DNA from: a virus
Lineage: Duplodnaviria > Caudoviricetes
Length of the DNA stretch: 64,000 bases
Virus record (IMG/VR): IMGVR_UViG_3300045391_003317
Location: 6,720 to 70,719 of that record
Direction: 5' to 3' (one strand)
Shown: piece after piece, positions 1 through 64,000 of the stretch
Layout: each line of letters opens with the position of its first letter
Numbering within the stretch: the first letter of the stretch is position 1
Position numbers and translations under genes: made by a program
Notes under the pieces: model-generated
Told to the model about the DNA's origin: nothing
Seen by the model: only the letters and a program-made list of their open reading frames with translations
Database searches by the model: none

Positions 1-4
1 CACG

Positions 5-337
5 GTGAAATCCAGCGACTCCGAAACGGCGTCCGTCGTGACGCCGACACTAAAGGCTCTCAACGCGCTGCCGTACGTTGTTGCGGAGCGTCTGCATGCC
101 GGTCGCGTGAAGAACGGCAAGATGCGGTTAGCGTCGGCGGGCAGCCCCGATATCGTCAGCTGCATCGCGGGGGTCACTGTGTTTTTTGAGGGAAAAACCG
201 CAATCGGGCGGCTTAGTCAGGCTCAGATCAAATGGCACGAGCGAGCCCGCAACGCCGGCGCGTTCGTGCAAGTTATTCGATCGCCGGCGGAGGCGGTCGA
301 GGTGGCGAAGGCGTTGTTTGGGAAAGGGAGGACGTAG
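5..337 (+). CDS. VRR-NUC (PD-(D/E)XK) nuclease, possibly 5' partial
   Basis: GSPDI...FFEGKT..GRLSQAQIKW...GAFVQVIRS pattern typical of VRR-NUC. Confidence 0.8.
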   Translation: MKSSDSETASVVTPTLKALNALPYVVAERLHAGRVKNGKMRLASAGSPDIVSCIAGVTVFFEGKTAIGRLSQAQIKWHERARNAGAFVQVIRSPAEAVEVAKALFGKGRT

Positions 338-736
338 ATGAGTGCGATGGAATTTGACGAGGAGTATTTCGCTAGACCAGGCATTGTGGACGCGCCGCTT
401 GCATCGAGTCCACGTCCAATCGCGCCGCCATTCGAGCATCGTCCGCCGCGAGATATTCTGCTCGACGTCTGCCGAACGTTCGGCGTCACGCTGGGCTCAC
501 TCGTCGGCAAGGAACGGCACAAGAGCATTGTGCGGGCTCGCCACGCGGCGTATTGGCTGCTTAGACGCGCGAAGCTTTCGTTCCCGGAGATCGGGCGCGA
601 GGTAGGCAAACGCGACCACACAACGATCATGAGCGGCGTGCGGCATGCAGAGAAGCTGCGCGTTAGTGACCCGCTGTTTGCAATGGCGATTGAGGGGATC
701 GTTGGGCCGAGCGCGGATGTGAAGGGGGCGGCGTGA
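338..736 (+). CDS. DnaA C-terminal (domain IV)-like HTH protein
   Basis: VRARHAAYWLLR...LSFPEIGREVGKRDHTTIMSGVR matches the DnaA domain IV signature; no AAA domain. Confidence 0.85.
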   Translation: MSAMEFDEEYFARPGIVDAPLASSPRPIAPPFEHRPPRDILLDVCRTFGVTLGSLVGKERHKSIVRARHAAYWLLRRAKLSFPEIGREVGKRDHTTIMSGVRHAEKLRVSDPLFAMAIEGIVGPSADVKGAA

Positions 737-2853
737 GTCGTCACATCGACGAGTCGACGCGCCTGGATGTTCTGCTTGGTAGCGGCGGGCGCTGTTCCGA
801 ATGCGGGACAACGGACGGGCCGTTTCATTTTGATCACAACGAGATTCCGCATTCGGTCCTACCTGTGAACGAGTCTTGGAATCTGCGTGTCACATGTAGG
901 AAATGCAATTTGCGTAAGGGAGCGAAGATGGCGAGATTTGCGATCAACCGTAGCGAGATGAGGGAGTATCAAAATAACGGTTTCACGGCGCTGTGCAACT
1001 TCCCGTGGTTAGCGGCATCCGGCGAAAGACAGGCCGCGTTGCTCTATTTCGGAACCGGTTCAGGTAAGACATGGGAGGGACTCGCGTATGGGTTTCATGT
1101 GGCATCAGAAACGGGGAAGCCGGTCATTATCGTCACGCCAGGAAAGAAGACCGCGGAACGTTACCGCGATGACTGGATTAAGGCGCGCGGCAAGCTGGTA
1201 CTTGGGAAGGACATGCCCGAGAAGTTGCCCGTATTGATGGGCGGCTCAGCGAAGGCGGATCTGGCTGTAGCGATTCACTCGAGCCCGGTCGTCATCATGA
1301 CGGTGATGTACCTCGTGAATAGAATCCGCACTGCCAAGCCAGGGTCGCAGCTCCATAAGCTTTTGGCCGGGATCGGTGCACTGATCATTGACGAGGGGCA
1401 CCATATCGCGGCCGGAACGTGGCGCGAAATTGTGGACGGAATTCCGTGCGAGCGAATTGTTTACATGACCGGCACGCCCTTTCGTCATGACAACGAATTG
1501 CTCCCATTGGTTCCGTACGAGGAGCGCGACATCGGGAACGGTAAGCGCGAATTCCGATTGCGCGACGTTGCGGAAATCACCGAGATACTCGCCGCCAGGT
1601 ACACGCTTGCTGATGCAGTATTCCAGAAAGTAGTTAAGCGCGTGTCGCCCGAGTCTGGGATTGCGCCTGTGGACGCCACTGCGCTGAAGGCAGGTGATTT
1701 CGAAGCGAGCTCGCTTGATGCCCTAAAGAGAGCAGTCGCTAAAGCGGACCGCGCGGTAAACGTATTCGAGCAGTCGATCGTAATCAGGGAGACGCTAAAG
1801 CTCGCCTTCCAGAAGATGCAATCTGTCAGGAGGACATACCGCATCGGGAAGAAGTGGACGGCCATCTGCAAAGCAAGAACTATCGACGACGCCAAGATAA
1901 TCGCGAGGGTTGCGAATGAAGTCGGTTGGAGCGCCGTCGTTTATCACTCCACCGCAGCTGCGGAAGCGGAGGAGGAGAGCCTTCCGGTCGACGTTGCAGA
2001 AAATCTGCGTCGATTCGAAGATCAAAACGACGATGCGGACTTGTGCGTTCAGGTGAACGCGCTGAATGAAGGTTACGACAATCCGAGCATATGCGTGTGC
2101 ATTTGGCTCTGTAACGTAGAATCCAAAGTCACCAGAGATCAGTTCAACGGTCGAGGGCTGCGGCTGTACCCGGGCTTCACTCAAGAGCAGCACCCGCCGC
2201 TGACGCTCATTTATCCGAACGTGCGCCCATTGTCTGCGCTGATGCAAGAGTATGTAGAAATGGCAAACGATATGACGTTCGTCGTGTTGCCTCCCAAGGC
2301 CGGACCCACTGGGCCAGGCGACGAAGATGAGCTTCGGTGGATCGATATCGAAAAGGGAGAGTTCTTTATGCTTGGCCAGGAACAGTTTTGGGAGGAGGTA
2401 AAACTAGAAAAGGACCCGGTAACAAGGGCCGTTCAGAAGATTATTGGTAGCACGGAAGTGGACGCAGCGTTTCGTATTCGACTCGAAGAAAAGATTCGTA
2501 GCGGCGAGATCCAAGTTCAGGGATTCGATACCGTTGGCAAGTCCGCGATGCCGTCCGGACCGGAGGAAACGAAGCGCGTCGCGACCGAGAAGATGCGTCA
2601 GATATCGCACTTTCTCAGGACCAACGGAGCTGATGCGCGTCGCGGACGATCAGACCGTAACTGGGAGGCTCTCGTTGCTAAGTCGGCAAACATTGCGCGC
2701 AACGACATGTGGCCGGGAACAGAGAGGATGTTCAGCAATCCGAACTTGGATCTGAAACAGCTGGCAGAATTCCTTGATGCCGACATCAGCAAGATCCAGC
2801 TATATGCACTGAAAAGGCTGCGCGAGCTGGACAAGCGAGGTCTTTGCCGATGA
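733..2853 (+). CDS. HNH nuclease-SF2 (DExH, ResIII-like) helicase fusion
   Basis: N-terminal CSECG...FDH...NLRVTCRKCN; helicase motifs GTGSGKT, DEGHH, TGTP, LNEGYDNPSI, QFNGRGLR. Confidence 0.85.
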   Translation: MSRHIDESTRLDVLLGSGGRCSECGTTDGPFHFDHNEIPHSVLPVNESWNLRVTCRKCNLRKGAKMARFAINRSEMREYQNNGFTALCNFPWLAASGERQAALLYFGTGSGKTWEGLAYGFHVASETGKPVIIVTPGKKTAERYRDDWIKARGKLVLGKDMPEKLPVLMGGSAKADLAVAIHSSPVVIMTVMYLVNRIRTAKPGSQLHKLLAGIGALIIDEGHHIAAGTWREIVDGIPCERIVYMTGTPFRHDNELLPLVPYEERDIGNGKREFRLRDVAEITEILAARYTLADAVFQKVVKRVSPESGIAPVDATALKAGDFEASSLDALKRAVAKADRAVNVFEQSIVIRETLKLAFQKMQSVRRTYRIGKKWTAICKARTIDDAKIIARVANEVGWSAVVYHSTAAAEAEEESLPVDVAENLRRFEDQNDDADLCVQVNALNEGYDNPSICVCIWLCNVESKVTRDQFNGRGLRLYPGFTQEQHPPLTLIYPNVRPLSALMQEYVEMANDMTFVVLPPKAGPTGPGDEDELRWIDIEKGEFFMLGQEQFWEEVKLEKDPVTRAVQKIIGSTEVDAAFRIRLEEKIRSGEIQVQGFDTVGKSAMPSGPEETKRVATEKMRQISHFLRTNGADARRGRSDRNWEALVAKSANIARNDMWPGTERMFSNPNLDLKQLAEFLDADISKIQLYALKRLRELDKRGLCR

Positions 2854-3686
2854 GCCCACGTGGGCACATATCGGAAATGACCGCCGACGAGGCGATGATC
2901 CTCATCGGCAATTTCGCCCAGCGCGTGAAACAGGCGGACGCTGCGGCTCGCCGTGAAGAAGCGAAGATTGGGGTCGAGCTTGGTCGCCTTCCCGAGAACT
3001 CGGTGGAGTACGCGCTCGCGGTGTGCGCACTTGCGAGCCAAGAATTCGAATCGCAACGCGCGCAATTCTCGGAGCTGGTGCGACTGCTTCGCAAGATTCG
3101 TCCTCCACGCGGCAAAGGACGCATGGCGCGTGAACCAATACCGCCGGAGTTCGGCGATATGTGGCCACACGAACGACTTGGTCATCTGAATTGGACGTCG
3201 TTCGTAACAACGAAACGAAGCGGAGAGCGCGACCCGAACAATCCCGAGAAATATATCAAGCCGCCCGGACTCGGATGGGCGAAAGCCTACGAGTCAAACA
3301 TCGCAAAAGGGTTCGAGCAGATCGAGAAACTGGTTCAGCAGGCGATGCCGAATGCGACCCCGGAAGAACGCGACGCCAAAGTTGACGAGGTCACGGCTGG
3401 GGCAGGACCGGACGCGACCTTCGCGATGGGAACCAAAGTTGTTGGGTCCAACAACTTAGACACTGTTGCCGCCCGAGCCGCCGCTGACGCTCTCGCGTCT
3501 GGCGCTGTAGCCGCCGACGACATTCGCGAGCGCGGAGCAGAAGCCTTGACAGACCCGCGCCCAAAAGGCCGCCAGCGTGGCGCCACGGCCGACGTTGACG
3601 GTGTTTTACGGAAAGTCAGCAAGTGGCCTCTCGATGCGGTTCGCGAGCTCGTGTCCCGCCTTGAGCACGAGGTGCTGAGAGCATGA
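2850..3686 (+). CDS. Hypothetical protein translationally coupled to the helicase
   Basis: ATGA overlaps at both ends; about 278 aa. Confidence 0.7.
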   Translation: MSPRGHISEMTADEAMILIGNFAQRVKQADAAARREEAKIGVELGRLPENSVEYALAVCALASQEFESQRAQFSELVRLLRKIRPPRGKGRMAREPIPPEFGDMWPHERLGHLNWTSFVTTKRSGERDPNNPEKYIKPPGLGWAKAYESNIAKGFEQIEKLVQQAMPNATPEERDAKVDEVTAGAGPDATFAMGTKVVGSNNLDTVAARAAADALASGAVAADDIRERGAEALTDPRPKGRQRGATADVDGVLRKVSKWPLDAVRELVSRLEHEVLRA

Positions 3687-4717
3687 GCACCGACTGGGAA
3701 AACGAAGACTTCCGGAAGCTCTACGAGCATCCCCCGCCGGAGTTCGAACGCCTCCCGTTCGAAGCCCGCTGCCTCGCCGCCGAGATTTTGCGTCGGTGCG
3801 ATCGACGCGGCCGGGTCATCCCTGGCTCCGAATTTTCCCAAAATTTGATCCAAGATTTTGCGTTTCATGTCCGGGCTCACACTGGTGAGGTCGCATTTTT
3901 AGAGCGTGCACTGGCTGCTCTGATGAGCGACGACCCGGACCCGGAGCGCTGCTACCTCGTCTTTCGGGACGGGTATTTAACCGTACGTAATTTCAGCAAA
4001 GCTCAGCGTTCAGAGAGCGCCATTCGGATGGCCAGGAAACGTCAGCGGGACGCTTGCACAGGCGGCGTCGAAAGCGGTTTCGAGGACGGTGACGCATGTG
4101 ACGACAAAACGTCACGTGACGCACCTTCTGGTCTGGTCTGGTCTGGTCTTATTTCTGAATCTGAAGATCGGAAGAAGTTCTCAGAAGGGAAAGATCTAAC
4201 AGGCACAGAAAAAAGCGCGAAAACCGGCCCATACAAATCCGACGAGGAACGGGAAGTTTTCGAATATTGGGCCGCGAAACTTTGGCCATTGGCGCACAAG
4301 CACGGGCGGGTGCCGAGGGCTACAGCGTCGCGACTCTCGCGTATTCGGGCTCGATTGCGAGAGGGCTATAGCGTCGCCGACCTGAAGCGCGTTGTCGACG
4401 CAGTCGCGGAAAGCAAATGGCATCTCGGAGAAAACCCGAATGGCATTTTTTACATCGAGTTCGAGACGATTTTTCAAAACGCCGAAACTGTCGACGGGTG
4501 GCTAACCAAGCGCGCAGGCAAAGCGCCCGGACTCGTTGAGCACGAAAAAAACCTAAGCGAAGCCGACGCGCACTTGCTTGAAGCAATCAAAAACGGGCAC
4601 CACGACAAGCGTTCACAGGAGCTCGCGCGCGCCGGAAAGCTCAACCTCGCGCGCTGGAAAGAATGGAAACGCGAGCAGAACGCAAAGGCGATTGGCAAGA
4701 ACGGAGCGACCGGATGA
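3683..4717 (+). CDS. Putative phage replication initiator
   Basis: N-terminal wHTH-like region, low-complexity iteron-bearing middle, C-terminal VFEYW..RLSRIRARLREGYSVADLKRVVD..W segment resembling the conserved phage C-terminal domain. Confidence 0.7.
   Translation: MSTDWENEDFRKLYEHPPPEFERLPFEARCLAAEILRRCDRRGRVIPGSEFSQNLIQDFAFHVRAHTGEVAFLERALAALMSDDPDPERCYLVFRDGYLTVRNFSKAQRSESAIRMARKRQRDACTGGVESGFEDGDACDDKTSRDAPSGLVWSGLISESEDRKKFSEGKDLTGTEKSAKTGPYKSDEEREVFEYWAAKLWPLAHKHGRVPRATASRLSRIRARLREGYSVADLKRVVDAVAESKWHLGENPNGIFYIEFETIFQNAETVDGWLTKRAGKAPGLVEHEKNLSEADAHLLEAIKNGHHDKRSQELARAGKLNLARWKEWKREQNAKAIGKNGATG
4089..4149. repeat. Iteron-like repeats in the initiator gene (candidate origin)
   Basis: GTGACG at 4089, 4098, 4116, inverted CGTCAC at 4110; (TCTGG)x4 at 4127-4146. 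Confidence 0.55.
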
Positions 4718-4917
4718 ATTACCTCGCCTTCGACCCCACCACCCACGCCCCTCTCGGCAAGAGGCGCGACAGCGTCTGCGAATCGTGCGGCACCCCCGCG
4801 ACCGTCCTCGTCGTCTTCGAGCGGTTCAGAAAGCAGGGCAAGGCGATGCTCTGTAGACTTTGCTCCGCGCATCCTGTTGGCCCATCTGCGGACAGCGGCG
4901 AGGAGGGGAGACTGTGA
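4714..4917 (+). CDS. Small Cys-pair (Zn ribbon-like) protein
   Basis: CESC..CRLC; ATGA overlap. Confidence 0.55.
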   Translation: MNYLAFDPTTHAPLGKRRDSVCESCGTPATVLVVFERFRKQGKAMLCRLCSAHPVGPSADSGEEGRL

Positions 4918-5084
4918 GCAACGTTTCTTTCGTCGGCTTTCTGCTTGTGCTCGTTCTGACGACCATGACTGCGAGCAGGCATGCGGCTGCAACCGGTGAC
5001 ACGTCGTGGCTCTTCGCCATTTCGTTGTTGCTCTTGATCGCGCTGCCATTGATCTCGATCGCGGAAAGGTTGAAGCGGGCATGA
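4914..5084 (+). CDS. Small two-TM membrane protein
   Basis: Two hydrophobic stretches; GTGA overlap. Confidence 0.55.
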   Translation: MSNVSFVGFLLVLVLTTMTASRHAAATGDTSWLFAISLLLLIALPLISIAERLKRA

Positions 5085-5103
5085 CCGCAACGGAGCAAAC
5101 CAA

Positions 5104-5502
5104 ATGAAACTCGAGCAGTTCGAAAAACTAGTGGCACGTATCAACCCGTGGAGAGACGAGGAGTCCAAGCGCTATACCCATCGCGTCGGCTGTCCGTTCG
5201 CGATCCGATACATCGAAGGCGGCACAACGGATGCGCGGCGAATGTTTTGGCACGTCATGCTGACGTTGGAGTATTTCACTGCCGACACCGGTCGTTTGTG
5301 CGTCGACAGTGACGGTTTGCGCGGCTACTCGTTCGGCGAGGGAGATACTCTTGAGGCGGCGTTGGATGATTTTGTGAACAAGTACGTTTTGCAATTGAAA
5401 GAGCGTCAAGAACACGCGCGAGAGAAAGCCAAGAAAATGAGTGACGAGGCTGCGGAGCAATTGCGGGCCGTCGAAGAGATTCTCGGAGAGCCGAAACAAT
5501 GA
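5104..5502 (+). CDS. Hypothetical phage protein
   Basis: GGAG RBS, 132 aa, C-terminal coiled coil. Confidence 0.65.
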   Translation: MKLEQFEKLVARINPWRDEESKRYTHRVGCPFAIRYIEGGTTDARRMFWHVMLTLEYFTADTGRLCVDSDGLRGYSFGEGDTLEAALDDFVNKYVLQLKERQEHAREKAKKMSDEAAEQLRAVEEILGEPKQ

Positions 5503-6035
5503 ACTCACACGACCGCCGTTACCTGCTCGGCGAAGAGCCAGTCCCGATCCTGCCCGGTGAAGCGCGAATGGAAGTGCCAGCGAGTGCGCTTATCGGCGCC
5601 GTCATCGTGCCGCATGGTTGCACTCAGCTTCAGGCAGTAATTAGCGAGTCAGGAGCGCGCATCGACCTACCCGCCGGCATTCGAGCAATCGCGCAACCGG
5701 ATGGCGGTGTGATGCTCGAGCTCGAGACGGCGGCGGGGCCGGGGGTTGCGGTCTCGAGTCATGCCTGGGTCCCCGTCGCTGGCGGTCGCATGCCGAACAT
5801 GGGCGAAGAGGTACTCGTTTGGACGCATCGCGGTTACCTGGATTTGTTCAAGTGGGATCGCAAACGGAACGCCGATGACTGCACCGAGATGTGTTGGTGG
5901 GCGCGCGACGAGCGAATTAAGAACGAGGATTGGTATCCGGCGTCGATCGTTCCCGCATACTGGGCAAGCATTCGATTGCCAGACGGGATCGTGAATCATT
6001 GGGGGCGAGTGCCGGAGAGGACGGAGGAACGATGA
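5499..6035 (+). CDS. Hypothetical protein with DUF551-like C-terminus
   Basis: WVPVAGGRMPNMGEEVLVW...YW pattern. Confidence 0.55.
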   Translation: MNSHDRRYLLGEEPVPILPGEARMEVPASALIGAVIVPHGCTQLQAVISESGARIDLPAGIRAIAQPDGGVMLELETAAGPGVAVSSHAWVPVAGGRMPNMGEEVLVWTHRGYLDLFKWDRKRNADDCTEMCWWARDERIKNEDWYPASIVPAYWASIRLPDGIVNHWGRVPERTEER

Positions 6036-6286
6036 AGCGCCGCAAAGCGAAACCAATGCTCGAGATCATGCGGTGCAAGCCAGCATCTGGCGTCACTGTT
6101 ATCTCGACGGCTGACGAGTATCGGCAGTACTTCGGAAGCAACCCGTCGGCGCACATGTTCGCGCCAGCGCGTGTCTACGTGATACCGGTCGCACATCATC
6201 CATCGGTGCGGCTCGACGCGAAGTGCAGAGCGCGTGATCTGTTCGACGCGCCGGTGCAGGAGGTTCAAAAAGAAAAGCCGCGCTGA
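6032..6286 (+). CDS. Hypothetical phage protein
   Basis: GGAGG RBS, ATGA overlap. Confidence 0.55.
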   Translation: MKRRKAKPMLEIMRCKPASGVTVISTADEYRQYFGSNPSAHMFAPARVYVIPVAHHPSVRLDAKCRARDLFDAPVQEVQKEKPR

Positions 6287-6306
6287 GCACGGCCTTTCGA
6301 GACGCT

Positions 6307-7185
6307 GTGGCGGCGGTCTTGGAAGGAACATATCCCATGCAATCGGTTAGCAAGCAACTAATCCCGCAACAGCCAGCCATTCGTTTCACGTTGCCGCCAC
6401 ACGAGGAAGCGGATCTCTCGTGGTACTTCGGTCCAGGCTCCGCATACTTCGAGCGTTCGACATTCGGCGCTCAGCTCACGATATGTGAGCAATTAGCGTA
6501 TGAATCGATGTTGTGCACGGCATGCGCCGGGCTCGGATTCACGGAGCTAAGCGCCGCCGAGATCGTCAAGCGAGCCAAGCGGATCGATGAGCTCGCTGCA
6601 TCGATATCGGATCGGCTCCGCACAATCGACGATCCGGAAGAGCGTGAGCGCGAGAAAGCCCGCATGGATCGCGAACGGACGAAGCTCACGAAAGAAACGG
6701 TGTGCACCGCGTGCGAAGGCCTGAAGGTTGAATCAAAAAAAATCCATCGCCACGATCGCCCGCTCGACGCCAAGCCAAAGAAAAAAGAAGACAACGAGCC
6801 GAAGAACGAGCCCGAGGACTGGGCGCTTTGTCGGTACGCCCGCGTCTGCCGCCGACTCGACTCGCTGCCAGAGCAAGCCGTCAACGTCCTGCGCCTGTAT
6901 TACGGCGATATCGGCTCACGCTGGGCAGGCGAACGGGAAGGCCGATTGCTCGCGCTGTATGCCCTTACGCCGCCGGGAAAGAAGCTCGCACGGCGCGGAC
7001 TCTCGAAAGACGAATCGGACGCACTGGAAGGCCTCGGGGTGCGCCCGGACCAAAGCGTGGTGAATCAGTGCAACGCCCAGCGGCTCAAGTCAGACTCGAC
7101 GCGCGGAAAGCTCCTGCTCGAAGCCCGCGAGCAATCCAAAAAGCTCCTATCCGAGGCTGCCAAAGCGTGGGAGTTGACGCGGTGA
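6307..7185 (+). CDS. Putative late-gene regulator/antiterminator (Q-like) with split Zn finger
   Basis: CTACAGLG and CTACEGL motifs; last large gene before the terminases. Confidence 0.5.
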   Translation: MAAVLEGTYPMQSVSKQLIPQQPAIRFTLPPHEEADLSWYFGPGSAYFERSTFGAQLTICEQLAYESMLCTACAGLGFTELSAAEIVKRAKRIDELAASISDRLRTIDDPEEREREKARMDRERTKLTKETVCTACEGLKVESKKIHRHDRPLDAKPKKKEDNEPKNEPEDWALCRYARVCRRLDSLPEQAVNVLRLYYGDIGSRWAGEREGRLLALYALTPPGKKLARRGLSKDESDALEGLGVRPDQSVVNQCNAQRLKSDSTRGKLLLEAREQSKKLLSEAAKAWELTR

Positions 7186-7379
7186 GCAAAGAGCCTACCT
7201 ACATCACGCTACGTGAGCTCTCTGACCTCATGGGATGGCGTTGGAAAGAGAAAACGCTGCGATGGGCCAAGCGCGAAAAAGTGGTCTTCAAGGTGGCCGG
7301 ACGGTGGGTCACCACTAAAGAAAAAATAATTGCCGTGTTTCCGGAAGCTTTGGACAAGTTGCAACGTGAGGCCGAGTAA
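7182..7379 (+). CDS. Small excisionase/MerR-like HTH protein
   Basis: YITLRELSDLMGW...AGRWVTT; GTGA overlap. Confidence 0.6.
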   Translation: MSKEPTYITLRELSDLMGWRWKEKTLRWAKREKVVFKVAGRWVTTKEKIIAVFPEALDKLQREAE

Positions 7380-7403
7380 CGCGCGCGCGTTAGGTCGCGT
7401 TAC
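7377..7403. promoter_or_regulatory. 16-bp perfect palindrome plus extra half-site at the early/late boundary
   Basis: TAACGCGCGCGCGTTA 7377-7392, then CGCGTTAC. Confidence 0.35.
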
Positions 7404-7473
7404 GAATGTGCGAAATCAAAGATAGGCGCGCGCCACCTGCCAGACCCGGCAAAGGCGCTGCCAAAAATCTGCC

Positions 7474-7641
7474 GTGTCCGATCCCCAACGCGCCCAGCGC
7501 GATCTCGCCCGCCGACTCGAAATCCTCGCCGACATGCGCGAATGTGCGCAGGTGGAGACGATGGTTGATGCACAGCGGGAACGGCGGCAGGAGCGGGAAC
7601 GGCTGGCAACAAAACGAATAGCGCAACAAGCCCCGACGTGA
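7474..7641 (+). CDS. Small charged helical protein (not in the ORF track)
   Basis: GTG start; MSDPQRAQRDLARRLEILADMRECAQVETMVDAQRERRQERERLATKRIAQQAPT. Confidence 0.4.
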   Translation: MSDPQRAQRDLARRLEILADMRECAQVETMVDAQRERRQERERLATKRIAQQAPT

Positions 7642-7689
7642 ACGTCCACGGGAAAAAGACGGTAAACGGGAGCGAGGAGTGCGAAGACA

Positions 7690-8145
7690 ATGGCGCCAAC
7701 TCCGCCGGAAGTCGAAGCGGAATTTCGAAAGCATTACTTGGTTCGCGGCTCAATTCGAGCAGCGGCCCGACAGGTAGGAATTTCGCACTCGACCGGGCAG
7801 GACCTTGCGACGAGGGCGAACGCGGATCCGGCGTTCTGCCAAATCCGGGCAGATATGTACACGCGGCTGCTTCCCGACGGGGAGCGTATGCTCCGCGAGG
7901 CAATGGAAATCGCGCTCGACCGGATCGAAACAGAGCCCGAGACGCCGAAGGATCTTGCTGAGATCGGCGCGGGCAAAATCTCGATACAGGATCCGAGGCC
8001 GGCGTACTTCAGAGGCCTCGTTGATGCATACAAGGTCATCACGGCAAATCGAAAGCTTGACGACAAGAGCGAAGAGTCAAAGCCCGTCGAAGTTCACGTG
8101 CACCTGAAGCCTGAAAAGCCAGAGCCAGATGACGGCAACGGCTAG
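7690..8145 (+). CDS. terS: Terminase small subunit
   Basis: N-terminal HTH (SIRAAARQVGISHST); directly upstream of TerL. Confidence 0.75.
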   Translation: MAPTPPEVEAEFRKHYLVRGSIRAAARQVGISHSTGQDLATRANADPAFCQIRADMYTRLLPDGERMLREAMEIALDRIETEPETPKDLAEIGAGKISIQDPRPAYFRGLVDAYKVITANRKLDDKSEESKPVEVHVHLKPEKPEPDDGNG

Positions 8146-9475
8146 GCGGATCGATCTCAATCTCAACGTTCCGCAGTCGAAAGCGTACGCAGCACTCGAG
8201 CCGCGCAAGACGATCGCAATCCCATGGGGACGCGGAGTCGGCAAGAGCTGGTTCATTCGCGCGATCGCGTTTTTGCTTGTTGCTCAGTGGCGCAACAGGG
8301 TTCGAGCGAACGCGCTGAAGCCCTTTCGCGGCGTCCGCATCGTCGTCCTGATGCCGACCTTGAAGCAATTCAAGGATGTGCATGGGCTCGCAATCGAACG
8401 CGAGAACGACGAGGACTGGAGCTATCTCGGCGGCAAGCTAGACCGTACGACGTGGCAAATACGATTTCCTGACGGTAGCTGGATCCAGCCGTTTCCAGCA
8501 GAGCTCCACAACTCGAAGCGAGCTCGTGGATTACGGTGCGATGTCGTCCTCACCGACGAAACCGACGACATCGACCGCGACGTATTCGAGAGCGTGGCTC
8601 GCCCATGGTTCTCTGAGCCGTGGTCGCTGAAGATTAGACTTTGCGGCGGAACGCCGACGCGCGGTCGCCATGGGCTGCTGTTTCATCTGCATCGGCTCGG
8701 ACAGAGCGCGGAGACATCAGCAGAACGATATCTGACGTTTCACGCGACGTATCGCGATGCGCCGGAGACGGTAGACGCGGACGAAGTCGAAGACGCGCGG
8801 CTCAATTCGCCGAAGGCCACATTCGAACGCGAATGGGAGTGCAACTTTGATGCAGGCGAAGGCCTGGTCTACCCGTTCGATGAAAACTTTCACATCAAGA
8901 GTCCGCCTCCTGGATTCCAATTCGACGAGTACATCGTCGGCATGGACCACGGCACAGTCGACGCAGGCGTCTTGCTGCGCGGTGGAGTAAGCGGATACGG
9001 CAACGAAGCCACGCTGTGGCTTCTCGAAGAGCACTACGAGACGCACTGCCCGAATCACATCTGGAATAAGCGCGCACTCGAATGGAAAGACGCCAGGTTC
9101 TTCCCTGATTCGAGCAGGCTCGATCGCATCGAAGATCTTCGCGCACTCGGTCTCGATGTGCAGCAGGTCGATCGAGGGCCAGGCTCGATCAATGCCGGCA
9201 TAGCGCGCGTCGCAGACCTTTTATTCATTCGCACTCGCGAGGAAACAGGGCCTGCGTTCCAACCTGTTGTACGAAAATTCGCGCGTCTGTTCGTCTCACC
9301 GAAGTGTGTGAACACGATTCGGGAGTTCGGGCTGTACCGATGGATTAAACGTACCGACGGTACTTTCGAGGATAAACCAGAAGATCGTAATAACCACGCG
9401 ATGGACGCGCTCCGCTACATGGCGGTAGGTCGTTTCGGTCGTCTGCCGAGTCATCGTCACGAAACGCCGCGCTGA
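8129..9475 (+). CDS. terL: Terminase large subunit
   Basis: WGRGVGKS Walker A, VLTDETDD Walker B, GGTP, nuclease GMDHG and NNHAMDALRY. Confidence 0.95.
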   Translation: MTATARRIDLNLNVPQSKAYAALEPRKTIAIPWGRGVGKSWFIRAIAFLLVAQWRNRVRANALKPFRGVRIVVLMPTLKQFKDVHGLAIERENDEDWSYLGGKLDRTTWQIRFPDGSWIQPFPAELHNSKRARGLRCDVVLTDETDDIDRDVFESVARPWFSEPWSLKIRLCGGTPTRGRHGLLFHLHRLGQSAETSAERYLTFHATYRDAPETVDADEVEDARLNSPKATFEREWECNFDAGEGLVYPFDENFHIKSPPPGFQFDEYIVGMDHGTVDAGVLLRGGVSGYGNEATLWLLEEHYETHCPNHIWNKRALEWKDARFFPDSSRLDRIEDLRALGLDVQQVDRGPGSINAGIARVADLLFIRTREETGPAFQPVVRKFARLFVSPKCVNTIREFGLYRWIKRTDGTFEDKPEDRNNHAMDALRYMAVGRFGRLPSHRHETPR

Positions 9476-10887
9476 TGCAAAAGTTCGAGTACGTCGGCGG
9501 CGATGAAGCGGCCCGCGCGATCGCAGCGAACGTTTCACCGCGCTATGTTCGCCTCGAAGAGCTCGAGTCCTGGGTCACCGGCAGTCAGTACGACGGCCGT
9601 CCCGACTGGTGGACGGGCGGGCCCGAAGAGGTTCCGCGCTGGGAACGTAAGCCCTGCTTCGTGTATCCGGTCGCAGCGGTAGCGATATCGAGCAACGTTG
9701 ACCTGGTGCTCGGTGAGGGGCGATTCCCAACAATCACGAGTAAGCCAGGCGAAAAAGAGCAAGACTTAGAGCTCGGACTCGGCGAATCGGAAAGCGACGC
9801 GCTTGACCGGTTCATCCGTGAGCACCACAAGATCAGTCGATTCAAGGCGCATGTCCGCGAAGCGTTCGCTGCGGCTCAGGGTTGCGGCACTGTATGCGCA
9901 ATTCATGGGCACCGATTCGGTAAACCATTCGCGGACCTGATTCCCGCAAAGTGGGGAACGCCAAAGTTTCTCAACGATCGCAGCGTCGCTAGCCTCGAGA
10001 TCCGGTATCCGTACGTTGACGAACAGAAAATCAACGGCAAGTGGACCATCAAGGCGAAGCTGTACCGGCGGGTCATCAACGCGGAGAGCGACATCACATT
10101 TTTGCCGGCCGACGCGCGCGAAGATGGCGCAGAGCCGGAATGGATACCCGATCCGAATCAGACAATTGAACACGGTCTCGGGTTCTGTCCGGTAGTCTGG
10201 TACCCGTTTATGCGCGGTTGTTCCGTAGTGAACCGCATCGACGGGCACGCGATACACGAAAACCTGCGCGACGAGATTCAGGCGCTCGACATGGCGCTGA
10301 GCCAGAAGCAAAACTGCACGCTCCACAGCGAGCCGCAGCCGGTCGAGACAGGCGTTGCTCCGGGGTACAACCCGACAGGAGAGCTAGGACGAACCGCAGT
10401 CGTCGAATCGACAGAGAACGGCGGCCCGCTGGGTACCAACACTGGTGCGAAAACCGGGGCGTTCTTCGACGGACCGCTCAGCAAGCCGGCTCGCAAAAAG
10501 GGACCCGGCTACGTCTGGCAGTACTCAAGCGACAAGTCGAAGGTCGAATATCTCGTTTTTCCGTCAGGGTTGCTCAAGGAGCAAGAGGAACACTGCAACG
10601 ATCTACTCGGCAAGATCGAGCAAGGACTTGCGGTCGTTCTTCCGAAACCATCAGAGTTCAAGTTCGCTGGCGCCGTAAGCGGCCGATCGCTGCAGGAAAC
10701 TAAGTCACGGCAATACGACCGCTGCGACCAGTACCGAGACGATCTCGAAGAGGGGTTCATCCTGCCGAGCGTCAACATGCAGCTACGGATCGCGAGCCTT
10801 GCGCGAGAGCAGCTCAGAGTGGCCGGCATCAAAGAAGCGCTCCCGGTCCTCGATAGGTTCGCACAGGATGCCGTGGTTCCCTCCTAG
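9475..10887 (+). CDS. Portal protein, N-terminal 470 aa (frameshifted before the C-terminal segment)
   Basis: Follows TerL; HGLGFCPVVWY, SGRSL motifs; stops at TAG 10885. Confidence 0.85.
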   Translation: MQKFEYVGGDEAARAIAANVSPRYVRLEELESWVTGSQYDGRPDWWTGGPEEVPRWERKPCFVYPVAAVAISSNVDLVLGEGRFPTITSKPGEKEQDLELGLGESESDALDRFIREHHKISRFKAHVREAFAAAQGCGTVCAIHGHRFGKPFADLIPAKWGTPKFLNDRSVASLEIRYPYVDEQKINGKWTIKAKLYRRVINAESDITFLPADAREDGAEPEWIPDPNQTIEHGLGFCPVVWYPFMRGCSVVNRIDGHAIHENLRDEIQALDMALSQKQNCTLHSEPQPVETGVAPGYNPTGELGRTAVVESTENGGPLGTNTGAKTGAFFDGPLSKPARKKGPGYVWQYSSDKSKVEYLVFPSGLLKEQEEHCNDLLGKIEQGLAVVLPKPSEFKFAGAVSGRSLQETKSRQYDRCDQYRDDLEEGFILPSVNMQLRIASLAREQLRVAGIKEALPVLDRFAQDAVVPS

Positions 10888-11209
10888 TCTCACACTCAAG
10901 TGGAGGCCATATAGCCGCCCGGATCCTGCTGAGCAGCTGCAAACCGTGCAGACGGTACAAGCTGCGCTCGGTGGCACGGCCGGAACGCCTCTCATTACGA
11001 CGCAGCTCGCGGTAGAGAAGCTCCGTCAAAGCGGAGTTTTCGACATCGACAACGTCGGCGCCATCATCGAAGAGCTCCAGAAGCAGGCGGAAGAGAAGAA
11101 GGCCGAGGACGCCGCGCAGGCTGATCAGGCACATCAGCGAACGATCGAGCAGATTCAAACCAAGGCGACCGCTGCTCCTGCTTTCGGCAAACCACCGGTG
11201 AAAAAGTGA
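10868..11209 (+). CDS. Portal C-terminal segment in the +1 frame
   Basis: WFPPSLTLKWRPY..PDPAEQLQTV...LITTQLAVEKL reads like a portal C-terminus; ATG at 10868. Confidence 0.65.
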   Translation: MPWFPPSLTLKWRPYSRPDPAEQLQTVQTVQAALGGTAGTPLITTQLAVEKLRQSGVFDIDNVGAIIEELQKQAEEKKAEDAAQADQAHQRTIEQIQTKATAAPAFGKPPVKK

Positions 11210-11568
11210 GTACGTTCGAGTTTACGCCGTCTGGCATCCGTGAATACGGCCCCGAAGGCGCCGCTGTAACCACCGGCGTGGTCAGCGCGGCGCAGGCGGT
11301 TGCCGATCTGCGTGAACAGGTAGCAAGGCAAGAGGCGGCACGTCCTGTTGGGAAAGTGACTGTCAAGACAGCGCCACCGACAGCGATCTCGCCGCTCAAG
11401 CGTCGGTACTTCGTCAAAGAACTCCGTGCTCGGCTCCGCGTAGTCGAGCGTCAAATCAAGTCACTCCGCGGACTCGAAGAAGAGGCGCTGGAGATCCGAC
11501 GACTCATCGCTGCGGCAAAAGCGCCGCCAGCTAAGGTCACCGCAATCAATACCCGGAAATCGGGCTGA
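11206..11568 (+). CDS. Hypothetical protein with C-terminal coiled coil
   Basis: GTGA overlap, 120 aa. Confidence 0.65.
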   Translation: MSTFEFTPSGIREYGPEGAAVTTGVVSAAQAVADLREQVARQEAARPVGKVTVKTAPPTAISPLKRRYFVKELRARLRVVERQIKSLRGLEEEALEIRRLIAAAKAPPAKVTAINTRKSG

Positions 11569-11579
11569 ACGAGGAAACT

Positions 11580-11957
11580 ATGGCCACTGTTGTTGCTGCA
11601 CTTTTGGATGCCCACTGTGTTGAAGGCCCGCAAGGATCGATCGTTAACTCGAGCACCGGCGGCCGCTATGTGTATCGGCTTACCGTCAGCTGCGGCACGA
11701 TGACTGCCGGTGATTCTGCGTCCGTCGTAACTTGCGACGTGAAGTTGCAGAACATTACGAAGAAGGGCAAGACGGTTACGCTTCGCGCTGCTGGCGCAGG
11801 CGGCCCCGGCATTACGCCAGGCGGGACCGCTGCTTACGCACTCGATGCAACGATTTCCGGCACCACACTGACGTTTTCGGTGGGCGGGCCCACTGCGGCC
11901 GCTGCGGTCGCTGCCGCAGCTACCTGCAACGTCTACGTCACGGTCGACGAGTCGTGA
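11580..11957 (+). CDS. Beta-rich Thr/Ala/Gly-rich protein, possible capsid decoration protein
   Basis: GAGG RBS; composition; head-module position. Confidence 0.55.
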   Translation: MATVVAALLDAHCVEGPQGSIVNSSTGGRYVYRLTVSCGTMTAGDSASVVTCDVKLQNITKKGKTVTLRAAGAGGPGITPGGTAAYALDATISGTTLTFSVGGPTAAAAVAAAATCNVYVTVDES

Positions 11958-12280
11958 TCCATTCCGGGCCTGCGGCGCTCGAAATCAAGGACGGTTTTGT
12001 CACGATCGAGACCGCCGAGCGCATTCGTCAGAGCGAAACGAAGCAGCTGTTTTGCGTTAAGAACGGCGAGCTTTACGAACGAGCTCTACGCAATTTGAAT
12101 GCAATGAAGACCGCGCTGCAGGCGTGGGAGCAGGACAAGGCCCAGATCGCGCGGGCAGCCGACGGCGTGAAGCCCGGCGATATTCTCGATTGCCTTGAGC
12201 GCGACTCGAAAGAGCTATTGGCAGCACAAGCGACGCTTGCTCAAGCTGAGCAGCTCGTGAAAAAGCAAAAACGCTCGTAG
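11954..12280 (+). CDS. Hypothetical helical protein
   Basis: GTGA overlap start inside ORF 11732-12280. Confidence 0.55.
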   Translation: MIHSGPAALEIKDGFVTIETAERIRQSETKQLFCVKNGELYERALRNLNAMKTALQAWEQDKAQIARAADGVKPGDILDCLERDSKELLAAQATLAQAEQLVKKQKRS

Positions 12281-12291
12281 CGGACGCAGGG

Positions 12292-14328
12292 ATGGCGAAG
12301 AGGCAACGAATTGTTCTGACGATGATCGTCAAGAACGAGTCGCGCGTGATTCGCCGATGCCTCGAGTCCGTAAAGAAACACATCGACGCTTGGGTTATCA
12401 GCGACACCGGGAGCACCGACGGCACGCAGGATATTATCCGAGAGGCGCTTGCTGGTATTCCCGGAGAACTGCTAGAGCGCCCATGGGTTGATTTCGCGAC
12501 TAATCGCAACGAAGCCATTGAGGCGGCGCAGCAGTTCTCTCCTGATTATTGCCTGACGCTCGATGCCGACGAGGAGTTCACGACGAAGCCGGGCTTTTCA
12601 TTCGCCGGACTCGTCAGCGACGTCTATGACGCGGTATTTGAGATGTCCGCCGGCAAGTGGCCGCGCGCGATCCTGTTCAAGCCGCATCTTCGATACAAAT
12701 ACGTCCTCGACGAGACGCTTGTAGGCGGTGAAACGCGAGACTGTCTGCCCGCATGCCTGGTGATTTCGCGCACCGATGGTGCTCGTAATGCTCAGGGGTT
12801 AGTCGAAAAGTACAACCGCGACGTCGAGGTGCTACAGCGAGCACTCGAGAAAGAGCCCGAAGAGTCGCGCTATTGGTTCTACTTGGCCCAGCGTCTCATG
12901 GGAGCCGGGCGCTACAGCGAAGCGATCGTTGCATTCGAAAAGCGACTAACGTTCACGGAAAAAGGGTTCGGCGGTGAGCTCGCGTATAGTCAGATGCTCA
13001 TCGGGCAATGCCTCGAGGAGCTCGGCGCACCGTTCGAAGTCTACCGGAACGCATACCTGACTGCGTGGAACATGAACCCAAAGCGCGCGGAGCCGCTCTA
13101 TGCGATCGCGTGCGTTCATTCCAAGCGCGGGGAGCATCCTCTCGCGGAGCTTTACGCAAGAGCGGCGCAGCGCATTCCTAGGCCGATCGAAACGCTGCCT
13201 TGCGACGATAGCGTTTACGCCTTCCGCGCTGCAGACCTTTTGGCCGGAGCGCTCGCCGAGCAGGGAAAACTGTTCGAAGCGGTCGACATACTCGAGAAGC
13301 TTTTGAAGTTGCCGCAGCTGCCAGAAACAGAGCACGAGCGGTTCCGCGAGAACATCCGGTTGATTCGCGGCGCCCAGACCAAGGAAGAGGCCGCAGCGCC
13401 GACGCTCGGTCCTGATGAAGCTACCTACGAGAACCAGGCGAATATGATTCGTCGGGGCGGTATCGCTGCATTCCGTCGCATGGGACTCGAGTATCTGAAC
13501 AGCTTTCAAGCGCAGTCGCTGCCTTCTCCGGTCCGCTGGCTTTGGATTGTCCTCGTCGCGCTGTTCGGCAGGTGGCCGGCAATAATCGGCGCCATTGCGG
13601 CGGTACCGATCGCGATCTGGGCTTGCCTTCCGATCGCGCCGCAACATGTCGTCGGATACGCAGTTCTCGGCTCTGCCCCGCTGCTTTACCTCGCCGGTCG
13701 CCGTCGTCTGCAAGACGCGCCGATCGCTGCGCTCACTCTGTTGGCGATCGGATTCGCCTTGCGCGGGTCACCGCTTGGGCTCGGCCTGTCCATTTTCGCG
13801 CTGCTCGCCATCAAGGACACCGCCGTCATCACGATTCCGGCGCTTGCCGTCGCCTGGTGGCCCTCCGGGATGCCGTGGATTGGATTCGCTGTAGCCACGG
13901 CCGGGTATGCAGCGGCCGCGCTCGCTGTGCTCCTGGCGCTGTTCGGCTCGATGCTGCCGGCAATGCTCAAAGCTGGCACTCGCGGGCACTCGACGCCGTA
14001 CACGAAAGACCATCAGCGTGGCGCATGGCATCGCCTACTGGTTGATCTGGTGCTCGTATCCCCAGCAACTACGTTGGCGGCACTGTTTGGTCCGCCTCAG
14101 ATTCTCGCTATCGCAGCGGCTCTCGTTGCGGCCCACGCAATCGCTCCCGTTCGCAATGTTCGGCTCGTGCTCGCCGCCGATCTGATTCTGAGAATCGGCG
14201 CGGTCGCTGCATTCGGCTGGTGGATATTGCCGGCAGTAGCACTCGATCTCTACGCCTCTGGACGTCTTCGGACTGTCTACGATCCCGTGACGGCGGCACT
14301 CACGTCGCAACTCGGAATGTCTCGATAA
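12292..14328 (+). CDS. Glycosyltransferase fusion: GT2 + TPR + multi-TM GT-C-like domain
   Basis: MIVKNE..I.RCLES..D.W.I.DTGSTDGT and LDADE (GT2); TPR helices; PDEATY acidic loop, QDAP..KD and about 9 TM segments. Confidence 0.8.
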   Translation: MAKRQRIVLTMIVKNESRVIRRCLESVKKHIDAWVISDTGSTDGTQDIIREALAGIPGELLERPWVDFATNRNEAIEAAQQFSPDYCLTLDADEEFTTKPGFSFAGLVSDVYDAVFEMSAGKWPRAILFKPHLRYKYVLDETLVGGETRDCLPACLVISRTDGARNAQGLVEKYNRDVEVLQRALEKEPEESRYWFYLAQRLMGAGRYSEAIVAFEKRLTFTEKGFGGELAYSQMLIGQCLEELGAPFEVYRNAYLTAWNMNPKRAEPLYAIACVHSKRGEHPLAELYARAAQRIPRPIETLPCDDSVYAFRAADLLAGALAEQGKLFEAVDILEKLLKLPQLPETEHERFRENIRLIRGAQTKEEAAAPTLGPDEATYENQANMIRRGGIAAFRRMGLEYLNSFQAQSLPSPVRWLWIVLVALFGRWPAIIGAIAAVPIAIWACLPIAPQHVVGYAVLGSAPLLYLAGRRRLQDAPIAALTLLAIGFALRGSPLGLGLSIFALLAIKDTAVITIPALAVAWWPSGMPWIGFAVATAGYAAAALAVLLALFGSMLPAMLKAGTRGHSTPYTKDHQRGAWHRLLVDLVLVSPATTLAALFGPPQILAIAAALVAAHAIAPVRNVRLVLAADLILRIGAVAAFGWWILPAVALDLYASGRLRTVYDPVTAALTSQLGMSR

Positions 14329-14384
14329 CAGAAATCCTCTCACGTCGGACGCGACGGTAAAAACACGGTTGCAGAGGAGAACGC

Positions 14385-15059
14385 ATGCCTGACGAAGCCA
14401 CGCCAGCCGCTACAGCTGCGCCCGCAGTTGCGGCGCCCACGGTATCCCCCACACCCGCCGCATCGGCACCAACTCCAGCGGCGCCCGCGGCGCAACCGGA
14501 CACGCTGACGCTGACGACAACCCAACTAAATGAGCGGCTCGAGCGCGGGCGAGCAACGCTGCTGAAAGACCTCGGCGTCGCCGACATCGACAAGGCGAAG
14601 GCGGCAATCGCTGCGGCGGCAAAGGCCGAGCAAGACGCCAAGAGCATTGCCGATCGCCTCGCTGACGAAAGCAAGCAGCGCGCGAAGTTCGAGAGCCAAG
14701 CGGAACGGCAACAGAAGGTCATTCAAGAGTTTGCGGCTCGGCAAATGATCGGTCTGACCGCCGAACAGCAAGAGGCAGTTAAAGCCATTGCCGGTGACGA
14801 TCCCGCCGCGCAGTTGCACGCGATCACGGCGCTGACTCCGACGTGGGCGAAACCGACAGCGGCTACGACTGCGACGACAACTCCGCAGCCGACAACTCCT
14901 CCGAACGGAACCGCGCCTGCGCCATCCGCACCTGCACCAACGAACATTTCGCCGACTGACCATAAAGCGGTCCACGCGGCATTACTCAAAGCGAACCCTT
15001 TCGCAGCTGCTCAATACGCAATCGAGCATGTGCGAGAGGTGTTTCCCGACTCTCAATAA
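14385..15059 (+). CDS. Capsid scaffolding protein
   Basis: Pro/Ala/Thr-rich ends, coiled-coil core, directly upstream of the capsid gene. Confidence 0.75.
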   Translation: MPDEATPAATAAPAVAAPTVSPTPAASAPTPAAPAAQPDTLTLTTTQLNERLERGRATLLKDLGVADIDKAKAAIAAAAKAEQDAKSIADRLADESKQRAKFESQAERQQKVIQEFAARQMIGLTAEQQEAVKAIAGDDPAAQLHAITALTPTWAKPTAATTATTTPQPTTPPNGTAPAPSAPAPTNISPTDHKAVHAALLKANPFAAAQYAIEHVREVFPDSQ

Positions 15060-15115
15060 ATCACGCCCGCTCCGGTTGACGCCGAGTCGGGGACCAACAG
15101 CAAAAGGATAAAACC

Positions 15116-16195
15116 ATGGGCTCGTTGTCCAGTCTCTCCATGCCGGAGAATTTCTACAACATCACTTCTGCAATGCTGCTTGCGCAGCCTGAGCCGCAAT
15201 ACCTCTACGCGCAGCTTTTCAAATCTGCGCTTGGGGCGTCGCTAGAAGTTCCTGGATCAATGGGACTTCCCGGGCGTGACATCAGCGGAACCGGCGCTGC
15301 CTATTCCGCGGCGGAGCGAGACCGGCTCACGATCGCGAATGCGCTGTCGTCCGCGATTTTCGCAACGACTGTCGACTTCAGCGGCAAGCCAGGAAGCACG
15401 GTTCGGATCAATCGACCCGTGTTCACTGACTCGACGTATACGGCAGCGAGTCGTCTCATCGCAAGCGGAACCACGATCAGCACGACGCCGATCACGCCTT
15501 CCGCGCAGCAGACGAACTTGACGCTGTACAACTACGGCGGCCCATACAGCACCGCGGTGCAACCGTACGGGATCGAGGCCTTCGACGCGCAGTTCGGTGT
15601 GCACAAGGCAGCGAGCATCGTCGGCACGCACCTACGTAGAGACTTCGACAAGTTCCTGGACGCCGTTTGGGTCACACTGATGGATCTCGGCGCAACCGCT
15701 GTCTACCCGGAAGGGATGTCAGCGGTAAACGACGCCACTGCCGTCGGGATGTTCCCGTTCACCTATGAGCAGCTCGGTCGTACCCAGCGGCTCATGGACG
15801 TCGCGAACTTGCCGACACTGCCGGACGGATTTCGCGTTCTCGTGCTCACGCCGGTTCAGGTCGAACAACTCGGCCTCGATGGCAACTACACGAACGCGGC
15901 GAAGATGTATCCGCAATATAACGCGATCTTTCCGCAGTACGTCAGCAGCGTGAAGCGCTTCCACATCTTCCAGTCGACCACGCTGAACACAACGAACAAC
16001 AGCTCGAGCGTTGCGATTCAATACGGCCACGCGATCGCACCGGGCGCAGCCATGGGCGGCATGGGCCGCGCCCCGCGCGTTCGTCCGAACACGAACGACA
16101 ACTACGGCGAGACAGCGTTGGTCATCTGGCTTGCGGACCTCGCGTTCGCGCTCGCGAACAATGCATTCGTCTACAGCGTCCGATCGGGCGCGTAA
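15116..16195 (+). CDS. Major capsid protein
   Basis: 359 aa after scaffold, AAGGA RBS; G..V.INRP..D, C-terminal NYGE..LVIW. Confidence 0.8.
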   Translation: MGSLSSLSMPENFYNITSAMLLAQPEPQYLYAQLFKSALGASLEVPGSMGLPGRDISGTGAAYSAAERDRLTIANALSSAIFATTVDFSGKPGSTVRINRPVFTDSTYTAASRLIASGTTISTTPITPSAQQTNLTLYNYGGPYSTAVQPYGIEAFDAQFGVHKAASIVGTHLRRDFDKFLDAVWVTLMDLGATAVYPEGMSAVNDATAVGMFPFTYEQLGRTQRLMDVANLPTLPDGFRVLVLTPVQVEQLGLDGNYTNAAKMYPQYNAIFPQYVSSVKRFHIFQSTTLNTTNNSSSVAIQYGHAIAPGAAMGGMGRAPRVRPNTNDNYGETALVIWLADLAFALANNAFVYSVRSGA

Positions 16196-16201
16196 TCACT
16201 G

Positions 16202-16224
16202 GGCGCGCGGTGATCTCGCGCGCC
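16202..16224 (+). promoter_or_regulatory. 8-bp GC hairpin after the capsid gene (mRNA stabiliser/attenuator)
   Basis: GGCGCGCG-GTGATCT-CGCGCGCC; no U-tract. Confidence 0.35.
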
Positions 16225-16263
16225 AATGACCCGTTAACCTGATTCAGTTAAGGGATTTTACAC

Positions 16264-16674
16264 ATGACAGCTTCCATGCTCCGGTTCAACACGAACATTG
16301 TAACCGGCACACTCAACACCGTATCGAACGCATCGGTCACCGGGAACAGCGTATTTCTCGGCACGTCATTTCTGAAAGTCGAGAGCCTCTCGGCGTACCT
16401 CATTGTCACGGCGGCAACGACGTCTCTTGTCGTGAAGCCTTATTGGCAGGTGAGTAACGACGGGACCACGTTCAAGACGATGCAGAATGATGCGAACTGC
16501 GGGATCCAGCTCGCGATCGCAACTGCAGTCGAGAACGTGACTGAGGTCTTGCCGACTCCGCGCGGAATCGAGGGCTATCGGTATGCGCGGTGCATGCTCG
16601 CCGTCAGTGGCGCAACTGGCGCCGCTGCCGACTTGTATTCAATCGGCTACTCGTATCGCCAGAACTACGCCTGA
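16264..16674 (+). CDS. Beta-rich minor virion protein
   Basis: Position after the capsid gene; YWQVSNDGTTF. Confidence 0.6.
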   Translation: MTASMLRFNTNIVTGTLNTVSNASVTGNSVFLGTSFLKVESLSAYLIVTAATTSLVVKPYWQVSNDGTTFKTMQNDANCGIQLAIATAVENVTEVLPTPRGIEGYRYARCMLAVSGATGAAADLYSIGYSYRQNYA

Positions 16675-16686
16675 TTTGGAGCGTTC

Positions 16687-17352
16687 ATGGCGCTCCTGGA
16701 TTCGGAGATCGTCCGGATAAAGGCGGAGCTGGGCTACCCGCTGCTCTCACTGTCGACGCCGTACATAGGCATCACGTCGATATTCGAGCAGGTGATCCAG
16801 GTCTATATGACCGGGGGAGCCGCGACGACTAGTTCGACTGCAGTAACAGCCGCAACGACAGCAACGCCTGTAACGATAACGCTGGCCAGCGGTACCGGCT
16901 TCACCACCGGCGACCGCGTCGTCATTGACGTCGACGACAGGCAAGAGATCGTAACTGCGCAACGGGTGACTGGCGCGTCGCTCACTGTGCTTCTCACCAA
17001 GGAGCACTCAGGAACCTATCCTGTCACCGTAGAAGGCGGAGAATCGATAGTCCGCGAAATTCTCGGACGCATTCGCGCCGTAAAGAACTCGATTGCAGCG
17101 CTGTCGTCTTCGTCCGTGGTGTCAATCGGCGGAACGTCCTACAGCGTCGGCGGCCTAAAAAAGGTCGACGAAGTCGAGTTCTACGGCGCATCGTCAGGCT
17201 CCTCGTCCGAGTCGGCATCATCGAACGCTTCGCAACAGAGCTCCCTTGCGGAGGAGTTAGCTCACTGGAGAAACGAGCTCGCGGCCACGTTGGGCGTCCA
17301 AAACATGTGGTCCTACCGTAACCAAGGAGCACAGAGAGTTTCGGTCTACTGA
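16687..17352 (+). CDS. Putative head-tail adaptor
   Basis: Position; helical N/C termini around a beta insert. Confidence 0.5.
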   Translation: MALLDSEIVRIKAELGYPLLSLSTPYIGITSIFEQVIQVYMTGGAATTSSTAVTAATTATPVTITLASGTGFTTGDRVVIDVDDRQEIVTAQRVTGASLTVLLTKEHSGTYPVTVEGGESIVREILGRIRAVKNSIAALSSSSVVSIGGTSYSVGGLKKVDEVEFYGASSGSSSESASSNASQQSSLAEELAHWRNELAATLGVQNMWSYRNQGAQRVSVY

Positions 17353-17798
17353 TGGCGCTGGCAGACGATCTAAAGCCGCTGCTCACGAACATCAGGGCAA
17401 TCCCGGGCTCTCTCGGTCTCCGCCCCCACACAGTCGCGATCGTCGAAACCGACTGGTCAGGCGAGCACACTGGCGAGGGCGAGAAGGCGCAATTTCAGAC
17501 GAGCATCACCGAGGCAGACGGCCAGCCGCCAAAGGTGCGTTGGCTGAGTGACAAGGAGCTTGCAGTTGCGGGACTGCCGGACGGCTCCGTGCAAATCGGA
17601 CCGATCACGCCGTCCAACGGAACAATCGGAACGTTGCTCGCGACACTCAGCGGCACAGCAATGCTAGCCGGACAGACACGGCACGTGCTCATCACCGGTC
17701 CGAAGCATCCAAACGGCGCGCTCTACGTAATCCGCGAGATCTCCGCTGATCATGCGCTGCACTACACGATGCGCGTCACGCCAGTAAGCGCGGCCTGA
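17352..17798 (+). CDS. Putative head closure protein
   Basis: TGATG overlap; position. Confidence 0.5.
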   Translation: MALADDLKPLLTNIRAIPGSLGLRPHTVAIVETDWSGEHTGEGEKAQFQTSITEADGQPPKVRWLSDKELAVAGLPDGSVQIGPITPSNGTIGTLLATLSGTAMLAGQTRHVLITGPKHPNGALYVIREISADHALHYTMRVTPVSAA

Positions 17799-17828
17799 GA
17801 TGTCGTCGCTCTACGAAATCAGCCTGAG

Positions 17829-18566
17829 ATGCCGTCATCCGACTCGCTTTATCAGAGCATCGGCGATGTCGAGTTCCCGGCAGATCCGGAACAGTTCGAC
17901 GCAACGCTCGGCGCTTTCGACCCTGCGCGGCGTATTTTACGAGCTCTCTTTCAGTCCGCAATTATCTCCGAGCTCTCGCCGGTCTGGGAGCAAGTCACAA
18001 TTGGCACTCCGCTAAGCGACAAGAGTCCCGTCCAGGACTGGATGGAGCTTGAGCCGAACCCGCAAACGATGTTGCAGCGTGTGCCCGGTTGGCCGCTGCT
18101 AGTCGTGCACCGACAAGGCGAGGCAAAGTACGAAGAGCGCACGATCGCGCTTACTGAGCGCATCCAAGAATGGGGCATCCACTATATTCTTGGCCCGCTC
18201 GACGCGGCTTCGATCCACAGGCTCGGCAACGTCTTCCTCGCAGTGGGCACGCTTGTAGCCCTCGTTATTCGACAGCGCGGTCACAAATCATACGAGAACG
18301 GCGCTCTGCAATTCTTCCGCGGTAAAGGCGGATTTTCCTCGATTGAGCTGAAATCGCAGGTAAGCGGTCAAGCGCAGTTCGTCGCCGACGAAAACGCAAC
18401 GCTTTACTACGCGACGACATTGACGATCGAAACGCGCGAGCGCGCGGAAGACGATCTCGACGCATACGGACTGCTCGAAGGCGCAACGTTCATCGCCAAT
18501 GCAGGCGATTCGGATGGCGTCATTCCGGCGCTCGTGATTGGCGACACGTCGGCACCACTCGGCTGA
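17829..18566 (+). CDS. Putative tail terminator/completion protein
   Basis: WPLLVVHRQGE pattern; position before sheath. Confidence 0.5.
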   Translation: MPSSDSLYQSIGDVEFPADPEQFDATLGAFDPARRILRALFQSAIISELSPVWEQVTIGTPLSDKSPVQDWMELEPNPQTMLQRVPGWPLLVVHRQGEAKYEERTIALTERIQEWGIHYILGPLDAASIHRLGNVFLAVGTLVALVIRQRGHKSYENGALQFFRGKGGFSSIELKSQVSGQAQFVADENATLYYATTLTIETRERAEDDLDAYGLLEGATFIANAGDSDGVIPALVIGDTSAPLG

Positions 18567-18569
18567 TCA

Positions 18570-19043
18570 ATGTTCACTAATCTGCAGATGGTGCACCGCG
18601 GACACCAACGCGTCGTCCGCTACACCAACGAGATCGTGCGCGCCGAACTCTCGCGCGGCGAGCAGTTCGCACAAGATCACATCCGACAATTCCCGGAGCA
18701 CTTCAAGCACCGGCAAGGACGGCTCTGGCGAGGCACTAAGGGTCGCGTGTTCCCATACAGAGACGGGCGCCGCCTCATTCTCTCGAACGCCTACAAGCAC
18801 GCTGCCGCGCATGATCTCGGTTCAGGTCTCTACGGACCGAAGCACGCCAAGTACGCGATCCTGCCGCGGCGCACGAAGTTTTTGCGATTCGTCGCAAGAG
18901 ACGGACACGTCGTTTTTACTCGCAAGGTGATGCATCCCGGCGTGCGTCCGTCGCGTTTTCTCTACCGAGCCACGTACGCCTATTTCCGCGTGCTCGGACC
19001 GAATCTTCAGCAGCGAATGAGCCAGATCGCTCGCCGATTCTGA
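18570..19043 (+). CDS. Basic neck protein (HK97 gp10-like)
   Basis: I.P...K.LRF...G..VF.RKV.HPGVRP..FL motif. Confidence 0.65.
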   Translation: MFTNLQMVHRGHQRVVRYTNEIVRAELSRGEQFAQDHIRQFPEHFKHRQGRLWRGTKGRVFPYRDGRRLILSNAYKHAAAHDLGSGLYGPKHAKYAILPRRTKFLRFVARDGHVVFTRKVMHPGVRPSRFLYRATYAYFRVLGPNLQQRMSQIARRF

Positions 19044-19067
19044 TTCGCAAGCAAGGAGCTTCACGCA

Positions 19068-19406
19068 ATGCAGCTGCGTTTTTACGCGCGGGACGACCTA
19101 CTCGTCCATGAACGCAATCATGACGGCTCGGCCATGCCGCGCCCATCTAACGGTGCTCCCGCTCGTTATGTTGGACGCCAACACGATGCGACCACGCGCG
19201 GCTATCCGGCAACGCAAGAGCCGTACGTATGTCCGTCCGAGAACGCAGGCGAAGCGGCGTATCTCGCGGCGCGTTGCAGAGATAACGAGCTTTGGCCAGC
19301 AGACGAAGCCACCGCGGCGGCGATCGGCGTGAAGTTCGTCCACGTGCACTTTCATGACGGCGTGTGGGCGCCGAGGGCGTCACACAAGCACGCGAAGGAG
19401 TCCTAG
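19068..19406 (+). CDS. Small protein upstream of sheath (Mu gp38-like position)
   Basis: AAGGAG RBS; position. Confidence 0.55.
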   Translation: MQLRFYARDDLLVHERNHDGSAMPRPSNGAPARYVGRQHDATTRGYPATQEPYVCPSENAGEAAYLAARCRDNELWPADEATAAAIGVKFVHVHFHDGVWAPRASHKHAKES

Positions 19407-19409
19407 CCC

Positions 19410-20951
19410 ATGAGTCTCCAAATCCCAATCACGGGCGTTGCTCAGGACTACCGCGTCCCCGGGGCCTACGCGGAAATCATTTACGCCCAGGGCCAAGCCA
19501 ACGCGCCAGCAACTACACGCGAAGTAGTCCTCGTGATGCCGATGCTCACAACCGGCATCTGGACCGCAGCGACGCTCTACAAGATCAACAACGTCAAGGA
19601 CGCAGAGGACGGCGCGGGTCCAGGCTCGATGATCCATCGCGCGGCGCGCGTCTTTCTCGAAGTGAACAAGGACGCGAAGCTGTGGGCGCTTCCTGTTGCC
19701 GAGACTAGCGGCGGCTCGCCTGTTGCCGCAACCGCAACCGTAACCGTGGCTACGACTGCTACCGCAGCCGGCACAGCTACCGTCACGATCTGCGGCGAAG
19801 ATTGCGCATTTACGTTCAAGAGCGCCGATACCGTGACGACGATCGCCGCGGGACTGGTCGGCGTTATCAACGCGAAGACTTGGCTGCCGTGCACGGCCAA
19901 TAACGCTGCAGGCGTGATCACGCTTACTGCGAAGCTCAAGGGCATTAGCCAGGGCACAGCGACCGTCAGCGTCATCCGTCTTAGGGCGACAATCTCGACT
20001 GGCGTCACGACGACGATCACGACGAGCGGCGCATTCCTCGGAAGCGCAGTCGCCGGCGCCGAGGGTAGCACGACGGAAGCCGCGAATCTCGCGACCGCGC
20101 TCGTGACCATTGCCGCGACCCGCAAGTACTACGTGGTCAGTTCTTCGAACGATTCAACGAGCTGGACCAACATCAAGACGCACGTCACGACCAAGACGGA
20201 GCCGCGTCGTGGTCTGCGTTCGGTCGGAGTGGTCGCATACACGGGCACGCTCGCAGCAATGACGACGCTCGCGACCGGTCAGAATTACGAGCGCACGCGC
20301 GCCGCCTGGCAGAAAAATAGCGACTGGGATTGTGCCGCAATCGCCGCCAATTACGCGGCCGTCCTGCAAAAGCGCGAAGCGGTCGACAGTGCATACAACT
20401 TCGACAACTACTCGGGTCCAGACTGGCTCGTTCCGCCGGCATACAGCAACGCCGATTGGCCGACGAGTGACGACCTGAACGACGCGATCAGCGACGGCAT
20501 CACCGCGATCGCATCGAACGATGCGACCTCCTACATCGTCATGTCGTGCGCGACCCGTTCGAAGAACTCTACCGGAACGGTGGACGACTTCCGCGCCACG
20601 CAATCGCGCGTCGTGTCCGTGACCGACGAGTTCGTCGACGAAGCCTGCATCAACTTCGTGCTCAATCATGGCAGCAAGAAGTTTGCGGACGACGAGCGTC
20701 TTGCCGACGGATCCATCAATCCTAATCAGAAGTTCCTGCCGTCCGTGCTCAAGCCATCGCAGACGATTGCTGAGCTGCGCAAGCAAATGGACGAGTACGA
20801 GCTCGCCGCGAAGATTCAAGACGCGGACAAGACCAAAGAGAGCGTGCGCGCGGTGAAGACAGGCGGACGACTCGAGACCGGGTTCGATCTCGAAGTCATC
20901 AACTGGCTTGACCAGATGACGATGCGCGTCGCCGAAATCTCTAACGCCTAA
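19410..20951 (+). CDS. Tail sheath protein (Mu gpL-like)
   Basis: RVPGAYAEI N-terminus, A.DG.G.GS..H motif, 513 aa. Confidence 0.9.
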   Translation: MSLQIPITGVAQDYRVPGAYAEIIYAQGQANAPATTREVVLVMPMLTTGIWTAATLYKINNVKDAEDGAGPGSMIHRAARVFLEVNKDAKLWALPVAETSGGSPVAATATVTVATTATAAGTATVTICGEDCAFTFKSADTVTTIAAGLVGVINAKTWLPCTANNAAGVITLTAKLKGISQGTATVSVIRLRATISTGVTTTITTSGAFLGSAVAGAEGSTTEAANLATALVTIAATRKYYVVSSSNDSTSWTNIKTHVTTKTEPRRGLRSVGVVAYTGTLAAMTTLATGQNYERTRAAWQKNSDWDCAAIAANYAAVLQKREAVDSAYNFDNYSGPDWLVPPAYSNADWPTSDDLNDAISDGITAIASNDATSYIVMSCATRSKNSTGTVDDFRATQSRVVSVTDEFVDEACINFVLNHGSKKFADDERLADGSINPNQKFLPSVLKPSQTIAELRKQMDEYELAAKIQDADKTKESVRAVKTGGRLETGFDLEVINWLDQMTMRVAEISNA

Positions 20952-20989
20952 CCAGCGTTTCCGCGCACTGAAAAAGGAACGCGAGTTTC

Positions 20990-21364
20990 ATGGCAAATAT
21001 TCAGGACTACGCGCGCCTTCCTGTCTTTATGGATGGCAATTATCTGCAACAGATCACGTCCATCGATATCTCATGGGATGGCGGTTTGCAGCGTGTCGAT
21101 CTGCTGAACGAAGGGCTCGGCGGCTTCACGCCTGGCTCCGGAGCAGTGACGATCAACATCGGGTTCGCCGTTCCAATAGGCGGCACCGAGGCAGACTTCG
21201 TCGAGAATCTCGTCGATGGTGCGGTCGTGAAGATGCAAGTAGGCATCGGGCGAAAAGCATACATCGGTAGTGGCAAGATTCAGAACGCGAAGATTAGCCA
21301 ATCGGTGAATGCCAACGTCGAAGGCACGTGCGAGTGGATGGGCGAGTTCGATAAACCGAAGTAA
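20990..21364 (+). CDS. Tail tube protein
   Basis: 124 aa directly after sheath; GFTPG motif. Confidence 0.75.
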   Translation: MANIQDYARLPVFMDGNYLQQITSIDISWDGGLQRVDLLNEGLGGFTPGSGAVTINIGFAVPIGGTEADFVENLVDGAVVKMQVGIGRKAYIGSGKIQNAKISQSVNANVEGTCEWMGEFDKPK

Positions 21365-21502
21365 TCGCCTGAGAAGCGAGGCCGCTAGCAACCGGGTGGA
21401 AACGAGGCGGGCCGCGGAAAGTTACGGCCACGTGCGCACCGTTAGCGAGTCCACCCCTCGCGTCGGCTGAGCACGCGGCCGTTTTTGTTTTTGTCTGACA
21501 GC

Positions 21503-22261
21503 ATGGCAACCAACCAATTCAAAGGACCGCCCAAGGATATCCCGGCGACCGACCTTTTTCGAAAGCTCTGCGAACGTCCGCTACCGGGCGAGGTCATCGA
21601 CTTCGGCGGCGAGCTCGGGCGGCTGCGTGTGCAAGTGCTCCGATTGGAGCAGCATGACGACGCGCGAATGGCGGCGCATGCGTATTGCAAAGAAAAGCGC
21701 CGGCTGACCGACGACGAGTTTCGAACGCGCTACGGCGAAGAGTTGCTCGGCGACGCAACGGCGGCGGAGCTTATCGCGCTTGCCGTTACATTGCCGGATC
21801 CGATTGGCGGCGACGACGGAGATCGAGTCGTTTACCCGCGTGTTTTCCGCAACGGCGCTGACGTCAAACAGCTTTCGCCGGACGAGGTGACGTTACTCTT
21901 TGGCGCATACCTCAAGGTACAGCAGCGTTTTGGTCCGTACGAGCGGACCATGGATGACGTCGAGGTGAATGCCTGGGTCGAGCGCCTCATGGAGGGCGGC
22001 TCGGAGCTCCCTTTATCACTGCTCGCATCGCATCAGCGAGACGCATTGACTATGTCCTTGGCCGCTCGGGCCCTGTCCCTATCGTGCATCCTGTCTTCCC
22101 CGCCAGAGAGCTTGCCGAGCAACTTGGAATCCGCCCCCACGAGCTGGGTTTTGGGCACGTCCTCATCTTCCGAGCCTGCTGCCGAATCCACCGGCTCTGA
22201 CCGTGTCATCACCGCCGAAGAGGCGATGGAGGCGGCGAAGAATCTGATCGGCCGCGTCTGA
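21503..22261 (+). CDS. Tail assembly chaperone (candidate -1 frameshift site C CCT TTA at 22009)
   Basis: Between tube and tape measure; X XXY YYZ heptamer in frame. Confidence 0.7.
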   Translation: MATNQFKGPPKDIPATDLFRKLCERPLPGEVIDFGGELGRLRVQVLRLEQHDDARMAAHAYCKEKRRLTDDEFRTRYGEELLGDATAAELIALAVTLPDPIGGDDGDRVVYPRVFRNGADVKQLSPDEVTLLFGAYLKVQQRFGPYERTMDDVEVNAWVERLMEGGSELPLSLLASHQRDALTMSLAARALSLSCILSSPPESLPSNLESAPTSWVLGTSSSSEPAAESTGSDRVITAEEAMEAAKNLIGRV

Positions 22262-22265
22262 GTCG

Positions 22266-24545
22266 ATGCTCCTTCAATACGATCTCAGCGTCGTCGGCGC
22301 AAAAAACGTTGATCGTGCGCTCGCTAGCGTCGAGCATCGTCTCGTTCAGCATAATCGCTTTAGCGAGCGACTATTCGGCAAGCCGACATCGCGCACATCG
22401 ACTGCAGCCGGCGCATCGCGAGCGGCACAGCGCGAAACGAAGGCAGTCGCAAGCGCCGCGGGCACACTCGATAGGCAACGTTCGCAAGCACTCTACAAGC
22501 AATACCGCGACCGGGAACGGCTCGAGCAACGCGCAGTTAAGCAGCAATCTGCGGCCGCGTCGGCGCTTGACCGGCAACGTTCGACGGCACTCTTTCGCGA
22601 GTTCAAGGACCGCGAAAAACTTCAGCAGCGCCACGAACGCGAGTCGGTCCGCAACCGGCTGGCGCTGCATCGAGACTTTACCCGGCGGACCGGGCGAATC
22701 GTTTCGAACGTAGCCGGCACAGTTGGCGCTGTTGGAACCGCGGGACTGGCCGTAACTGGGCTCGCCGGCGGCGCACTCATCGCCAGCAAGCTCGCGGACG
22801 CAACGCAGCTCGAGAGACGACAGCGACAGGTTATTGTCAACGCGCGCGGCCCTGGTCAGCAGGGCGCGTTCAGCTACGAAGGACTACGCGAGCAAATCAA
22901 TCAGACGTCGATTTCATCGGGCATATCCGCGGCTGATCTAACCGGCGGCGTTGAAAAGTTCGTCCAGAAGACTGGAGACATCAAGACCGCCGTTGCGAAC
23001 ATGAAGATCTTCGCAACCACGGCGATGGCCACAGGCGCCAGCGTGGAGGATGTTTCGTCTGCGGCAGCTGATCTCGCCCAGAAGTTCAAAATCTCCAAGG
23101 TCGAGGACATGGCGGACGCGCTCGCCGTGCTCACCTTTCAAGGCAAAAAGGGCGCGTTTGAACTCCGCGATATGGCGGAGCAGTTCCCGGAGATGGCGGC
23201 GGCGGCAGAGCGCGCGGGGTTATCGGGAGCAGGCGGGCTTAAGACATTCGGCGGACTCGCGCAGATCGCGCGCGAGTCTACTGGTACTGGTGCCGAAGCA
23301 TCGACCGCCGTCCAGATGATGTTGACTCAGCTTGTACACGAGAGTGACAAGCTGAAAAGTGGCGAAGCGCTGGGCGGAAGAAAGGTAAACATCTTTACCG
23401 GCAAGGACGCGACGACACCGCTTAGAGATGTCCGCGAGGTTCTCGCTGATGTGATTTCATCATCACACGGCAACCTGCAGCAACTGCAAAACATCTTTGA
23501 CCAGCGAGGCATGAAGGCGGTATCGCCGATGATCGGCGTATATCGCAAAGCATCCGAAGCAGTTGGCGGAGGCAAGGCCGGAGAAACTGCGGGACGAGAG
23601 GCGATCCTTAAAATGATCGCTGAGCACTCTGATACCGGCGGAACATTCGCAGACGTTCAACGCGACGCGGCCGACATCATGAAGAGCAGCTCAGCGCAGC
23701 TCGAGATCCTCAATACGAAGCTCTCTGAAGCCATACAGGCGAAGCTATTGCCGGCCATGGTGCGGCTGATTCCGGTCGTCTCCGACGCGGTTCCCTACTT
23801 TGCTCGGCTCGTCGAGGGGCTCGCTTCGTTAGTCGATTGGTTGCACGAGAACCCGTGGAAAGGTCTCGGTGCCGTCGTTGCTGGAGTAATCACAAAAGAG
23901 CTTGTCATGGCCGGGCTCGGCATGGCAGCCGAGAAAGCTGTTGCGGCGGCGTTCAGCGCATCTCGTCTAGGCGGCGGCGTCGGCGGAACGGTCTCTGCGG
24001 GCGGAGGCGGCGGCTCACTTCCTACTGGTGGAGGCGGCGGCGGACTAGCCGGCGGCATCGTAGGAACCGCGCTCGCCGGTCTCACGATAGCCTCTTTGGC
24101 GGTCACCACATTCACCGCCGGCACACTCGTCATTGATCAGCTGGTCCAATCGAACAAGAAAGACGTCGAAGACCTCGTCAAGAGCCGCAATGCTCGCACG
24201 CCAGAAGAGATGCGGGCGGCACTGGCAGGCGACGAGCAACGACTTAACGAACTCAAAGCAAAGGGCACAGAGCCGTCTCCATGGCTAAAAATCGGCTCGG
24301 CGGCACTCGATGAGATACTCGGTTCCGGCGAAGGCGTTGGCGGCATCCGTGCGAAGTTTGGCGTTACAGAGAAGGACGTCCAAGAAGGCGTTGCCGCCGA
24401 GCAAAAGGCGAACACCGAAATGGTTAAGCAATTGACCGCCGAAATCGCGAACCTCAAGGCGCAACTATCAAAGCCGCTCCAAGTGGAAATGGCAGGCGTG
24501 GTACCGAATCGCGGCAACGCGCCGTCATCTCCGATTAAGGGCTAA
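22266..24545 (+). CDS. Tape measure protein
   Basis: 759 aa helical Ala/Gly-rich; GKKGAFELRDMA..FP core. Confidence 0.9.
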   Translation: MLLQYDLSVVGAKNVDRALASVEHRLVQHNRFSERLFGKPTSRTSTAAGASRAAQRETKAVASAAGTLDRQRSQALYKQYRDRERLEQRAVKQQSAAASALDRQRSTALFREFKDREKLQQRHERESVRNRLALHRDFTRRTGRIVSNVAGTVGAVGTAGLAVTGLAGGALIASKLADATQLERRQRQVIVNARGPGQQGAFSYEGLREQINQTSISSGISAADLTGGVEKFVQKTGDIKTAVANMKIFATTAMATGASVEDVSSAAADLAQKFKISKVEDMADALAVLTFQGKKGAFELRDMAEQFPEMAAAAERAGLSGAGGLKTFGGLAQIARESTGTGAEASTAVQMMLTQLVHESDKLKSGEALGGRKVNIFTGKDATTPLRDVREVLADVISSSHGNLQQLQNIFDQRGMKAVSPMIGVYRKASEAVGGGKAGETAGREAILKMIAEHSDTGGTFADVQRDAADIMKSSSAQLEILNTKLSEAIQAKLLPAMVRLIPVVSDAVPYFARLVEGLASLVDWLHENPWKGLGAVVAGVITKELVMAGLGMAAEKAVAAAFSASRLGGGVGGTVSAGGGGGSLPTGGGGGGLAGGIVGTALAGLTIASLAVTTFTAGTLVIDQLVQSNKKDVEDLVKSRNARTPEEMRAALAGDEQRLNELKAKGTEPSPWLKIGSAALDEILGSGEGVGGIRAKFGVTEKDVQEGVAAEQKANTEMVKQLTAEIANLKAQLSKPLQVEMAGVVPNRGNAPSSPIKG

Positions 24546-24547
24546 CC

Positions 24548-25444
24548 GTGTCCGACGTCCTAAAACTTCTCCCGCCATTCGAATGGCGCGGACAGAAGTA
24601 TCCGGTCACAGCACGCAACGTCGGATTTACGCACGAAAACGTCCAGCACCAGCTGCAATATCGAAACAACGCCCTAGTCGAGCAAACCGGCGCGCGCAAT
24701 CTGACGTTCTCGTACACGATCCCGATGCGACAAGACATCGCGCGGGGACCATATCGAAATCTATTTACCGAGGGGCTGATTACGCTCCTTCGTGACTGCC
24801 GAAACAAGGAGCCTGGCGACCTCGTCGATCCGCTCTATGGCGCATTCATTTGCACGCCTCAGGGCTACACTGACGAATCGGACGTCCAGAAACGAGACGG
24901 CACCGACATTCGCCTCGAGTTCATGCATGCGGATCCGTCCGAAGACGAGACGATCGATCCGCCGCGCATTAATGATATCAACCGAGACGCGGGCGCACTC
25001 GAAGAGGAACTAACCGCGATCGACTGGCATCAAGAACCGTCGCCGGAAGGCATGACGGATCCGCTGAGTGCGGTCGCTGGGCTCTTCAATCAGATCGATC
25101 AAGCGGGCAATCGCATCGTCGCCGGGCTGCACGATTACGCTTTTCGTCTAGAGAAAGTCGAACAGAGTCTAGACCGGCTCGAGAACCCGGAACATTGGGG
25201 CGTGCGACAGGTCGTTCGACGTCACCGTCTCGCCTCGCACGACATCGCCGACCGAGCAGCAAATCCGCAGCGCGAGATCGTGGTCATAACGACGCGCTAT
25301 GCGCGCTCAATTACGGCCGTTGCTGCCGAAATAGGCATCAGCACGGCGGAACTCATCCGCCTAAATCCAGCTTTCGCACGCAATCCAGTAGTCCCAGCTG
25401 GGGCGCAAGTGAGAGCCCCGCGCCGTGGCCGACCCGCAGCTTGA
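24548..25444 (+). CDS. Mu-like DNA circularisation/tube initiator protein with C-terminal LysM
   Basis: F.WRG.KYPV..VEQTG..N..F..G.L.DP.YG; SITAVAAEIGISTAELIRLNP. Confidence 0.8.
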   Translation: MSDVLKLLPPFEWRGQKYPVTARNVGFTHENVQHQLQYRNNALVEQTGARNLTFSYTIPMRQDIARGPYRNLFTEGLITLLRDCRNKEPGDLVDPLYGAFICTPQGYTDESDVQKRDGTDIRLEFMHADPSEDETIDPPRINDINRDAGALEEELTAIDWHQEPSPEGMTDPLSAVAGLFNQIDQAGNRIVAGLHDYAFRLEKVEQSLDRLENPEHWGVRQVVRRHRLASHDIADRAANPQREIVVITTRYARSITAVAAEIGISTAELIRLNPAFARNPVVPAGAQVRAPRRGRPAA

Positions 25445-26684
25445 AATCATGCTGGAGCTTCGCGGGCGCCGCCTGACGAACCTCACAAGCTGGTCACTCA
25501 ATAGCGCGTTCTTCACGTCGACGGACGGATTCAGCTTCACTGTCTACGATACCGATCGAAAGAATCTCCGCGGACTCGAGCTCGAACCGATCGAAGTCAT
25601 TCTCAACGGGCAAAGCCAAGGGCTCGGGCGCATCGACGTCACGACGACTGGCGACAACGGCAGCGCCGTTCACTGTCAGGGGCGTGACTACATCGCGGAC
25701 ATTGTCGAATGCAACATCGACCCATGGGTGCAGTTCAAAGAGGGGATGACGGTTTCGGACGCGATCGCCCTTGCGTGCGCGCCATGCGGGATCACAGGCG
25801 TCATTAGCGACGACGACGTTGCGTTAAGGAACATCCGGACCGGCAAAAGCATCGCGAGCACGAAGGCGCCGAAGAACTTCCGCGCCGCGAAGATGGATGA
25901 CTACAAGCCCAAACCGGGCGAGGGCATCTACGAGGTTTGTAATCGCATCGTCGCGCGACAGGGCGCAACTATTCAGCCGGCGGCGTCACGTACGCAACTT
26001 GTGCTAGCAGCGCCGCACTACAACCAAGAGCCCGCCTATCGTATCGAACGAACTGCAGACGGTTCGCACAACACGATCATCAGCGCGACCGCGACGCGCG
26101 ACTATTCAAGCTTTCCGACGTACACGCTGTTTCATGGCAGACAGAGCCGACCAGGCGAACCGCCCACGGTGATTTCATCGACAGATATCGTCACGGATGG
26201 CGGGGTTCGCGTTGAATCGTCGGTCGTAAAACCAGGCAAGGCAGGATCGAAATCAAGCGAGGGCTTCGACATGGAGGCATTTGCCTCCGCGTTCAGCTCC
26301 GAGATGTTCGGCATCCTGGACGGCACGATCGCCGAGGGACGCCAACGCCCCGACAAGGTAACGAGCAAACCGCCGAAGCTTTACCGATTGCTCTATCTGG
26401 ACGACAAGGACGCGCGAAATCTCGATCAGATTTACTACGGCGCCAAACGAGCGATCGCGGAGCGGCTCAAGGACACACTGTCCTATCGCGTGCGCATCCC
26501 TGGCGTCATCGATTCAGTGAGCGGCGCGGTGTGGTCGGTCGACACGATGGTTCACGTTATCGACGAGATCTGCGGCATTGACGAGACGCTTTGGATATCG
26601 GAACGCACGTTGAGTTTCGATCCTGGCTCGGGCGCGACGACGGAGCTCGTATGTTGGAGACCGGAAAGCTTTCAGGTGGAATAA
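25425..26684 (+). CDS. Baseplate hub (Mu gp44-like)
   Basis: DGFSFTV, GRIDV, GRDYIADIVEC, W..DT.V.VIDEICGIDE. Confidence 0.85.
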   Translation: MADPQLEIMLELRGRRLTNLTSWSLNSAFFTSTDGFSFTVYDTDRKNLRGLELEPIEVILNGQSQGLGRIDVTTTGDNGSAVHCQGRDYIADIVECNIDPWVQFKEGMTVSDAIALACAPCGITGVISDDDVALRNIRTGKSIASTKAPKNFRAAKMDDYKPKPGEGIYEVCNRIVARQGATIQPAASRTQLVLAAPHYNQEPAYRIERTADGSHNTIISATATRDYSSFPTYTLFHGRQSRPGEPPTVISSTDIVTDGGVRVESSVVKPGKAGSKSSEGFDMEAFASAFSSEMFGILDGTIAEGRQRPDKVTSKPPKLYRLLYLDDKDARNLDQIYYGAKRAIAERLKDTLSYRVRIPGVIDSVSGAVWSVDTMVHVIDEICGIDETLWISERTLSFDPGSGATTELVCWRPESFQVE

Positions 26685-26854
26685 TGGGACCTGTCAAGCC
26701 TGGCGAGGGAGTCTACGAGGTTTGCGGTCGACTCGCTAAACACAACCGTAGCGTGCGTGAATTGACGCGACCATTGCCAATTGTGAATTGGAAAGCGCTT
26801 TGCATCGGGTTGCTACTTGGACAGTTGTTCGTACTCGCAATCAGTAGGCTTTAG
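26684..26854 (+). CDS. 56-aa C-terminally anchored membrane protein carrying a copy of a hub motif
   Basis: TAATG overlap; KPGEGVYEVCGR vs hub KPGEGIYEVCNR; hydrophobic C-terminus. Confidence 0.6.
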   Translation: MGPVKPGEGVYEVCGRLAKHNRSVRELTRPLPIVNWKALCIGLLLGQLFVLAISRL

Positions 26855-27499
26855 ATGTCCGTCGCCGAATGGGAGCTAGCGTTCGTTAGCGCATCGAAGC
26901 TTGCGAGCGAGAGCGGCGCCGTCGTCTGGGAACCGTACATCCAGGTCGGCTCGAAAGATGACGACGTGCGCCCGTTCGGACCGAGTGATGTCTTTCAGGG
27001 GCTCGGGTTCGCGTCAATGCCGTATGGCAAAGACGAGAAGGGATACGCCGAGTGTCTCGTTGCTCAGATCGGTGGACGTTGCATCGCGATCGGTGGTCGC
27101 GACACGCGCACCGCGAACGTCATCGGTAACCTAAAGCCTGGCGACACCTGCGTTCACTCGACCGGTCCGCAGCAAGCCGCGCAATTGCAGCTCAAGGAAG
27201 AGAAGCGGCAATGCGTGATGCGCACGAAAGATAAGCAAGGTAAAGACATGATCGCCATGTTGGACGGCGTGAATGAAAAGATTCAAGTCTCCGGCATGGG
27301 GCTGATGCTCGAAGGCTCACGCGAAAATGGTTGGAACATCGCCGAGCCAGGCGGCGCAGCGATTCAGCTGCACGGCGGCAAGGTGATTTTCACCGGAACC
27401 GTGATGCTTTCACGCACGCCTACGGGCCTCGTTGTCGTTGCGCCAATCCCCGCAACGCCTCCGATTAACGGTGCGCCGGCGCCAGGAGTCTACGCTTGA
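26855..27499 (+). CDS. Baseplate spike (Mu gp45-like)
   Basis: QGLGFASMP, RDTR, LKPGDTCVHS. Confidence 0.75.
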   Translation: MSVAEWELAFVSASKLASESGAVVWEPYIQVGSKDDDVRPFGPSDVFQGLGFASMPYGKDEKGYAECLVAQIGGRCIAIGGRDTRTANVIGNLKPGDTCVHSTGPQQAAQLQLKEEKRQCVMRTKDKQGKDMIAMLDGVNEKIQVSGMGLMLEGSRENGWNIAEPGGAAIQLHGGKVIFTGTVMLSRTPTGLVVVAPIPATPPINGAPAPGVYA

Positions 27500-27801
27500 G
27501 CCGCTGCAGCTTCGATCTGCCGACGATTGCGATCCCGTTCCCCTCGATTCAATTTCCGCCAGACCTGCCGGCAATCCCCGGATTCACGATCGATCTTGAC
27601 GTCGATCTCGAGCTGCCGAGCATCTCGATCCCATTTCCGTCGATTCAGTTCCCGCCGGAGCTACCGCAGATTCCGGGGTTTACCATTGATCTCGACGTGA
27701 GCATCGACCTGCCGAGCATCACGATACCCTTCCCGACTATCGAGTTCCCGCCGAGCTTGCCGGCGATCCCGAGCTTCGAAATTTCGTGCCCGTTCGACTG
27801 A
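27496..27801 (+). CDS. Three-repeat Pro/Ile/Phe-rich protein (candidate spike tip)
   Basis: 3 x about 32 aa LP.I.IPFP.I.FPP.LP.IP.F.I; TTGA overlap. Confidence 0.65.
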   Translation: MSRCSFDLPTIAIPFPSIQFPPDLPAIPGFTIDLDVDLELPSISIPFPSIQFPPELPQIPGFTIDLDVSIDLPSITIPFPTIEFPPSLPAIPSFEISCPFD

Positions 27802-27807
27802 GTCGAA

Positions 27808-28560
27808 TTATTGGCACTTCTCGCATGCGGTAACAGTACTGTGCTCGTAATGCACCCAGACAGGTCTTTCGGGATCTGGGCGAATGAATATCCAGTGGTC
27901 CTGCAAGTTGATCGCATCAAGACACCCTTCGGTCCACGTGACGCCTTCGCATGTAGAGAACGAGGACGTCACATCTGTAAAGGCGACATGAGTTCCGGGC
28001 TCCGCGGTTAGCCGCATGCATCCCGCCGGAACGGGCATGGATACGGTCGCTTCACCGTTGCAAAAGACGCAGTCGTGACCAATTGGGGCGATGAGTAAGT
28101 ACCCGTCTGAACCAGGCACCGGCCAGTGGCAGTCGTCTGTAGGGCATTCAGGGCCAGGCGTGCCACATATGCCGTCGCAGTCGAATACGAGCGGAACACT
28201 CGGCACGCTCGCGCAAAAGTCCGGAGCATCCGCGGCATCGGTCGACTGGGTCAATCCGTTCGCATCGGCATTGCTACCTGAATCTATCGCAACACTCACC
28301 CCCGAATCGATGAGCACGACGGCATCCGCGCTTCCCGCTTCGGCGCTTGGCGGCTGAGTCACCGTCGCATCATCAGCGGGCTCGGGCGCGAGAGTCGGCG
28401 AGACGCCAGCATCTGGAGCAGCGTCAACGGCATCGCTTGCTACCACATTCGAGCTCTGCCCCCCGTCATACGAGACCGCCCGAGCGCGCACCGTTCCAAA
28501 GTCTTTGCCTGAGCACGCGCATGCGCCGAGTACGCCAAGCGCCAAAAGAATCCTTTGCAT
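27808..28560 (-). CDS. Cys-rich lipoprotein (moron) antisense to the tail operon
   Basis: Signal MQRILLALGVLGAC; Asp/Ala/Pro linker; many Cys in the C-terminal domain. Confidence 0.75.
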   Translation of the reverse strand: MQRILLALGVLGACACSGKDFGTVRARAVSYDGGQSSNVVASDAVDAAPDAGVSPTLAPEPADDATVTQPPSAEAGSADAVVLIDSGVSVAIDSGSNADANGLTQSTDAADAPDFCASVPSVPLVFDCDGICGTPGPECPTDDCHWPVPGSDGYLLIAPIGHDCVFCNGEATVSMPVPAGCMRLTAEPGTHVAFTDVTSSFSTCEGVTWTEGCLDAINLQDHWIFIRPDPERPVWVHYEHSTVTACEKCQ

Positions 28561-28632
28561 AACCGCTCAGTGTGCGCTTCGCGCGCGAGAACGCAACGGC
28601 TGTGCCCCCGTTCAGCCGTGAAAACGTAGAAA

Positions 28633-29070
28633 ATGGCCGGCTTTGCACAGATGGCGTTCGCCAGTACGCCCTTCGGCTTAGGTACTCCAGCGACACTCAC
28701 GGCGCCGCCGACGGGCGATTCTGGCTGCCGGTACATCAATCCGGCTACCCGGGACTATCAGCAGGACTCAGAGAGTCTCCAACTCGCGCAGATGCCACCG
28801 TTGCGCCAACGGGTGCTGCTCGCGCTGATGACGCTCCGCCGTTCCTCGACTGCCGTGCGCAACTTTGGCATTGGTCTACCAAGCAAAATCGGTACGACCT
28901 TCGAAGCCGAGATGCGCTCGCGAGTGCAGCAAGCTCTCCGCCACCTGACCGAGCTCGAGCAGGCGATGATCATCGATCGAATCGACGTCGAGCACGCCGG
29001 CGGACGAGGACGAGTCACGGTCTCTTACACAGACATGATGACCGGCGTCCCTGACCAGGTCTCGATCTGA
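28633..29070 (+). CDS. Baseplate wedge/sheath initiator (gp25/Mu gp46-like)
   Basis: QRVLLAL..RRSS....FG; QQALRHL; upstream of baseplate J. Confidence 0.75.
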   Translation: MAGFAQMAFASTPFGLGTPATLTAPPTGDSGCRYINPATRDYQQDSESLQLAQMPPLRQRVLLALMTLRRSSTAVRNFGIGLPSKIGTTFEAEMRSRVQQALRHLTELEQAMIIDRIDVEHAGGRGRVTVSYTDMMTGVPDQVSI

Positions 29071-29077
29071 GCCAGCG

Positions 29078-30592
29078 ATGCAGATCACGAAACTAGGACG
29101 GCTCTCGACGCCGCGCGATTCGGCGGAGATACGCGATCAGTTTCTCCGCGACGTGCGCCTTGCGGCGATCGACGTCGGTATTACCGATCCGCCGGTCGCT
29201 CCGGGAACAGACTGGTGGCTGCTCGGCAGTGGGCTTGCCGAGATGCAGATCGTCTCGCTTGCCAACATGACGATTGGCATCGATGACCAGAACATTCTCG
29301 ACGCCACCGGTGAAGCGCTAGACAAGATTCGCCGTGCTCTTGCGTTGCCCGAAGTCACCGCCGCGCCCGCAAGCGGCAAGGTAAAGATCACGACGTTCGG
29401 CAGCGTGACGGTCGTCAACGGGCAGCAGTTTCTTTACCCGAACGGCCTCCGCGGCAAAGTAGTAAGCACGTACGTTAACCCGCCCGATGGCCGCGAAATC
29501 GATGTGGTTGCGATCGACACCGGTACGCAGACGAATCTCGCTGCGGGCACGGTAGTTCGTTTTCTTTCGCCGCCGGCGAATCTCGCCACCGATGCGACGG
29601 TCTCGGACGGCGAGCCGCTAACCGGCGGAACCGACGCAGAGGACGACGAACGCAAGCGCGATCGCATCCTAAACACGCTCAGGAACAAGCCAGCCGGCGG
29701 CAATTGGGCGCACCTTCGACAGATCGCGCTGGACGAGCTTGGCACGGTTCAGGATTGCTACGTATACCCGGCACCAGGCGGTCCAGGAAGCACGCTGATT
29801 GTCCCGGTAAAAGACTTCGATCCAGTCAACCGAGATTGGTCGCGCGCACTTTCAAGCGCCGGATTGAATACGGTCCGCGATGCGATTCAGTCGCAAATGC
29901 CGACCGCGCAGGAGATGGTCGTCAAAGCAGTCATCGACCAGCCTGTGCACTTTACACTCAAGATGACATTGCCGGCCTCGTCGCTTAGCGGAGGCAACGG
30001 GCAAGGATGGCTTGACGCTTCGCCATGGCCGCCGCTCACGGTCGGCGACGACGATATGGTGAACATTCTGTCTGCCGTAAGCAATGTCATCCATGTCGAT
30101 GCGTTAACGACAGTGCCGCCAATCGAAGGCCAGACACGCATCGCATGGTGGTCCACTACTGATCGCAAATTCTACATCGCGCTAGTGACCGCGGTGTCAG
30201 GCTCGTCTGGGGATTGGGCGCTCACGCTTGATCGGCCCCTCGTTGATAGTACCGGTGCGGCACCCGTGGGAGGTTCCGACACCATCTCGCCAGCTGCGCA
30301 AAACATCGAGAAGTACGGCGCCGCTTGGGTCGACTTCTTTCGGACGCTCGGGCCCGGCGAGGTGACCGCGAATGCGTTCAAGATCCCGCGAGCACTGCGA
30401 CACCCGTTCGTAAGCGACGAAGACCCGAGCGACGTGACCGAGCTCTTCATTGCGAAGCTCGCGCGCGATTTCCCTGAAATCGTCGACATTCAATTCGGCG
30501 TAGAAGTGACGACGACGCCGACAGTCCCTGCAACCGTAGCCACCGCGCCGAGCATTCTCACGCCCGGCGAGTTCGGCATCTACAAGCTCTAA
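29078..30592 (+). CDS. Baseplate J-like protein
   Basis: LTGGTDAEDDERKRDRI; PAGGN; YVYPA..GPGS. Confidence 0.9.
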   Translation: MQITKLGRLSTPRDSAEIRDQFLRDVRLAAIDVGITDPPVAPGTDWWLLGSGLAEMQIVSLANMTIGIDDQNILDATGEALDKIRRALALPEVTAAPASGKVKITTFGSVTVVNGQQFLYPNGLRGKVVSTYVNPPDGREIDVVAIDTGTQTNLAAGTVVRFLSPPANLATDATVSDGEPLTGGTDAEDDERKRDRILNTLRNKPAGGNWAHLRQIALDELGTVQDCYVYPAPGGPGSTLIVPVKDFDPVNRDWSRALSSAGLNTVRDAIQSQMPTAQEMVVKAVIDQPVHFTLKMTLPASSLSGGNGQGWLDASPWPPLTVGDDDMVNILSAVSNVIHVDALTTVPPIEGQTRIAWWSTTDRKFYIALVTAVSGSSGDWALTLDRPLVDSTGAAPVGGSDTISPAAQNIEKYGAAWVDFFRTLGPGEVTANAFKIPRALRHPFVSDEDPSDVTELFIAKLARDFPEIVDIQFGVEVTTTPTVPATVATAPSILTPGEFGIYKL

Positions 30593-31134
30593 TGGCTATC
30601 GTACCTGCAGGCCTGCCCGCGTGGACTCGCACAGGGATACACACGCAATACGGCGGCGACGTAAACAAGCGCAACATCCTCTCACAAGGAGTGATCGACG
30701 CGCAAACGGACGTAGGCGCAGACGAGTTCGCGCGGCTCGCGGCAGATCTCGAAGCCATTGTTCGTACCGCGCCGTTCGCTGTCATCACGTACGCCTGCAA
30801 TGATACAAGCCCGAACCCGCCGACGATCTTCACCGTCTTCGGGATGATCGGCGTCAATTACACCTACTATCTTGGCACTTCTCCGCCGACCGGTTTCCCG
30901 TCGGCAGCCCGCAACGGAAACGACGACGTGACATTCACCTTCGCGTCCTCGTACCAAGATCCATACGCGGTTGCCGGTACGTTTGTGCCATACCACGCGA
31001 TCGCGTCATGCCATGGCTCCTCGGCACGCATCGCAACCGTGGATCTTGTTTCTGCGACGACGCTTCGCGTGCGCGGATTCAATGACGCCGGCACGGCCGG
31101 CACCGACAATCGATTCACGCTGATGGTGTGGTGA
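30592..31134 (+). CDS. Baseplate-associated protein (mosaic paralog)
   Basis: N-terminus matches gene 31577; C-terminal domain matches gene 31134. Confidence 0.7.
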   Translation: MAIVPAGLPAWTRTGIHTQYGGDVNKRNILSQGVIDAQTDVGADEFARLAADLEAIVRTAPFAVITYACNDTSPNPPTIFTVFGMIGVNYTYYLGTSPPTGFPSAARNGNDDVTFTFASSYQDPYAVAGTFVPYHAIASCHGSSARIATVDLVSATTLRVRGFNDAGTAGTDNRFTLMVW

Positions 31135-31577
31135 TGGGCTTCGGCGCCTTCTGTCCGATGCCGCTTCGCCTTGGCGGGAGCTCACTCGAAGGGCTGACGC
31201 CTGAGCAGCACGCGCGAATTTGCGCCGACGTGGTTGCGGCCAAGCGAACGGTGCCAGTCGCCGTGCTCACGTACACGAAGAGCGGCGGCACTATCACGCT
31301 GCACAACTACACCGGGATGAATGGCCGCGGGCTCGCGTACGCACCAACAGCGACGTCGATCTCGACTGGTCGCACGGGCTTTTCATGGTCCGGAATCTTC
31401 GAGGACCCTTACGAGATCACCTACCCGATCAACCTGCAACATGGCGTTGCCTGCGTGCACGGTGCGACTGGGATCATCGCCATCGTGACAATCGGCGGCA
31501 CATACGCATTTGAAGTGCGGACAATCTCTCATGCCGGCACCGCAACTGACTGCAAGGTTACGGTAGCTCTTTCCTGA
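31134..31577 (+). CDS. Baseplate-associated protein
   Basis: TGATG overlaps; paralogous to 30592. Confidence 0.7.
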   Translation: MGFGAFCPMPLRLGGSSLEGLTPEQHARICADVVAAKRTVPVAVLTYTKSGGTITLHNYTGMNGRGLAYAPTATSISTGRTGFSWSGIFEDPYEITYPINLQHGVACVHGATGIIAIVTIGGTYAFEVRTISHAGTATDCKVTVALS

Positions 31578-32335
31578 TGACGACGCTCGCGACATGTGTC
31601 CCGACCGGGCTACCCGCGTGGAGCCGCGTCGCCGACATCGGTGATTACGGCGGCGCCGACGACAAGCGCGCATCCGAGACCGAAGGCGATAGCCCGTACA
31701 CTGTCGCGGTGTATCGAGATCTCCAGAACATGCGCGGCAGCGCGTACACGAAAAAGTCCGGCACGGTCGTTCACGCAGAAAATCTCGCGCTAGCGCGGAC
31801 GATTGCCGCCGTAGGATTCAGGAAGCCGGAGCAACTCAGAGCAAACGCGGTACCGCTCACTTCCGGCGAACGCCTTGACTACTGGGTAAAGGTCCTCGGC
31901 TTACCGACGCGGCTCAACGAGCAGCGCTGGCAACTCAGGCAACGCGCGGCAGCCCATTATCACGCTGTCGTCGGTCCTACCCGAGCCAATGTCGAAGCCG
32001 CAGTGCAAGAGCTACTCGGTGACGTTTTTGTAGCGCTCTACGTGAACGAAGGAACGGACCTCGCGACGCCTCCAGATCCGACCTTTTGGCCTGGCATCAA
32101 TCCGGGCTCGTCGGATGACAATCTCGGCGGCGGCGCATGGAATAGCATTCGTTGCCACGTCTATGTCGAGGTCATGCAGCCGTCCGGCATGACGATCGAC
32201 GAGTTCCTAAACATCACCGAAGTGCAGCTGTTCCAGCTACTCGATCGAATGCTGCCTGCTTGGGCGACATTCAGTTGGTTTCACGGTGACGGGTTCGAGC
32301 TCGATCAGGACCTCTTGGACTTCGATTCGCTATGA
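31577..32335 (+). CDS. Baseplate wedge protein (P2 gpI/YmfQ-like)
   Basis: LDYWVKVLGLP..RQR; LDRMLPAW. Confidence 0.7.
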   Translation: MTTLATCVPTGLPAWSRVADIGDYGGADDKRASETEGDSPYTVAVYRDLQNMRGSAYTKKSGTVVHAENLALARTIAAVGFRKPEQLRANAVPLTSGERLDYWVKVLGLPTRLNEQRWQLRQRAAAHYHAVVGPTRANVEAAVQELLGDVFVALYVNEGTDLATPPDPTFWPGINPGSSDDNLGGGAWNSIRCHVYVEVMQPSGMTIDEFLNITEVQLFQLLDRMLPAWATFSWFHGDGFELDQDLLDFDSL

Positions 32336-33009
32336 CATTTGTCAGATCAAAAGCATCCGCGTACCTTACGCGCGAGAAGCTTCCGAGCAGCGCACCGACG
32401 CTTTGGGACACGCAGTTCCAGAACGCGCTCGACGGGGCAGCCGGGGGCACGTACGCGCCAAGTGCAGCGATTATCATCAACGGTTCAGGGATGCAGTTCG
32501 GCGCCATTCCTGCGCTGACTTCGCAGAGTGTGACGCGCATCCAGGCGCTTCGACCGATCGACAAGAACTCGTGGACTTGGAGCACGAATGCAGGCGCGTG
32601 GGTTCAGAACGCATCTGCCGATTATCTTTGGATACCGCTCAACGATATTCCGGACCACTCGAGCCTGGTCTCCGTTCGGATCATGCTAAACGCCGCGGCT
32701 GGCGACGGCGGAGCCTACACGGGTTCACTTCCGACTGTGATGCCGACGCTCTCGGTTCAGTACGTGAATAACAGCGGCGTTGTAGGCGGCACGGGAACGC
32801 CAACGACGGATGCGTCCGGCTCACTCGCTGCATTCAATGCGGCACACTCGATTACGTTTACGCTTTCGTCTCCGCTCGCGGTCGACATGGGTAGCGCCAG
32901 ACAGGCGATCTACGCGCTCATCAACGGTGTTGGCACCGGCTACCAAGCGAACAAGCTGGGAATTTTGCAGCTCGACGCGGTGTTTACGGTAACGAAGGTC
33001 AACGCCTAG
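32332..33009 (+). CDS. Tail fibre proximal/attachment protein
   Basis: NALDGAAGGTYAPS; position after wedge. Confidence 0.55.
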   Translation: MTFVRSKASAYLTREKLPSSAPTLWDTQFQNALDGAAGGTYAPSAAIIINGSGMQFGAIPALTSQSVTRIQALRPIDKNSWTWSTNAGAWVQNASADYLWIPLNDIPDHSSLVSVRIMLNAAAGDGGAYTGSLPTVMPTLSVQYVNNSGVVGGTGTPTTDASGSLAAFNAAHSITFTLSSPLAVDMGSARQAIYALINGVGTGYQANKLGILQLDAVFTVTKVNA

Positions 33010-33011
33010 GC

Positions 33012-34187
33012 ATGCCGACGATAACTACGGCGCCGGTAAGCCCCGTCTCGGGCATCAAGTGCACGGTCGTCTTCACGCTCACCCATATCGACGGCGAGGC
33101 CACCGTAATTGAAGCCGGGAACTACATCCGTGTCTGGTGCGTTATCGCACCGACCGACAGTGAGCTCGACAAGAAGCTAAAAGCAGACGCGCTCGCGCGA
33201 GTGTTGGTGTTCGAGGGCGACGCACCGATCGATCGCGACGACGTCGACGAACTTCGCAAGGCGAAGTGGCATCACAAGTTTGATAAAGGCGGCAAGTACA
33301 CCTTCGTCGTCCAGAACTACTCGCTGCCAGCGGAATGGGGCGGCGGCTATCAGGGAGATATCCGCGCCTATCAGACTGACGCAAATGGGAATCCAACGGC
33401 GGAGAAAAAAGAGGACGTCGAGCAGACGGTTACTCTCTACGTTGCCCAAAAGCTAACCTCTCCGATCGGCGCCGGTACAGACCGGGCTGAGCTGACGTGT
33501 GTCGTCAAAGAAGCGACGATCATTGAAACCACGCTAGCGACGCATGGCATAGTGACGCCTGCGATCGTCAATCCGAAATCGGACCGGGCGCGCGCGGCAA
33601 TCGATGACTCAAATGTTCAGACGGCGCTTTCTGGTTTGAAAAATTCGGTCGCCGTTCTTTCCTTGGGCACTCTCTCCACCATCGTCTCCGACATCCGCAG
33701 CAAGCAAAACGCGCACAACACATCCGTTGGCGTCCACAACACCGGCGATTCGACGAACGCTATTCTTTCCGAGCTCGCGTCCGACCCAACGCCGAAGACG
33801 CTGATGGAGTTCGTCAACGCAGCGCTACTCCGGATGCGCCGTCACCGGCTAAACGACAACGGTAACGGCACTGCAAGCGCGGCGTATCATCAGATCTCCG
33901 GGAACGGCAAAGCCGACTTCAAGTACACGCCGCTATTCCAAAGCGTCTCCACACCGGAAGATGCCTACGCGGCACTTGCCGACCTGTGGCGCTGTCACGA
34001 GGGACATCGCACGAACACCGCCGTGCATTCCTCGGCAGATGTGACGAACGTGCTCAGCGTTTCGTCGCCAATTCTGCTCGTTCATAAGCGGTTTCTCGAG
34101 GCACTGGCGGCGAGTGCGGCGAATCCTAGTCCGGCGGATTCGTCGGCAGCGTCGCTACTCCGAACGTGGGGCTGGAAAGACTCCTAA
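33012..34187 (+). CDS. Putative tail/virion protein
   Basis: 391 aa in the tail operon; His-spaced H...TGVH repeats near the C-terminus. Confidence 0.55.
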   Translation: MPTITTAPVSPVSGIKCTVVFTLTHIDGEATVIEAGNYIRVWCVIAPTDSELDKKLKADALARVLVFEGDAPIDRDDVDELRKAKWHHKFDKGGKYTFVVQNYSLPAEWGGGYQGDIRAYQTDANGNPTAEKKEDVEQTVTLYVAQKLTSPIGAGTDRAELTCVVKEATIIETTLATHGIVTPAIVNPKSDRARAAIDDSNVQTALSGLKNSVAVLSLGTLSTIVSDIRSKQNAHNTSVGVHNTGDSTNAILSELASDPTPKTLMEFVNAALLRMRRHRLNDNGNGTASAAYHQISGNGKADFKYTPLFQSVSTPEDAYAALADLWRCHEGHRTNTAVHSSADVTNVLSVSSPILLVHKRFLEALAASAANPSPADSSAASLLRTWGWKDS

Positions 34188-34193
34188 CCGATC

Positions 34194-34958
34194 ATGGCAG
34201 GCATTCTAGCAATCAGCGCCAGCCGACAAATGACGGCAGGCGAGACGGGCGCCTCTGCGTCCGTTTCCGGGTTCGTTGTCGGTGAGCAGGTCACGCTGAC
34301 GACCACACCGACTGGAACCAATTACGCTTGGATCCAGTCGATCCCGATCTCCTCGGGCCCAGCGAAGTCAAGACTATCCGATGACACCGGCGCGTCCGTC
34401 TCGTTCGTTCCTGATGTCGGCGGCATCTATGTCGTAGGCGTCCAGGTCGATGCCGTAACGGTTTACACGCTTTCGCTGAGCGTCACGGATACTGCTGTGT
34501 CCTCGCCCTACGAAGCGATCCGACTGCAGCAAATCGCAGATGCAGGCGTGCCGGCTCCGGTTGCTGGAGCTGTTGCGCTCTACGAGTCGATCGCGCTCGC
34601 GCAGCTAGTCCAGAAAAATGACGCGAATCGCATCACGCCAATCGGCCCCGTCGGGACGATCGGCGCGAACCTGACGGACGCAGACCAGACGCTGCTAGCC
34701 AGCGAAGGTGTGCACCGATCTATTCCCGAGAGCACGCAGACCGCGATCCGCACGAAGACGCTAGGAACAAGCGGCGCGCTGCTCGGCGATGTCATTTGGA
34801 TTCATCGCTTCGACGTCACGAGCTTTACAACGCCCATTGTTAACGGTGGTCCGGGAGCAGGAACGCTCCTCACCTTCGCGGCGAGTGCGCGTGTTTCGGC
34901 TGCTTTCAAGTTTGATTCCACGAATTGGATTCTCCACGAGCGGAGAAGATTAACATGA
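34194..34958 (+). CDS. Putative tail protein (PKD/Ig-like N-terminus)
   Basis: TNYAW...ASVSFVPDVGGIYVVGVQV. Confidence 0.55.
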   Translation: MAGILAISASRQMTAGETGASASVSGFVVGEQVTLTTTPTGTNYAWIQSIPISSGPAKSRLSDDTGASVSFVPDVGGIYVVGVQVDAVTVYTLSLSVTDTAVSSPYEAIRLQQIADAGVPAPVAGAVALYESIALAQLVQKNDANRITPIGPVGTIGANLTDADQTLLASEGVHRSIPESTQTAIRTKTLGTSGALLGDVIWIHRFDVTSFTTPIVNGGPGAGTLLTFAASARVSAAFKFDSTNWILHERRRLT

Positions 34959-37315
34959 GCGGCTTAAGCGCAGCGTTTACCGTCAATTCGGCACCGAACC
35001 CCGCCGAGCAAATCGTCGCCTATTCCTCGACGGTTAATCTTGCTTTGACGTCTCTCGTCGGCGTTAATGTGATCACGTGGGAAATCCTGTCATGCAGCAA
35101 GGCAGGCGACAGTCTCCCGACGATCACGACAGGCGGATCTCCACTCGGAGCGACAGCGTCGTTCGTGATGCCGTCATCTCCCGGCGACAATCTCGGGCGC
35201 ACTTTTCTCGTTCGTTGCTTCGTGCAGTCGAAGGGCAAGGACACTGCCGTCGCGTACGGCGTTGTCGGCGCTGTCAATGCAAACGGCCTCCTGCCGATTT
35301 GCCCCGGCGAGGAGCTCTATCGCCACGCCACGCACGGCTGGTCGCAGGCGGTCAATTACGCGCTTTCGGTCGCCGGCACATCGAACGCTACGTCACTCGT
35401 CGGCAAAACGCTCGACTCCTCGACGTTCACGACGCCGAATCAGTACGATCATATCGAGTACGACGGCACGAAGTGGGTCTCGCAAAAAGACCTCAACTTC
35501 GCATCCGGAGCGGTACTCAATTGGGCCGCGGGAACTACTGCTTCGCTGAAGATCGCCGGCACGGCGTGGCTCTCGTCGACGGCGGCACTAAGTGCGTTTA
35601 ACCAGCCGATCAGTGTCACAAGTAGCGGCGCCCCGGTAGCTTCCACCGGGTTTATACGAGGACCATCGGCAACCGGCACAAGACTGCGTAATGCCGCCAA
35701 CTCAGGGGACCATATCACCATCGGAACTGATGGATCTGACGTCATGTACGTCGGAAACAATCAGCTGCACACCGCGCTGCATATCTACGGCGGCACCGGC
35801 AGCATTACCTTTCGCCCGATTGACGGTAACACTCGCGCGACGGTCGACACGAATGGTCTGACGCTGGCCGCTGCCTACCAAATGAATTGGGCGAGCGGCA
35901 CGGCGGCTCTCTCGATTGGCGGTACGAATTGGCTTACAAGCACTACGGCGCGCACGCAGATCGTTAACGCGCTTTCGATTGGCGGGAATGCGTCGCAGAC
36001 GGACATATTGGGTCTACCAAACGCGACTTTCATCGTCGTTAGGAACGCGGCCAACTCGGCCGATCTGGCCCTTTTCGGGACTGACTCATCGAATAACGTC
36101 TATGTCGGCGGCGATACCGGCACTGGTAGTCTATCCCTGCGCGGCACGACTACGGTGCAGCTTCGAGCGGCGGCTACTACCGTCGCGATCGTTCGTTCGG
36201 ATCAAGTCGAGCTTCAGGCCGGGTTCTTGCTCGATTGGGCATCCGGTACGGCACATCTTTCGATAGCCAATACCGACTGGATGAGTTCGACGGCGTCGCT
36301 TACGACCGTGAACAGCGGTGCCTTGCAAGTGGGCACGTCTGGCGTAGCGACCGCCGGTCAGGTTCGGCTCGCGCGCGGTTCGCTGCCGTTGATTGCGACC
36401 AGGAACAATGCCGCGACGAACGACATTCAGCTGCTCACGTTGAGCACGGACACAATTGTCGTCGGCGGAAGCGGCGCAGGGAACGGGAGCATTCAGTTCA
36501 GTGTTCCTACCGCATTCGGTTTCAATTTTCTGGTTAATAGCGTCGACCAGTGCGCGATTTCTGCGACTGACATCTCGCTGAAATTCGGCGGAGCAACCGT
36601 AGCGAGCGCCGGAACCGTCCGCAACGCGGTTAACACCTTCTACGACTGGCGCAATAACGGCAACTCGGCAAACATCGCGGCCTTCGGCGTCAACACGAGC
36701 GATCAAGTGCTCGTTGGCGACGGGACGAACAACGCGAACGTGCTCCTTAATGCGAGTAGCTCCTGTTCGCTTCAGGTTGGCGGAACATCGTATTTAACAG
36801 TCAGCACGTCGACACTCACGCTTGGAATGGGGACGCTATCATTCGCGTCCACCGTGACGCCGCTCATCCAGCAGGCTTCTACGGGTACCAGCGACGCCAC
36901 CGGGGCGATATTTTCGATTACGCCGCAAGCAGTAACGGGTGCCGGGACTACGATCACAGGCGCCACAATGTTCATACGCGGCGGCGCCGCGAACGGCGGT
37001 ACCGCAACCAATAAAGTCGGTGGCCCGTTGCTTTTGCGCGGCGGACAGGGCGATGCATCGAACCCGGGCGCGGTAAAGATTCAGTCTTCCGGCGGTACGG
37101 ACTATTTCGTCACCGATGAGGCTGCTTCCGGTGGTGCGCGCGTTCGCGTGACAACGAGTTGCTGGCTTGAGATTATCAAGCGGCAAGCGGTTGGCGGCGG
37201 CGCAACGGCAACGCTCAGCACGATCGGCGGTTCTGGTCCAGCTACGGCCGGGCAGAACGAGTGGTGCGAAATCTACGTGAACGGGAACAAACGATGGTTT
37301 CCCGTATGGGCATGA
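34955..37315 (+). CDS. Tail fibre / receptor-binding protein with internal repeats
   Basis: About 786 aa Gly/Ser/Thr/Ala-rich; 3-4 repeats of NWASGT..L.I..T.W.SST and RNAANS.D....GTD....YVG. Confidence 0.75.
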   Translation: MSGLSAAFTVNSAPNPAEQIVAYSSTVNLALTSLVGVNVITWEILSCSKAGDSLPTITTGGSPLGATASFVMPSSPGDNLGRTFLVRCFVQSKGKDTAVAYGVVGAVNANGLLPICPGEELYRHATHGWSQAVNYALSVAGTSNATSLVGKTLDSSTFTTPNQYDHIEYDGTKWVSQKDLNFASGAVLNWAAGTTASLKIAGTAWLSSTAALSAFNQPISVTSSGAPVASTGFIRGPSATGTRLRNAANSGDHITIGTDGSDVMYVGNNQLHTALHIYGGTGSITFRPIDGNTRATVDTNGLTLAAAYQMNWASGTAALSIGGTNWLTSTTARTQIVNALSIGGNASQTDILGLPNATFIVVRNAANSADLALFGTDSSNNVYVGGDTGTGSLSLRGTTTVQLRAAATTVAIVRSDQVELQAGFLLDWASGTAHLSIANTDWMSSTASLTTVNSGALQVGTSGVATAGQVRLARGSLPLIATRNNAATNDIQLLTLSTDTIVVGGSGAGNGSIQFSVPTAFGFNFLVNSVDQCAISATDISLKFGGATVASAGTVRNAVNTFYDWRNNGNSANIAAFGVNTSDQVLVGDGTNNANVLLNASSSCSLQVGGTSYLTVSTSTLTLGMGTLSFASTVTPLIQQASTGTSDATGAIFSITPQAVTGAGTTITGATMFIRGGAANGGTATNKVGGPLLLRGGQGDASNPGAVKIQSSGGTDYFVTDEAASGGARVRVTTSCWLEIIKRQAVGGGATATLSTIGGSGPATAGQNEWCEIYVNGNKRWFPVWA

Positions 37316-37806
37316 AGAAAAGGATTAGGGAAATGGGAGCACAGAAAGAACCTGTTAAGCGGGAGCAACAGGCCAAGACAGAGAAGCCGGCAGCGATCGC
37401 AAAGGACCATGTGCAGGTCCCGGTACCGGAACCGATTCGCAAGGGCGAGGCGACCATTACTGCGTATGATCTGGTCGACTACGTTTCGAATAACGATCCA
37501 GATCTTTGCCAAAACTTTCTCGGGATCGCGGCCTCGCGCGCATTAAAAAGCGCTCTTAAAGACAAGACACCAGGCGAGCTAAGCGACCCGATTCACCGCG
37601 AAGATCTGAAACGGTTCGTGAAAGTGATCACGAAAGAGAGCGGGCCAGTCGGCGGGTTTCCGTACTTTATCGGGATCGCAAAGGCGATTGTTAACGGGCG
37701 CGAAGTTGTTCAACAACAGCAGCAGAACCCGCCCGTCGAAGAGACGTTTCGTCTGCTCGAAGTGTTCATCGCGGCGGAGATGCCGGCGAAAAAGGACGTG
37801 AATTGA
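37312..37806 (+). CDS. Hypothetical protein (possible fibre chaperone)
   Basis: ATGA overlap after fibre. Confidence 0.55.
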   Translation: MKKRIREMGAQKEPVKREQQAKTEKPAAIAKDHVQVPVPEPIRKGEATITAYDLVDYVSNNDPDLCQNFLGIAASRALKSALKDKTPGELSDPIHREDLKRFVKVITKESGPVGGFPYFIGIAKAIVNGREVVQQQQQNPPVEETFRLLEVFIAAEMPAKKDVN

Positions 37807-37808
37807 AA

Positions 37809-38153
37809 ATGGCTCAGCAAGTGCACCTGTTCAAAGTTCTCGACGGCCCCTACGAGGGACAGTGGCGCGGTCGCGTTACTGATGACAATACGAACGAGCA
37901 TCACGAGGCGGTTATCCCGGACGAGTTCCGCGACGCGCTAGACGCTGCACGTGAAGCCGCTCTCGGCGACGCGGACGGCTCAGAAAAGGTGCAGCTGCAG
38001 CGTCACCTCACGGCGATTCACAACGCGCACGCGGCGAAGATCACCGCGGAACATCAAGCGTGGCGCGCGGAGAAAGAAGCCAAGGAAGCTGAGGCGGCCA
38101 AGGCGGAAGCCGAATCGTCGCTTTCGGAAGCGCGCAAGCGAGTGAAGAAATAA
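37809..38153 (+). CDS. Hypothetical protein (possible fibre assembly)
   Basis: Charged helical C-terminus. Confidence 0.55.
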   Translation: MAQQVHLFKVLDGPYEGQWRGRVTDDNTNEHHEAVIPDEFRDALDAAREAALGDADGSEKVQLQRHLTAIHNAHAAKITAEHQAWRAEKEAKEAEAAKAEAESSLSEARKRVKK

Positions 38154-38269
38154 ACCGACCCGGCGGATCCCCCGATCCGCCTCTCTCGTGCGCGCATCAC
38201 CACTGACGGGCATCCTCCCGCCCCGTTCCCGCGGGCTGTGGTTATGCGCGCCCTAGAGAGGATACATCC

Positions 38270-38530
38270 ATGCGAATCATTATTCTCCTGGTCGCGACGA
38301 GCGTGTGTCTCGTTGCGGGGTGCGCATCCGAGCAAGAGCCGCCTGGGTGCACGCCCATCGACGCGCAAGCAATCGCGGCTGTCTACGCTGCCGAAGCGGC
38401 GCCCATCGTGGCAACCGGAGCATGCGACGGTTTCACGAGTAGAACGTGTCCAGCGCTGAAACCTGCGCGCGATCGGTTCGATGCCGCACGTGCCGAATGG
38501 TCCAAGCGATGCAACGGAGGTGCGCCATGA
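38270..38530 (+). CDS. Small lipoprotein
   Basis: MRIIILLVATSVCLVAGC lipobox; further Cys residues. Confidence 0.7.
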   Translation: MRIIILLVATSVCLVAGCASEQEPPGCTPIDAQAIAAVYAAEAAPIVATGACDGFTSRTCPALKPARDRFDAARAEWSKRCNGGAP

Positions 38531-38709
38531 TTCCGCAATCGGTAGCCGCAACACTCATTGGACTGATTCCCGATTTGATTCACGTCATCTCGGAGGCGTT
38601 CCAGCATGACGATCCGAAGCGCGCGCTCCGAATTGGAGCAGCCGCGATGGCGGCGGAACGCAGCGGACACGCCGCTGTCGACGCGATGATCGATCGCAAC
38701 AAGAAGTAA
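38527..38709 (+). CDS. Small amphipathic protein coupled to the lipoprotein
   Basis: ATGA overlap; MIPQSVAATLIGLIPDLIHVISEAF. Confidence 0.6.
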   Translation: MIPQSVAATLIGLIPDLIHVISEAFQHDDPKRALRIGAAAMAAERSGHAAVDAMIDRNKK

Positions 38710-38813
38710 TTCGGCGCACGCAGTTCGCGTGTCCAGTTGAACAGAAACGTTTCCGTCGCGCTGCGGCGGGTGACTCACAGAGCGGCAGCGCCGCAAGAAG
38801 GAACGAATACATC

Positions 38814-39263
38814 ATGGCAAAGTACTCAAACGGTTACAGCAAGGGTTCGGCGAACGTTCAAGGCGTGGCGCTGGTGGTTGCGGCTGCGTCAGGCATGCGG
38901 CGCATCAAGATCTACGACTGGTCAATGAGCTGCGACGCATCGCCAGCGGACAACGTTTTTACCCACATCGCGCAGCGCTGCACGACTGCCGGAACCGGTT
39001 CGACCGTTACGGCAAAGCCGACGGACCCTGCCGACGCCGCTGCGGGCGCAGTCTGCAAAGATACGATCACCGCGGACCCTACGCTGACTTCTGGTGAAAT
39101 CATGATCCGTGTGCCGCTCAATCAGCGCGCGACGTTTCGATGGGTCGCGCCACCGTACGGCGAACTCGTGGTCCCTGCCACTGCATCGAACGGATTCCTG
39201 TTCGGTCTTTCGGCTGCGAGCACGACAACGATGAGCAATACTGTTTCATTCGAAGAACAGTGA
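38814..39263 (+). CDS. Beta-rich virion protein
   Basis: AAGGA RBS; LNQRATFRWVAPP.GELVVPATASNG. Confidence 0.7.
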   Translation: MAKYSNGYSKGSANVQGVALVVAAASGMRRIKIYDWSMSCDASPADNVFTHIAQRCTTAGTGSTVTAKPTDPADAAAGAVCKDTITADPTLTSGEIMIRVPLNQRATFRWVAPPYGELVVPATASNGFLFGLSAASTTTMSNTVSFEEQ

Positions 39264-39314
39264 AGGGTTGCCGGCCGCTTTTTCTGCGGTCGGCCACATC
39301 TCAAGCGAGGTCAC

Positions 39315-39581
39315 ATGTACGCTACTCGCTCTCGTGGTTACGCGATAACCGTCGATCCAGATGGGCCGACGGTTGAACAAGATTCGTTGACTTGCGTTCA
39401 CTGCAACTCGGTGTTTTTCCTCATGCCCCGGCAAGACCCGTCCGACGCAGGCGGGTTTTGCCGGCTTTGCTATGGCTACATTTGCTCGAAGTGTGCCGAC
39501 TCCGGCGAGTGTACGCCGTTCGAAAAGAAACTCGAGCAGATGGAAGCACGCGGGCGATTGTTGAAAGCGTGCGGGCTGTAG
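39315..39581 (+). CDS. Small multi-Cys Zn-binding protein
   Basis: CVHC, CRLC, CSKC motifs; GAGG RBS. Confidence 0.7.
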   Translation: MYATRSRGYAITVDPDGPTVEQDSLTCVHCNSVFFLMPRQDPSDAGGFCRLCYGYICSKCADSGECTPFEKKLEQMEARGRLLKACGL

Positions 39582-39590
39582 CGCTGTGCT

Positions 39591-40967
39591 ATGACGACGT
39601 ACTACGCATCAATTCGCACCGGCAGCAATGCGAACAACGGTACGACGTACGCACTCGCCAAGGCGAACATCACAAACGCCTTGGCACTTTGCGCCGCCGG
39701 TGACAGCGTCAAAGTAGCCCCGGGCACCTATCGTGAAAAAGTAGCCAGCGCGGCGAACGGTACCGCGGGCAACCCGATCACGATTATCGCCGACCGAACC
39801 GGCGAGAGCACAGACGGCATCGGCGGCGACTGCAGGGTAACCGGCAGCGACAACGACACGAGCGCGACCCGTACCAATGGTTTCGCGATCACGCACAACT
39901 ACCACACGATCCGCGGGTTCAACATTGACACGACGACCGACGTCGGGATCTCGTTCAGCAGCTCGGCGAGCAACGGCATAGTTGAGGATTGCTGGGTATT
40001 TCTGACGCCGACCCAGTGCGTAGTATTCAACGGCGCCGGCACGAACACGGTTCGACGGACAATCGGAATCTTTAAAGACGAGTTCGTCCAGGCAAACGAT
40101 AGCAGCGCCTCTACCTGCAACGTCGAGAATTGCGTCTCTATCGTGCTCGGGACCGGTGGCTCACAGATCCACTACGATGCGCGTGGCACGATGAACGTCA
40201 CGGACTGCACCGTGCTCGGTGGCGACGTGGGCATATACTGCCCGTTCGCATTCACGGCGACTGTTCGTAACACAACGTTCTCGGCGATTGGCACTCTGTT
40301 CCTCACCGCAAATGCTAGCGCGGTGATCAACTACGCTTACTGTAATCGTTGGCTCAATACGACGCTGAGCGATACCAGCGGCGGCGGCACCGTAACGGAC
40401 GGCGGAAACAACACGAACGTGTCTATGTTCATGACGCCGTTCACGCAGCTACTGGATGCGTCGCCTGTCGCGCCGTTTGGTCTGCATCCTGACTGCACGC
40501 TGCGGGACAAGACCGACAACGCGGCTGCGCCAACGGATGATTTCTACGCGCGCGCGCGAGCACCGACGAACGCTCTCAGAGACTGGGGCGCCGTCGATTC
40601 GCTGTCCTACGGTATTTGCGGCCGAGAGTCGAGCACCGTTCGCACCGGCAGCTACTCTCTAAGTATCCTCGGCTATGGCTGCGAAGAAAAAGAAGTCGCG
40701 GTCGTCAACGGGACGCCGATCAATGTGAGCGCCCGCGTTAAGTGGGAGAGCAACGCAACGATCGGGACGAAGCCAAAGATCACGCTGGACGGTTGCGGCC
40801 TCGCGTTGACCGCTACAGCTACCGGCGACGGCTCGACCGACTGGGAAAAACTTTCCGTATCTGGCACGCCAACGGCTACGGGTATCGCGATCCTGAGGCT
40901 CTGGAATCAGCAGACCGACACGACGAAGCGCAAGGTGTTCTTTGATGATGCCTCGCCGATCGCGTGA
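39591..40967 (+). CDS. Right-handed beta-helix (pectin lyase-like) virion protein
   Basis: AGDSVKVAPGTYRE, GTAGNPITIIAD, ITIRGFNI. Confidence 0.75.
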   Translation: MTTYYASIRTGSNANNGTTYALAKANITNALALCAAGDSVKVAPGTYREKVASAANGTAGNPITIIADRTGESTDGIGGDCRVTGSDNDTSATRTNGFAITHNYHTIRGFNIDTTTDVGISFSSSASNGIVEDCWVFLTPTQCVVFNGAGTNTVRRTIGIFKDEFVQANDSSASTCNVENCVSIVLGTGGSQIHYDARGTMNVTDCTVLGGDVGIYCPFAFTATVRNTTFSAIGTLFLTANASAVINYAYCNRWLNTTLSDTSGGGTVTDGGNNTNVSMFMTPFTQLLDASPVAPFGLHPDCTLRDKTDNAAAPTDDFYARARAPTNALRDWGAVDSLSYGICGRESSTVRTGSYSLSILGYGCEEKEVAVVNGTPINVSARVKWESNATIGTKPKITLDGCGLALTATATGDGSTDWEKLSVSGTPTATGIAILRLWNQQTDTTKRKVFFDDASPIA

Positions 40968-40979
40968 CGCGGCGGGCTC

Positions 40980-43808
40980 ATGGCATTCCCGTTCATATCA
41001 ACCCAGACAGGAGGCAATAGCGGAGCTAACGCAACCTCGCACACCATAAACCTGCCGGCAGGGATCGGTGTTGGCGACCTGCTGATCGTTGTCTTCTCGA
41101 CAGACGGAGACGCCGGGACGATTAGCGGCTGGCCGAGCGGTTGGACGTCGCTTGTAGCGAAGACCAACGCGCAAGCGTGCACGCTCGAGGTCCGTTACAA
41201 GATCGCAGACGGCACGGAAGGCGCGTCGTTCACTCTCTCGACGACGAATAGCGAGGGTAGCGCACACACCTCGATGAAGATTCGTGGGCATGATTCGTCC
41301 ACGAATGCGCCGACAGTTGGAACGACCGCGAACGGTGTCGACACAACGCCCGATCCGCCGAACTGCAATCCTGGCAGCGCTAAGGATTATCTCTGGATTG
41401 CTGTTGGCAGTCACGACGGGAACGTCAGTGTCAGCGCGGCGCCTGCGAATTACACAGATCTTAGAGAAGACCGTTGGGCCAACGCCAACGGCTCCGGATC
41501 GTTCAAAGCAACCCGCAATCTGAATGCGACCCAGGAAAACCCTGGCACATTCACGATGGGTTCGGATGGGTGGATCGTAAACACGATCGCGGTCCACCCC
41601 GGTTCCGAAGGACTCAACACCGAGACTCCGACACAATTTCCGAACGCGATTGATCGGCGTGCCTATCATGCTTCTTCGCAGCTCGCAGCGGTTCTTTGCC
41701 CGCTACTCATTGCGCCGCCTGCCCCCGCCCTATCATCGACCTACTTCCCTGAACGAATCCATCGGCTCACATACCCGGCGAGCGAGCAACAGACGTTCGC
41801 GACGGATCCGCGCCCGCCGCCGCTACTTCCGCCACTCGATATCAATCTCGGCAATCACTGGCGATCTGGCTCTGCGCTACGTACACTCAATGCGGGCGCT
41901 GGCACGGGAGATTATTGGCGATCCGGCTCCGACCTAACGAGTCTCAATCCGGACGCGCCGCTACCGTCCACTGTCTATCCGGACCGCGCCAATCGAGCCA
42001 ATTATCAAGTCTCAGAGCAGTCGTATTGGAGCTACGGCGCACCGCCGATCTCATCGGCGCCGTTCGTTCAGACAAGCGGGCTCACGTGGTATCCGGATCG
42101 GGTTGATCGATCCGTCTATCAGACCGCCGAGCAATCGGCGTGGGTCATCGGCGCGGTTCCGATCGTTGCGGCGCCATTCGTTCAGCAAGTCCAACTTGTC
42201 TATCATCCTGACCGACTCGATCGACCGTGGTACGCGGCTGCACAGCAAGCGTACGCGGCAAGTCTTGCCCCGAAACCAGAACGTACACGACCTCTCGAAA
42301 ACGTCGATTATCCGAGCCGACTCGACGGCAGATTTTATCGGGTCGATCAGCAGCTAGCCGCCTCCGAGATTTCGCCGCAGCCTGAGCGCACGAGCTCGCT
42401 GGTTGCGGTCGAATATCCGTCTCGGCTCGATGGGCGCTGCTACGGAGTAGGGCAGCAACTCGCGGTAAGTGAGCTCCCGCCAAAGCCGGAGCGGACGCGC
42501 CCTCTCGAGGACGCAGAGTATCCGCTACGCCTTGATGGCAGGTATTACCCGACTACCGAGCAGCTTGCCTCCAATTGGATTGCGCCGCAGCCTGAGCGCA
42601 CCCGTCCGCTTGAGGACGTCGACTACCCGTCACGGCTTGATGGTCGATTCTATCCGACCACGCAGCAGCTCTTTGTAACGGAGCTCTCGCCGAAACCGGA
42701 ACGGACTAGTCCGCTTGCGTGTGATGTCAATCCGGACGCGATCGAGCGGCGTGTCTATCCGGTAGCCGAGCAGAATCCGTTCGCGTTCGTCAGTGTTGTT
42801 GTCGCTGCGCCAGCGCCTACACAATTCGGCGCGGTCTATCCGGATCGCCTCACGCGCCCGACGTATGCAGCACAGCTGCAGCAAGCGGTCGTATTCGGTG
42901 GTCCGCCGATCGCGGCCGCCCAATTCACGCAGCAGGTCGAGCTCGTTTGGTATCCGGATGGCGTCGTCCGACCAGCGTACCTGACAACGCAACAGCTCGC
43001 GGTCACAGAGCTTTCGCCTCAACCCGAACGTACCCGCCCGCTTGCGGACATCGATTTCCCTGAGCGTGTCGAGCGACGCTACTACCCGGTAAGCGAGCAA
43101 CTTGCCGTCACTGCGATCTCGCCGCAACCGGAACGCAAGGCGCCGTTTGATGACGTCACGTTCCCGGAGCGCGTTGAGCGTCCACGCTATCCAGTAACTC
43201 AACAGCTCGCTGCAACGGAGCTATCTCCCAAACCTGAACGGACCGCAGCACTCGAGCCTGACTCGTTCCCGGCGTATGTCGATCGCCGACTCTTTCCGAC
43301 GACGCAACAGCTTGCCGTTACGGAGCTCTCTCCAAAGCCCGAACGCAAAGCTACTCTCGATGATATCCAGTTTCCGGACTGGATTACTCGACGCCACTAC
43401 TCGGTAACGCAGCAGCTTGCGAGCACCGAGTTATCGCCCAAGCCGGAGCGTTCGCGGACCCTTGATTCGGTCGATTATGTAGCTCCCGACGCGATCTATC
43501 GTCCGACGTTTCCGGCGGTCGAGCAGCAGACGGTCGCGTTCGTACGCCTCGTTATCCCGGCTCCGGATCAGTTTGCGCCCGTCTATCAGGACTGGATCAA
43601 CAGACCCGAATCGTGGACGCAGCGGCAAGCGCCCGACGCGCGCCCGATTGCGCCGCCTGCGCCAGTCTCGACAGGACATATTACTGCTGGGCACCCGGAG
43701 CTCGTCAACGTCATCACCACCGGCGCCATGCAGCTCGTCAACGTGATCGTGCTCGGACCGTTCGAATACGTGAACGTCATCACACTGACCAGGGCCGTCG
43801 ATGAGTAG
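40980..43808 (+). CDS. Large virion protein: N-terminal beta domain plus about 18 repeats of about 35 aa
   Basis: NLPAG..VGDLLIV..GWPSGWT N-terminus; QL.VTELSPKPERT.PL...YP.RLD.R.YP..Q repeats. Confidence 0.8.
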   Translation: MAFPFISTQTGGNSGANATSHTINLPAGIGVGDLLIVVFSTDGDAGTISGWPSGWTSLVAKTNAQACTLEVRYKIADGTEGASFTLSTTNSEGSAHTSMKIRGHDSSTNAPTVGTTANGVDTTPDPPNCNPGSAKDYLWIAVGSHDGNVSVSAAPANYTDLREDRWANANGSGSFKATRNLNATQENPGTFTMGSDGWIVNTIAVHPGSEGLNTETPTQFPNAIDRRAYHASSQLAAVLCPLLIAPPAPALSSTYFPERIHRLTYPASEQQTFATDPRPPPLLPPLDINLGNHWRSGSALRTLNAGAGTGDYWRSGSDLTSLNPDAPLPSTVYPDRANRANYQVSEQSYWSYGAPPISSAPFVQTSGLTWYPDRVDRSVYQTAEQSAWVIGAVPIVAAPFVQQVQLVYHPDRLDRPWYAAAQQAYAASLAPKPERTRPLENVDYPSRLDGRFYRVDQQLAASEISPQPERTSSLVAVEYPSRLDGRCYGVGQQLAVSELPPKPERTRPLEDAEYPLRLDGRYYPTTEQLASNWIAPQPERTRPLEDVDYPSRLDGRFYPTTQQLFVTELSPKPERTSPLACDVNPDAIERRVYPVAEQNPFAFVSVVVAAPAPTQFGAVYPDRLTRPTYAAQLQQAVVFGGPPIAAAQFTQQVELVWYPDGVVRPAYLTTQQLAVTELSPQPERTRPLADIDFPERVERRYYPVSEQLAVTAISPQPERKAPFDDVTFPERVERPRYPVTQQLAATELSPKPERTAALEPDSFPAYVDRRLFPTTQQLAVTELSPKPERKATLDDIQFPDWITRRHYSVTQQLASTELSPKPERSRTLDSVDYVAPDAIYRPTFPAVEQQTVAFVRLVIPAPDQFAPVYQDWINRPESWTQRQAPDARPIAPPAPVSTGHITAGHPELVNVITTGAMQLVNVIVLGPFEYVNVITLTRAVDE
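41620..43620 (+). repeat. About 105-bp degenerate tandem repeats inside CDS 40980-43808
   Basis: Recurrent ...CCCAAACCGGAACGCA.../...TATCCG..CCGACTCGA... units. Confidence 0.75.
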
Positions 43809-44163
43809 CAACACGATCAAAATCAAGCGCGGCGACAAGATCCGGTTCAATCTGACGATCAAGCGCAATGGCGTGCCGATGCCGCGGTCGACGATCGAGA
43901 ATATCCGGATGACCGTGAAACGGAATGCGGCAGACCCGGATCCTGGGCTCGCGCAGATCTCGCTAACCGGCGGCGGCATCACGCTTCTCGATGACACCAC
44001 GGCGAAGTATCAATATTTCATTGACAGGGCAGTCACGGCGACATTCCCACCTGGCAACCTCTCTTACGATTGCCAGGTTGACCCCGTCGATGGCGATACG
44101 GAGACACCGATACTCGATTCGATCGTGGTGTCCGCAGACATGACGAGAACGTATGGGCCATGA
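43801..44163 (+). CDS. BppU N-terminal-like Ig-fold protein
   Basis: IKRGD..FNLTI...FPPGNLSYDCQV. Confidence 0.65.
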   Translation: MSSNTIKIKRGDKIRFNLTIKRNGVPMPRSTIENIRMTVKRNAADPDPGLAQISLTGGGITLLDDTTAKYQYFIDRAVTATFPPGNLSYDCQVDPVDGDTETPILDSIVVSADMTRTYGP

Positions 44164-44309
44164 TCCTCCTTGGTCGCCTCTCCTTCGCCGCAGTCAAGAC
44201 GGTGGCTGTGCTGACGGTGCTGTTCGCCGCGGCGGCGTATGACGATGCGGTGGAGCGCATCAAGAAATTGAGGCGGTTTGGCGATCTTAAGATCGGACCA
44301 TCATCATGA
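44160..44309 (+). CDS. Small single-TM protein
   Basis: ATGA overlaps at both ends. Confidence 0.45.
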   Translation: MILLGRLSFAAVKTVAVLTVLFAAAAYDDAVERIKKLRRFGDLKIGPSS

Positions 44310-44578
44310 TCACGATTACGGACGCGAAATCGGTGAATGGTGAAGCGTCTTTTCGTGTCCACGGGATGCGGAAGGATTACCGATATCAGATTCACTGCGA
44401 ACGATTGCAGCTGTCCGAGGTCGTTTTCGCCATCGAGGATCCAGAACAGTCGGTGTTCATTCCTCTGGAGAATCCAGGGGACGGCGTCGTGCATATCCGT
44501 GTGCTCGTCGAGGTCCCGGAAAAGCACGCGATGCTGCTCGAGGTATTCGACGATGATGTGAGGTTCGTTAATGTCTGA
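44306..44578 (+). CDS. Hypothetical protein
   Basis: Coupled ORF, 90 aa. Confidence 0.55.
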   Translation: MITITDAKSVNGEASFRVHGMRKDYRYQIHCERLQLSEVVFAIEDPEQSVFIPLENPGDGVVHIRVLVEVPEKHAMLLEVFDDDVRFVNV

Positions 44579-45173
44579 GCACATGTGGCCGTTCATCCAA
44601 GCCAAGCACTTCACTTTGGCGAACCGTTCGGCAATTCGGCTCATCGTAATCCACTCGATGGAATCGCCGGAGAAGCCGGACACAGCCGAGGCTGTAGCGA
44701 TGTGGTTCGCCGGTCTGCGCGGAGAAGCACCCCGCGCCTCTGCGCATGCGTGCGTGGACAGCAATTCGCTGGTCCGTTGCGTGCCGCCGGAACACGTCGC
44801 ATGGCACGCACCCGGTGCTAACCGAGACGGTTATGGCATCGAGCATGCCGGCGTTGCGCGACAATCGGCGGAGCAATGGGCGGACGAATACTCGCAAAGC
44901 ATGCTGCGGATTAGCGCCCAGCACGCGGCAGAGATTTGCCATCTATATCACGTCCCGGCGCTGAAGCTTTCGCCGGCTGATTTGATCGCCGGCAGGCACG
45001 GTATCTGTGGGCACGCCGATGTGAACGCTGCGTATCATCTGAGTTCTCACTACGATCCTGGGCCGCATTTTCCGTGGTCGCAATACATCGCCATGGTCCG
45101 CGAGAATCTCGAGCGTATCGAGACCGGCGAGGAGCTCGACGCGCGCGACCCCGACACGGAGCCAAGGACGTGA
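44571..45173 (+). CDS. Endolysin, N-acetylmuramoyl-L-alanine amidase (Amidase_2)
   Basis: IVIHSME, ASAH, AWHAPGAN, GIEH, GHADV, HYDPGPHFPW. Confidence 0.92.
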   Translation: MSEHMWPFIQAKHFTLANRSAIRLIVIHSMESPEKPDTAEAVAMWFAGLRGEAPRASAHACVDSNSLVRCVPPEHVAWHAPGANRDGYGIEHAGVARQSAEQWADEYSQSMLRISAQHAAEICHLYHVPALKLSPADLIAGRHGICGHADVNAAYHLSSHYDPGPHFPWSQYIAMVRENLERIETGEELDARDPDTEPRT

Positions 45174-45601
45174 GCGACAAGCGCGACATCGAGCTGAGCG
45201 ACTCTCTCGTCGAAGAGCTATTCGGCGTCCAGTCCGAGGATCGCGAAGAGCCGCGGCATTCCGAGACCGAGCCGGCACCTGCGCCAATCATCTGGCCCAC
45301 CGTCGAGCCGCCATGGGCTAAAGAGCTCGAGCGTCGAACAGAGGAACGTGACAATCGCAGATTTGAGCTCTTTCAAAAGGCGATGGAGAAGCATGCCGAA
45401 TCACTCGAGAAGTGGGTGGAGCACTACGCCGAAGGGATGCGGATCCTCGTCGAGGAGACGCGCAAGACTGTCAGCGAGGCGCGCAAGATCGCTGCTGATG
45501 AAGCCCGCCGCGTTGCCAAGGAAGAGGTAAACCGGATTCTTGATGAGAGGGAATCGCGCGCCGGTCATACCCATCGGACCGGTGAAAAAGGATCCGAATA
45601 A
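45170..45601 (+). CDS. Hypothetical coiled-coil protein
   Basis: GTGA overlap. Confidence 0.55.
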   Translation: MSDKRDIELSDSLVEELFGVQSEDREEPRHSETEPAPAPIIWPTVEPPWAKELERRTEERDNRRFELFQKAMEKHAESLEKWVEHYAEGMRILVEETRKTVSEARKIAADEARRVAKEEVNRILDERESRAGHTHRTGEKGSE

Positions 45602-45604
45602 ATC

Positions 45605-46129
45605 ATGGCCGACCCGGTCGGAACAATCCCCTGGATCTTGACCGCATTGGGCGGCGCAGTAAGCGCGCTTTTCGGCTACCTGAACAAGGAAAAGGCCGAG
45701 CGAATCACGGATCTGAAAGCCGACAAGACGGGGATCAAGGCGGACGGTGACGCGAAGCTCGAGGCTGAGAAGAAAGAACGCGAGAGAGAAAAAGCGGAAC
45801 TGCAGGCTGTCATCAAAGCACTCGGCGAAAAGCTCGACGCAACCCGCGAGAAACTCGAGAGCGAACGCCGCACTGTGGCAACGCTTTTGGTCCATTCGCG
45901 CCGCGTTCCTGAACAACCAGAAGCGTGGGAAGCCGAGATGCCATCGCAGGTGCAAGCTCTCGCACAAGTTGCGCCGACACTCGAGAGCCGCAGGGCACTC
46001 GATGAACGCGCGCTGCAGCGGTACACGCAAGGCAAGGATCCGTACGCCTCAAGCGATCCGCCACCAATCCCCGAGCCGCCGCCGGTGCCGCAGATGCGAA
46101 AGCGGACGCCGTCACGTTCAGACAGATAG
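45605..46129 (+). CDS. N-terminal TM + coiled-coil protein (lysis module; spanin/holin-regulator-like)
   Basis: IPWILTALGGAVSALFGYL followed by a charged coiled coil. Confidence 0.55.
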   Translation: MADPVGTIPWILTALGGAVSALFGYLNKEKAERITDLKADKTGIKADGDAKLEAEKKEREREKAELQAVIKALGEKLDATREKLESERRTVATLLVHSRRVPEQPEAWEAEMPSQVQALAQVAPTLESRRALDERALQRYTQGKDPYASSDPPPIPEPPPVPQMRKRTPSRSDR

Positions 46130-46141
46130 GAGATCATCACA

Positions 46142-46297
46142 ATGGAAACACTAGTCGTAATCATTCTTCTCTGCGTTGCTGTGATTCTGCTTGGAGCCAT
46201 CGCGCCCAAGCCAATCGGCTGGGTAGCCATCGGGTTCGCTGTTCTTGCGTTCCTGCTCGCTGTGCTCGGTGGATTTTCGATCCACGTCGGAAGATGA
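46142..46297 (+). CDS. Small two-TM protein (holin/antiholin candidate; not in the ORF track)
   Basis: AGGAG RBS; METLVVIILLCVAVILLGAIAPKPIGWVAIGFAVLAFLLAVLGGF. Confidence 0.65.
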   Translation: METLVVIILLCVAVILLGAIAPKPIGWVAIGFAVLAFLLAVLGGFSIHVGR

Positions 46298-46581
46298 CCC
46301 CAGACGAACTTGATCGCCTCAAAAATGAACTGCGCGCCGAGTTCAAGCAAGAAATCGCCGCGCTGAAAGCGTGGACCAAAAGACGCATCGAGAAGTCGAT
46401 CGAGAACGTGAAGTGGCATACGGCGGTTTGGTTCACGCAAGCAATGCGCGGCGGAGCAACTATATCCGCAATGATGGGACTCAAGAAAGCCGAGGAAGCA
46501 TTCCTTAAGTCTGTCGACGAGGCGGAGAAGATAGCCGGGCGTGGTGAGCTTGATGACGGGAACGGAGATGACGATGCTTGA
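46294..46581 (+). CDS. Hypothetical protein
   Basis: ATGA overlap. Confidence 0.55.
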   Translation: MTPDELDRLKNELRAEFKQEIAALKAWTKRRIEKSIENVKWHTAVWFTQAMRGGATISAMMGLKKAEEAFLKSVDEAEKIAGRGELDDGNGDDDA

Positions 46582-46831
46582 CAGTTTACTTTCGCTTTAC
46601 AATCGCGAGCCCCTAGTCATTCGCGGCGTCATCGTTGCTTTCGCTGCTGCGCTTGCAAGCTTTGGTCTTAAGATGACTGGCGCCCAAATCGGCAGCGTTT
46701 GGTTGCTGACCGAAGCGGTGTTGACCGTCATCAGCCGCGCGTCGGTCTATTCGCCGCATGCGGTGCGAGCTCTGAAAAACGAAGTCATCGCGGCGCGGAG
46801 TGCGGCGGCGGAGGAGGTTACAAGGCCGTGA
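46568..46831 (+). CDS. Holin-like protein
   Basis: REPLVIRGVIVAFAAALASFGLKMTGAQI..V..RASVYSP; two TM. Confidence 0.65.
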   Translation: MTMLDSLLSLYNREPLVIRGVIVAFAAALASFGLKMTGAQIGSVWLLTEAVLTVISRASVYSPHAVRALKNEVIAARSAAAEEVTRP

Positions 46832-47097
46832 CCGCGCGTGCAGCTAATGTAGTCGCATTGTCGATGATCTTTCTGGTGCTATGCGTCTGGTATTCGCTGC
46901 GTTGCGAGATTCGCCAGATCCACGCGGACGCGAGGGCTATCATAGATACGCTTCGGTATGAGGCGAAGCAGTCAGAGCGGATCGCTGACATTCAGGCGCG
47001 GTGGCTCATGCAGCAGGATGAACTAAGCGCGAAGGACATGATCTTTTTGGATCGGCTCAACAAGAAGCTCGACCGTGAGAACGAGGCGCAAAGATGA
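46828..47097 (+). CDS. TM + coiled-coil protein
   Basis: GTGA overlap; N-terminal TM. Confidence 0.55.
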   Translation: MTARAANVVALSMIFLVLCVWYSLRCEIRQIHADARAIIDTLRYEAKQSERIADIQARWLMQQDELSAKDMIFLDRLNKKLDRENEAQR

Positions 47098-47699
47098 GCT
47101 TTACCGATGCCGTCATCGCCGCCGCACTCAGCCTACCCGCCCCGACCTACCGCGACACCCCGCCGGAAACGCCGGAGCAGTACAGAGCTCGCGTTTCTCT
47201 TATTGGCGAGGTCGTTGCCGACGAGACGACCTCGTTAAAAACCGACCGTTACGCGGTCGCTGCGGCTGTCCTGGTGACGTTCCGGTTCGAAAGCGCATTC
47301 CGGCTCGAGGTCCACTCCGGAGCCATCAGAGGCGACCACGGTAAGGCAATATGTCTATCTCAGCAGTGGCAGAACAGCCTATCCCGCGCCGACTGGGAAG
47401 CCCTCGCCGGAATATCGCCAGAGGCTACCCGCCGTTGCGTCAGGATGACCATAGAAACGCTTTTGCGGGCTCACCGCCACTGCGCGCGGGACGTCACCGC
47501 CGGGCTCACAGAGACGGCTGTGGCGCGGGCGTTCCGGCTCCTTGGAACCGGTCGGACTTGTGAGCCTGGCCGTGGAGCTCTCCGGCGTGCTGCCGAATGG
47601 AGGCGGGTGCTAGCGAGCCTTCGTGCCCATAGAGCGAGCCAAAGCGAAATTAGAATTGCCGGAAACGCAGGTGGCTTGCCGGACAAAGTCAGCGAGTAG
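47094..47699 (+). CDS. Lysozyme-like/lytic transglycosylase-like protein
   Basis: AVLVTFRFESAF..GDHGKAICLSQ resembles SLT E-S and G.S.GL.Q motifs. Confidence 0.55.
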   Translation: MSFTDAVIAAALSLPAPTYRDTPPETPEQYRARVSLIGEVVADETTSLKTDRYAVAAAVLVTFRFESAFRLEVHSGAIRGDHGKAICLSQQWQNSLSRADWEALAGISPEATRRCVRMTIETLLRAHRHCARDVTAGLTETAVARAFRLLGTGRTCEPGRGALRRAAEWRRVLASLRAHRASQSEIRIAGNAGGLPDKVSE

Positions 47700-47878
47700 C
47701 GTTCCAGTCGACTACTTTTGCGACACGGAGCTAAGCCGAGATTTTTGCGGAAACACGGAATGCATGTCGGCTTTTTGAACTTGCCGCCGTTTGAATAAAA
47801 CTCCTCAAGCGCCTTCGTTTCGCCGCAAGCCTTGCAGCGTTTTTGCGCTGGCACCGTATCCTCTGATACCGTCCCCAT
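47471..47878 (-). CDS. Zn-ribbon protein (HNH/EndoVII-type N-terminus only), possibly truncated
   Basis: Strong AAAGGAGG RBS; KRCKACGETKALEEFY...CIPC; 3' half antisense to 47094-47699. Confidence 0.5.
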   Translation of the reverse strand: MGTVSEDTVPAQKRCKACGETKALEEFYSNGGKFKKPTCIPCFRKNLGLAPCRKSSRLERYSLTLSGKPPAFPAILISLWLALWARRLASTRLHSAARRRAPRPGSQVRPVPRSRNARATAVSVSPAVTSRAQWR

Positions 47879-48120
47879 CGTCGGGACCTCCTTTCAGGTT
47901 TCGACCACGTCCCCGGCTGTTTCAGCAGCGCGGGGACACTCGTTTATAGCAGATCCCTCCCTCGCCCGTGCGTCCCGATGGGCGCGAGTAATGGCCCGCC
48001 TGTAAAACATTTCCGCCGCCGTCTTCCTCCCCGACGTTGCGGTCACGGCCCGTCAGTGTCCCCTCGCACTGGCGGGCCGATTCTTGTATTATGAGGTCTG
48101 CCACGCGCGGAAGTGCGTAA

Positions 48121-48152
48121 GCCGTCCGGTCTTAGGATCGGGCGGCTTTTTT
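48121..48152 (+). terminator. Rho-independent terminator
   Basis: GCCGTCCGGTC-TTAG-GATCGGGCGGC-TTTTTT. Confidence 0.8.
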
Positions 48153-48239
48153 GCGTTCAGTCCGCCGTATCTCCCCATCCAGCACTTGGCGGATCCACAC
48201 AGACAAATTGACCCGCTGCTCGTCGGCGGCGCGTTGCCA

Positions 48240-48602
48240 TCAAGACGCCGCGTCAAGCACGGAGCGGATCCATGCGGTGAGGTTTTTGCCGGCATCTTTT
48301 GCCGCAAGCTCCCATTCTCGCCACTGCTCGGCCGACGCGGACAGCTTGACTCTTTTTGATTTGTGTTTGCCGCTTGCCCGCGTACCGAATCCGTGCAGTC
48401 CAGGTCCGTGCTTCCGGTGCCATTCGGCGTGATGAATATCGCATAGCCATCTGACCGTGAGCGGCTCTGCGTAATCGTCGTGATGCGCTAGCGCGTTGCT
48501 GTTTCCGCACTTTTCGCACTGCGCCGGCGTCAATTTGCCGGTCCGGATCGCATAGGTGACCATTGCGTGCGCCCGGGCCTTGGTGATTACCTTCTCGGTC
48601 AT
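48240..48602 (-). CDS. HNH-like + RHH-like fusion protein
   Basis: CEKCG...HHDDYAEPLTVRWLCDIHH; C-terminal RVKLSASAEQWREWELAA..AGKNLTAWIRSVL. Confidence 0.7.
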   Translation of the reverse strand: MTEKVITKARAHAMVTYAIRTGKLTPAQCEKCGNSNALAHHDDYAEPLTVRWLCDIHHAEWHRKHGPGLHGFGTRASGKHKSKRVKLSASAEQWREWELAAKDAGKNLTAWIRSVLDAAS

Positions 48603-48811
48603 CTGCGCCTCCTCTTAACCGAAAGAATCAACTCCAGCCCCAGCGCCTCGCACAGCCCCCGCAACGCCCGCACCGTAATCCCATCGCCGCGCTTCTCTGC
48701 CCGCGCTACGGCGGCCTGAGAGTGTCTAATGCGCTCCGCAGCTGCCTCCTGTGATAGCCGCGAGTGGTCACGAACGGAGCGGGCGGGATTGTTGAGATCG
48801 AGTGTTGCCAT
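48599..48811 (-). CDS. XRE-family HTH regulator
   Basis: LSQEAAAERIRHSQAAVARAE..ITVRALRGLCEALG. Confidence 0.8.
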   Translation of the reverse strand: MATLDLNNPARSVRDHSRLSQEAAAERIRHSQAAVARAEKRGDGITVRALRGLCEALGLELILSVKRRRR

Positions 48812-48875
48812 GTTGGGCCCACGCTGCGCCGTGATGCGCGTGCCGGCCTGATGCCGGGGCGCGGGCTGGTCATTC

Positions 48876-49280
48876 CTAAGCCGTCAGCGCGTCCAGTTCT
48901 GCAGCTTCGCGTTCAAGGTTTGCCGCGAATTGTTCCGCGATGCGTGAGGCTCGTTTTGCTAGTTCGATCAGATCTCCACGCTCGGGGCCGCGCATAAAGC
49001 ACGAAAAATCCCCGTGCAGATACTTCTCGGATCCGACGTTGAGCTCCGGGTAGCATCGGCTCTCATTATCGCCCCATAGCCAAAACGCTGTCTCGCCGAC
49101 GTTCGACCGGAGTTTCCTGTACTCAAGAGTCCAGCCGTCGAGTACGACATACTCGCCGGGTTCGACCGACTTTTCTAGCGTCGCCAGAAACGAGCGGACG
49201 GTCTCATGCAGGCGGTCCGTGCGAGCAGTTCGTTGCGATGCCAGTGTTTCCAGTTTTTCGAGCACATTCGGAGTCGTCAT
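48876..49280 (-). CDS. Hypothetical protein
   Basis: AAGGA RBS; own promoter upstream. Confidence 0.65.
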   Translation of the reverse strand: MTTPNVLEKLETLASQRTARTDRLHETVRSFLATLEKSVEPGEYVVLDGWTLEYRKLRSNVGETAFWLWGDNESRCYPELNVGSEKYLHGDFSCFMRGPERGDLIELAKRASRIAEQFAANLEREAAELDALTA

Positions 49281-49331
49281 TTGAGGAGTCCTTGATTTCG
49301 TCGTCCGGCTCAATTGCCGTCGACAAGAGAC

Positions 49332-49359
49332 AGTATAACCCATGCGTTATAGCCCGCAA
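49332..49359 (-). promoter_or_regulatory. Sigma70-like promoter containing an inverted-repeat operator
   Basis: Minus strand TTGCGG-16-TATACT; TATAAC-N6-GTTATA at 49334-49351; AT-rich upstream. Confidence 0.55.
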
Positions 49360-49410
49360 CAATTATTTTGCCTCTCCCCGTCCTTTTCCCCGCCCCCGGC
49401 TTTCCGGGCT

Positions 49411-49626
49411 TCACCGGTCGCGAAGGGCGAGGAGGCGTCCGTGGGCTATCGCCACACCCTCGGCATGGTCCAAAGCGTCGGCATCGCGCAGCTCCACGAA
49501 CAGCTTCCAGAGAGCGTCGCACGCCTCGTCGATCGTCTCGCGGCGGACACGCTTCTCGGTCTCGTCCAGTTGCCTGGTAATGGCGCGCATCGTTTGGCGG
49601 ACCGTTTCCGTAAAGTCGTCACCCAT
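49411..49626 (-). CDS. Hypothetical protein
   Basis: Coupled early-left ORF. Confidence 0.45.
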   Translation of the reverse strand: MGDDFTETVRQTMRAITRQLDETEKRVRRETIDEACDALWKLFVELRDADALDHAEGVAIAHGRLLALRDR

Positions 49627-49795
49627 GCTCGCTGCCATCCTTCCCGGCCGCATTGCAGGCGCGGCGCCTGGACGTCCGTTTTTCCGCTAACACATTTACC
49701 CAATAGATCATGCACGCAGCGAAGACATTTGCCGCAACACATGCGATAAAGATCGCCGTTGCGAAGCCGCACCAAATTAACCAGCGTCCGAGCAT
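49619..49795 (-). CDS. Small membrane protein
   Basis: Hydrophobic N-terminus; overlap with the upstream stop. Confidence 0.45.
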   Translation of the reverse strand: MLGRWLIWCGFATAIFIACVAANVFAACMIYWVNVLAEKRTSRRRACNAAGKDGSEHG

Positions 49796-50139
49796 CACTT
49801 CCACTTCTCGATCGCCGCGCGAGCACGGCGGAGTGCCTTTTCGATGTGGCCCAGCGCATCGGACATGACGCCAGGCTCACCGCGTTCGATTCTAGCTAGG
49901 TCGATGCCGGTTAGCTCTATGTCGTCGCAGAGTAGTTGCAGCGCCGCCTCCAGCTCCCTCGCCCGACGCCATTCGGCGCAGAGCTCTGGTCCGGCAGCGG
50001 TGACGGCTTTCACGTAACGTTGCTCGGTCGCGCTCATGTGGACGAGTTCGTCGCCCTCACCGCCACCGTCGTCGCCCTGGTCGTCCTGCACGGCGTCACA
50101 TAGGCGCTGTAGTTCGGTCACGTCTTCTTTGCTTAGCAT
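49795..50139 (-). CDS. Hypothetical protein
   Basis: Coupled early-left ORF. Confidence 0.5.
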   Translation of the reverse strand: MLSKEDVTELQRLCDAVQDDQGDDGGGEGDELVHMSATEQRYVKAVTAAGPELCAEWRRARELEAALQLLCDDIELTGIDLARIERGEPGVMSDALGHIEKALRRARAAIEKWK

Positions 50140-50402
50140 CCGCGCTCGCGTTTGAGTTGCTTTTTGGCTTGGTCGAGCCATTGCTCGTCACGTTCGGCGC
50201 GCGTTGCCGCCGCAACTCTCTCGGCTCGCTCTACGCTTCCGCGCAGTTCGTCCCCGCGACGGACGCCTCTGCGATAGGCAGCGACGAGAGCCTCCGCGAT
50301 TCGTTCGACGTCCACATCGTCACTCGTAGCGCGCGGGTTCCAATACAAAGCCATATTGCACGCTTCTTCGAGAGCCCAAGCCGATAAATCGTCAGTCGTC
50401 AT
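50133..50402 (-). CDS. Hypothetical protein
   Basis: ATGA overlap. Confidence 0.5.
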   Translation of the reverse strand: MTTDDLSAWALEEACNMALYWNPRATSDDVDVERIAEALVAAYRRGVRRGDELRGSVERAERVAAATRAERDEQWLDQAKKQLKRERGC

Positions 50403-50707
50403 CTTCCCTGTCCCTTCCGAATCGCGGCGGCGCATGCCTTCGCCCCGTCAGCGATGTTGCCAAAATCTTTGGCCATGCCGTTTTCGTGTCGAGATTTCCG
50501 GTATTCAGCGCCATCGCGCCAGTTCTGGGCTATCTGGTCACACACCGTCGCGCACCGTTCCACAGCCGCAGCTTCGCGGGAGGCGATGAGCTCGATGATT
50601 TGTTGGATGGCGTTTTCTCGGACAGCGGACGGGACGGCTCGCAGCGCAATGCCGAGGCCCTTTCCGGGCGCAAGTAAGCGCTCCCGCAACTCGTCGCGCA
50701 GGGTCAT
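50399..50707 (-). CDS. Hypothetical protein
   Basis: ATGA overlap; REAAAVERCATVCD phage-type motif. Confidence 0.55.
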   Translation of the reverse strand: MTLRDELRERLLAPGKGLGIALRAVPSAVRENAIQQIIELIASREAAAVERCATVCDQIAQNWRDGAEYRKSRHENGMAKDFGNIADGAKACAAAIRKGQGR

Positions 50708-50886
50708 GGGGTCTCCGGGATGTATTTCTTGACGCGGTACGTTTCCTTGCGGCAGTCTTCTTTCGCGCGCTTTTGCCAGTCGCGCTTTATGCCGTGCGCT
50801 ATACGAAAGTCGAAGTGGCCGTCGATAGCGAACCACCCTTGCGAGTGACCAAATTCGATCACGTAATATCGTTGCGGCTTAGCCAT
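50704..50886 (-). CDS. Small hypothetical protein
   Basis: GGAGG-like RBS, basic aromatic 60 aa. Confidence 0.5.
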   Translation of the reverse strand: MAKPQRYYVIEFGHSQGWFAIDGHFDFRIAHGIKRDWQKRAKEDCRKETYRVKKYIPETP

Positions 50887-50921
50887 TCCGCCTTCCCTTC
50901 TTCGGTTTCGGCTTGCGCGTT

Positions 50922-52070
50922 TCACTTCGTAGCCCCATCACTCTGCGCGTCCCGGTAAGCACGGACGGCGTCGACAAGTGTGAACCATCCGGACTTGTAT
51001 CTGTTGTCGGCAACGTATGCGCACGCCGCCTCGACGACCGCTCGCTCGAGCCTGTTCACAACCTTGTGGCTCTCCTTCTCGTGTCCCATGCGGATGTTTT
51101 CCGCACGCATTCCGGCGAGCTCGGCATTTTTGAGCACGATGGATCGATTCATGGCGCGCAGCGCGCGGCGCTGACGGGAGCACTTTTCGCGAGCAGCATC
51201 GAGGAATCGGGCGTCGGGATACACGGTCTGTCCTGATTCGCGCAGTCGTTTGCAGCCTTGTCGCGCCTCGTCCCTTTCTCGAGTCAACTCCGCTATCCGG
51301 TCGCGTGCCTCGATGAGGTCGATCTCCGTATTGCCGCGTTCGCTGTTGGCCTCGTTACGCTCAAACTTGCAGCGCTCGATCGTTTGCCGGCATTCCTCGA
51401 GCTCGCGTTGCGCGGCGTCGTTGGTTGCGTTACTGCCTAGCTTATTCTCGCGGCTGATAAGCCGACGATACCCGGACTGCTTGCGCAAGATGGCCAGCTC
51501 CGCCGATAGCTCCAACACTTTCCGCGTAGAGCTAGCCTGCATTGATCGCAATTCTTCCAGCTCCGCCCTGTGCCTCTCCTCGATTTGCTCGCGTTCGCGT
51601 TCGAGCTTCGAGTATTCACCGATCGCCTCCAGGTGCGCCTCTTGAGCTTGTTTGAATTTGGCTTCCGCAGTCTCGGCGCGCTCGCGGAGCTCTTTCGCCT
51701 TGCCGATGATGTCGTCGCCAAGCTCGGCCCCGAGGATCTCTCGAATCTTGGCGTAAATCGGGTCCATTTCGGACGCCCGAGCTATTTTCTGGTGTTCCAG
51801 CTGCGACTCCAGCGAGTCGACGCGCTCCTTCATCTCATCCCTCTCCCGCCGTATCTCTGCACATGCTTTGGCGTCGCAGTGGACGAGATCGCCAAGGACG
51901 GTGCGGCGTTGCTCGTCAGGGAGAGCCGCGATGATGGCGGGCAGGTGTTCGACGGTGAGGGGCCTCACCCGAACTGCGACTACGACGTCGCTGGGCGGGA
52001 TCGTGTCCGTCAGCGTCGGGTACCATCTGCGCGGGGGTAGCGGCTCTTCGATTGGCGGTAGCGCAGTCAT
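50922..52070 (-). CDS. Long coiled-coil protein
   Basis: Heptad-rich, 382 aa. Confidence 0.7.
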   Translation of the reverse strand: MTALPPIEEPLPPRRWYPTLTDTIPPSDVVVAVRVRPLTVEHLPAIIAALPDEQRRTVLGDLVHCDAKACAEIRRERDEMKERVDSLESQLEHQKIARASEMDPIYAKIREILGAELGDDIIGKAKELRERAETAEAKFKQAQEAHLEAIGEYSKLEREREQIEERHRAELEELRSMQASSTRKVLELSAELAILRKQSGYRRLISRENKLGSNATNDAAQRELEECRQTIERCKFERNEANSERGNTEIDLIEARDRIAELTRERDEARQGCKRLRESGQTVYPDARFLDAAREKCSRQRRALRAMNRSIVLKNAELAGMRAENIRMGHEKESHKVVNRLERAVVEAACAYVADNRYKSGWFTLVDAVRAYRDAQSDGATK

Positions 52071-52164
52071 CGCTTCTCATCCTCCGTCTCAAAACAGCTA
52101 TCGACCTCAACCTTCGGATCGCTCGGCGCGAACAGGGCGGAAGGCCAGGTGAGGAAGCGGTGGA

Positions 52165-52587
52165 TCATTTGCGAGAGCTCCCGACTTTGCGCCCCTTGTC
52201 ATCACGCTCGATTTCGATGCGCTCGCCTGGACGGACCGCCGGCACCTCTTCGAGCAACCGCGGCGAGAGCTGGGGGTCGCTCTCGATGACATGTGTCTGC
52301 CCGTTTGGACCGGCGAGATCTGGCAGAGGATCGCTGTCCGTCTCTGCGATCACCATCTCCGCATCCACCATCGCATCCGCCGCCGCTTTCGCCTTGGCTC
52401 GCGCGGCGTCGGTCGGCAACGACTCGAGCAGCTTTGCGACTCGGCGTTCGGCGGATTGGTAGTGTTTTTGCCTCGCCTCGCTTGCGGCGCGTTCGGCGTC
52501 GGCGGAGGCGTTGAGGCGGATGGTCGATATCTTTTCGGCGATTGCGCCGATCGAGGGGGTGCGTTTCTTTTCGGTTGGGTCGGTCAT
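52165..52587 (-). CDS. Hypothetical protein
   Basis: GAGG RBS; 140 aa. Confidence 0.6.
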   Translation of the reverse strand: MTDPTEKKRTPSIGAIAEKISTIRLNASADAERAASEARQKHYQSAERRVAKLLESLPTDAARAKAKAAADAMVDAEMVIAETDSDPLPDLAGPNGQTHVIESDPQLSPRLLEEVPAVRPGERIEIERDDKGRKVGSSRK

Positions 52588-52595
52588 GGGTCACC

Positions 52596-53078
52596 TCAGA
52601 ACGGAATGTCGGAGTCGTCCAAATCAGCGCCACCGAATGTGCCCGCCGTAGGCTCCGGCTCAGGTTCGCGCGCGCCTGAACGCTTCGACTCGTAGACCAT
52701 TGGTCTCGCACTCGGAGCCGGCGCTGTGATCGGCTGGTCGTTGCGCTCGCCGCTCCAACACACATCCGGCAAGCATTCTCGCCACTTAATCCAGCGCTCT
52801 AGGTTGGCCGCTTTCTTCTGATCCTTAGCTGCGTATTGACTGCCGGACGCGGCGCTCTCTGATGCTTTCTTGTGCCAAAAGCGGAGCCCGCTAAGGTCAG
52901 TCTCGCTCGCCCACTGGACTCCGTCGCGGCGATAGATCGCCATGTCAAACTTGGGCGCTAGCGGCACTTTGACTTCAGCATGAGCAGCGATGCGTTTGGT
53001 CGTTTCGGCGTCGAGACAGTCGACGATCACGCGCAGCGCCATTGCTGGCGACAGCGCGAGTAATTGGTCCTTGGTCAC
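52596..53078 (-). CDS. Protein with SSB-type acidic C-terminal tip, no recognisable OB fold
   Basis: Ends GGADLDDSDIPF; directly after recT. Confidence 0.65.
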   Translation of the reverse strand: MTKDQLLALSPAMALRVIVDCLDAETTKRIAAHAEVKVPLAPKFDMAIYRRDGVQWASETDLSGLRFWHKKASESAASGSQYAAKDQKKAANLERWIKWRECLPDVCWSGERNDQPITAPAPSARPMVYESKRSGAREPEPEPTAGTFGGADLDDSDIPF

Positions 53079-53881
53079 GACGGGTTCGATGCCTCCGGCG
53101 TTGGCTCGCCTTCAGTTTCGATACCTTCCTTTTGCAAAGCCTCGGTGACACTCGGGTCCCAGGCTTCGAGCTGCCGCGCGCCGGTCTCCGTCGCCTCGTC
53201 GATTGCCGCCGCGAGCATCATCTCGCTGGACTGCGGAATCCACGTGAACAGGCGGCGAACAGCGGTCTTCAGCGCCATCGCCGTGTAATCCGTCACCCAA
53301 GGACCGGACGTAGCCGCACGCGAACGCGCCCGGTACTTTTCGATCTGCGCCTTCGTCAGAACGATGAAAACAGGATCGGAATCCTTGAGCTTCGCCACGG
53401 CGTAGACGTGCGTGATTGGCTTGTCTTCGCGATCTGGTGAATCCGCCGGCTCGTGTTCAAGATTCGGCGTCAGTCCCAACTTGTAGGCGAATCGGTCGCC
53501 TTCTCTTACTTCGTGCGCGTAGATGCTGGTCACCATGCCGCTGCGGCGAGCAAGGTTCAGCATGCCGCGATAGGACACGATCAGCGTGCACTCTTGTCGG
53601 TACGGAATCAGGTATGCCTGCGCAAGCGGGCCGCCGATCTCGAGCCCGAGTTGAGCCGCGCTGAGCACGCATCCGAGAAAGCTCCCGGGGGTGCACTTCA
53701 TCAAGTCCGGGTTCACGCGCAACGCGGTCATCGCGATCCGCAGCATGCGGTCTGGGTTGACGTGCTTCGGAACGGCGCGTGCAATCTCGGGTCCCATGCG
53801 CTGCAATAGCGCCGTCATGTCGTTTTTGGTCTGGTTTTTGGGCACAATCTGCCCGTTCTCTTTTGTTGTCGGAGTAGCCAT
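53075..53881 (-). CDS. recT: RecT single-strand annealing protein
   Basis: SFLGCVLSAAQLGLE..QAYLIPY..SYRGMLNLARRSG..MALKTAVRRLF. Confidence 0.95.
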   Translation of the reverse strand: MATPTTKENGQIVPKNQTKNDMTALLQRMGPEIARAVPKHVNPDRMLRIAMTALRVNPDLMKCTPGSFLGCVLSAAQLGLEIGGPLAQAYLIPYRQECTLIVSYRGMLNLARRSGMVTSIYAHEVREGDRFAYKLGLTPNLEHEPADSPDREDKPITHVYAVAKLKDSDPVFIVLTKAQIEKYRARSRAATSGPWVTDYTAMALKTAVRRLFTWIPQSSEMMLAAAIDEATETGARQLEAWDPSVTEALQKEGIETEGEPTPEASNPS

Positions 53882-53886
53882 TTCGT

Positions 53887-54801
53887 TCACTTTCCTTTTG
53901 GTATCGTAACTCGCAGGACACGGTTCTTGGTCTCCGTGACCTGGTAGGCTTTGCGTACTTGCGTTTTCCAGCTCACGATCCGCCCATCGGGCAGCGCCCC
54001 TCGTTCCGCCGGTCCTAATGCCATCTTGAGATCGTTCTCCGCACGGACCTTGCGGAGATAAAGCGCCTTCTCCTCCAGTTTGATCGTTTCGAGCTCGTCG
54101 GCGGCATCAAGTAATACGCCTGGCAACACGATCGTTTCCCCGTCGTCATCAGGAAACATCGCGTGAATCGCGCGGCGACTTCCGTCAGATCCATCAGGAG
54201 ACGGCGGCTCGCGGCGTTGCACACGCGCCCAAAATTCCTCGCCGTGGTACACGAGCTTACGGACGAGCGTCTCGTCTCGTTCGACGTCGCACCACACGAG
54301 CTTCTGTCCACCTATAAGCGCCACGCCGGTCGCGCGCGGCTTGTTCGTGACGAGCATTTGCCACATCATCTGGATCCGGTAATGCTCCGGCGGACCGTCG
54401 ACCCATTCGCCTCCCTTCGCGAGACCGACCGCCTTCGCCTCGAGTGGCCAATACGGTCCGAGTTCCTCGGTAGCTGTCCAAGCGTCGAGCGTACACAGCG
54501 CCCACGGGTAGCGCGTCGAACGGAGCAGCTTTCCGCCGGCATCGACGAATCTCCCCGTTCGATCGCGATAGGCATCGATGATAACTGCTTCGAGGCGCTT
54601 ACCCCATTGGACCGCCTCATTATCGGAAAGGTCGTCCGGTTCCACGGCGGCGATCTTCTCGGCATAGAGCTGCAGCTGTGACTTCCACGGGTTCGCGCCA
54701 AGCAAGGTCGCGGCTTCGCTAGCCCCGACGCCCAGCTTCCGCAGCTCGAGCCAGTTTGCTTCGTCGCGTGCATCCGCGATGACCTCAAATGCGTCGCTCA
54801 T
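53887..54801 (-). CDS. yqaJ: YqaJ-like viral recombinase exonuclease
   Basis: RKLGVGASEAA..LG.NPWKS, WGKRLE, TLDA, LEAK, Y.IQ..WQM. Confidence 0.93.
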   Translation of the reverse strand: MSDAFEVIADARDEANWLELRKLGVGASEAATLLGANPWKSQLQLYAEKIAAVEPDDLSDNEAVQWGKRLEAVIIDAYRDRTGRFVDAGGKLLRSTRYPWALCTLDAWTATEELGPYWPLEAKAVGLAKGGEWVDGPPEHYRIQMMWQMLVTNKPRATGVALIGGQKLVWCDVERDETLVRKLVYHGEEFWARVQRREPPSPDGSDGSRRAIHAMFPDDDGETIVLPGVLLDAADELETIKLEEKALYLRKVRAENDLKMALGPAERGALPDGRIVSWKTQVRKAYQVTETKNRVLRVTIPKGK

Positions 54802-54989
54802 CCCTTCACTTCCTCCACTTCAACTTGAGCATGCTTTTGCATCTCGTCGAGCAACGCCTGCGCTTTCCGCACGCGCGCATCGAGGTACATCTTACGCACC
54901 GTGCTTAACGGACCTGCCTTCATGTCTCGCTCGAGATCGGTCAATTCAGATCGGAGTGCGGCGATCAAGAATGTCAACGGATAAGTCAT
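54798..54989 (-). CDS. Small hypothetical protein
   Basis: GGAGG RBS; ATGA overlap. Confidence 0.5.
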   Translation of the reverse strand: MTYPLTFLIAALRSELTDLERDMKAGPLSTVRKMYLDARVRKAQALLDEMQKHAQVEVEEVKG

Positions 54990-55161
54990 CCGTGCCCTCC
55001 GCCCATCCGAGAAGGATCGGCGTATCCAAGCGCGATGCATTCGGACGCAGTCTTGAGCATCGATTTCGGAACTCGCATTTCGAAATGGAGATAGATTTGC
55101 ATGCGAAAGAACCGCTGCCTGAGCCAAATCTCCAAATCGTGGGCGATCAATGGATGCGCTT

Positions 55162-55326
55162 TCATTCTTGCGTTCTCCTCCCAGCCATAACCCTCAACAC
55201 CGCCTGCATCGCCCCAGACAGCAGCGACATCGCGTCAACAAGCGCGTCGTAATCCGCGCACTCGTCGGCGAGGATTTCGTCGGCTTTGCGGAGCATTTCG
55301 CGGGCGAGTTTTTGGTCGGTATTCAT
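55162..55326 (-). CDS. Small hypothetical protein
   Basis: GAGGAG RBS. Confidence 0.5.
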   Translation of the reverse strand: MNTDQKLAREMLRKADEILADECADYDALVDAMSLLSGAMQAVLRVMAGRRTQE

Positions 55327-55489
55327 AAGCTCCTCACTCTCTCCGCCCATCTGCGTTTCGGCGCTTTCGCCGGCCGGAACACTCCGAGCTGTGCTTCGAG
55401 TGCGCGGATTGTTGGCTCGAGACGCATGCGCATTAGCGGGCTGGTCGCGGATAAGCGGAGCAAGGCTTCGAGACGGGCGCGGAGACTGA

Positions 55490-55711
55490 CTAGCGATTGC
55501 ACGACACATGTCCCCTCTCGCCGCATCGTCCACACACAACGTTTCGCGCAGCGGCTTCTCTTGCTCGCTGCTCCGGTGACCGAATCCGCGCGTCGATGCC
55601 GTCGGAGCGATCAAGCTGTGCGCGCAAGACGGCGGCTTCGAACGTGTCGTGCTCGCTGACGATGTCCCATGAGCACGATTCGAGATCGAAATGCTGAACG
55701 GCGTATTTCAT
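55490..55711 (-). CDS. Small protein with C-terminal zinc knuckle
   Basis: CGRCGERGHVSC. Confidence 0.55.
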   Translation of the reverse strand: MKYAVQHFDLESCSWDIVSEHDTFEAAVLRAQLDRSDGIDARIRSPEQRAREAAARNVVCGRCGERGHVSCNR

Positions 55712-55926
55712 CGGGTCGGTTCCTCGAAACGGACAGCGGCGACCTGCGATGCCAAGTCATCCTTTCCGCGTTTGCGAAGCACTTCGATCGCGCGGCAAAG
55801 AGCATCGTCATCGGCGCGCCGTTGCTCTTGTGCGAAACGCGCTCGGCGTTCCTGCATCCACGCGGGCCAGTCAGGCTCGACTGCGTGATGGTGTCTCTTG
55901 TCGCCAGGGACTAACGGATGGGCCAT
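55708..55926 (-). CDS. Small hypothetical protein
   Basis: TAATG overlap. Confidence 0.5.
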   Translation of the reverse strand: MAHPLVPGDKRHHHAVEPDWPAWMQERRARFAQEQRRADDDALCRAIEVLRKRGKDDLASQVAAVRFEEPTR

Positions 55927-56204
55927 TATCCGGCCTTCTTTCGGAGCTTCTTCGCGGTGCACGTGATCGTGTATTCCATCTCGTCGGTGCGGATCGTTCG
56001 CGTGCCGTTCTCGTCGTCCTGGTCCTCGTTCTCGAACGTGATCCACGCAAGCATTGCGCCGATGAACGACTGCGTTACGTCGCGCTTGTTGCCAACGAAT
56101 ATGCGTTGACCGTTTGGATACGTACGGACGTTGCCTGCGTACACGAGCCCGCTAAGCGGACCGACGCCGATCATGAACTCGGTTTGAGTGCGTTTTGTCG
56201 TCAT
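55926..56204 (-). CDS. Hypothetical protein
   Basis: VGPLSGLVYAG..GNKRDVTQSFIGAM. Confidence 0.6.
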   Translation of the reverse strand: MTTKRTQTEFMIGVGPLSGLVYAGNVRTYPNGQRIFVGNKRDVTQSFIGAMLAWITFENEDQDDENGTRTIRTDEMEYTITCTAKKLRKKAG

Positions 56205-56208
56205 TGCT

Positions 56209-56403
56209 CTACGCAGCCTCCGTGCCTAAAAAATCTTCGAACGCATCGGCTTCGAACGGGAACAACGGCAGATACATCGAGCCGCCACACGGACAAGTTC
56301 GCTGGTCGTATGTGTCGCCGATGCCGTGCTGAACGCCGTCACATGGGAGCAATTGCCAGGATTCCCAATCGTAAAATTTATGACATTTCGTGCATGTTTT
56401 CAT
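56209..56403 (-). CDS. Small Cys-rich protein
   Basis: MKTCTKC...RTCPCG; ATGA overlap with the HNH gene. Confidence 0.55.
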   Translation of the reverse strand: MKTCTKCHKFYDWESWQLLPCDGVQHGIGDTYDQRTCPCGGSMYLPLFPFEADAFEDFLGTEAA

Positions 56404-57050
56404 CGCGAGATCTTTCGTACCGGTGTCCCAAGGGCCCGATCTTGTGACCACCCGCGCCTGAGTCGATAAAGTACAGTATTCGGATTGATGCCGATCTCAC
56501 GACACCAGTCGATAAGCGCTAGCGTGCGACCGTTGCGCGTCACGTAGAGAACGTTTCGTCTATTTTTGGCTTGCTCTATCGGCGTCGCCCAGCGAACATT
56601 CCCAGGTTCGTAATTACCTTCATTATTAATGCGGTCGAGAGAATGAATCGGTGACGGGCGCCGGCCCATTTCAGCAAGAAAGTTCTCGAAGACATACCAA
56701 TGTCGGCTTACCGAGATCCCGCGTGCGCCATAATACTTGTAACTTGGGCTATTATGGTTACGGCATCGGTCAAGCATCCCACTCCATGCTCTAAATTCTG
56801 GAGTGGTCTTTCTGTGTAGAGTCTCTCCGTGTAAAAGCGCGCCCCTGGTCTTGCGGCATACGCCACAGAACCTCTGACCATGGTGCAGATGGCTAGGACG
56901 TACATGGCGGATGGCGCCGCACTCGCAGCGACACTCGAAGAGGTGCCCGCGATCGGACCGTCTAGCAATGCCTACTACCGTCAGGCAGCCAAAGCGTTCA
57001 CCAATCTGGATGCTGTTTTTCACGGCGCCGCATTTGGTGCAGGTTTTCAT
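56400..57050 (-). CDS. HNH homing endonuclease-like protein
   Basis: FECRCECG, HGET, YGARGISV..W..FENFLAEMG.RP..SLDRINNEGNYEPGNVRWAT. Confidence 0.9.
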   Translation of the reverse strand: MKTCTKCGAVKNSIQIGERFGCLTVVGIARRSDRGHLFECRCECGAIRHVRPSHLHHGQRFCGVCRKTRGALLHGETLHRKTTPEFRAWSGMLDRCRNHNSPSYKYYGARGISVSRHWYVFENFLAEMGRRPSPIHSLDRINNEGNYEPGNVRWATPIEQAKNRRNVLYVTRNGRTLALIDWCREIGINPNTVLYRLRRGWSQDRALGTPVRKISR

Positions 57051-57304
57051 CGCCCCACCATCGAGACCGCATGCGCGACCACATCCGCCATCCTCGACGA
57101 GAGCTCACGGTCCGCCGCGGTGAGCTCGTAGAGGCAGAGGGTCGAGGCGCATGGCGAACAGTAGCCTCTGAACGACTCTTCGACTGGAAACGCTTCGCCA
57201 CAATTTCTGCACTTCGCCGAGCATTCGCAGAGCTCAGCCGTGACCCATTCGGGATGGTTGTAGCGGTAGCCGTTGAGGCAGTGGCGGCAGCCTTGATGTG
57301 CCAT
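57047..57304 (-). CDS. Small Cys-rich protein
   Basis: CRHC, CEC, CRNC, CSPC. Confidence 0.55.
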   Translation of the reverse strand: MAHQGCRHCLNGYRYNHPEWVTAELCECSAKCRNCGEAFPVEESFRGYCSPCASTLCLYELTAADRELSSRMADVVAHAVSMVGR

Positions 57305-57492
57305 CAGACGTCCTCCGCCCAGCGGCTGCACTCTTCCGCCATGCTCGCGGCGTGTGCCGCTTGCTCAGACCAGCACTGCGCGGCTTCGCGTGACTCTGGG
57401 TCCGTCGGGTCGAGCCGGTCGATCTTGTTCCAGAGCGCCTGCGCTTGCGCTTGGTACGAGTGCGCGCGGGCAAGGAGACGAGAGCGGTTCAT
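57304..57492 (-). CDS. Small hypothetical protein
   Basis: GGAGG RBS. Confidence 0.5.
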   Translation of the reverse strand: MNRSRLLARAHSYQAQAQALWNKIDRLDPTDPESREAAQCWSEQAAHAASMAEECSRWAEDV

Positions 57493-57779
57493 GCTGCCTC
57501 CGACGTCACATTACGGACCGCCTCGAACACGGTGCGCCCGGTGGCGCGGCCAGGCTGTTTCCAGCTCTTCGCCGAATGCACGGCGCCCGTGGTGGCTTCG
57601 ACGAAACACACGACCGAGCGCGAGCCGCAGCCGTTGTCGACGTACACGCGGAGCCAGGTGCGGCCGACGGTGACGCCGTGGGTCTTGGACGTGGTGATGG
57701 TCAGGACGCGGGCGTAGAGGAGAGCGGCGTCGAGGACGGGCTGCGTCGGCGAGGGGGTGGGGAGGGTGTCGAGCTGCAT
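57489..57779 (-). CDS. First early-left gene, hypothetical
   Basis: FVEATTGAVHSAKSWKQP motif; leaderless start. Confidence 0.65.
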   Translation of the reverse strand: MQLDTLPTPSPTQPVLDAALLYARVLTITTSKTHGVTVGRTWLRVYVDNGCGSRSVVCFVEATTGAVHSAKSWKQPGRATGRTVFEAVRNVTSEAA

Positions 57780-57785
57780 GACGGT

Positions 57786-57836
57786 AGATTAAGCTTGCTT
57801 ACGCTTAAGCGCAACATAAAAACGCAAGCGTGCTTA
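57786..57836 (-). promoter_or_regulatory. PL-like promoter with two operators
   Basis: Minus strand TTGCGC-17-TAATCT; TAAGCTTGCTTA 57790-57801, CAAGCGTGCTTA 57825-57836. Confidence 0.7.
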
Positions 57837-57849
57837 CTTTTTCTGTAAG

Positions 57850-58308
57850 CTACTGAACCCGTACGGCTTTTTGGCGCACCCTGGAGCCCAGGCGGCCTTC
57901 CCACTTCTCCCAAACCGAGGCGAGGTCGAGGCAAACCTCCGGCGTCAGCGATGGCCAGTTCTCGGGAATCGGCGTGCGAAGGAGAACGGCCACGATCCAC
58001 GGCTTGATGTCGTATTGCTCCCTGGCGGCAGCGAGAGCCGCGGCAGAGTTAGGATCGCTGCCAATGGTTCGCATCCCCTCCGGTGGCTCGTCACCACTGA
58101 TCCCTATGTGTAGCGTCTTGCCCAGAACGCGCGCAATGTCGGCCGCTGTCGCGATGGAAATTTGGCGCGTTTTGCCACTTCGGATTTGCGAAACGGCAGA
58201 GCCGCTTATTCCGATGAGATCACCGGTCACGGCGCCGTTCTCTCCGTTCGCTTGGTAAATCTGCTCGAGCAGGTCGCGGACACGCCGAGCCGATTCCGCC
58301 GGCAGCAT
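57850..58308 (-). CDS. CI-like repressor (XRE HTH)
   Basis: GDLIGISGSAVSQIRSGKTRQISIATAADIARVLG; divergent from cro; ATG at 58308 preferred over 58413. Confidence 0.75.
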   Translation of the reverse strand: MLPAESARRVRDLLEQIYQANGENGAVTGDLIGISGSAVSQIRSGKTRQISIATAADIARVLGKTLHIGISGDEPPEGMRTIGSDPNSAAALAAAREQYDIKPWIVAVLLRTPIPENWPSLTPEVCLDLASVWEKWEGRLGSRVRQKAVRVQ

Positions 58309-58370
58309 GTTCGGGTTGCGCCCGGGTTGCTTTTTCGCCTTGGCCACCGAGGGGCACGGTAACCCGAGTG

Positions 58371-58409
58371 TAAGCGGGCTTGACAGATCGACGTGAGCAT
58401 GCTTAAGCT
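58371..58409 (+). promoter_or_regulatory. PR-like promoter with two operators
   Basis: TTGACA 58380-58385, 18 bp, TAAGCT 58404-58409; TAAGCGGGCTTG 58371-58382, TGAGCATGCTTA 58394-58405. Confidence 0.7.
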
Positions 58410-58415
58410 TCATCC

Positions 58416-58775
58416 GTGGCCCGAAATGAGATCGAGACTGAAGGCCGGGAGAGCCTCAAAAAATGGCTCGCCGGCAAAGAGCGTGGCGCGATGACCGCCC
58501 TGGCGGACCAACTCGGCGTGACCGTGCAGCTCATCAGCCAGTGGTGCGCCGGCACCTGTCGGCCTGGTCCGCTGTACTGGGACGCGATCGAGGTAGCGAC
58601 CGAGATTCGCCCGCACGAGTGGCAGACCGAAGAGGAACGCGAGCGCCGCCGAAAGGCGATGCGCGGCGCTGCCGAGGGGCGCGAATCGGAGCCGGCAAAT
58701 GACGATGACGAGCCGCCCGAGTCCGAGCCGCGTGCGAAGAACGCCGACGTCAGCAAGGCGCAGGGGGCTTCGTAG
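58416..58775 (+). CDS. Cro-like HTH protein
   Basis: MTALADQLGVTVQLISQWCAGTCRP. Confidence 0.8.
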   Translation: MARNEIETEGRESLKKWLAGKERGAMTALADQLGVTVQLISQWCAGTCRPGPLYWDAIEVATEIRPHEWQTEEERERRRKAMRGAAEGRESEPANDDDEPPESEPRAKNADVSKAQGAS

Positions 58776-58856
58776 ATGACTATTCGTGTTCCGCTCCGCG
58801 GCGGCGACGGCCATTCGGCAAAGGCAGCGTGAGATCAAAATGCTGAAAGGCGCATC

Positions 58857-59915
58857 GTGAGCGGCAATGAGGCACCGGAGGACAAAATCAACCGGCACCG
58901 CTCTGAGCGCAGAGATCAGGATCTCCAAGAACTTGTCCCGGTTTATTTTATGGAACGCGGCGACGGCAACACGCGCATCGGCAAGGGCGGCGACAGGCCC
59001 ACGATGTGGCTTCAGAACGGGTATTCGCTGCTTGCGATCATGCCCGGCGGCGAGCCGCTCGAGAAAGCGCTCCATCGATATTTCAGGCCGCACCGGCTCG
59101 ACTTTGGCACAAGCCATTATCCAACTAAAATTGTCCTTCCTTACTTGGAGGCCCTGTTGAAGAAGGGCTATGCGACAGATCGTGAGGAGGATGTTGGGCA
59201 TGTTCCGCATGTTCCGATCGATGTCGTCATGCCGGACGCGGTCATGTCCACGGTCGAGGCTCCGCAAGTTACAGGAGATCAGCTGCAGTTCCCGGAATGC
59301 GCGCGGCCTGCCATGCCATCGACGCCCCGGCAGAGGATCGCCGAAGCTGCCGCATATTATCTTCACAGCTCCAAATCTGATGAATGGTACACGCCGCTCA
59401 ATATCATTGAAGCTTCGCGGCGAGTTCTTGGTGCGATTGACCTGGATCCGGCCTCTTGCTGGAAAGCAAACCGACGCATCCGCGCAACCAACTACTACAG
59501 CGAAAACGTGTCCGGTCTTTCTCGTGCGCACCCGTGGCGCGGCCGCGTATGGATGAATCCTCCATACGGAGATCAGGGACCTCTCTTCGCCGCCCGCCTC
59601 GTCGATGAGTTCGTCGCCGGCAATGTAACCGCTGCATGCGCAATGTATTCGCTTACTCACGTAAGCGCGCTTTGGTTTCAGCCGGTCGCTAGAGTCTGTT
59701 GCGCCCTCGCGGTCACTAAAAGCCGAGTGCAATTCGACGTCGGAAGAGAAAATCAAATCAAAACAGGTACGGCGCCAGTGTCTGGACACGTGATCGTTTA
59801 TTTCGGTCAGCGCCTGGATCGGTTTTACAGCGAGTTCAATGAACTTTGCACCGTGTATCCAGGGCCATCGTCGATCGAATCTTTGATTTCTCGAACAACG
59901 GAGGCTGCCGAATAA
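58857..59915 (+). CDS. DNA N6-adenine methyltransferase (phage Dam-like) with N-terminal T5orf172/GIY-YIG-like domain
   Basis: SDEWYTP, IDLDPASC, VWMNPPY; N-terminal VYFMERG..TRIG..LLAIMPG..LEKALHRYF..HRL. Confidence 0.88.
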   Translation: MSGNEAPEDKINRHRSERRDQDLQELVPVYFMERGDGNTRIGKGGDRPTMWLQNGYSLLAIMPGGEPLEKALHRYFRPHRLDFGTSHYPTKIVLPYLEALLKKGYATDREEDVGHVPHVPIDVVMPDAVMSTVEAPQVTGDQLQFPECARPAMPSTPRQRIAEAAAYYLHSSKSDEWYTPLNIIEASRRVLGAIDLDPASCWKANRRIRATNYYSENVSGLSRAHPWRGRVWMNPPYGDQGPLFAARLVDEFVAGNVTAACAMYSLTHVSALWFQPVARVCCALAVTKSRVQFDVGRENQIKTGTAPVSGHVIVYFGQRLDRFYSEFNELCTVYPGPSSIESLISRTTEAAE

Positions 59916-60265
59916 TGGACGACGATCGCATCCGTGCCTTACGCGCCCAGTTGCAAGCGTTCCACGCCGAACGCGATATGCACAAATGCGATGCTCCATC
60001 TTTGGATGAACTCTGCGAACGCCGTGCCGCAAAAATCTACACGGTTGCTGTTCAAGCGTGCGGCGGTGTTCGGGCTACTGCGCGTCAGTCCGAATGCGCA
60101 CCGAAAACGGTTCGTGATCGCAAAAATAACGCGCGAGGTCTGTATCTAAAAGACGCGCTGAAGGTAGGGAAATCAGGCCTCTACGCACTCGCTGAAGAGA
60201 TCGTCCATTTCGCAGACGAACTGCAAAGCGACATGCCGCCGTCATCGAAAGGCGCCAATGATTAG
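59915..60265 (+). CDS. Putative HTH regulator (CII-like position)
   Basis: GGVRATARQSECAPKTVRDR; TAATG overlap. Confidence 0.5.
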   Translation: MDDDRIRALRAQLQAFHAERDMHKCDAPSLDELCERRAAKIYTVAVQACGGVRATARQSECAPKTVRDRKNNARGLYLKDALKVGKSGLYALAEEIVHFADELQSDMPPSSKGAND

Positions 60266-60389
60266 CGGCTGCACAGACGTAGCGGGGGCCCGCGTTGCCC
60301 CCGTGAAAAAAGATCGCAGTCATGCGCGATCATACTCTTCGTCCGTCACGTCAGTTCGCCGCGCACCTGAACAACTTTAGGGAGCACAA

Positions 60390-60680
60390 ATGGAAGCAGT
60401 CGAAAGCCTCACAGCACAGATTGATCGTCTAAACGATCAAATATCCGCACTCGAAAACGATAGGGATCGACTCGAACGCGAGGTCGAAGATCTCGAAAAA
60501 GAATGCGCGTCATACATGGCTCAAGCCGAGTCGGTCGATCGTGTCAAAATCCTCCACGACGGCATGCGCGAACTTGGCTTCGATCTCGGCGCAGAAGATG
60601 CGCCATACGCAGTGACAACGACGACGCATCGGATGCGCTTGGCCTCAGCACTAAGGCGAGCTGGTCATGAAGCGGAATGA
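60390..60680 (+). CDS. Coiled-coil hypothetical protein
   Basis: GGAG RBS. Confidence 0.6.
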   Translation: MEAVESLTAQIDRLNDQISALENDRDRLEREVEDLEKECASYMAQAESVDRVKILHDGMRELGFDLGAEDAPYAVTTTTHRMRLASALRRAGHEAE

Positions 60681-61695
60681 AATGCTTACGGCCGTGAAGC
60701 GCGTTTCCAGGGTAGCAAACGAAAAGACAACGCTTCCTGTCCTTGCGACTCTTCGCATCGGTGACGGTCAGATCGTAGGCAGCAATCTGCGCACGACCAT
60801 TGTTCACCCGTTCGCGTGCGACGTGTCAGCGTGCGTGTCTGCGCACAAGTTCGGCGCGTCTCTGGCGTCACTAGAAGGCGAAGACGTCAACCTGAAACCG
60901 ATCGATAGCGGCATCACCGTAAGCAACGGAAAACGTCGTCACTTCAAGATGCAAACGATGGCATTCGAAGAGTTCCCGTCGATTGACTCGGTTGACGGAA
61001 AAACGCACGACATCGATCCGGCTTGGTTTGCGCACGCGATTCGTTCCGTCCGCACGGCCGTATACAACCAAGCCGACCGACCCAACCAATGTGGCGTTGC
61101 GCTTTGCTTCGGCGACAAGCCTGGAGCTGCGGCAACGGACGGGAACCGGTGCCATATTCGCGGTCAGTTTTCGCGGGACAATGTCATCGTTTCGAACGAT
61201 TCGATTCCGGCAGTTATCGACTTACTAGAAGCAAGCGAAATGGTTCGCGTCACCGTCTCGACGACAAAAGTTTCTTTTGGAGGCATCTACACCGTAATCG
61301 CGGCTCGTGTGGACGGGATGTTCCCTCCTGTCGATAATATTATTCGCTACGCCGATTGTCCTTTCCACGGATCAATCAATCGAGAAGCTTTCGTGTCTGC
61401 TATCCAGGCGTGCGCTATCGCGTGCGGGACCGCGATGAACATCACGGCTCACTTTGCGCATGGCGAACTGTCTCTGCATGCGTTGAACTCCGATGATGCA
61501 ATGGAGTCGCACGATCACGTCGTGTGCGATTTCGACGACGAGACGGAGAACATAGGCTTCGGCGCCGATTACTTGTTGGACGCGGCAAAAGGAACCGAAG
61601 CGGAGACGCTGACTATCGACTGCGGCGGACCGCTGGATCCTCTCTATCTGCGTGCGGACGATTACGTCGCAGCAATCATGCCGAGGCGAATTTAA
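60667..61695 (+). CDS. dnaN: DNA polymerase III beta sliding clamp (phage-encoded, 342 aa)
   Basis: KTTLPVL, EEFP, AATDGNR, VDGMFPP, IGFGADYLLDA, AAIMPRRI. Confidence 0.9.
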   Translation: MKRNEMLTAVKRVSRVANEKTTLPVLATLRIGDGQIVGSNLRTTIVHPFACDVSACVSAHKFGASLASLEGEDVNLKPIDSGITVSNGKRRHFKMQTMAFEEFPSIDSVDGKTHDIDPAWFAHAIRSVRTAVYNQADRPNQCGVALCFGDKPGAAATDGNRCHIRGQFSRDNVIVSNDSIPAVIDLLEASEMVRVTVSTTKVSFGGIYTVIAARVDGMFPPVDNIIRYADCPFHGSINREAFVSAIQACAIACGTAMNITAHFAHGELSLHALNSDDAMESHDHVVCDFDDETENIGFGADYLLDAAKGTEAETLTIDCGGPLDPLYLRADDYVAAIMPRRI

Positions 61696-61795
61696 TGCAA
61701 AATTTTTTCGACTGCGCCCGGCCCTTCGACCATGGCTCTCCGCACCGTCGCGGCGGTCGTGCGCAGCGCACCGTTTCGGTGGGAGATGTTGCGCG

Positions 61796-62989
61796 ATGAC
61801 CCTTGCCGATCTCGTGTCCGCCGCGCTTCACAACGCCGTCTTCACTGGCATCATGGGCGGCTCACTGGTCGCCGGTCTGCTCTACTCGCTGAAGAGCATC
61901 CCAGGCGCGTTGTGGGAGTTTTTCCTGTGGCGGTTCACGTCGGAGCTACTCGTTTTCAACGAAGACCCGGCGTTCGAGGTTGTCTCAGACTGGCTCGCTT
62001 CGCTGAGGTACGCGCAGCAAGCGCGGCAACTCAGGCTCACGACGCAGAACGAGAACGAACTGAGGTTTTCGCCGGGAATCGGTAAACACCTGATTTGGCA
62101 CCGCGGACGACCCGTCGTTGTCTCGCGTTACGTACCGGACAAATCCGGTGCCGGCGGCAACAGCTGGAAGCGTCGCGAGGACATCCGCATTCAGACGATC
62201 GGCTCGACGCCGACGCTGATGCACGATCTGATTCAGCAGATCATGCAGGCTCGGAGTGGCGCGCGGCAGAGGCAGATCGAAGTGCACATGTTCTCGAGCT
62301 ACTGGCGCCATGCGTGCCGCCGAGATAAGCGCTCGCTCGAATCCGTCGTCATGCGAAGCGAGCAGCGCGATCGCATCGTGCGCGACATCCAAACGTTTCT
62401 CGGGTCGCGCGAATGGTACCGAACGCGCGGTGTACCGTATCGTCGCGGGCTTCTTTTCTACGGTCCGCCAGGGTGCGGCAAAACGAGCTTGGTCATTGCA
62501 CTGGCGAGCCATTTCTGTCGCCCTGTCTATGCTCTCAACCTCGGCAGCGTCACGAATGACGAGGCGCTGATTGAGGCGATTACGACAGTTCCCGAGTCGG
62601 CAATTCTCCTCATCGAGGACATCGACGCGGCACTAGCCCAAAAGAGAGCGCCGGTGCAGGCGTCGACTCCGGACAGTAAAGAAGAGCCGGCCGGCGTGAC
62701 GCTGAGTGCTCTCCTGAACGCAATCGACGGCGTGTTCTCGCGCGATGGGCGAATCCTCATCATGACGACGAATCATCCGGAGAAGCTCGACCCGGCACTG
62801 CGTCGCCCCGGTCGCGTCGATCGCGCGGAGCTCATCGGCGAAATCGAGCAGCAGGAAGTTGCGGCAATGTGCGAGCAGTTCGGCAACGCTTCGGCGCTTA
62901 GCCTCGTTCGCACTCCGATCGCGCCGGCTGAAGTGCAACGGATCTTGCTCGAACAGAGAAGCGAATACGTGCCGGAGGCTGCAGAATGA
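61796..62989 (+). CDS. BCS1-like membrane-anchored AAA+ ATPase
   Basis: N-terminal TM; FEVVSDWL..FSPGIGKHLIWHRG (BCS1_N-like); YRRGLLFYGPPGCGKT, IEDIDA, VTLSALLNAIDG, TTNH..LDPALRRPGRVD. Confidence 0.88.
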   Translation: MTLADLVSAALHNAVFTGIMGGSLVAGLLYSLKSIPGALWEFFLWRFTSELLVFNEDPAFEVVSDWLASLRYAQQARQLRLTTQNENELRFSPGIGKHLIWHRGRPVVVSRYVPDKSGAGGNSWKRREDIRIQTIGSTPTLMHDLIQQIMQARSGARQRQIEVHMFSSYWRHACRRDKRSLESVVMRSEQRDRIVRDIQTFLGSREWYRTRGVPYRRGLLFYGPPGCGKTSLVIALASHFCRPVYALNLGSVTNDEALIEAITTVPESAILLIEDIDAALAQKRAPVQASTPDSKEEPAGVTLSALLNAIDGVFSRDGRILIMTTNHPEKLDPALRRPGRVDRAELIGEIEQQEVAAMCEQFGNASALSLVRTPIAPAEVQRILLEQRSEYVPEAAE

Positions 62990-63189
62990 CCCGCAAGCTC
63001 CGCCCCTCTCTCGGCTTAGCCGCCGCCGTTCTCGGTGACGAGCTCGCTGCTCTCGGTGCTGCCGGCGAGACCGTTCGCGATCTGTTCGCCGACTACCGCG
63101 ACGGCGCAATCTACGTCGCGACAAATTCGTTGCACGAACACGGCATCGTCATCTTTGGCATGTCCGACAGCGAGGAGTCGGCGCGATGA
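62986..63189 (+). CDS. Small hypothetical protein
   Basis: ATGA overlap. Confidence 0.5.
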   Translation: MTRKLRPSLGLAAAVLGDELAALGAAGETVRDLFADYRDGAIYVATNSLHEHGIVIFGMSDSEESAR

Positions 63190-63283
63190 CACTCAGACTA
63201 CCAGCGCGAATATCGGGAGTCGCGCCCCGCTCGTCTGGTCCCGAACGAGACGGAATCGGGACAATTCTCTCGCGGAGGCTCTC

Positions 63284-64000
63284 TTGACCCAACAAATCCC
63301 AGAATACGTAACTCAAGACTACCTCAAACACCTCCACCTACGTTCCGGTGCCGGTTCCGGAAAAGAAGGCGATCGCTGCTCAATCCAAGAATACCGCGCG
63401 TGGCTGAATCTCGACCCGTCGAGTGACGAGATCCCTAAGACCGATAGCGAAGTCGTCGGCCGTTACATTATTGGCTTTCAGGACCGTCTCATCAATGCAG
63501 GCGCTTCAGACGAGCAAGTCTACGAGCTTGTGACGCGACATCTGCCCAAGCTCCACATGTCTGGACGCGGCAAGGCTCTCGAGTCGCGGCGCTCCTATCT
63601 GCTGACCGACATGATGGTGCGCGAATTGGCGCCGCTGTGGCTCGAGGCGCATCCGGGGCTAGCCTCTCATGCGGCGACACTTCGGGCGCTGCCGGAGATT
63701 GTTGACAAGCAGACCGCTGAAGCCGGGGTCGCCGCTCGTGACGCCGCGCGCTCTGCCGCATGGGATGCGCGTCGCAAGGCCTGTACGTCTCTCGAAACGC
63801 GCGTCCGCGAGGCGGTACTAGCGAAGCTGGGACCGTCGAGCTCCGCTGCCGTTGCCAATGCCGCTGCCGATGCCGCTGCCGATGCCGTTGCCGATGCCGT
63901 TGCCGTTGCCGATGCCGCTGCCGATGCCGCTGCCGCTGCCGATGCCGCTGCCGCTGCCGCTGCCGATGCCGCTGCCGATGCCGCTGCCGATGCCGATGCC
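63284..64000 (+). CDS. Ala-repeat phage protein, 3' partial (absent from the ORF track, no stop in window)
   Basis: GGAGG RBS, TTG start; open to the end: MTQQIPEYVTQDYLKHLHLRSGAG...AAWDARRK...AAADAAADAVAD. Confidence 0.8.
   Translation, partial: MTQQIPEYVTQDYLKHLHLRSGAGSGKEGDRCSIQEYRAWLNLDPSSDEIPKTDSEVVGRYIIGFQDRLINAGASDEQVYELVTRHLPKLHMSGRGKALESRRSYLLTDMMVRELAPLWLEAHPGLASHAATLRALPEIVDKQTAEAGVAARDAARSAAWDARRKACTSLETRVREAVLAKLGPSSSAAVANAAADAAADAVADAVAVADAAADAAAAADAAAAAAADAAADAAADADA
63843..64000 (+). repeat. (GCC-GNT)n hexamer tandem repeat
   Basis: GCCGAT/GCCGCT/GCCGTT units encoding Ala-(Asp/Ala/Val). Confidence 0.95.

Follow-up and report, generated by a model that had tools for sequence, protein, structure and literature searches.

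The gene at positions 61796..62989 on the plus strand of the analyzed window encodes a true Bcs1-family AAA ATPase of 397 amino acids, and this annotation is secure. With a probability of roughly 55%, its product would be expressed early, be anchored in the inner membrane and act as a Bcs1-type ring ATPase on a folded client at the membrane. The window, i.e., the whole stretch of 64,000 nucleotides that was analyzed, comprises bases 6720-70719 of a 70,719-bp IMG/VR record that is rated complete by CheckV. In most accounts, Bcs1 is how mitochondria move a single folded protein. That phages carry a large family of intact, strongly conserved proteins built from these three parts implies another job in bacteria.

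Phage copies of Bcs1 are, as a kind, already known. They are collected in PHROG 7485, gp235 of the Caulobacter phage CcrColossus is annotated as 'AAA+ ATPase and BCS1 domain protein', and each of the three major groups of jumbo phages includes representatives with described BCS1 orthologs, for which binding and translocation of folded proteins that are to be packaged in membrane-proximal head assembly was proposed as the role (Iyer et al. 2021, PMC7824862). No experiment on any phage ortholog was found in the published literature searched. The statement of the earlier note that no function had been described for such a phage homolog therefore holds in this literature, and the homologs themselves had already been described. 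What is new here is a clade, 50-63% identical, whose genes are located in repressor-controlled or early/DNA-metabolism arrays and have no fixed partner gene. Thus, jumbo phages are not the only carriers of the family; temperate phages of medium size have it as well, with the gene under repressor control.

The Gene and Its Assignment to the Bcs1 Family

The gene was assigned from the open reading frame and its translation in combination with Pfam, PHROG, profile and Foldseek searches. The boundaries of the open reading frame, which starts with ATG, agree exactly with those first noted. A Shine-Dalgarno-like sequence, GGGAG (61781..61785, plus strand), was recognized in the sequence 10 nt 5' of the ATG. 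An in-frame GTG at 61652 would extend the reading frame, with overlap of the 3' end of the upstream clamp gene. It was rejected as a start codon because all close relatives (8/8) align from the methionine at 61796. The stop codon of the ATPase gene overlaps, in an ATGA arrangement, with the start of an orphan ORF of 67 amino acids (62986..63189, plus strand), which is preceded by a GGAGG of its own. Neither Pfam nor PHROG has a match for this ORF, no relative of it was found, and the Atlas returned nothing usable; it is not kept beside the ATPases of relatives, as judged by blastp of the ORFs at up to 30 loci.

HMM searches for BCS1_N and AAA both returned scores above the cut-off. The Bcs1-specific domain BCS1_N (Pfam PF08740) was detected with an E-value of 2.2e-22 and 80.3 bits compared to a cut-off of 28.1. 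The match covers the full profile (positions 3-182 of 182) and corresponds to residues 27-184 (61874..62347, plus strand). The AAA module (Pfam PF00004, E 3e-23) occupies residues 219-347 (62450..62836, plus strand). In addition, residues 8-390 match positions 14-404 of the 430 positions of PHROG 7485 (E 1e-96, 325.5 bits). By sequence, the best solved structures are those of mouse Bcs1 (8e-50) and yeast Bcs1 (6.5e-44). A family profile and alignment (A1) built on 51 relatives aligned end to end both with yeast Bcs1 (E 5.4e-92, chain residues 44-442) and with mouse Bcs1 (E 4e-90, residues 6-408). The N-terminal 185 residues alone gave no PDB match by phmmer at E-values up to 1; thus, in this part of the protein the link to Bcs1 needs the profile.

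An AlphaFold2 model calculated on the alignment of the 51 relatives reached a mean pLDDT of 90.7 and a pTM of 0.83. When this model was compared to the PDB with Foldseek, the best 12 matches were all full-length Bcs1 chains, the top match being mouse Bcs1 (8tp1_A; TM 0.76 over 415 columns, 30% identity). The order of secondary-structure elements in the model (strand, helices, four strands, loop, strand, helix) agrees with that published for the Bcs1-specific domain (PMC7994207). The loop at residues 114-129 (62135..62182, plus strand), located between model strands 105-112 and 129-135, shows a lower pLDDT and is variable across the family. Judged from the description in PMC7994207, it may be equivalent to the seal loop of Bcs1. 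In the viral structure library BFVD, the best Foldseek matches were phage and giant-virus BCS1-like ATPases.

Prediction of an N-Terminal Membrane Anchor

A glycine-rich N-terminal transmembrane helix is predicted at residues 14-32 (61835..61891, plus strand) from Kyte-Doolittle analysis, charge bias and alignment to Bcs1. Residues 6-32 form an uncharged run of 27 residues, and the best 19-residue Kyte-Doolittle window, at 14-32, scored 1.64. Since this value is borderline to moderate, membrane insertion would be argued largely from homology to the Bcs1 helix. Greater confidence in a true membrane span comes from the combination of the alignment to that helix with the charge bias and the conservation observed across the family. 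In the family-profile alignment, the segment coincides with the transmembrane helix of Bcs1 from yeast and mouse, which is likewise glycine-rich and serves as membrane anchor (PMC7994207), and the motif N-x-[VY]-F...G..G is common to them. The structural model has a helix at residues 14-47.

With regard to charge, no lysine or arginine precedes the helix and two are found within the 15 residues that follow; in nearly all of the 51 relatives in the alignment, the corresponding counts are 0-1 and 2-4. This bias fits a predicted topology in which the N-terminus lies outside and the C-terminus with the ATPase lies in the cytoplasm. With regard to conservation, N13, G18 and G21 are conserved to about 90% and S23 to 86% among the 51 relatives, and the mean top-residue frequency of the transmembrane segment (0.54) compares to 0.48-0.55 in the Bcs1 domain. 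This degree of conservation suggests that the helix may engage in helix-helix packing rather than act as a passive anchor. As in Bcs1, a single N-terminal transmembrane helix is predicted, and most of the protein would lie on the ATP side.

An Intact AAA Motor Lacking the Aromatic Pore Loop

The motifs of an active AAA module are present and were invariant among the 51 relatives. Walker A (GPPGCGKT, residues 223-230; 62462..62485, plus strand) contains the invariant residues G223, G226, G228 and K229. In Walker B (ILLIEDID, residues 270-277; 62603..62626, plus strand), E274, D275 and D277 are invariant, and the alignments revealed the same E-D order as in Bcs1. Sensor 1 (TTN, residues 324-326) and both arginine fingers (RPGRVD, residues 337-342), identified as sequence motifs, are located within 62762..62821 (plus strand), with T324, N326, R337 and R340 being invariant. 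Hence, the three parts claimed in the earlier note, namely an N-terminal transmembrane segment, a BCS1_N-like middle domain and an intact AAA module, were all found by Pfam, profile alignment and motif inspection.

At the position of pore loop 1, aligned to mouse and yeast Bcs1, the sequence reads LGSVTNDE (residues 249-256; 62540..62563, plus strand). It does not contain the aromatic-hydrophobic-Gly motif, and mouse and yeast Bcs1 equally lack the loop there. For Bcs1, it has been described that critical pore-loop residues are not conserved (PMC7994207). Since an aromatic pore loop 1 is lacking, threading and unfolding of the client by this family are unlikely. Pfam revealed no M41 or other peptidase domain, and the protein ends 50 residues past the AAA module. 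An FtsH-type AAA protease was considered and rejected, since the FtsH model scored 68 bits compared to a cut-off of 600, matched the AAA core only, and a peptidase domain is absent. The PADLOC defence models (IetA, TRIP13) matched via the generic AAA core alone.

Location in the Early Operon of a Temperate Phage

The source is an uncultured temperate myovirus of 70.7 kb, and the sequencing runs are of soil metagenome DNA. Its structural genes encode, among others, a large terminase, a tail sheath, a tape measure and a baseplate wedge, and tens of kilobases separate the terminase and tail genes from the ATPase gene. The sole close relative of the tail sheath belongs to one uncultured spring-water phage. 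No tRNA genes were found in the phage.

Both early operons are headed by a divergent gene pair (57850-58775) composed of a CI-like HTH gene (57850..58413, minus strand) and a Cro-like HTH gene (58416..58775, plus strand); the pair was recognized by matches to HTH_3 and transcriptional repressor PHROGs. The leftward arm carries RecE- and RecT-like genes. On the rightward arm, a gene for a Dam-type methyltransferase is followed by two small ORFs, the clamp gene, the ATPase gene and the 67-aa ORF. An ORF with Ala/Asp repeats comes next and continues in frame across the record ends; beyond it lie genes for MazG, an integrase, another methyltransferase and a helicase. The clamp gene (60667..61695, plus strand), directly upstream of the ATPase gene, encodes a DnaN-type sliding clamp with three DNA_pol3_beta domains (phrog_947, E 1.7e-50), and no convincing terminator was found between the two genes. 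Thus, the previously claimed place right after the beta clamp in an early operon was correct, with the DnaN-type clamp upstream and the CI/Cro switch before it. No Rieske-domain match was obtained in the phage genome.

Relatives, Their Neighborhoods and Occurrence in Bacteria

A word-indexed search returned 1,572 proteins at E <=1e-10. The best 120 of these all combine BCS1_N with AAA, have about 364-440 amino acids and are at most 62% identical to the phage ATPase. When the N-terminal 185 residues were used as the query, 604 cluster representatives were found at E <=0.001, and nearly all of them align from within their own first 20 residues.

The close clade was defined as 50-63% identical, and nine of its loci were read. 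At four of the nine (L003, L032, L033 and L035), the ATPase gene follows a divergent HTH repressor switch at a distance of three to six genes, and an integrase-type gene is found further downstream in three of these four. The other five loci, with DNA-metabolism genes, are either long arrays of small unknown genes or belong to larger phages that carry genes for a sigma factor, RecA, RuvB, Cpn60, RtcB, RNA ligase, Endo VII or a primase-helicase. Structural genes recognized by Pfam were present in none of the nine clade loci (0/9) within the flank shown.

All-against-all blastp of the ORFs at 30 loci revealed no conserved neighbor of the ATPase gene within about 6 kb. Apart from the ATPase and its antisense shadow ORFs, nothing recurred, and shared neighbors were restricted to the near-identical pair L032/L033. 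Adjacency to a clamp gene is not conserved in 28 of the 29 other loci; at L003, a clamp gene is located about 7 kb downstream of the ATPase gene.

On the cellular side, a contig scan with generic Walker A and sensor patterns yielded at least one full-length relative, in a MAG of the Acidobacteriota. Of 401 sampled Pseudomonadota genomes, 3 gave a BCS1_N score above the cut-off, compared to 0 of 14 control genomes. Two chromosomal copies were inspected and reside in ordinary cellular neighborhoods, not in prophages.

Proposed Mode of Action and Alternatives

We infer ring assembly, membrane insertion, the transport direction and the kind of client as follows. Once the repressor is lifted, the ATPase would be transcribed with the rightward early genes. 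The protein would span the membrane with one helix, the short N-terminus being outside and the Bcs1-specific domain and the active AAA module being in the cytoplasm. By homology, a membrane-anchored ring most likely forms; in Bcs1, the ring is a homo-heptamer. A folded protein or domain would enter the cytoplasmic cavity of the ring, and a concerted ATP-driven contraction would push this client into or across the inner membrane without threading or unfolding it. Since no phage gene travels with the ATPase gene, a fixed phage partner is less likely as the client than either a conserved envelope or membrane protein of the host or a small phage protein that evolves fast. The earlier note had suggested that a folded client is translocated or extracted. 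Homology alone speaks for translocation, and extraction by threading is less likely, given that the pore-loop aromatic is missing.

An extracting activity comparable to that of FtsH, Msp1 or Cdc48, directed, for instance, at a receptor, a membrane defence sensor or a respiratory subunit, would be compatible with an early protein that is predicted to be membrane-anchored, and the lack of a conserved phage partner fits a host target. Nevertheless, this activity is unlikely: the pore-loop-1 aromatic of threading AAA motors is absent as in Bcs1, neither a protease nor an adaptor domain is present, and defence-system models recognize the generic AAA core alone. Quite unlikely is a function in membrane-proximal virion assembly, in which the ATPase helps to load folded phage proteins into the head. 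This is the hypothesis published for the jumbo-phage BCS1 orthologs (Iyer et al. 2021, PMC7824862), but the operon is headed by a repressor here and at four of nine loci of relatives, early or DNA-metabolism genes accompany the ATPase gene at the other five, structural genes recognized by Pfam are missing from the flanks shown at all nine, and the phage's own terminase and tail genes are tens of kb away. Repressor control and the lack of a fixed partner gene argue for an early, host-directed role rather than for capsid assembly.

It is very unlikely that the protein is a soluble or peripheral chaperone like YjoB that remodels cytoplasmic proteins and whose N-terminal helix is not a membrane span. 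The borderline Kyte-Doolittle score of 1.64 would allow for this, and YjoB ranks next among the fold matches (TM 0.61); on the other side stand the alignment to the glycine-rich transmembrane helix of Bcs1, an anchor according to PMC7994207, the uncharged run of 27 residues and the family-wide positive-inside bias. The position directly 3' of the clamp gene, the clamp gene about 7 kb downstream at L003 and weak matches to clamp-loader PHROGs (E 3.7e-5 and weaker) would speak for a replication accessory, either a loader for the adjacent clamp or a tether between replisome and membrane. We regard this as highly improbable, since the PHROG matches are confined to the generic P-loop core, the NCBIfam RFC models scored 16-37 bits compared to cut-offs of 280 or more, and clamp adjacency is absent at 28 of 29 other loci. 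Moreover, a classical-clade AAA module is combined with BCS1_N and a transmembrane helix, and Bcs1 is the best match in the PDB and Pfam by tens of orders of magnitude.

Comparison with Mitochondrial Bcs1 and Evolutionary Considerations

Compared to mitochondrial Bcs1/BCS1L (yeast 6sh3 and 9gs2; mouse 6uko, 8tp1 and 8t14), the phage ATPase has the same three parts in the same order. It is similar in size (397 amino acids versus 419-456) and about 27-30% identical. The glycine-rich transmembrane motif and the E-D Walker B are common to both, and neither has an aromatic pore loop; the long N-terminal extension found in yeast Bcs1 is missing from the phage protein. The settings differ, as the phage ATPase is encoded by an early-operon gene of a temperate phage without a phage Rieske protein, whereas Bcs1 is mitochondrial. 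The Rieske iron-sulfur protein, the only known client of Bcs1, which translocates it in the folded state for complex III assembly, is exported by Tat in bacteria (PMC13673990). The Tat export of Rieske in bacteria and its absence from the phage count against the proposed mode of action.

On the profile of the clade, its own members scored 570-597 bits and other phage homologs 201-375 bits, compared to 312 bits for yeast Bcs1 and 305 bits for mouse Bcs1. Thus, mitochondrial Bcs1 is as close to the clade as most phage homologs are, in terms of profile scores, which are not a phylogeny. We tentatively consider it possible that the phage Bcs1 provides a self-contained, Tat-independent route for folded proteins into or across the bacterial inner membrane that acts early in the lytic phase on a conserved target in the host envelope and, as a second possibility, that the mitochondrial translocase comes from a phage gene. 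The latter descent may be considered since the domain is widespread among phages but turned up in just 3 of 401 sampled Pseudomonadota genomes, and since mitochondrial Bcs1 scores within the phage range. A phage origin is commonly proposed for the mitochondrial RNA polymerase and replication proteins. If true, a phage-derived Bcs1 would parallel these cases.

Comparison with Other Bcs1-Like Proteins

The PHROG 7485 phages, namely CcrColossus (gp235), Brevundimonas vB_BpoS, Citromicrobium RXM (gp57) and PhiPA3 (gp347), encode proteins of the same architecture. Annotated phage homologs are 31-35% identical over 86-96% of the protein. Most of the cultured carriers are jumbo phages (200-350 kb) that infect Brevundimonas, Caulobacter, Pseudomonas and Ralstonia, compared to 70.7 kb for the present phage. 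In CcrColossus and RXM, whose neighborhoods were both read, the ATPase gene likewise lies amid small unknown genes. The PhiPA3-type proteins match in two pieces, which points to an insertion or an intron.

YjoB of Bacillus subtilis (7w42, 7w46) has a related N-terminal region and AAA core, with Foldseek TM values of 0.58-0.61, but is far weaker in sequence (112 bits on the family profile versus 312 bits for Bcs1). The solved chain of YjoB aligns only from about residue 139, and the N-terminal helix and the first half of the Bcs1 domain are not covered. The BCS1-like ATPases of giant viruses (Medusavirus, Clandestinovirus, Yasminevirus and Mimiviridae) have the same fold, with E-values of 1e-24 to 1e-28 in BFVD. 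Their hosts are eukaryotic, and the proteins usually have 445-700 amino acids and share 17-25% identity with the phage ATPase. Several giant-virus loci in IMG/VR match in the AAA part only.

Relationship of the phage ATPase to mitochondrial and bacterial Bcs1 proteins

Searched against the PDB, the clade profile (A1, from 51 relatives of the phage Bcs1-type ATPase) matched yeast Bcs1 with 312 bits and mouse Bcs1 with 305 bits. With the same profile, the other phage homologs (loci L005–L085) scored 201–375 bits, and the scores of the yeast and mouse proteins thus fell within the span of the phage proteins. These profile bit scores hint that mitochondrial Bcs1 may lie inside the diversity of the phage family.

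In Pseudomonas jumbo phages that are PhiPA3-like or related to these (PhiPA3, PA1C, PS119XW and relatives), the ATPase was matched in two pieces spanning about 1.3–1.4 kb. This split indicates that the homologs in question contain an insertion or intron, which is absent from the gene of the soil phage.

Chromosomal bacterial genes encoding BCS1_N and AAA domains were rare. The two inspected, one in Methylobacterium brachythecii (L086:9228–10439) and the other a further chromosomal copy (L087:9724–10986), both lie in cellular rather than prophage surroundings. One of the two adjoins a DUF218 gene and genes encoding domains of the class II tRNA-synthetase type and of the lysine-2,3-aminomutase (radical SAM) type. 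The other has the gene for an AcrB-type pump on one side and that for a zinc peptidase on the other.

Open reading frames downstream of the ATPase gene and the record ends

Two small plus-strand ORFs follow the ATPase gene, each joined to its predecessor by an ATGA stop–start overlap: the first (62986–63189, 67 aa) overlaps the ATPase gene and has its own GGAGG, and the second (63186–63287, 33 aa) follows in the same chain. Both are orphans, and neither was conserved beside the ATPase genes of relatives.

A further plus-strand ORF, which starts with TTG and is preceded by the ribosome-binding site GGAGG, occupies 63284–64000 and runs on into positions 1–345 of the genome (L002, the whole-genome record of the phage), its reading frame being kept open from the first base of the record. 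The record ends inside this ORF in a hexanucleotide repeat coding for Ala/Asp/Val; the encoded protein had no match in Pfam or PHROG. Both termini of the "linear" record fall within this single repeat. This makes a circular or permuted phage genome probable and the length of the repeat uncertain.

Other genes of the window

The 352-aa ORF at 58857–59915 (+) encodes a Dam-type N6-adenine methyltransferase, the domain of which is restricted to residues 171–303; the approximately 170 N-terminal residues matched no Pfam or PHROG family. An ORF of 678 aa (12292–14328, +) matched a beta-1,4-glycosyltransferase PHROG (E 1.2e-32) across its first 366 residues. The ORF belongs to the structural side of the genome, 3' of the gene for the large terminase, which is an unusual place for an enzyme of this type.
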